Shown in pieces: positions 1-13,913 of a stretch of 13,913 nt of DNA. The position numbers and the translations under genes were made by a program. The stretch spans positions 1 through 13,913 of the forward strand of contig CAZWEM010000003.1 of assembly GCA_964632315.1 (NCBI GenBank), written 5' to 3'. Within the stretch, counting starts at the first letter, position 1, and the number at the start of each line of letters is the position of its first letter. Source of the stretch: an uncultured archaeon (GTDB lineage Archaea > Asgardarchaeota > Lokiarchaeia > Sigyniarchaeales > SOKP01). A model generated the notes under the pieces. That model was not told the origin of the DNA and ran no database searches. It worked only from the letters and a program-made list of their open reading frames with translations.

Positions 1-878
1 CAAAAATAACGTGCCATTTATGGTTTGATAAAGAAGCTAAAGAAGCTGCTGAGTTTTATACATCTCTTTTTCAAGACTCTGATAAGAAGGGCTCGACAGA
101 GCTTCACGGTACTCCTTCTGGTGATGTTGACATGATAACTATTGAACTATTTGGTCAAGAATTCAGCCTCATCAATGCAGGACCCTTATTTAAATTTAAC
201 CCTTCAATCTCTTTCATAATTAGTTATACGAACAAGGATGAAATTGATCTTGCATGGAAAAAATTGCTTGAAGGTGGAGAAGTTCTCATGGAACTTGGAG
301 AATATCCATTTAGTGAGAAATATGGATGGGTGAAGGATAGGTGGGGAGTATCTTGGCAATTAATATTCTATTCTACAGGAGAAATGACGCAGAGGATTAT
401 ACCTACTTTAATGTTTGTCGGAGATAATAATGGAAAAGCAGAAGAGGCAATCAATTTTTATACATCAATCTTTCATGATGCTTTTATTGGAAATATTTAT
501 CGATATGGAGAGGAGGATCCTGAAGAAGAAGGAAATATAATGCACGCTACTTTTACTTTGGAAGGATTAAAGTTTGCAACAATGGATAGCGCTCGTGAAC
601 ACGATTTTACTTTCAATGAAGCCATATCTTTTATAGTACATTGCAAAAATCAAGAGGAGGTAGATTACTATTGGGATAAGCTCTCAGCAGTTCCTGAAGC
701 AGAACAATGTGGATGGTTAAAAGACAAATTTGGGGTTTCGTGGCAAATCGTGCCTACTGCCATGGAAGAAATGCTAAGCACCAAGGATAAGGACAAATTA
801 ACTCGCGTAACCAAAGCATTCCTTATAATGAAAAAGTTTGATATTGCGACATTGGAAGAAGCATATTTAGGGGTGTGA
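1..878 (+). CDS. VOC superfamily protein with two tandem PhnB / 3-demethylubiquinone-9 3-methyltransferase-like domains; 5' end lies outside the window
   Basis: The frame is open from position 3 (KITCHLWFDKEAKEAAEFYTSLF...) into the listed ORF 132..878. Duplicated motifs are P.L(W/M)F...A.EA..FYTS.F and GW(V/L)KD(R/K)(W/F)GVSWQ. Confidence 0.9.
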   Translation, partial: KITCHLWFDKEAKEAAEFYTSLFQDSDKKGSTELHGTPSGDVDMITIELFGQEFSLINAGPLFKFNPSISFIISYTNKDEIDLAWKKLLEGGEVLMELGEYPFSEKYGWVKDRWGVSWQLIFYSTGEMTQRIIPTLMFVGDNNGKAEEAINFYTSIFHDAFIGNIYRYGEEDPEEEGNIMHATFTLEGLKFATMDSAREHDFTFNEAISFIVHCKNQEEVDYYWDKLSAVPEAEQCGWLKDKFGVSWQIVPTAMEEMLSTKDKDKLTRVTKAFLIMKKFDIATLEEAYLGV

Positions 879-879
879 T

Positions 880-1440
880 ATGAGAAAAATTATCGCTACT
901 GAATTCTATTCTTTAGATGGTTTGATGTCTGATCCAAATGATACAATGGATTGGGTCAGAAATTCATTCGACCCGGAGCTTGGAAAATACGAGGGTGAGT
1001 TATACGACAAATCAGACACTCTGCTATTAGGCAGAGTTACCTTTAAAATTTTTGAGAATTATTGGCCAACAGATGAAATTGATCCCGATGATGTTGAAAT
1101 GGCTAGAAAAATAAACAGCATGACAAAAATTGTCTTTTCTAAATCCCTAAAGTCGGTTGATTGGAATAACTCAAAATTGTTAAATAAGATTGATCCCAAA
1201 GAAATTTCTCGACTGAAACAATCTCAGGGGAAGAACCTATTAATTGTTGGGAGCGCTAGCATAGTTCAACAGTTGACAAACCTTGAATTGATTGATGAAT
1301 ATCATTTTGTATTCTTTCCAATCATATTAGGTGCCGGAAAAACTTTGTTTAAAAATATCGAACATCAAATTAAGTTAAAACTTTTAAAAACTGTAGTCTT
1401 TCAGAATGGAGCAGTATTAGCTTACTATCAAAAAGGTTAA
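880..1440 (+). CDS. Dihydrofolate reductase family (RibD C-terminal domain) protein
   Basis: Motifs SLDG, LLLGRVTF, KIVFSKSL, GSASIVQQL...LIDEYHF..FP.ILGAGK.LF. It starts 1 nt after the upstream stop, suggesting an operon. Confidence 0.9.
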   Translation: MRKIIATEFYSLDGLMSDPNDTMDWVRNSFDPELGKYEGELYDKSDTLLLGRVTFKIFENYWPTDEIDPDDVEMARKINSMTKIVFSKSLKSVDWNNSKLLNKIDPKEISRLKQSQGKNLLIVGSASIVQQLTNLELIDEYHFVFFPIILGAGKTLFKNIEHQIKLKLLKTVVFQNGAVLAYYQKG

Positions 1441-1553
1441 TATGAGTTAATTAAACGATAGACGATTTGGCATTAGATGAGTTATATCCGTTAATTCATA
1501 CCTGTTGCATTATTTTGTAGATTTGCCCTGAGTAGCGAAATAAGCTGTATTAG

Positions 1554-2363
1554 ATGAATGAAAAGTATTTATATCTGAATACCAATTTATCTAGTATGGA
1601 TAAAAATCTAAATGAAAGCGAATTCAGTAAATTTACTAGCTTTTCTCAATCCTTAGGAAAAATTTTGGGTCAGATTGGGGCTTATACTATAATTCAAATC
1701 ATCGCCGCAATATTTTTAGGGATAATTTCTGTTGGGATGATTTTCTCCATAATTGGAGTGACATCTATGTCAGAGATTTTCAATATTTTCCAAACAACAT
1801 TATGGACTATCCTAATAACTTCGATTATACTTGAAGTTATCATGTATTACTTTCTAATTAGACTTATTATTGTTTTGAAAGATGCAGAAAAACAAGGATT
1901 ACCATATCAAGACAAGTACCATAAGAGTGCTCTCTTCTTTGGTGCTGGAATTATTATTGGGATCGTTTTAATGATTGTAGCAATCATTCTAATGAGTTAT
2001 ATTTTACAAATTGTTCACAACATTTTTTACGATTCATCGTTTGATATAGAAGATTTAGAACAAGTTCCTTCGACTGATATCATTTCAACACTTGTTGAAG
2101 TAGGGCGTACAATTCTATCTATTGCAGGATTCTATTATCTACAACAAAATTTCGAATTATTAAAAAATTATACGCAGACTGGTGAGAAGATCGTTAAGGG
2201 TTTTCGATACGTTGTTATCGGATTTTCTCTCATGATTCTGGGCAATCTTTTAGGATTAGTGGTAGATTTAGCAAGTTTTTTAGGACTGATTGGTCTGATT
2301 ATAACCATTATAGGATATTTCCAAGCATCAGATGGATTGAAAAAGGCGATTTGGACTTTATGA
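1554..2363 (+). CDS. Hypothetical polytopic membrane protein (about 6 TM helices)
   Basis: 269-aa ORF with several long hydrophobic segments and no recognisable catalytic motif. The start may be the downstream Met (MDKNL). Confidence 0.75.
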   Translation: MNEKYLYLNTNLSSMDKNLNESEFSKFTSFSQSLGKILGQIGAYTIIQIIAAIFLGIISVGMIFSIIGVTSMSEIFNIFQTTLWTILITSIILEVIMYYFLIRLIIVLKDAEKQGLPYQDKYHKSALFFGAGIIIGIVLMIVAIILMSYILQIVHNIFYDSSFDIEDLEQVPSTDIISTLVEVGRTILSIAGFYYLQQNFELLKNYTQTGEKIVKGFRYVVIGFSLMILGNLLGLVVDLASFLGLIGLIITIIGYFQASDGLKKAIWTL

Positions 2364-2473
2364 GCGTCTAGAGAAAGGAATGATTGATAAAGCTGTGAAT
2401 CAGTAAAGAAGTATGGAGATTCAATAAAATGTAAGTAAGATTATTGCAACATTAAATGTTACTATGGATGAAT

Positions 2474-3157
2474 TTACTCCTTTTTCTTTTGGATGTGAAT
2501 ATTAAAGTAAGCAGTGCCCAGTTTGTTCATTAAGCGAACCCATAAGATAAGATATGCTTCCATTCCTCTTGCAGCACTTAAGTCTCCTAAATCAATAATA
2601 TTTTTCCAATGAAATCTTTTTTCTAAAATTTCATTTTTTATCATACTTTTCGCATTTTCATCATTCCCGCAGATAAAGAGATCATGCTCGCCGTCGATCC
2701 CTCTTGGATTGATCATGACTTCTGCGTTTATCATATTTAATGTCTTTACAACTTTAACATCCGGAAATGTTTTTTGGATTTCTTCTCCTAATGAATTCGT
2801 ATTAGCAATAGTTAATGAGGGAGGCGTCCCTTTAGAAAAATCCAAGGGGTTTGCCAAGTCCAAGAGAATTTTATCTCGTAGATTAGATTTACCAGCTTTG
2901 GTCAAGGCTTCAATTGAATGAGCCCCCGAGGTACAATTTATCACTAAATCTCCGAAGGCAGCTGCTTCAGCAAAACTTCCTGCGTGCGCATTTAAACCTT
3001 TATTTTTTTGCTGGATTTGCCATTCTTTTGCTGAGGGAAAATTCCTCTTCTCTTTAGTGATATCTCTCGAACTTATCATCACCTCATCCCCTTCCTCTAA
3101 TAATTTTGGTCCAATTATCTGAGCAACCATTCCAGATCCAAGAATACCAATCTTCAT
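2474..3157 (-). CDS. NADPH-dependent F420 reductase / F420_oxidored family dinucleotide-binding oxidoreductase
   Basis: N-terminal Rossmann motif MKIGILGSGMVA, plus DLANPL, VVKTLN, FICGND..AK and IDLGDL..ARGME. Confidence 0.88.
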   Translation of the reverse strand: MKIGILGSGMVAQIIGPKLLEEGDEVMISSRDITKEKRNFPSAKEWQIQQKNKGLNAHAGSFAEAAAFGDLVINCTSGAHSIEALTKAGKSNLRDKILLDLANPLDFSKGTPPSLTIANTNSLGEEIQKTFPDVKVVKTLNMINAEVMINPRGIDGEHDLFICGNDENAKSMIKNEILEKRFHWKNIIDLGDLSAARGMEAYLILWVRLMNKLGTAYFNIHIQKKKE

Positions 3158-3348
3158 ATTTATTTCATTTTATCTATATGTGATTTGTCCATTATAAAAA
3201 AAATAGACTCACTCCTATTGCTTCTTATTTCATATTTAAAAATTAGTGTTTCAAATTATTATTGTAATATTGAGATTTTTTAAACATAACGATGATGTTA
3301 TATCGTTTATATAGCTTATATTTACATAGTTGAATTAAGTTAAGTATA

Positions 3349-3537
3349 ATGGTGACCAAAATTCGAAGAAAAAATCATTCCAAATTGAAAAAGAAAAAAC
3401 GGAGTGTACTCAATAAAAGTGAGAAAACGAGTCATTTGTTAAGGAAGATAATTCTCGAAAAACACTATAAAAAAGATCCTAAAGAGGATCCAATTAATTT
3501 GTTTATTAACAAGGCTTCTGCTCAAAGAACCAGCTAA
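3349..3537 (+). CDS. Small, highly basic hypothetical protein (62 aa)
   Basis: ATG-initiated Lys/Arg-rich ORF in an otherwise empty gap of about 600 nt. There is a TATA-like tttatata about 40 nt upstream and T-rich terminator-like runs just downstream. Confidence 0.45.
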   Translation: MVTKIRRKNHSKLKKKKRSVLNKSEKTSHLLRKIILEKHYKKDPKEDPINLFINKASAQRTS

Positions 3538-3763
3538 TAATCACTCATTTTTTCTTGTCACTGTTTTTTCTGTTTTTACTGTTTCTCTTGTCAGTGGCTG
3601 AATTCTTGAGAAAAGTCGTTCTAAATCAAAAATAATGCATACTCCTAAATTGAGAATGCTTATGACTATTTTAAATTTTAAACTAATGTATATAATTTTA
3701 ATGTAAAAGATTTAAAGGTCTATTGATAAGTTCTTTATTCAGATAGATTTTTAGGTGGTATTA

Positions 3764-4621
3764 ATGAAAATTGGATTTATCGGTTTAGGTTATATGGGAA
3801 GTCGAATGGCAATGAACATTCTCAAGAATCAATATGAACTTATAGTGTATAACAGAACGAAAGAAAAAGCACATCAACTCGTGCAAAATGGGGCTAAATT
3901 AGCAAATAGTCCTTCTAATTTAGCAAGAGAGGTCGATATTTTGTTCAGCATGCTTGCGAATCCCGAAGCTGTGGAACAATTGGCGTTAGGCAAAGATGGA
4001 TTTCTTAATTCATTGAAAAAAGGATCTATCTGGGTTGATTGTAGTACAGTAAATCCTTCATTTTCAGTGAGAATGGCAAAATTATCCAATGAGAAAGAAA
4101 TTAATTTTTTAGACGCTCCTGTAGCAGGGAGCATCATACCTGCGGAGAAAGGGGAATTAGTTTTTTTGGTGGGTGGAGATGAAGTTATTCTTGATCAATG
4201 CAAACCTATAATAGAACACATGGCTTCGAAGATCTTATATCTTGGGTCGAACGGGAAGGGTACCTCCATGAAAATGGTCATCAATACCTTATTAGCATTT
4301 GGAATGGTGGGATTTTCGGAGGCAATGAGTTTAGGAAAATCTTTAGAAATAGATTCCAATAAATTGATGGATGTGTTATTATCCTCGGCAGTATGCCCAC
4401 CCTTCCTATCATATAAAAGAGAAATCATTACTAAGGGAGAGTATGATAAAACTCAGTTTCCATTAAAATGGATGCGTAAAGATCTTGTATTAGCTACTAA
4501 ATCTGCGTATGAAACAAAAATTGCAATGCCAGTTGCTAATCTCATAAAAGAGATGTTTGCACTCGCATCTGAAAAAGGCTACGCTGAAAAGGACTTCTCA
4601 GCAATCTATGACTTATATTAA
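3764..4621 (+). CDS. NAD(P)-dependent oxidoreductase, 3-hydroxyisobutyrate dehydrogenase / 6PGDH-like family
   Basis: Motifs MKIGFIGLGYMG..MA, DCSTV, FLDAPVAG, catalytic Lys in MKMVIN, and KDL.LA. ATG 3764 is preferred over GTG 3755 because an AGGTGG SD-like sequence precedes it. Confidence 0.92.
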   Translation: MKIGFIGLGYMGSRMAMNILKNQYELIVYNRTKEKAHQLVQNGAKLANSPSNLAREVDILFSMLANPEAVEQLALGKDGFLNSLKKGSIWVDCSTVNPSFSVRMAKLSNEKEINFLDAPVAGSIIPAEKGELVFLVGGDEVILDQCKPIIEHMASKILYLGSNGKGTSMKMVINTLLAFGMVGFSEAMSLGKSLEIDSNKLMDVLLSSAVCPPFLSYKREIITKGEYDKTQFPLKWMRKDLVLATKSAYETKIAMPVANLIKEMFALASEKGYAEKDFSAIYDLY

Positions 4622-4685
4622 CTAAATTTTGATAATATTAAAGAGTAGAATATTGTATAAACCAAAACTAAAAAGGTAAAAACTC

Positions 4686-5720
4686 ATGAAAGCGGCTATT
4701 TTTCTAGGAAAAGGAAAGATTGAGGTTCAAGATGTGCCAGATCCTGCCATACAAAATCCAGGTGATGCAATTGTCAAAGTAACATATACTTGTATCTGCG
4801 GGTCTGATCTGTGGTGGTATCGTGGCCTATTACCGCGAGAGAATGGCCCTATCGGCCATGAGTTTATGGGCATCGTGGAAGAGATAGGAGAGGGCGTCAA
4901 GAACGTGAATGTAGGAGATTTAGTGGTTGCACCATTCCTAATCTCGGATGGCACGTGTCCTGAATGCCAAGTTGGCATAACCTCCTCCTGCCGGAATGTA
5001 CAACGGTGGGGATCTGAAGGAAATGATGCGGGACAGGGCGAGAAGGTGCGCGTGCCATTAGCTGATGGTACTTTATTTGTGATCCCTCGGAATGACAAAA
5101 CTGGACAGATTATGCCTGCACTGCTACCACTTTCTGATGTGCTTTGTACCGGGCACCATGCAGCTATTTGTGCGGAAGTTGGGAACGGGTCAACCGTTTT
5201 AGTTATCGGAGATGGAGCAGTTGGGTTGTGCGCTGTTGCGGCGAGCAAGCGTTTGGGCGCCTCACGAATATTTTTAGGAAGCACTCATCCGGATCGTGCA
5301 GAAGTAGGCAAGAAATTCGGCGCAACCGATGTGATTGAAGCAAGGGGAGAAGAAGCCATCCAGCAAGTAAAAGTCAAGACCGATAATCTAGGTGTTGATT
5401 GTGTACTCGAATGTGTAGGCACGGCTGAATCGTGGGAAACAGCTTTTGGGGCTGTTCGAGATGGTGGTAACATTGGTGCCGTCGGGTTACCTTATGAAAT
5501 ACCCGATATTCCAATCTCCAAGATATTTTGGCGCAACATCGGCATTAAAGGTGGGCCTGCACCGGCCGCTCATTACATTCCCGAATTAATGCCAGATGTT
5601 ATTTCTGGAAAACTGAATGTCTCTGCTGTATTCACCATGACTGTTTCTCTCTCAGATATAGCTAAAGGTTATGAAGCCATGGATCAACGTAGAGCAATTA
5701 AAGTATTAGTAAGACCTTAG
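4686..5720 (+). CDS. Zinc-dependent alcohol dehydrogenase (MDR superfamily, formaldehyde dehydrogenase-like)
   Basis: Motifs CICGSD, GHE, structural Zn site D-x2-C-x2-C-x7-C, LSDV third ligand and GDGAVG nucleotide-binding motif. Confidence 0.93.
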   Translation: MKAAIFLGKGKIEVQDVPDPAIQNPGDAIVKVTYTCICGSDLWWYRGLLPRENGPIGHEFMGIVEEIGEGVKNVNVGDLVVAPFLISDGTCPECQVGITSSCRNVQRWGSEGNDAGQGEKVRVPLADGTLFVIPRNDKTGQIMPALLPLSDVLCTGHHAAICAEVGNGSTVLVIGDGAVGLCAVAASKRLGASRIFLGSTHPDRAEVGKKFGATDVIEARGEEAIQQVKVKTDNLGVDCVLECVGTAESWETAFGAVRDGGNIGAVGLPYEIPDIPISKIFWRNIGIKGGPAPAAHYIPELMPDVISGKLNVSAVFTMTVSLSDIAKGYEAMDQRRAIKVLVRP

Positions 5721-5850
5721 AAGAGAAACAAGATTTTTAATTAAAAGTAAATTTTGAACTGAAAATAGTGTTTATTATGGAGAAACGATGATCTTCAGAT
5801 ATAGTTCTCATCCAAATTAGACCAATTATAGAGCCATAATTCGTTTAAAT

Positions 5851-6393
5851 TCAAAATTCAGTTTTGAATTTCTTATTAACATCATCTAATAAATTTTCAT
5901 AAAAATCTTTCTCAATCCATAATCCATTTTCAATCATAGTATTGAGAACATGCTTAAAATCATCGTAAGATGAGATTAATTTTTTAGAGACCACATCTAT
6001 TAGAACTTCAGTAATCCATTTTGTAGAAATTCCTAATTCGGTTGCAATCTCTCGCGCTTTCCTATCGTTAATTAATAATAGATCTGCATTGAGTTCCTTA
6101 CTTAATGCAATAGCGTATGACTCCCCTAACCCTAAATCTAAAGAAAGTTTTAACGCTAATTCTTTCGATTCTTCTGTCTCCGGATTTTTAACAATTAACC
6201 ATCCTTCTGCTTTCGCATCTAATTCTAAACGAATATCTTCTGGAATACTTGCAAGGTTTTGACTTATCGGGTATATTAATTCCTCCCACACTTCTGTAGG
6301 TAAATAAATAACAGAATAAAGATCTTTTAGAAGTCTTAACTTGTTTATCTTACCAAAAAAGATGATTGGAGCAGTAACTGATATGACGATCAT
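5851..6393 (-). CDS. PIN-domain (DUF3368-like) putative type II toxin
   Basis: Motifs IYLPTEVWEE, LGLGESYAIALS.E..ADLLLINDRKAR..A..LG. It lies 12 nt downstream of a UPF0175-like gene. Confidence 0.85.
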   Translation of the reverse strand: MIVISVTAPIIFFGKINKLRLLKDLYSVIYLPTEVWEELIYPISQNLASIPEDIRLELDAKAEGWLIVKNPETEESKELALKLSLDLGLGESYAIALSKELNADLLLINDRKAREIATELGISTKWITEVLIDVVSKKLISSYDDFKHVLNTMIENGLWIEKDFYENLLDDVNKKFKTEF

Positions 6394-6405
6394 CTAAAAC
6401 CTACT

Positions 6406-6627
6406 TTAGTGATGAATAGGAATTCTCGCTTTTGCTCGAATAATATCGAATTCACGATAGGGTAAGCGTGCAATTTCTGCAGCTCTACCTATAGATATAG
6501 TTCCTCTCATGTAAAGTTCTAAAGCGTCTTTCACTTTTTTAGAGAGAGTGTTAAAATATTCCCAATCAATAGGTTTTATTAAATTTTGCTCATCAAACCA
6601 ATAATTCTTTTTAACTTCTTGAACCAT
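6406..6627 (-). CDS. UPF0175-like HTH putative antitoxin
   Basis: The C-terminal motif ALELY..G.ISIGRAAEIA.L...EF is typical of UPF0175, and the gene is paired with the PIN gene. Confidence 0.82.
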   Translation of the reverse strand: MVQEVKKNYWFDEQNLIKPIDWEYFNTLSKKVKDALELYMRGTISIGRAAEIARLPYREFDIIRAKARIPIHH

Positions 6628-6913
6628 GATGCCATCTCATTCCTTTCAATTAAATATAGTAAATTTTCATATATATTTCTATTGAATTTCTAAGAGGATA
6701 ATGAATATCATAGACCTAAACCGTATAAATGTCTTTAAAAATTAGGAGAAGAAGTGTGGGATATTATAAAAAGCAAATGCTCTTAATTATTTTTGGATTA
6801 CTAAAGTTTAGGCATATTTTGGCGAATCTTTCGAAATATGAATTGTAATATCTTATAATTCTTCTATAGTATCGTTAGCTATCTCAAAAAGATTTGAGAA
6901 GAGAAAATAGTTA

Positions 6914-8011
6914 TTATTCCATGTTGGATTGTTTTGGAAATATGCTAGAAGTGAAGTCCGCAATTTTAGCAATAGCATCTTTTGATTCAGGTAGATCATC
7001 AGATAAATCCTGAAACACGTGAGTCATCTCATCCCATGATTGTAAAATGGCTTCTGTTCCTGCCTTCTTAGCTTTTTCAACAAATCGAGTTGAATCACTA
7101 TATAACATTTCGCTTGAGCTAACTTGTATTAATATTGGAGGTAACCCCTTCAAATCCCCAAATAATGGTGATATGTACGGATTGCGAGGGTTTTCATCTC
7201 CAAGATAAGCCACATACCACCAAAAAAAGCCCACATCGGCTAACGCAGGATCCGTTTCAGCATTTTTAAAGTAAGAATCATCGGAAAAAGTAAAATCAGT
7301 AGCAGGTGATAAACATATCGCTCCTGCGGGTAGATCAATTTTATCATCTCGTAACTTTAATAATGTTGCAAGCGTTAAGTTTCCACCAGCAGAATCTCCC
7401 GCTACTATTATGTCCTTGCTAATATATCCATTTGATAATAACCACTTGTAAGCATTAACACAATCGTCTAAAGGAGTAGGAAAAGGATATTCCGGTGAAA
7501 GTCGATAATCTATGCTAAGAATTTTTATTCTCGTAGCTTCAGCTATTTTAGAGGTTAATTTTCGGCAAGTCAAAGGGGATCCAAATATCCAACCTCCCCC
7601 ATGGATGTATAAAATCACCCGGTCTTGAAGTGGTTCTGAAGGGATGACCCATTCAGCTTCAATTTCATTTAAAGATTCAGATCTGATTTCAATTTCCTTC
7701 GGAATAGGATTTTTCTCTAATTCTTCAGCTGAAGTATGTTCTATCATGTAGCGTAGTATATTCTTCACGTAATTCCTTTCTTCAGCGGTTAATCTATCGT
7801 TGAGTTCGACCATATCAACCCGCTCTTTAAAGAATAGTTCATTCAGATCCAAAACTTTCTTATAGATTTTGGGAAAGTTAAATTGCCTATTTTCTTCGAG
7901 CCCGGCAAATTGAAGCAAATATTTCATTATACTTTTAAAATTATCGTCATTGAGCTTCAAGATGTCTGGTCGAATTTTTTCTCGATCCAAAATTGTCATA
8001 ATCTTCACCAA
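6914..8011 (-). CDS. Alpha/beta hydrolase, hormone-sensitive lipase (HSL, Abhydrolase_3) family esterase
   Basis: HGGG oxyanion motif, DYRLSPEYPFP, GDSAGG nucleophile, E and H (MTHVF) triad residues. The true start may be ATG at 7999, which follows a GGTGA SD-like sequence. Confidence 0.93.
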   Translation of the reverse strand: MVKIMTILDREKIRPDILKLNDDNFKSIMKYLLQFAGLEENRQFNFPKIYKKVLDLNELFFKERVDMVELNDRLTAEERNYVKNILRYMIEHTSAEELEKNPIPKEIEIRSESLNEIEAEWVIPSEPLQDRVILYIHGGGWIFGSPLTCRKLTSKIAEATRIKILSIDYRLSPEYPFPTPLDDCVNAYKWLLSNGYISKDIIVAGDSAGGNLTLATLLKLRDDKIDLPAGAICLSPATDFTFSDDSYFKNAETDPALADVGFFWWYVAYLGDENPRNPYISPLFGDLKGLPPILIQVSSSEMLYSDSTRFVEKAKKAGTEAILQSWDEMTHVFQDLSDDLPESKDAIAKIADFTSSIFPKQSNME

Positions 8012-8077
8012 TTTTAATTGTTATTCAAGTATCTTTAATGTATAAAATCATTTTAAAATTTATTTATCAAAAATGAT

Positions 8078-8875
8078 TTGAACCATGAATTATTAGAAAT
8101 TTTTGATAAACACTCAAAAAGAGATTCAGTTGAATCTCGATTTAAAGGAACCATGACTTCAGTTTTTCTTAAAGGAAAAGAACACAAGATCAGGCATAAG
8201 CTCTTAGACCTTTCTGGAAAAAATATCTCAAGTATAAAAGATATTAAGGGCCTTGAAAAGGTAAAAGAACTGGAGATCTTAAATTTAAGTTTCAATAGCA
8301 TCAGAGAAATAGACCGGCTTGAAAACTTAGCACGATTAAAAGTCCTTCTTTTGTATAATAATAAGATTTCTCAAATTAAAGGATTGAACTCTCAATCAAG
8401 GTTAGAAGTTTTAAACCTATATGAGAATGAGATTATTGATATCGAAAATCTAGATGCATTACAACAACTTAAAGAATTATATCTGGGCTGTAATAAAATA
8501 TCGGAAATAAAAGGATTAGAATGTCTTACTAATTTAAAATATCTAAACCTTGAAAAAAATCAGATTAGAGAGATAAAAGGATTGACTTCATTAAGGAAAT
8601 TGATTTTATTGGCATTAAAATGGAATAAGATTAGTAAAATTAGTGGATTGAATAACCAACATGAGCTGATGAGGTTAGAACTCTCATATAATTCCATCAC
8701 TGACATTCAGGGATTAGAAAATCTCAATAACTTAATAAATTTAGACCTTCGACATAATCCAGTTGCAAATAAAGTCATCAAAACTGATCCAAATAATAAT
8801 TATAAAGTTTTAGTTAGGGATCTCGAAGCGAAAGAACTCGTAAGTTATTGCAGAGAATTACTGAAAAAAAAATAA
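8078..8875 (+). CDS. Leucine-rich repeat protein (SDS22/internalin-like 22-aa repeats)
   Basis: About 9 repeats of LxxLxLxxNxIxxIxGLxxL, ending in LDLRHNP. The start codon is uncertain (TTG). Confidence 0.9.
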   Translation: MNHELLEIFDKHSKRDSVESRFKGTMTSVFLKGKEHKIRHKLLDLSGKNISSIKDIKGLEKVKELEILNLSFNSIREIDRLENLARLKVLLLYNNKISQIKGLNSQSRLEVLNLYENEIIDIENLDALQQLKELYLGCNKISEIKGLECLTNLKYLNLEKNQIREIKGLTSLRKLILLALKWNKISKISGLNNQHELMRLELSYNSITDIQGLENLNNLINLDLRHNPVANKVIKTDPNNNYKVLVRDLEAKELVSYCRELLKKK

Positions 8876-8940
8876 ATTTATATTTATTAATTTGAGACTA
8901 AATAAGTTAATGATTGGTATTTTGGTAGTAGGAATGATCT

Positions 8941-9849
8941 TTAGGAGAAATAGAACCAATTCCCTTCATGCTGGCTCGATTTGATTTTATCTTCAAAAGT
9001 GAGCCTGTTAAGAATCCCTTCGATGTTCTTCTCTAACATTTTCACCACATCAGGTTCTTCTAATGATTCGGTTAATCGTTTCAATAAACTTTTTAAAGTA
9101 AAAGCTTTTCCAGGTTGTGAAGATAAGAAGTTAACTAATTGTTCTTCCACTTCACCCATTAAATGAAGCCTTTTATTTGATTCTGCTTTCGCAATTATAC
9201 TTTTTACTGAAGTTAAATCCTCCATTAAATCCCATTCAGAACCATATGGATTGCATCTAAACCCTCGTTCAATCCAATTTAAAGCAAGTTGAAAATCTTC
9301 AGCCGTAATTGCCCCTTGAGCTTTATGAAGATATATGGAGGTAAGTTCAAAGCGCAATTTACAAATGTCACCATAGAATGATTTTTTACGAGATTGAAAC
9401 TCATTTTCAGTTTCAAATTCACTTAGAAAATTTATTTCTCCTTTAAAAACAGCATCCACTGTAATGTTCCCATTTTTCGCCAGCTTGATTTGCTTCCAAG
9501 GAACATAATGCGAACTGGGGGGAAGTCTTTTGAATTGATTCTTACGCTTATTTAATTCGAAAGTGGGTAAATTCAACGCAATTCCTTCAGATGTGATCAA
9601 CACATCTGTGAAATATTTGCCTTGAAAAGTGTTCATTTCTCGACTCATCAAGTGGGAAATCCCGACACCTGGAAGACCACCAAATGCTAAACTCGACTTA
9701 TTTCCCATCAGTAGTTCTTCTGGACGTTTCTGGATTTTATATCGGATTTGCATGTTCGTGCTATAAAGGACTTCCTCTTGTTGAGGTATTATTTTATCCA
9801 AGTCTTCACGATCAATAGGTACGTAAAGTTTTTTTGAATTGGGTAGCAT
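8941..9849 (-). CDS. Hypothetical protein: possible PH-like N-terminal domain, TPR-like helical pair, C-terminal winged helix
   Basis: 302-aa ORF. The domain guesses rest on sequence pattern only: TDVLITSEGIA...VPWKQI; AITAEDFQLALNWIERG; LVNFL...PGKAFTLKSL...ILNRL...KIKS...WFYFS. Confidence 0.7.
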   Translation of the reverse strand: MLPNSKKLYVPIDREDLDKIIPQQEEVLYSTNMQIRYKIQKRPEELLMGNKSSLAFGGLPGVGISHLMSREMNTFQGKYFTDVLITSEGIALNLPTFELNKRKNQFKRLPPSSHYVPWKQIKLAKNGNITVDAVFKGEINFLSEFETENEFQSRKKSFYGDICKLRFELTSIYLHKAQGAITAEDFQLALNWIERGFRCNPYGSEWDLMEDLTSVKSIIAKAESNKRLHLMGEVEEQLVNFLSSQPGKAFTLKSLLKRLTESLEEPDVVKMLEKNIEGILNRLTFEDKIKSSQHEGNWFYFS

Positions 9850-10093
9850 AATTACTTTCTTCCTGAATAATGTCTATAACTTTATATATTTCAAAATGCT
9901 ATTTAAAACCTTTGTCTTTTAATTCTACATGAAACCTGCAGATGTCTAGGAGATATGTTATTCACGAAATTCCTTCCCATCAGAGAAAGAGATTATATGA
10001 GATATGTGGATTTTAAGTCTTCAATTAATATACCATAACCATTATCACGTAAATTTATTAGTTTTTCCGATTCAATATAGTAGTAACTAGGAA

Positions 10094-10849
10094 GTGATTT
10101 CTAAAATGGAGTTAAAAGAATATAAATATATTAAAATTCAGTTGAAAAGAAATGTTGTTGTTATTCATTTCAACCGTCCAGAAAAGAAAAATGCTTTAAG
10201 TTTGGCTATGCGAACCGAAATAATTGACGCATTGAACGCTTTAAAATTAGAAAAGAGAGTAAGAAGCGTCATTTTTTATGGTGGAGAAGAATTTTTTTCC
10301 GCTGGTTTTGACAGGGATGAGGTTCAAGCGGTTGTAGAAGGAAAAAGCGAGTATCAAGAATTTGTAGAATCAAATCACTTGTTTCATGAAACGATTCTAA
10401 ATTACCCTAAACTGTTGATTGCTGCAATAAATGGCTTTGCTCTCGCGGGGGCATTTGATTTGGCAGTAATCTGTCACATTAGAGTTTGTTCAAGAACTGC
10501 TCTTTTTGGCCATCCAGAGATTAGGTTCGGGGCCTGTCCTTTATTCTTCCCTTACATGGAGCTTGTTGGAAGAGGAAAGGCAATCGAAATTGCACTGAAT
10601 ACATCATCAAAAGAAAATTTCTTAAATGCTGAAGAGGCTTATCGACTTAATTTAATAAATAAGATTGTAGAGCCCATAGAAGTATTAAGCGAATCAATTA
10701 AAATGGCAAAGGAAATTAATAAAAACCCCGATTTTGCAGTATCTCAATTGTTAAATGTGAATAAAATATTTTTTAACAGAGTAGAAGCATTTGATATTGA
10801 GATTGATTCGATTGTAAGAAGCATGAAAAAACTATTAGATAAAAAATAA
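10094..10849 (+). CDS. Enoyl-CoA hydratase/isomerase (crotonase) family protein
   Basis: Motifs FNRPEKKNALS, FSAGFD, PKLLIAAINGFALAG and FGHPEIRFG. The start may be ATG at 10106. Confidence 0.92.
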   Translation: MISKMELKEYKYIKIQLKRNVVVIHFNRPEKKNALSLAMRTEIIDALNALKLEKRVRSVIFYGGEEFFSAGFDRDEVQAVVEGKSEYQEFVESNHLFHETILNYPKLLIAAINGFALAGAFDLAVICHIRVCSRTALFGHPEIRFGACPLFFPYMELVGRGKAIEIALNTSSKENFLNAEEAYRLNLINKIVEPIEVLSESIKMAKEINKNPDFAVSQLLNVNKIFFNRVEAFDIEIDSIVRSMKKLLDKK

Positions 10850-10931
10850 CAGTGAGTCCCTTTCGATACGTCACTCACGATTTGCTTTTGTATAACAACA
10901 GGCTACTCAGTCTTATTAGCTAACTCACTGT
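10849..10931. repeat. 9-bp inverted repeat enclosing the gap between two convergent genes (possible terminator/3'UTR structure)
   Basis: acagtgagt at 10849-10857 and actcactgt at 10923-10931 are exact reverse complements. Confidence 0.55.
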
Positions 10932-10933
10932 GG

Positions 10934-12247
10934 CTAAATGACTTTCTTTCCACAATTCGGACATATTAAGGCTCCTTCGGGAAGCAAACCTCCACAATGC
11001 TTGCAATATGGGTCCTCTTGATAACCTTTTTTAGAGACAAATCTTGGTATTACCTTTAATGCACCAGCAAGATCGTCAGGGAATTTTGGGGGATTAAGGA
11101 TGTAAGGATAGGGATAATCTCCTCCACGATTGCCTCTAGAACGAAGATCCGATAGATAATCTGGAATTTCGGTTGTTATTTGGATATCTGTCTTTAATGC
11201 CATGAAGCTTTCATTATCGTGCTTGAGTTCTTCAATGATATCATATCGTTTTAGGTATTCTAAAGACTCATCGAGGTATTTTAAGGAGCGTTCAGATAAC
11301 ACGTGAGAAAGTTCATCTTTGGAAAAGATACCTTTTCTTAGTTGCGATAAGATGGTATACTTCCTTGAATCCGATAGGATTTGAAGTAAAACATATGAAT
11401 CTTCTTCTGATTCTTTTCCACTTTTATTTTCATATAGACTAAAATATTCTTGTACCTTCGGAAGCAGGTTTTTAATCATATCGTTTTCGAGATCTTCAGG
11501 AGCTTCTCCTAAATATTTACTTAAGCTTTCTGGAGGAATTCTTTTCACGCGTACCTCTTTCGATAAAAACACGTATTTCTCAATAAATCCGACTTGAGTA
11601 ATGAAGATCAATTGTTTTTATACGAGATTATCCATTAATTCTTTGAAACTGAAAAGTGGAAAAACCTCGTTAAACCATTCATTCAATTCTTCTAATGAGA
11701 TTTGTCCTTTTGACACCTTACTTAGAGTAAGATATACATGACGTTTGGTTAATAGGGTAGCAATTTGTTCTTCTTCACTTTTTTCTCGAGTTTCTTCAAT
11801 GGTAGCCCAGTAGAGCTCTTTAACCAATTCTTTTAAGATTTCATTGTTTTTTATAATTAAATCTTTATCGTCTTCTTCCATATTGTTTATATCGCTAATA
11901 TAAAATGCTGTATAGATTTCTCCATTTAATTGAAGTTTTGAACAAAAATCTGCGCATAAATTCATTAAATTGTGCTCCATCTCTGCGGATATTTGATCAT
12001 CAAAAATTATTGATACCATCACCTTCTCATTGTTCCCTCTTGACCAATCAGACTGAATCTCGAAATAGTAGTTTATGAATAGCTTATCCTCAAAAGAAAA
12101 AGTAAAAAAGCCTTCACTTACAGTTTGGTGTAAGATATTAGCAACTCGACCTGTGAATTGGTCATCTAATTCTTCTTTTGGGAAGGTATGCAATACTATC
12201 GGTCCCATTTTTCTATGAAGGTATGATAACACCACCATAGGCTTCAA
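10934..12247 (-). pseudogene. Single 437-codon gene (longin/uDENN-like N-terminus, winged-helix repeats, Pro-rich linker, C-terminal zinc ribbon) interrupted by one in-frame TAA at 11618-11620
   Basis: ORFs 11618..12247 and 10934..11611 are in the same frame: ELMDNLV*KQLIFITQVG. The N-terminus has a GP.V...FP motif and the C-terminus has CKHC-x10-CPNC. A GGAG SD-like sequence precedes the TTG start. Confidence 0.7.
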
Positions 12248-12516
12248 TGATTAAATCTCCTCTTTCTTACAGATTATGAATTCTTTGCAAACTTTTTTCA
12301 ACATGTCCAATTTACACTTTTTTTGTATTTTTTGCCTTCTCCCAATATTAGTAGATAGTAAATTATTTTATAGTTTTTGAAGATATTGAAATCAATATAG
12401 GAATAAATAGATAAAAATGAAGTATTTTGAATTAAGGTTAGGGATTTATGACTTTAACTTGATTTAGTGAAGTAAATATTCAATTTACCATAAAATAAAA
12501 TGTAGAAAAAAATAAA

Positions 12517-13117
12517 TTAATCCATTGCGTATTTCTTCGTCCAGCTTTCGGCTTTGGACTCGAATTTCTTCAAAGCCCGGAAATATTGTTCACCAGCTTC
12601 ATGATTTAACGGATCACCGGGATTAAAGAAGGGCGGCTTTACACGTCATGCAAGATAACTGCATGGCTCCATGTGCATCATGCCCTTCAATGCCTCAATG
12701 ATGTTCGTTAAAGTTTTACTTGGTGTCCATCCACTCGCCCCGGTCGAGGCATCCACTTTTCCTACGAGATCGGGATTTATTAAATCTAAGCAAATGTTCA
12801 ATTTCCCCGGTGGTATCGAACTATCGATATTTGGATCGGCATTTATAGATAAGTTCTATAAATTATGCCACATCAGAGTAACCGCATACGCGTTTATCCT
12901 TTTCAAGCGATTTGCTTTGAAAAAATGGAGGCGTAAACGGATAATTCTCGGGGAACTTGATTTCGAACACGAATTTTCCCTTATAATAGGGGGTACCATC
13001 TTTGCCATGAATGGTTAGCCGCAGGTGGTCGATGCTTCGACCCCATGGTTCGATTACCACGGAGGGGTCCTCTTTAAACGCTTCGAGCGCTTCAGCATAA
13101 TCGGTTTCTTCTCTCAC
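12517..13117 (-). CDS. Ubiquitin-conjugating enzyme E2 (UBC fold), 169 aa after splicing; exons 13117-12925, 12893-12865, 12834-12669, 12638-12517
   Basis: The joined exons (193+29+166+122 = 510 nt) translate to MREETDYAEALEAFKEDPSVVIEPWGRSIDHLRLTIHGKDGTPYYKGKFVFEIKFPENYPFTPPYAYAVTLMWHPNIDSSIPPGKLNICLDLINPDLVGKVDASTGASGWTPSKTLTNIIEALKGMMHMEPPFFNPGDPLNHEAGEQYFRALKKFESKAESWTKKYAMD*. All E2 hallmarks are present: GTPY..G.F, YPF.PP, HPNI, ICLDL with Cys89 at 12790-12792, WTP, DPLN.EA and WTKKYA. Confidence 0.92.
12639..12668 (-). other. Putative archaeal-type (canonical BHB) mRNA intron 3, 30 nt
   Basis: mRNA: GC-ACAU-GG|A-GCCAUGCA-GUUAUCU-UGCAUGAC-GUGU-AA|A-GC. It has a 4-bp central helix, two 3-nt bulges and an inner stem with 7 of 8 bp paired. 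It contains an in-frame TGA (12646-12648), and removal gives HMEPPFFNPGDPLN. Confidence 0.85.
12835..12864 (-). other. Putative archaeal-type (canonical BHB) mRNA intron 2, 30 nt
   Basis: mRNA: UG-UGGC-AU|A-AUUUAUAGA-ACUUA-UCUAUAAAU-GCCG-AU|C-CA. It has a 4-bp central helix, two 3-nt bulges and a perfect 9-bp inner stem. It contains an in-frame TAG (12856-12858), and removal joins H and P of HPN. Confidence 0.88.
12894..12924 (-). other. Putative archaeal-type (relaxed BHB/BHL) mRNA intron 1, 31 nt
   Basis: mRNA: UACGC-CUCC-AU|U-UUUUCAAAGC-AAAUC-GCUUGAAAA-GGAU-AA|A-C-GCGUA. The central helix is 3 of 4 bp paired, the inner stem is 9 bp with one bulged A, and the outer stem is 5 bp. Removal repairs the frameshift and restores the E2 PP-x9-HPN spacing. 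Confidence 0.78.
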
Positions 13118-13451
13118 GTAAGCTCACTTTTTGGTTGATTTTCATGTAATTAAATTAGAGTTGCATTAATTTTTGTTTAACTATCTAATTTGAGTTGTAC
13201 TTAAAAAATATTGTCATGCGATCGAAATTTACTTTGGATCGTATAATAAATAGAAAGGTATATTCTTCAAAAATTTTTGGTTTGGAAATTATACACATGA
13301 AAAAGAAAATCAGATCTATGTCTAACAAAAATCTTGTTTTAATTCCTCAATGTGGAGGTCTTTTTGACTTTTAAGATTCACTATCATTTTTTATTCTAAG
13401 ATAGAGCTGTTTTTGAGCTGTTTTATAAAAAAATAGAAAATTTGAATATTT

Positions 13452-13913
13452 TTAGGTTAAAGAATGGGTTTTTTTTCGTAAAAAGATGACGATCCCAATT
13501 GTTAGCATAATGACTATTAAGGAAATCCCAAGATAATATCCTGGGATAAATGGCTTTTCAAGATTCAGTGATAATTTTGAATCAGATGCTGCATCTAACT
13601 GAACTAATACATAATTAATATAATGAAGGTCAACTCTATAAGGAGTTTCGGGGAGAGTGAAGTTAAATGTTGTAGTACCATTAATGACCAAGTATTGAGG
13701 AATAATTGGGGTGGTTATAACGTGATTATTAGCTCCGTAAATACTGAAGGGAATTTCTTGATAATATGCAAATTGGTTAAATTTTTCATTAAGATCTTCA
13801 ATGGTAAAAGTTAGTTCGTTTGTATCTGAATTAAAAGAATGATTCTTGAATGAATATCTGGGAAGATATAGATTATTAAACCAAGGTAAGAAGAACCAAT
13901 CGAGAGAACTTCC
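13452..13913 (-). CDS. 3' part of a membrane-anchored protein, probably an M1-family aminopeptidase, with an IPGY-TM-basic (Loki-CTERM/PGF-CTERM-like) sorting signal
   Basis: The frame is open from the window end: GSSLDWFFLPWFNNLYLPRY...KPFIPGYYLGISLIVIMLTIGIVIFLRKKTHSLT*. LDWFF..W....LP resembles the end of the M1 peptidase catalytic domain. The HExxH motif would lie outside the window, so the product call is tentative. Confidence 0.7.
   Translation of the reverse strand, partial: GSSLDWFFLPWFNNLYLPRYSFKNHSFNSDTNELTFTIEDLNEKFNQFAYYQEIPFSIYGANNHVITTPIIPQYLVINGTTTFNFTLPETPYRVDLHYINYVLVQLDAASDSKLSLNLEKPFIPGYYLGISLIVIMLTIGIVIFLRKKTHSLT

What the first reader, a model, noticed from the sequence alone, without database searches (positions are those of the whole stretch)
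12517..13117. An archaeal (Asgard-like) ubiquitin E2 gene split by three short bulge-helix-bulge introns
Seen: the E2 reading frame is broken by three insertions of 31, 30 and 30 nt, causing a frameshift, a TAG and a TGA. All three are hairpins that pair with the last exon bases to form a helix flanked by bulges. Cutting after the 2nd nucleotide of each bulge gives exactly the lengths needed to restore an uninterrupted 169-aa E2. Established: BHB motifs are cut by the archaeal splicing endonuclease EndA and ligated by RtcB. They are typical of tRNA/rRNA introns and are known in mRNA mainly from the single intron of crenarchaeal cbf5. Inference: this is a multi-intron mRNA in a eukaryotic-signature gene, so E2 expression depends on tRNA-type splicing. 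Gene callers would miss it or call it a pseudogene. Three independent structure-plus-frame matches are hard to explain by chance. I cannot confirm from here whether this has been described before.
Basis: partly seen in the sequence, partly recalled or inferred. Interest (0 to 1): 0.97.

Follow-up and report, generated by a model that had tools for sequence, protein, structure and literature searches.

The report
Three tRNA-type introns split Asgard E2
A ubiquitin-conjugating enzyme gene of a Loki-type Asgard archaeon is broken by three ~30-base hairpin inserts shaped like tRNA introns, and environmental RNA ends exactly at two of the predicted cut sites, so the message is very probably spliced by the tRNA-splicing enzymes, which papers document for only one archaeal protein gene (cbf5).

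Summary
Observation confirmed; interpretation supported. The minus-strand E2 gene (13117-12517) carries unique inserts of 31, 30 and 30 nt. Removing them gives a 169-aa ORF exactly colinear with dozens of uninterrupted orthologues. Introns 2 and 3 are canonical bulge-helix-bulge (BHB) motifs; intron 1 has one mismatch in the central helix.

Related genomes carry ~30-nt BHB inserts at the sites of introns 1 and 3 and at others. Their helices covary, including exon-intron pairs, and dN/dS between intron-bearing orthologues is 0.01-0.09.

The genome has two EndA paralogues and RtcB. Its single-copy leuS holds the same kind of insert.

Two sediment metatranscriptomes contain a 166-nt circular RNA that is exactly exon 3. 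Its ends are the predicted 3' cut of intron 2 and 5' cut of intron 3. Independent DNA contigs contain introns 1 and 3.

Still missing is a linear spliced junction from this same strain; spliced-looking RNA contigs come only from relatives.

This scan had already reported BHB mini-introns in other genes of this genome and in E2 genes of other genomes. New here are three introns in one gene and the exon circle. I found no paper describing this in Asgard coding genes.

The parts
12925..13117 (-). Exon 1 (193 nt, GTG start at 13117; ends CCUCCAU, phase 1)
   Evidence: Pfam UQ_con 3.2e-11. Colinear with orthologues.
12894..12924 (-). Intron 1, 31 nt, relaxed BHB. Central helix is CUCC (12930-12927) with GGAU (12899-12896), 3 bp plus C.U. 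Bulges AU|U and AA|A. Inner hairpin of 7-9 bp. Outer helix UACGC/GCGUA.
   Evidence: Homologous-site introns in 5 other genomes with perfect CUCC/GGAG or GGGG. Present in DNA contig X1 record 4.
12865..12893 (-). Exon 2 (29 nt, encodes (Y)AYAVTLMWH)
12835..12864 (-). Intron 2, 30 nt, canonical BHB. Central helix is UGGC (12870-12867) with GCCG (12840-12837). Bulges AU|A and AU|C. 9-bp hairpin. In-frame TAG. Found only in this genome among the species searched.
   Evidence: z -3.7. Its 3' cut (12835|12834) is one end of the RNA circle.
12669..12834 (-). Exon 3 (166 nt; HPN motif and catalytic Cys). Also seen as a 166-nt circular RNA.
   Evidence: joint 12834->12669 'goes back 166' in X18 and X19, with no shared letters at the joint. 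X18 record 8 is 196 nt, which equals 166 plus 30 nt of overlap. The peptide is 85-100% identical across the order.
12639..12668 (-). Intron 3, 30 nt, canonical BHB. Central helix is ACAU (12674-12671) with GUGU (12644-12641). Bulges GG|A and AA|A. 7-bp hairpin with one C.A mismatch. In-frame TGA.
   Evidence: 8 other genomes have an intron at this site with a covarying central helix. Its 5' cut (12669|12668) is the other end of the RNA circle. Present in DNA contig X1 record 2.
12517..12638 (-). Exon 4 (122 nt including TAA stop at 12519-12517)

Best explanation
The gene encodes a conserved, stand-alone second E2 (ubiquitin-conjugating enzyme) of a Loki-type Asgard archaeon. Its pre-mRNA carries three mini-introns of the archaeal bulge-helix-bulge type.

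Proposed mechanism. Each intron is a hairpin. Its 3' end pairs with the last exon bases to make a 4-bp helix flanked by two 3-nt bulges. The splicing endonuclease EndA cuts after the second nucleotide of each bulge; two paralogues are present here, probably an alpha-beta heterotetramer. The RNA ligase RtcB then joins the 2',3'-cyclic-phosphate and 5'-OH ends. Correct exon-exon ligation yields the 169-aa E2. Internal exons released by two neighbouring cuts can also be closed on themselves, which gives the observed exon-3 circle.

Shown: the anatomy; colinearity with orthologues; covariation; purifying selection in intron-bearing lineages; the enzyme genes; RNA ends at two of the six cut sites.

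Inferred: that EndA and RtcB are the enzymes; that all three introns are removed from one molecule; that the protein is made.
For: 1. Exact excision restores a 169-aa ORF. It is gap-free colinear with an intact paralogue and with more than 25 uninterrupted 507-nt orthologues, and the junction peptides are identical.

2. Introns 2 and 3 have canonical BHB geometry and intron 1 a relaxed one.

3. 22 further inserts of 29-40 nt occur in E2 orthologues of 15 other genomes, and nearly all have a 4/4 central helix and 3-nt bulges. This count leaves out one 22-nt alignment gap of doubtful register. At the intron-3 site (9 sequences) 89% of cells pair, 8 of 15 pairs changed on both sides, and 0 of 500 shuffles reached this; slid controls gave 20-44%. 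The exon-intron helix swaps CG<->UA and GC<->AU. At the intron-1 site (6 sequences) 89% pair, 6 of 12 pairs changed on both sides, 0 of 500 shuffles.

4. dN/dS is 0.009-0.094 between orthologues that share a homologous intron. Against intron-less orthologues dS is saturated and dN is 0.04-0.09.

5. RNA contigs in two metatranscriptomes of one study join 12834 back to 12669, which is a 166-nt circle of exon 3. It has 0-1 mismatches to the window and no microhomology at the joint. A second contig, from a relative, joins the exon 3 end to the exon 2 start and runs on through exon 2 into CC, the first two letters of exon 3.

6. DNA contigs of a salt-marsh run contain introns 1 and 3 in line with the exons.

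7. The genome has two EndA paralogues and RtcB.

8. The single-copy leuS of the same genome carries a 30-nt insert with the same geometry. The Pfam profile continues across it, positions 5-46 then 48-145.
Against: No linear exon-exon junction was seen in RNA that is sequence-identical to this strain. The rhizosphere RNA contig (X20) that runs from exon 3 through exon 2 to ATG, the last three letters of exon 1, is about 93% identical to the window. It could come from a relative whose DNA lacks the introns.

The RNA evidence is assembled contigs from one study (two samples), not raw reads.

Intron 1 has a mismatched central helix. The outer helices of introns 2 and 3 are only 2 bp, so cutting efficiency and ligation fidelity are unknown.

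The fold of the intron-3 region is no more stable than shuffles (z 0.29).

My genome-wide scan could not show an excess of such introns.
Confidence: 0.87

Rival explanations
1. EndA cuts the motifs, but the main outcome is not productive splicing. The inserts would work as cleavage sites that fragment or down-regulate the message, producing exon circles, and little or no E2 would be made from this locus.
For: The only RNA form seen for this strain's own sequence is the exon-3 circle. The outer helices that should hold the exons of introns 2 and 3 together are only 2 bp. An intact E2 paralogue exists in the Ub-E1-E2-JAB operon.
Against: The exons are under strong purifying selection in lineages that have kept homologous introns through nearly saturated synonymous divergence. 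That requires translation of a correctly joined message. The cut sites restore the conserved protein to the nucleotide. leuS, which is single-copy and essential, has the same insert type, so productive splicing must exist in this cell. Circles are more stable than linear mRNA and are expected to be over-represented.
Confidence: 0.07
2. A recently dead gene (pseudogene) that was hit by three hairpin insertions.
For: A frameshift and two in-frame stops are present. A paralogue could cover the function.
Against: There is no other lesion. The exon-3 peptide is identical to that of same-genus orthologues. The inserts sit in exact BHB register and are not repeats. Homologous introns persist across genera with dN/dS below 0.1. 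The RNA is cut at the predicted sites.
Confidence: 0.03
3. The inserts stay in the mRNA and the ribosome hops over them (translational bypassing, as in T4 gene 60 or mitochondrial byp elements), or they are removed at the DNA level.
For: The inserts are short hairpins of about 30 nt with stop codons near their start, which superficially resembles bypass elements.
Against: No matched take-off and landing codons flank any of the three inserts (sequence). BHB geometry and exon-intron covariation are not features of bypass elements. The RNA circle shows cleavage and ligation at the RNA level. DNA contigs keep introns 1 and 3.
Confidence: 0.02
4. An assembly or binning artefact created the inserts.
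For: The genome is a metagenome assembly with 8.6% estimated contamination.
Against: Separate DNA contigs from a public run contain introns 1 and 3, though that run may be the source sample. Independent assemblies of 15 other genomes have the same kind of insert in the same gene.
Confidence: 0.01

Closest known systems
BHB intron in the cbf5 (pseudouridine synthase) pre-mRNA of Crenarchaeota (Watanabe 2002; Yokobori 2009, PMC2738675)
   Same: A short intron inside an archaeal protein-coding gene. It is bounded by a bulge-helix-bulge motif, removed by the tRNA-splicing endonuclease and ligase, gained and lost among lineages, and missed by gene callers.
   Different: cbf5 has one intron in one gene family of thermophilic Crenarchaeota. 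Here there are three introns in one gene, a different gene (a eukaryote-signature E2) and a different phylum (Asgard). Several recurrent intron sites occur across an order, and there is a circular internal exon. PMC2738675 states that splicing was confirmed for no archaeal gene other than cbf5.
Archaeal tRNA/rRNA BHB introns, including the heavily interrupted tRNA genes of some Asgard archaea (bioRxiv 10.64898/2026.10.13.758758)
   Same: Same motif definition (two 3-nt bulges, a 4-bp helix, one cut in each bulge). Same enzymes. Repeated gains at sites where the exon can supply half of the motif. Two EndA paralogues are common in Asgard genomes.
   Different: The host RNA here is an mRNA, so there is no tRNA body to hold the exons together. 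[quoted passage not shown] That preprint does not treat protein-coding genes.
BHB-dependent circular RNAs in archaea (circular pre-16S/23S rRNA, tRNA introns, the 5' UTR intron of HVO_1309 in Haloferax; PMC7714728, PMC3326292)
   Same: A fragment released by EndA cuts is closed into a circle by the ligase. The circle ends lie in BHB bulges.
   Different: In the known cases the circle is the piece enclosed by one BHB. Here the circle is a coding exon lying between two separate BHBs, which resembles exon back-splicing.
IRE1/RtcB unconventional splicing of HAC1/XBP1 mRNA in eukaryotes
   Same: A small intron in an mRNA is removed by a protein endonuclease acting on stem-loops and by the tRNA ligase, without a spliceosome.
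   Different: A different endonuclease and motif, a single stress-regulated intron, and a eukaryotic host. No homology is claimed.

Membership tests
Archaeal bulge-helix-bulge intron (EndA/RtcB substrate) | [quoted passage not shown] | tested here: met
   Introns 2 and 3: 4/4 central helix, 3-nt bulges, inner hairpins of 9 and 7 bp, outer helix only 2 bp. Intron 1: 3/4 central helix (C.U) and an offset 5-bp outer helix, so a relaxed form.
Archaeal bulge-helix-bulge intron (EndA/RtcB substrate) | Cutting at the symmetric bulge positions yields the functional product | tested here: met
   Cuts after bulge nucleotide 2 remove 31, 30 and 30 nt and give a CDS colinear with, and identical at the junctions to, uninterrupted orthologues.
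Archaeal bulge-helix-bulge intron (EndA/RtcB substrate) | The structure, not the sequence, is conserved among homologous introns | tested here: met
   The count of structure pairs: 89% of cells paired, 8/15 and 6/12 pairs changed on both sides, 0/500 shuffles, slid controls 20-57%.
Archaeal bulge-helix-bulge intron (EndA/RtcB substrate) | The host encodes the splicing endonuclease and RtcB ligase | tested here: met
   Two PF01974 hits above cut-off (C28, C8) and one PF01139 hit (C26).
Archaeal bulge-helix-bulge intron (EndA/RtcB substrate) | RNA ends or ligation products at the predicted cut sites in vivo | tested here: met
   The circular joint 12834->12669 in two RNA runs equals the 3' cut of intron 2 joined to the 5' cut of intron 3. 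The other four cut sites were not seen for this strain.
Archaeal bulge-helix-bulge intron (EndA/RtcB substrate) | Ligated exon-exon junction in RNA while the DNA of the same organism holds the intron | tested here: inconclusive
   Exon 2-exon 3 (and apparently exon 1-exon 2) junctions occur only in RNA contigs of relatives that are 83-93% identical. Their DNA state is unknown.
Archaeal bulge-helix-bulge intron (EndA/RtcB substrate) | Cleavage by purified EndA in vitro | not testable with these tools
   Needs a bench assay.
Ubiquitin-conjugating enzyme E2 (Pfam PF00179, UQ_con) | Profile match above the curated cut-off | tested here: met
   Exon 1 alone scores 43.4 bits (cut-off 27). The intron-less orthologue that is 93% identical scores 88.7 bits.
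Ubiquitin-conjugating enzyme E2 (Pfam PF00179, UQ_con) | HPN motif and catalytic cysteine | tested here: met
   WHPNID and NICLD are present in the spliced product and invariant in orthologues. HPN is created only by the exon 2-exon 3 junction.
cbf5-type pre-mRNA intron of Crenarchaeota | Located in the cbf5 gene of Desulfurococcales/Sulfolobales | tested here: not met
   The gene is an E2 and the lineage is Promethearchaeota. It works alike but is not a member.
Translational bypass element | Matched take-off and landing codons flanking the gap | tested here: not met
   Read directly from the sequence: no matching codon pairs flank any of the three inserts.

The most novel reading that the evidence does not exclude
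Loki-type Asgard archaea keep a real exon-intron architecture in protein-coding genes. Multiple BHB mini-introns per gene would persist at recurrent sites over long evolutionary times and be processed by the tRNA-splicing enzymes. Internal exons would regularly be closed into circles, an archaeal counterpart of exon back-splicing. Expression of eukaryote-signature genes such as this E2 would then depend on, and could be regulated by, EndA/RtcB activity.
Probability: 0.45. Interest if true: 0.95.

Novelty: new variant of a known kind. Interest (0 to 1): 0.9.

Why it matters
Protein-gene introns removed by the tRNA-splicing machinery are documented in print for a single archaeal gene family. Here one gene of the closest prokaryotic relatives of eukaryotes has three. 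Homologous introns have been kept across genera under purifying selection, and the RNA is cut at the predicted positions.

Three consequences follow:
- Split genes and obligatory mRNA splicing exist in Asgard archaea without a spliceosome.
- A protein-only cut-and-ligate system can produce circular exons.
- Standard gene callers mis-annotate such genes. They call them pseudogenes or fragments, or, where the intron has no stop, proteins with 10-residue read-through insertions; such entries are already in public databases.

The finding also gives a concrete, testable system for how BHB introns are gained at sites where codons happen to supply half of the motif. The test material is three substrates plus the EndA pair and RtcB of one genome.

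Tried and rejected
1. Genome-wide BHB plus ORF-merging scans. The number of BHB-like hits whose excision fuses two open frames did not differ from controls with the excised length shifted by 1-2 nt (for example 656 against 615-637, and 117 against 115-133). Adjacent same-strand genes swamp the signal, and short exons fail the thresholds. The scan therefore gives no estimate of how many coding introns the genome has. It did recover leuS. Three other top candidates were simply neighbouring genes.

2. RNA runs X18 and X19 gave no cover on exons 1, 2 and 4 or on the introns, and X20 covered only parts. Missing cover in contig data is not evidence about the linear mRNA.

3. I tried to identify the relatives behind the variant RNA contigs. 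The exon-2 variant matches one species representative (L048, intron-less) with 1 mismatch. That genome differs at 9 of 34 positions in the adjoining exon-3 stretch, so it is not the source. The DNA state of those relatives stays unknown.

4. A repeat or mobile-element origin: the three inserts have no other copies in the genome.

5. A long-range BHB enclosing exon 3: GCCG cannot pair with ACAU, so the circle comes from two separate motifs (read from the sequence).

6. ARAGORN for tRNA introns found only 30 tRNAs, 19 with 'introns', some implausibly long. This is too crude to compare intron sizes.

7. The window-wide motif listing was over-permissive and was not used.

Full report
**What is there.**
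The window is the first 13.9 kb of contig C3 of a 4.45-Mb, 119-contig metagenome-assembled genome. It is 34% G+C, 99.5% complete and has 8.6% estimated contamination. On the minus strand an E2 (ubiquitin-conjugating enzyme) reading frame starts at GTG 13117 and ends at TAA 12519-12517.

Three inserts break the frame:
- 12924-12894, 31 nt, a frameshift
- 12864-12835, 30 nt, an in-frame TAG
- 12668-12639, 30 nt, an in-frame TGA

Removing exactly these leaves exons of 193, 29, 166 and 122 nt and an open 169-codon frame. Exon 1 alone matches Pfam UQ_con. The spliced product has the HPN motif and the catalytic Cys. HPN exists only once exons 2 and 3 are joined. The three inserts have no other copies in the genome, so they are not a repeat or mobile-element family.

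**Are the excision points right?**
A paralogue in the same genome (C29) aligns with the spliced product without a gap at any junction. It sits in a ubiquitin - E1 - E2 - JAB operon.

I searched the 154 genomes of the same order with the exon-3 peptide and found the orthologue in 143, at 80-100% identity. Most are uninterrupted 507-nt genes. More than 25 of these align base for base with the window's spliced sequence, and the junction peptides PPYAYAVTLMWHPNID and MMHMEPPFF are identical. The predicted joints are therefore correct to the nucleotide at the level of the encoded protein. Near relatives are named Promethearchaeota or Promethearchaeia MAGs, that is Loki-type Asgard archaea.

**Structure.**

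| Intron | Central helix | Bulges | Inner hairpin | Outer exon-exon helix |
|---|---|---|---|---|
| 2 | UGGC/GCCG | AU\|A, AU\|C | 9 bp | 2 bp |
| 3 | ACAU/GUGU | GG\|A, AA\|A | 7 bp, one C.A | 2 bp |
| 1 | CUCC/GGAU (3 bp + C.U) | AU\|U, AA\|A | good hairpin | 5 bp (UACGC/GCGUA), offset by one unpaired C |

Introns 2 and 3 are canonical and intron 1 is relaxed. Thermodynamic folds recover the hairpin and the exon-intron helix for all three. In part they choose alternative registers, and the intron-3 region is no more stable than shuffles.

A looser genome-wide scan gave about 6e-5 BHB-like hits per fixed position and length. Two exact-register hits on the only registers that restore colinearity are therefore far beyond chance.

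**Comparative evidence.**
Fifteen other genomes of the order have inserts of 29-40 nt in this same gene. In coordinates of the 507-nt CDS they lie at:
- nt 193, the site of window intron 1 (5 genomes)
- nt 388, the site of window intron 3 (8 genomes, in five genera)
- nt 163-169, 380, 436 and about 103

Intron 2 (nt 222) was found only in the window. Nearly all of these inserts have a 4/4 central helix, 3-nt bulges and a 7-10-bp hairpin.

At site 388 the exon half of the central helix varies with synonymous or conservative codon changes (ACAU, AUAU, ACGU, AUGU). The intron half follows it (GUGU, GUGU, GCGU, GCAU). Formal counts:
- Site 388: 89% of cells paired, 8 of 15 pairs changed on both sides, 0 of 500 shuffles as good, slid controls 20-44%.
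- Site 193: 89% of cells paired, 6 of 12 pairs changed on both sides, 0 of 500 shuffles as good.

Coding sequences of intron-bearing orthologues are only 73-89% identical, with synonymous sites partly saturated. Even so, dN/dS between pairs that share a homologous intron is 0.009-0.094. The gene has thus stayed under strong purifying selection while interrupted.

**Machinery and genome context.**
The genome has two EndA paralogues and RtcB. Two paralogues is the arrangement reported for most Asgard genomes and associated with broad substrate range (PMC5829648 abstract).

My own scan independently recovered a 30-nt insert in leuS (C41:26283-26254). It has central helix UAUG/CAUA and bulges AU|A and AA|A. 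The class-I synthetase profile runs 5-46 before it and 48-145 after it, and leuS is single-copy. An essential gene interrupted in this way means the cell must be able to splice mRNA productively.

**RNA and DNA reads.**
- In two marine-sediment metatranscriptomes of one study (two samples), contigs cover exon 3. They contain a joint from 12834 back to 12669, with no shared letters at the joint.
- One contig is 196 nt. That equals the 166-nt exon plus a 30-nt overlap, the signature of a circular sequence in a k=31 assembly graph. It has 0-1 mismatches to the window.
- The ends of the circle are exactly the predicted 3' cut of intron 2 and 5' cut of intron 3.
- A second contig in both runs comes from a relative (3 mismatches in 35 nt). 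It joins the end of exon 3 to the first base of a synonymous variant of exon 2 and runs on through exon 2 into CC, the first two letters of exon 3. This fits a circle of exons 2+3, cut at the 3' site of an intron-1 homologue and the 5' site of an intron-3 homologue.
- A rhizosphere RNA contig (93% identical) runs from exon 3 directly into exon 2 and then into ATG, the last three letters of exon 1. This is the spliced order, but I could not learn whether that relative's DNA has the introns.
- DNA contigs of a salt-marsh run contain introns 1 and 3 in line with the exons. That run may be the source sample.

**Mechanism.**
The best reading is ordinary archaeal BHB processing applied to an mRNA. 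EndA cuts both bulges of each motif and RtcB ligates. Because there is no tRNA body, only the outer helix holds the exons together. That helix is 5 bp at intron 1 and 2 bp at introns 2 and 3.

An internal exon released by two neighbouring motifs has the same end chemistry as an excised intron. Self-closure into a circle is therefore an expected side reaction, and circles are stable and easily over-represented.

- Shown: the motif, the cut positions at two sites, the covariation, the selection and the enzyme genes.
- Inferred: the identity of the enzymes acting here, complete three-fold splicing of single molecules, and the yield of protein.

**Rivals.**
- A dead gene is contradicted by the conservation, the selection and the RNA cuts.
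- An artefact is contradicted by independent DNA contigs and by 15 independent assemblies.
- Ribosomal bypassing lacks matched take-off and landing codons and does not explain the RNA circle.
- The one rival with some weight (about 7%) is that cleavage is mainly non-productive or regulatory at this locus.

**Literature and earlier notes.**
Searches of the held library found no report of BHB introns in Asgard protein-coding genes.
- The cbf5 papers state that no other archaeal gene had confirmed pre-mRNA splicing.
- A 2020 Haloferax study counts one mRNA plus one 5' UTR.
- A 2026 preprint on Asgard tRNA introns does not treat coding genes.

Earlier notes of this scan report the same kind of mini-intron in other genes of this genome: histone, gyrB, TBP, leuS, acetyl-CoA synthetase and SCP2. 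They also report it in E2 genes of other genomes, one with spliced RNA. I treated these as leads. I verified leuS myself. I saw a broken histone-like frame at the stated place. I also found the E2 introns of relatives independently.

**Verdict.**
This is a new variant of a known kind: multi-intron, in an Asgard archaeon, with a circular exon. Confidence is 0.87 that these are functional BHB introns removed at the RNA level.

Noticed in passing
G000 contig C41:26254-26283 (minus), locus L131: The single-copy leucyl-tRNA synthetase gene is split by a 30-nt canonical BHB insert (central helix UAUG/CAUA, bulges AU|A and AA|A). The insert sits inside the conserved PMGYD|SFGLPAEN motif. The Pfam class-I synthetase profile continues across it.
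   Followed up: partly
G000 contig C29:13500-18500 (locus L130): An operon on one strand encodes a ubiquitin-like protein, E1 (ThiF), an uninterrupted E2 paralogue (38% identical to the window's E2) and a JAB deubiquitinase. The window's E2 is therefore a second, stand-alone E2.
   Followed up: partly
G000 contig C3, about 100600-100900 (minus): A histone-fold reading frame (PIRRLMKQQGA...VARNAVDLL...) appears broken over several frames.
   Followed up: no
Database proteins P0004 (181 aa) and P0010 (191 aa): Public E2 protein entries carry 10-residue insertions exactly at the intron-1 site (after PP) and near the intron-3 site (after KGM). They look like stop-free 30-nt introns translated through by gene callers.
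   Followed up: partly
whole genome G000: ARAGORN finds only 30 tRNA genes in a genome that is 99% complete, and 19 of them have an intron call. This fits tRNA genes so interrupted that standard finders miss many.
   Followed up: no
window 10934-11611 and 11618-12247 (both minus): Two same-strand ORFs of 225 and 209 aa are separated by 6 nt. One has only a C-terminal zinc ribbon and the other has no Pfam match. I did not check whether they are one interrupted gene.
   Followed up: no
loci L034 and L041 (genome G112): One related genome holds two copies of this E2. One copy has a single intron (site 388). The other has three introns at sites 193, 380 and 436. This may be a paralogue or bin contamination.
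   Followed up: no
window 8078-8875 (+): A 265-aa leucine-rich-repeat protein (LRR_4/LRR_8), a eukaryote-like repeat family, lies 4 kb from the E2.
   Followed up: no

What the first reader, a model, noticed from the sequence alone, without database searches (positions are those of the whole stretch)
12835..12864. Intron 2 is a textbook BHB sitting inside the invariant HPN motif
The insertion falls exactly between the His and Pro codons (phase 0) of the E2 HPN motif. The exon codons TGG CAT supply the central helix strand (UGGC) and the first two bulge nucleotides, and the intron supplies the complement GCCG. The protein-defined junction and the structure-defined cut site coincide. As with self-splicing elements in conserved motifs, imprecise loss would inactivate the enzyme, which may favour retention (inference).
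Basis: partly seen in the sequence, partly recalled or inferred. Interest (0 to 1): 0.85.

Follow-up and report, generated by a model that had tools for sequence, protein, structure and literature searches.

The report
tRNA-type mini-intron cut from Asgard E2
A 30-base hairpin interrupts the conserved His-Pro-Asn motif of a ubiquitin-conjugating enzyme gene in a Loki-type Asgard archaeon; environmental RNA is cut at the bases predicted for the tRNA-splicing enzyme and the neighbouring exon is found closed into a ring, a kind of mRNA splicing that the papers I could search report inside only one archaeal coding sequence (cbf5).

Summary
Observation confirmed. 12864-12835 (minus strand) is a 30-nt, stop-containing bulge-helix-bulge (BHB) insert between His74 and Pro75 of a Promethearchaeota E2 gene, the second of three such inserts. 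Removing all three gives a 169-aa E2 under purifying selection (dN/dS 0.02-0.03). Six other sequences carry a different 30-nt insert at the same codon and keep the structure (27/28 central-helix cells paired; 6 of 9 stem pairs compensatory). RNA contigs near-identical to this strain, from three runs of one study, are joined exactly at 12834 (this intron's 3' cut) and at both cuts of intron 3, forming circles of exon 3. The linear spliced junction was not seen for this strain; one low-depth contig of a close relative lacks introns 1 and 2. EndA alpha/beta and RtcB are encoded in the genome. 'Textbook' is slightly overstated (one G-U pair, weak outer helix). The retention argument is not supported: the intron is rare (1 of 161 genomes), patchy on the gene tree and cleanly absent in a close relative. 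The scan noted such introns before in this genome and in another Asgard E2.

The parts
12517..13117 (-). E2 (ubiquitin-conjugating, PF00179) gene in four exons; 169 aa after splicing, GTG start, TAA stop
   Evidence: the only member of this orthologous family found in the genome, with one uninterrupted paralogue on C29
12835..12864 (-). Intron 2, 30 nt, phase 0 between His74 and Pro75, in-frame TAG at 12858-12856
   Evidence: RNA end at 12834
12867..12870 (-). BHB central helix, exon strand UGGC (Trp codon plus first base of His codon)
   Evidence: sequence; invariant in 7/7 carriers
12864..12866 (-). 5' bulge AU|A; 5' splice site between 12865 and 12864
   Evidence: an RNA end here is inferred only (X4 record 21)
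12841..12863 (-). Intron hairpin: 9-bp stem (12863-12855 with 12849-12841) and 5-nt loop
   Evidence: 6 of 9 pairs change on both sides across 7 sequences
12837..12840 (-). BHB central helix, intron strand GCCG (GCUA, GUUA, ACCA, GUCG in orthologues)
12834..12836 (-). 3' bulge AU|C; 3' splice site between 12835 and 12834
   Evidence: RNA joints begin at 12834 with 0 ambiguous letters in runs X1, X2, X4
12894..12924 (-). Intron 1, 31 nt, frameshifting, relaxed BHB (3 of 4 central pairs)
12865..12893 (-). Exon 2, a 29-nt micro-exon ending in the Trp-His codons
12669..12834 (-). Exon 3 (166 nt; catalytic Cys89 codon at 12792-12790); found as a closed RNA circle
   Evidence: joint 12834 to 12669 in X1 and X2; X1 record 2 is 196 = 166 + 30 nt, a closed cycle
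12639..12668 (-). Intron 3, 30 nt, BHB, gives a TGA stop if retained
   Evidence: both cuts seen as RNA ends, at 12669 and 12639
12925..13117 (-). Exon 1 (193 nt)
12517..12638 (-). Exon 4 (122 nt including the stop codon)

Best explanation
A short archaeal (tRNA-type) intron in a messenger RNA. The pre-mRNA folds so that the Trp-His codons of exon 2 pair with the intron's 3' end, forming a 4-bp helix between two 3-nt bulges. The tRNA splicing endonuclease (EndA, alpha/beta type) cuts after the second base of each bulge. RtcB joins the exons and restores His-Pro-Asn and the reading frame. All three introns must be removed to make the 169-aa E2. Because exon 3 lies between two such introns, its freed ends can also be joined to each other, which gives stable circles as a side product. 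Shown: insert, geometry, covariation, purifying selection, presence of the enzyme genes, and RNA ends at three predicted cut sites. Inferred: that EndA and RtcB are the enzymes responsible, the RNA end at the 5' cut, linear ligation in this strain, and translation of the product. The site is probably splice-competent because non-degenerate Met-Trp-His and Pro codon positions freeze the exon half of the motif (inference). The intron is selfish or neutral cargo, gained and lost precisely, with loss probably by recombination with intronless alleles (inference).
For: All 80 genome orthologues read straight through WHPN. Seven distinct same-site inserts are all 30 nt; 92% of cells pair against 27-42% when the partners are slid, with 11 two-sided changes against 3.5 in shuffles. 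Across this gene family, 30 of 32 distinct inserts at 8 sites have BHB geometry at a best protein-defined placement; 1.3 are expected by chance. Moved to other positions of its own gene, this insert forms as good a helix at only 0.9% of positions. dN/dS is 0.030 against L124 and 0.023 against L121. RNA joints 12834-12669 (depth 38.9 and 45.8) and 12834-12639 (depth 19.5) have 0-1 mismatches to the window and 0 ambiguous letters; three distinct ends on predicted cuts has a rough chance of 6e-6. The joined forms are absent from this genome, and the exon-3 joint was not found among genome contigs. In run X3 one contig carries exon 2 identical to L126 but without introns 1 and 2, and another X3 contig shows 8 differences from the window, the 6 listed ones all matching L126, whose DNA has both introns. 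The EndA alpha subunit aligns with solved EndA structures and keeps His where an entry shows Ala; a second, His-less paralogue and an intact RtcB are present.
Against: No linear exon 2-exon 3 junction was seen for the window's own strain; exons 1, 2 and 4 had no cover in those runs. The circle evidence is assembled contigs from one study, not raw reads, and RNA libraries may hold DNA or library-made ligation products. The X3 evidence is one contig at depth about 2 and could come from an intronless allele, since intron presence varies within this clade. The full BHB is not the predicted lowest-energy fold. Two in-frame, stop-free inserts exist at this site (L082, L124), so splicing is not forced by a stop codon in every carrier.
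Confidence: 0.93

Rival explanations
1. The RNA is cut by EndA but rarely re-joined in order, so the BHB elements act mainly as mRNA-destroying or down-regulating switches, and the circles are the main product.
For: For this strain only exon-3-containing circles, at depth 17-46, were recovered; exons 1, 2 and 4 were not covered. A negative-regulator role was proposed for the cbf5 intron (PMC2738675).
Against: Strong purifying selection on the spliced frame requires that protein is made. Circles resist exonucleases, and relatives' contigs in the same runs are also confined to exon 3, which points to selective survival or enrichment. Patchy presence among close relatives argues against a needed regulatory role.
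Confidence: 0.12
2. The gene is a pseudogene broken by small hairpin insertions (for example relics of a mobile element), and the BHB look is incidental.
For: Three disruptions in one 600-nt gene; an intact E2 paralogue exists on C29.
Against: dN/dS 0.02-0.03, with HPN and the catalytic Cys intact. No target-site duplication in unambiguous carriers. Compensatory changes in the stem. RNA ends at the predicted cuts. No other copy of the insert in the genome or in viral contigs.
Confidence: 0.02
3. The insert is skipped during translation (ribosomal bypass or stop read-through) rather than spliced.
For: It is 30 nt, in frame, with a stop codon followed by a hairpin.
Against: No matched take-off and landing codons (CAT versus GAT, AAA, GAC or GAA in carriers). 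Read-through would put 10 residues inside HPN. Sister inserts have lengths 29, 31 and 32. The RNA itself is cut at the borders.
Confidence: 0.01
4. The back-joints are artefacts of library making or assembly (template switching, in vitro ligation), so they say nothing about circles in the cell.
For: One study; contigs only; library details unknown; the joined forms could not be checked in other runs.
Against: The ends fall exactly on predicted BHB cuts with no shared letters to prime a template switch. A second organism in the same runs shows an analogous joint from the intron-1 3' site to the intron-3 5' site. Even in vitro ligation would need ends already cut at these bases.
Confidence: 0.25

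Closest known systems
cbf5 pre-mRNA BHB intron of Desulfurococcales and Sulfolobales (Watanabe 2002; Yoshinari 2006; Yokobori 2009, PMC2738675)
   Same: Short (16-44 nt there, 30 nt here), no ORF, BHB or relaxed BHB borders, inside a coding sequence at a catalytically important motif, organisms with a two-subunit EndA, precise loss in some lineages.
   Different: Asgard rather than crenarchaeal; a ubiquitin E2 rather than a pseudouridine synthase; between codons rather than inside the catalytic codon; three introns in one gene with a 29-nt micro-exon; at least 8 intron sites in the family; rare and patchy rather than one ancestral gain; exon circles seen.
Asgard tRNA introns (bioRxiv 10.64898/2026.10.13.758758)
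   Same: Same group of organisms, BHB borders, repeated gains, alpha/beta EndA, no known route of arrival.
   Different: That study covers tRNA genes only; 'mRNA' and 'cbf5' do not occur in its text.
BHB element in the 5' UTR of Haloferax HVO_1309 and EndA-derived circular RNAs (PMC7714728)
   Same: An mRNA processed by the splicing endonuclease and detected through circular products.
   Different: There the circle is the excised intron of an untranslated region; here a coding exon between two introns is circularised.
Spliceosomal back-splicing (exonic circRNA) and IRE1/RtcB splicing of XBP1/HAC1 in eukaryotes (own knowledge)
   Same: Exon circles joining a downstream donor to an upstream acceptor; a short frame-breaking mRNA intron removed by an endonuclease and a tRNA ligase.
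   Different: No spliceosome or GT-AG ends; recognition by BHB shape rather than IRE1 loops; no evidence of regulation here.

Membership tests
Archaeal BHB (EndA-spliced) intron | 4-bp central helix formed by 5' exon end and intron 3' end | tested here: met
   4/4 pairs with one U-G in the window; 27/28 cells paired in 7 carriers
Archaeal BHB (EndA-spliced) intron | Two 3-nt bulges, cut after the second base, matching the exon junction | tested here: met
   Removal restores His-Pro; single possible placement in 4 orthologues; RNA end at 12834
Archaeal BHB (EndA-spliced) intron | Intron-side flanking helix | tested here: met
   9 bp; 6 pairs compensatory
Archaeal BHB (EndA-spliced) intron | Exon-side flanking helix (strict hBHBh') | tested here: inconclusive
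   2 bp in the window, 1 bp conserved, predicted probability about 0.01; closer to the relaxed form
Archaeal BHB (EndA-spliced) intron | RNA is cleaved at the predicted sites | tested here: met
   3' cut seen in three runs of one study; 5' cut inferred from depth arithmetic plus graph consistency
Archaeal BHB (EndA-spliced) intron | Flanking exons ligated into linear mRNA | tested here: inconclusive
   Not covered for this strain; one depth-2 contig of an L126-like relative lacks introns 1 and 2
Archaeal BHB (EndA-spliced) intron | Host encodes EndA and RtcB | tested here: met
Archaeal BHB (EndA-spliced) intron | Cleavage depends on EndA (biochemistry) | not testable with these tools
   needs an in vitro assay or depletion
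Group I / group II self-splicing intron or homing element | Ribozyme core or intron-encoded endonuclease | tested here: not met
   30 nt, no ORF, no Rfam match in the window
E2 ubiquitin-conjugating enzyme (PF00179) | UBC domain with HPN motif and catalytic Cys | tested here: met
   Pfam hit for exon 1 and for an uninterrupted orthologue (E 3.5e-25), which aligns to Ubc4-type structures; HPN and Cys89 intact in the spliced product

The most novel reading that the evidence does not exclude
Loki-type Asgard archaea splice multi-intron messenger RNAs with the tRNA machinery, and this splicing produces stable exonic circular RNAs in the cell (exon 3; exon 3 plus intron 3; probably intron 2 plus exon 3). 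That would be spliceosome-free back-splicing of mRNA, with exon skipping as a possible counterpart, in the lineage nearest to eukaryotes.
Probability: 0.6. Interest if true: 0.9.

Novelty: new variant of a known kind. Interest (0 to 1): 0.8.

Why it matters
In the papers I could search, cbf5 is the only archaeal coding sequence with a BHB intron (PMC2738675, PMC7714728). This locus gives a three-intron mRNA, comparative proof of a maintained structure, and base-exact RNA ends in a close relative of eukaryotes. It implies that (a) Asgard genes annotated as split or truncated can be intact, so inventories of eukaryotic signature proteins such as the ubiquitin system undercount them (databases hold these E2s as 64-88 aa fragments); (b) exon order, micro-exons and exon circles are problems that arose without a spliceosome; (c) intron gain and precise loss can be followed at population level. 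It also supplies a 58-nt substrate for direct tests with recombinant EndA and RtcB.

Tried and rejected
A pattern search for a same-codon insert found nothing in GTDB genome contigs and only the window's own genome among 161 class genomes; carriers came from metagenome contigs and protein clusters. A genome-wide count of strict mini-BHB motifs was uninformative (836 versus 791 in a reversed control), so I give no genome-wide intron number. No donor for the insert was found in the genome or in viral contigs. No Rfam match. A hybrid BHB between the intron-2 3' half and the intron-3 5' half, as in pre-rRNA circularisation, was rejected because ACAU does not pair with GCCG. The exon-3 circle has no open frame around the ring. 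L127 and L135/L136 were uninformative (contig end, N run, other clade). The lack of RNA cover on exons 1, 2 and 4 in runs X1, X2 and X4 is not treated as evidence of absence. Depth arithmetic alone gave 106 solutions for the hidden piece of X4 record 21; only one is consistent with 30-nt contig overlaps, so it is reported as inference. An intronless DNA matching the X3 contig was not found in genome contigs, which does not exclude one. The retention-by-conserved-motif idea was tested and not supported.

Full report
Setting. The window is the start of contig C3 of a 4.4-Mb genome. The gene at 13117-12517 (minus strand) is an E2 ubiquitin-conjugating enzyme whose close orthologues (90-98% identical over exon 3) are mostly labelled Promethearchaeota, that is Loki-type Asgard archaea. 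A spliced alignment to an uninterrupted orthologue, which uses no structural information, finds three inserts: 12924-12894 (31 nt), 12864-12835 (30 nt) and 12668-12639 (30 nt). Removing all three gives a full 169-aa protein; keeping any one truncates it to 76-136 aa.

Observation. The finding is intron 2. It lies between CAT (His74) and CCA (Pro75) and contains an in-frame TAG. Exon UGGC pairs with intron GCCG, the bulges are AU|A and AU|C, and the intron forms a 9-bp stem with a 5-nt loop; cutting after the second bulge base removes exactly these 30 nt. The region folds better than shuffles (z = -3.83). Two details temper 'textbook' and 'exactly'. The outer exon helix is 2 bp with negligible predicted pairing, and the full BHB is 3.8 kcal/mol above the best fold, although three of the four central pairs are predicted at 0.98. 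And in this window the protein allows three equivalent placements because AT stands at both ends.

Orthologues. All 80 genome loci read WHPN without an insert. Pattern and protein searches found six further distinct inserts at the same codon (L081, L082, L084, L121, L124, L126). All are 30 nt, and four have only one possible placement, the BHB one. On the seven-sequence alignment 92% of cells pair (27-42% when partners are slid). The central helix is paired in 27 of 28 cells through one-sided changes only, as expected because its exon strand is the Trp codon and the first base of the His codon. Six of nine intron-stem pairs change on both sides. Across the family there are 32 distinct inserts at 8 sites; 30 meet a relaxed BHB definition against 1.8% of random windows, 1.3 expected after allowing for multiple placements. 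Kin are not independent, so this overstates significance, but eight separate sites show the pattern. The spliced gene is under purifying selection (dN/dS 0.030 and 0.023).

RNA. Four metatranscriptomes hold part of the stretch. In three marine-sediment runs of one study, contigs with 0-1 differences from the window are joined backwards: 12834 to 12669 (X1, X2) and 12834 to 12639 (X4), with no ambiguous letters. Position 12834 is the first base after intron 2, 12669 the last base before intron 3, and 12639 the last base of intron 3. X1 record 2 is 196 nt, which is the 166-nt exon plus a 30-nt overlap, so a closed cycle. These joints fix the 3' cut of intron 2 at the BHB position and settle the 2-nt ambiguity. 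X4 record 21 covers intron 2 and, by depth arithmetic plus contig-overlap logic, continues at 12668-12697, which fits a circle starting at the 5' cut of intron 2 (inference). A second organism in X1 and X2 shows a joint from the intron-3 5' site to the intron-1 3' site. In a rhizosphere run of another study, a contig carries exon 2 identical to L126 with both intron 1 and intron 2 missing, and another contig matches L126 upstream; L126 DNA has both introns. That is suggestive of a doubly spliced mRNA but rests on depth 2 and cannot exclude an intronless allele. Limits: contigs rather than reads, one study for the circles, no DNA control, and no linear junction for the window's own strain.

Machinery. 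The genome encodes two EndA paralogues, one aligning with solved catalytic alpha subunits and one lacking the His, and an intact RtcB. From established knowledge, EndA leaves a cyclic phosphate on the upstream fragment and a 5'-OH on the downstream one, and RtcB joins such ends. An exon flanked by two BHB introns carries both ends, so it can close on itself. This accounts for the exon-3 circle; the two intron-containing circles need a cut at only one bulge of an intron. Enzyme identity is inferred, not shown.

The retention idea. HPN does matter for E2 structure and catalysis (PMC12032130), so an imprecise loss would be harmful. But retention is not what the data show. The insert was found in 1 of 161 class genomes and 6 of 97 distinct genes, needs four changes on the gene tree, and one clade of carriers is rejected (AU p = 0.005). 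L137, in the window's own clade, lacks introns 2 and 3 cleanly. Its private substitutions are concentrated downstream of position 205 (3 of 24 upstream, p = 0.003), and L124, which lacks intron 1, has 5 of its 8 private changes within 20 nt of that site (p about 1e-4 after a scan correction). These windows were chosen after seeing the data. The pattern fits loss by recombination with a diverged intronless allele rather than copying of the cell's own mRNA (inference). Same-site inserts from different lineages share 13-22 of 30 bases against about 11 for other-site inserts, so they are probably homologous: either old with many losses or moved between lineages. Most of the gene is as conserved as HPN, so the position is not evidence of targeting.

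Comparison. It works like, and meets the testable features of, an archaeal BHB intron. The nearest published case is the crenarchaeal cbf5 intron, also short and at a catalytic position; a 2020 survey names it as the only earlier mRNA example and adds a 5' UTR case in Haloferax. A 2026 preprint on Asgard tRNA introns does not mention mRNA. My searches found no paper on Asgard mRNA introns or on exon circles made this way; the library lacks most subscription journals. Earlier AI notes of this scan report similar introns in other genes of this genome and in another Asgard E2; I did not use them as support.

Verdict. A real, very probably spliced tRNA-type intron in an Asgard mRNA (0.93), a new variant of a known kind. 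The exon circles are the most unexpected part and need raw-read and RNase R confirmation. Interest 0.8.

Noticed in passing
window 12669-12834 and 12639-12834: Exon 3, and exon 3 plus intron 3, occur as back-joined (circular) RNA in three runs at depth 20-46.
   Followed up: partly
L082, L128, L070 (E2 orthologues): Other organisms carry two or three inserts at different sites of the same gene (coding positions 169, 171, 193, 322, 380, 388, 436), including a 21-nt one and one with a bulged central helix.
   Followed up: partly
L124 coding positions 191-210; L137 coding positions 209-476: Clusters of private synonymous changes around missing introns suggest loss by recombination with intronless alleles.
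   Followed up: partly
E2 coding positions 187-193 (intron 1 site): All 6 full-length intron-1 carriers use the CCT CCA T codons that form the helix, against 18% of non-carriers: synonymous sites appear constrained by the splice motif.
   Followed up: partly
L082 and L124 (intron 2 site): These 30-nt inserts are in frame without a stop, and databases list the unspliced form as a protein with 10 extra residues inside HPN (P0074, P0101).
   Followed up: partly
window 12789-12730: This E2 family has a long loop after the catalytic Cys and extra residues between HPN and Cys, compared with Ubc4-type structures.
   Followed up: no
G000 whole genome: ARAGORN finds only 30 tRNA genes, many with introns or odd anticodons, suggesting heavily interrupted tRNA genes.
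   Followed up: no
window 10934-12247 (minus): Two ORFs of similar unknown type (225 aa with a C-terminal zinc ribbon; 209 aa) lie in tandem in different frames 6 nt apart; possibly one split or fused gene, not examined.
   Followed up: no
window 4686-5720: A zinc-type alcohol dehydrogenase-like ORF with about 50% GC against about 33% around it, possibly acquired; a leucine-rich-repeat ORF lies at 8078-8875 and a PIN-like pair at 5851-6627.
   Followed up: no

What the first reader, a model, noticed from the sequence alone, without database searches (positions are those of the whole stretch)
12639..12924. Three introns share size and shape but not sequence, and define a 29-nt micro-exon
The lengths are nearly identical (31/30/30) with 8-9 bp stems and 5-7 nt loops. 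The sequences are unrelated, and each 3' end is complementary to its own upstream exon. They are therefore not copies of one MITE, and they are too short to encode a homing endonuclease. This suggests an active, structure-based intron-gain mechanism, for example reverse ligation of excised tRNA-type introns or local inverted duplication. Exon 2 (12865-12893) is only 29 nt and contributes to both flanking splice structures. Three introns within 290 nt, against none detectable in the other genes here, suggests gene-specific targeting.
Basis: inference. Interest (0 to 1): 0.75.

Follow-up and report, generated by a model that had tools for sequence, protein, structure and literature searches.

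The report
Three tRNA-type mini-introns split Asgard E2
The ubiquitin-conjugating (E2) gene of this Loki-type Asgard archaeon is cut into four pieces by three 30-base hairpin introns of the kind archaea remove from tRNAs; comparison with about 90 related genes indicates the message must be spliced three times, and that the introns are old members of a genome-wide class rather than fresh, E2-specific gains.

Summary
Observation holds to the base. The minus-strand E2 gene (13117-12517) has inserts of 31, 30 and 30 nt that are exact insertions against intronless orthologues; only removal of all three at bulge-helix-bulge (BHB) cut sites restores the 169-aa enzyme, which is under purifying selection. 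A second assembly has the same inserts. Relatives carry different ~30-nt introns at all three sites, with compensatory changes in intron stem, central helix and synonymous exon positions (exon helix kept in 9/9 intron-bearing vs 5/68 intronless genes). EndA (alpha with the broad-specificity loop, plus beta) and RtcB are present. Targeting is not E2-specific: 15 such introns lie in 7 of 462 orthologue alignments, clustered in conserved genes. The introns do share sequence: bulge adenines and an A-N-N-U-(C/A) hairpin loop. One intron-plus-flank recombination tract shows lateral spread among relatives; de novo origin is unresolved. No RNA evidence was obtained here. The papers I searched report in-frame archaeal mRNA splicing only for cbf5. 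This scan found the same class before on other DNA.

The parts
12925..13117 (-). E2 exon 1 (GTG start, 64 codons plus 1 nt, ends in the YPFTPP motif)
   Evidence: Pfam UQ_con E 3e-11; aligns with intronless orthologues
12894..12924 (-). Intron 1, 31 nt, phase 1, frameshifting; relaxed BHB (central helix 12930-12927 with 12899-12896, 3 of 4 pairs); loop AAAUC at 12913-12909
   Evidence: five other genes carry a 30-31-nt intron at this site, not detectably related to this one
12865..12893 (-). Exon 2, 29-nt micro-exon (part of Y, then AYAVTLMWH); nt 3-12 pair with 12940-12931, 3' end forms the helices of intron 2
   Evidence: skipping it shifts the frame (68-aa product)
12835..12864 (-). Intron 2, 30 nt, phase 0, in-frame TAG, splits the HPN motif; strict BHB (12870-12867 with 12840-12837), 9-bp stem, loop ACUUA at 12854-12850
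   Evidence: three other 30-nt introns at this site, 6 of 9 stem pairs with double changes
12669..12834 (-). Exon 3, carries the catalytic Cys (codon 12792-12790)
   Evidence: 55 aa, 91-100% identical to orthologues within the genus; E2 fold relatives in PDB
12639..12668 (-). Intron 3, 30 nt, phase 1, in-frame TGA; BHB (12674-12671 with 12644-12641), loop UUAUC at 12658-12654; distal exon helix 12688-12682 with 12634-12628
   Evidence: eight other genes in five genera carry an intron here
12517..12638 (-). Exon 4 with stop codon

Best explanation
The three inserts are real tRNA-type introns. In the pre-mRNA each folds a bulge-helix-bulge motif (1 bulge + 9 stem + 5 loop + 9 stem + 4 helix + 2 bulge = 30 nt); the heterotetrameric EndA cuts after the second base of each bulge and RtcB joins the exons, three times, to give a 169-aa E2 (inferred from structure, selection and enzyme presence; not shown on RNA here). 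They look alike because they belong to one genome-wide class held to one design by selection, and differ in sequence because each site has its own long history. Each site is a presence/absence polymorphism across the family; introns persist by descent and move between related lineages by DNA recombination at the same site together with flanking exon (shown for one pair of relatives, inferred for this genome). They pile up in genes whose coding sequence is very conserved. First entry into a new site is most likely reverse splicing of an excised hairpin intron into an RNA offering a matching 4-nt helix, then fixation in DNA (inference only, about 40%).
For: Exact insertions at BHB cut sites. Any retained intron truncates the protein to 76-136 aa, yet downstream of intron 1 pN is 0.02 and pS 0.82 against the nearest relatives and no other orthologue exists in the assembly. 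Covariation: site 388 central helix 4/4 in 9 genes with C-G/U-A and A-U/G-C swaps; three synonymous exon-exon pairs kept in 9/9 intron-bearing vs 5/68 intronless genes, with double changes; site 222 structure 93% paired vs 25-45% when slid. G-U pairs and mRNA-strand geometry fit RNA. First bulge base A in 33/34 and 34/34 introns though not scored in placement. EndA alpha has the Aeropyrum-type loop and catalytic His, a second subunit lacks the His, RtcB is intact; PMC5829648 reports this enzyme type for Asgard. Class: 15 introns in 7 genes of this genome, 32 of 34 introns 29-32 nt. Spread: G005a and G026 share a tract at CDS nt 359-434 around the intron against their own closest relatives (run of 13 sites, P 0.0004; 0.016 without pairing sites); intron cores 91% alike between genera whose third codon positions are 44% alike.
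Against: Intron 1 has a C-U mismatch in the central helix and an offset exon helix; intron 3 has G instead of A at the first bulge. No recombination tract is detectable around this genome's own three introns, and the reciprocal tract test is weak without pairing sites (P 0.06). Related genomes are not independent. No donor sequence was found, so the birth step has no direct support.
Confidence: 0.85

Rival explanations
1. The introns are spliced as above but spread by homing driven in trans by free-standing endonucleases (collaborative homing); the intron protects its allele from cutting.
For: Fixed, highly conserved sites; patchy distribution on the E2 tree; a co-conversion-like tract; earlier scan notes report such pairs at other genes (unchecked).
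Against: No LAGLIDADG-like motif in ORFs within about 1.5 kb of six intron-bearing E2 genes (motif scan); one marginal LAGLIDADG_3 match in this genome, on another contig; eight sites in 510 nt would need many specificities. Other endonuclease families were not searched.
Confidence: 0.25
2. All sites were occupied in the family ancestor or arose once and are only being lost (cDNA-mediated); no lateral movement matters.
For: Same-site introns across genera look homologous and old; cbf5 intron history is single gain plus losses (PMC2738675).
Against: About 85% of family genes lack any frame-breaking intron (17 of 115); intronless sisters lack the flank signature (G at +5 in 8/9 vs 1/68); a mosaic tract exists; none found in 12 genes outside the family.
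Confidence: 0.2
3. Introns are born in place by local inverted duplication or by copying of this genome's tRNA introns.
For: Each 3' end pairs with its own exon; some tRNA introns here have the same 30-nt design.
Against: Pairing is 4 nt only, no extension and no target duplication in 34 introns; best tRNA-intron identity 0.50-0.65, within chance; 15 introns of this genome mutually unrelated; a 2026 preprint finds the same lack of copying for Asgard tRNA introns (10.64898/2026.10.13.758758).
Confidence: 0.1
4. The gene is a pseudogene broken by small palindromic DNA elements, or the inserts are assembly errors.
For: Unspliced frame stops after 84 codons; no RNA data here.
Against: Purifying selection past the frameshift; identical inserts in a second assembly; single copy; RNA-type covariation.
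Confidence: 0.04

Closest known systems
cbf5 pre-mRNA intron of Desulfurococcales and Sulfolobales (PMC2738675; Watanabe 2002 as cited there)
   Same: Short BHB intron inside a coding sequence, cut after the second bulge base by a hetero-oligomeric EndA; exon-pairing part conserved.
   Different: cbf5 is one intron at one site with a single gain and a few losses; its interior is described as highly variable. Here three introns in one 510-nt gene, at least seven sites in the family, a 29-nt micro-exon, a fixed 30-nt design with a conserved loop, several other genes, and lateral movement.
Non-canonical tRNA introns of Asgard archaea (bioRxiv 10.64898/2026.10.13.758758) and Thermoproteales
   Same: [quoted passage not shown]
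   Different: That study covers tRNA genes only, in other classes, median 22-23 nt; these are in mRNA, mode 30 nt. Unlike Thermoproteales, no sequence families across sites.
BHB intron in the 5' UTR of Haloferax HVO_1309 (PMC7714728)
   Same: EndA processes an mRNA.
   Different: Outside the coding sequence; single case.
Homing group I / archaeal rRNA BHB introns with LAGLIDADG genes (own knowledge)
   Same: Conserved insertion sites, patchy spread, co-conversion of flanks.
   Different: No ORF, no ribozyme core, no linked endonuclease found.

Membership tests
Archaeal BHB (EndA-spliced) intron | 4-bp central helix between two 3-nt bulges, junctions after the second bulge base | tested here: met
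   Introns 2 and 3 4/4, intron 1 3/4 (relaxed); boundaries agree with orthologue alignment
Archaeal BHB (EndA-spliced) intron | Flanking intron helix and exon helix | tested here: met
   8-9-bp stems; exon helices covary at synonymous sites; offset by one base at intron 1
Archaeal BHB (EndA-spliced) intron | Removal restores a conserved functional product | tested here: met
   169 aa with HPN and Cys only if all three are removed; pN 0.02 vs pS 0.82
Archaeal BHB (EndA-spliced) intron | Host encodes broad-specificity EndA and RtcB | tested here: met
Archaeal BHB (EndA-spliced) intron | Spliced RNA observed | not testable with these tools
Archaeal BHB (EndA-spliced) intron | Cleavage by EndA in vitro | not testable with these tools
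   bench assay
MITE / small DNA element | Multiple copies, also outside coding context | tested here: not met
MITE / small DNA element | Target-site duplication | tested here: not met
   27 of 34 introns share at most 1 nt with the next exon
Homing intron / collaborative homing unit | Endonuclease gene inside or beside the intron | tested here: not met
   30 nt; none seen within 1.5 kb of six intron-bearing E2 genes; only LAGLIDADG tested
Homing intron / collaborative homing unit | Co-conversion of flanking exon | tested here: inconclusive
   one tract in relatives; none around this genome's introns
Spliceosomal intron | GU...AG ends | tested here: not met
   ends are U..AA, A..AU, A..AA
Spliceosomal intron | Positions shared with eukaryotic UBC genes | not tested
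   no eukaryotic gene structures were fetched

The most novel reading that the evidence does not exclude
Loki-type Asgard archaea run a dedicated mRNA-splicing system beyond bare EndA: a class of ORF-less 30-nt introns whose A-N-N-U-(C/A) loop, held 9 bp from the cut site, is read by a protein (a ruler-like splicing cofactor or a mobility enzyme acting in trans), allowing multi-exon genes with micro-exons and spread of introns between lineages.
Probability: 0.25. Interest if true: 0.9.

Novelty: new variant of a known kind. Interest (0 to 1): 0.7.

Why it matters
If spliced as inferred, the closest prokaryotic relatives of eukaryotes have multi-intron protein genes with micro-exons, processed by the tRNA machinery. 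Gene callers break such genes (here E2, acs, EF-2, uS8, a histone), so Asgard gene inventories, including eukaryotic-signature proteins, are under-counted. Sites that are polymorphic among close relatives make intron gain, loss and transfer directly testable, a question a 2026 preprint leaves open for Asgard tRNA introns. The conserved loop points to a recognition step inside an intron part thought to be ignored. Nothing here ties these introns to spliceosomal introns.

Tried and rejected
Loose de novo BHB scan: no excess over decoys (1067 vs 1067-1107; one search timed out); only the strict class showed one (44 vs 15-28). Intron copies in the genome and exact cores in viral contigs: none. Site-222 pattern in genome contigs: none. 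tRNA introns as donors: no match, but my tRNA intron list is incomplete (19 candidate genes). Inverted duplication and target duplication: rejected. Co-conversion around this genome's own introns, and between it and L141 or G112: not significant, or explained by pairing positions. Ubiquitin-system enrichment: not seen. Nine literature searches found no report of coding-sequence BHB introns in Asgard; subscription papers are largely missing from that library.

Full report
1. What is there. The minus strand from 13117 to 12517 encodes a ubiquitin-conjugating enzyme: exon 1 matches Pfam UQ_con and an intronless orthologue matches solved E2s. The frame as written stops after 84 codons. Removing 12894-12924, 12835-12864 and 12639-12668 gives 169 aa with the HPN motif and catalytic Cys; keeping any one gives 76-136 aa, skipping exon 2 gives 68 aa.

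2. The inserts are real. Against orthologues they are exact insertions with no deletions. A contig from another metagenome, 99.8% identical over 3.8 kb, has the same three. After intron 1, which shifts the frame, pN is 0.02 and pS 0.82 against the nearest relatives, and the only other E2 in the assembly is 38% identical. A pseudogene is therefore unlikely.

3. Structure. Each insert folds as a BHB: central helices 3/4, 4/4, 4/4; stems 8-9 bp; 5-nt loops. The design 1+9+5+9+4+2 explains the 30-nt size. Exon 2 gives nt 3-12 to the exon helix of intron 1 and its 3' end to intron 2; both fold at once, so no obligatory order follows. The genome has an EndA alpha subunit closest to Aeropyrum's, with the specific loop and the catalytic His, a second subunit without the His, and RtcB; PMC5829648 links that loop to relaxed-motif cleavage and reports it in Asgard.

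4. Relatives. Of 89 E2 genes examined (chosen to include all with short frames), 17 carry introns, at CDS nt 169, 171, 193 (6), 222, 380 (2), 388 (9) and 436, all within the family; 115 family matches were listed. A metagenome pattern search added three more 30-nt introns at site 222. So none of the three sites is private to this genome. At site 388 the central helix is 4/4 in all nine with compensatory swaps, and three exon-exon pairs at synonymous positions are kept in 9/9 intron-bearing genes against 5/68 intronless ones, with G-C/A-U and C-G/G-C swaps. At site 222, 6 of 9 stem pairs show double changes; 93% of cells pair against 25-45% for slid registers. This is selection on an RNA structure that matters only when the intron is present.

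5. Do they share sequence? Cores of the three, and of 15 introns of this genome, are no more alike than shuffled hairpins (0.49 vs 0.51). But the first base of each bulge is A in 33/34 and 34/34 introns, and the loop reads R-N-N-U-(C/A): U4 in 17/20 sites (noticed post hoc). In acs introns of ten other genomes fetched afterwards, purine 18/19, U4 15/19, C/A 19/19, though five of the six sites there are few and partly shared with the first set. The E2 loops are AAAUC, ACUUA and UUAUC. I found this before looking it up; an earlier scan note reports the same.

6. Targeting. Orthologue comparison with 720 kb of a congener gave 15 BHB introns in 7 of 462 alignments (300 kb): acetyl-CoA synthetase 6, E2 3, a histone 2, EF-2, uS8, an AIRS-family gene and a small GTPase 1 each. 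No random placement in 20,000 was as clustered, and six of the seven genes lie above the 78th percentile of protein identity (detection favours conserved genes). A strict de novo class gave 44 hits against 15-28 decoys; with about a third of known introns passing that filter, my rough estimate is 50-100 per genome. The second E2 and six ThiF-family matches are uninterrupted. Clustering is real; ubiquitin specificity is not.

7. How they arrive. Inverted duplication predicts complementarity beyond 4 nt: not seen, nor target duplications. Copying from tRNA introns predicts a donor: none in the assembly, in line with the negative result for Asgard tRNA introns in 10.64898/2026.10.13.758758. Intron-bearing alleles are scattered over the E2 tree beside intronless sisters, occur in varied combinations (193+222+388, 193+380+436, 222+380+436), and two triple alleles among 115 exceed independence (P about 0.001). 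G005a and G026 share an intron and a tract of about 75 nt around it, against their own nearest relatives, and cores 91% alike occur in genera 44% alike at third positions. I read this as inheritance plus same-site recombination between lineages. No such tract is visible around this genome's introns, which look old; intron 1 is unrelated to the others at its site and may be a separate insertion. No LAGLIDADG gene was seen beside intron-bearing E2 genes. The birth step stays inferred.

8. Shown and inferred. Shown: insertions, structures, covariation, selection, enzymes present, class and clustering, one recombinant tract. Inferred: cleavage and ligation in the cell, the role of the loop, the origin. 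Not obtained: RNA reads.

9. Prior knowledge. PMC7714728 states that cbf5 was the only other archaeal mRNA BHB intron reported, and adds a 5' UTR case; PMC2738675 describes cbf5 as one site with gain and loss and a variable interior. My searches found no paper on Asgard coding-sequence introns. This scan has noted the class many times on other DNA, including another E2 said to be spliced in RNA data; those notes are unchecked and are not counted as evidence. Verdict: new variant of a known kind, interest 0.7.

Noticed in passing
G000 C25:164-819 (minus strand): Acetyl-CoA synthetase gene with six BHB introns (30-42 nt); ten other family genomes carry introns at the same and further sites.
   Followed up: yes
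G000 C25:29388, C3:100675 and 100859, C35:14490, C32:49145, C10:26067: BHB introns in EF-2, a histone (two), uS8, an AIRS-family gene and a Ras-family GTPase.
   Followed up: partly
G000 C27:25047, C41:26283, C24:24160, C18:19083, C4:136906: De novo intron candidates joining long frames; not checked against orthologues.
   Followed up: no
L148 (G100 acs, CDS nt 1042): A 60-nt intron at the site where this genome has 42 nt; possibly an extended or nested intron.
   Followed up: no
G000 tRNA genes on C26, C15, C21, C20, C67: Several tRNAs carry about 30-nt inserts at non-canonical positions with the same design; anticodon-loop introns are about 18-22 nt.
   Followed up: partly
window 13117; L022, L023, L002: E2 start codon varies among relatives: GTG here, TTG, ATG and apparently ATT.
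   Followed up: no
window 12790-12720: This E2 family has a 13-residue insertion after the catalytic Cys and extra residues between HPN and Cys relative to UbcH5-type enzymes.
   Followed up: no
L021 and L037 (G005): Two E2 copies in one genome bin with different intron sets (388; 193+380+436); one may be contamination.
   Followed up: no
L079 (G106): Divergent E2 with an unresolved insertion near CDS nt 89-103 and an intron at 380.
   Followed up: no
G000 contigs C74, C80, C103, C105, C113 and others: 19 of 119 contigs have 42% G+C or more against 33% overall and look like contamination.
   Followed up: no
window 5851-6627: A 73-aa and a 180-aa ORF that by eye resemble an antitoxin and a PIN-domain protein; not confirmed by tool.
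   Followed up: no
G000 C91:5250-5507: Only LAGLIDADG_3 match in the genome, marginal (E 3.5e-4).
   Followed up: no
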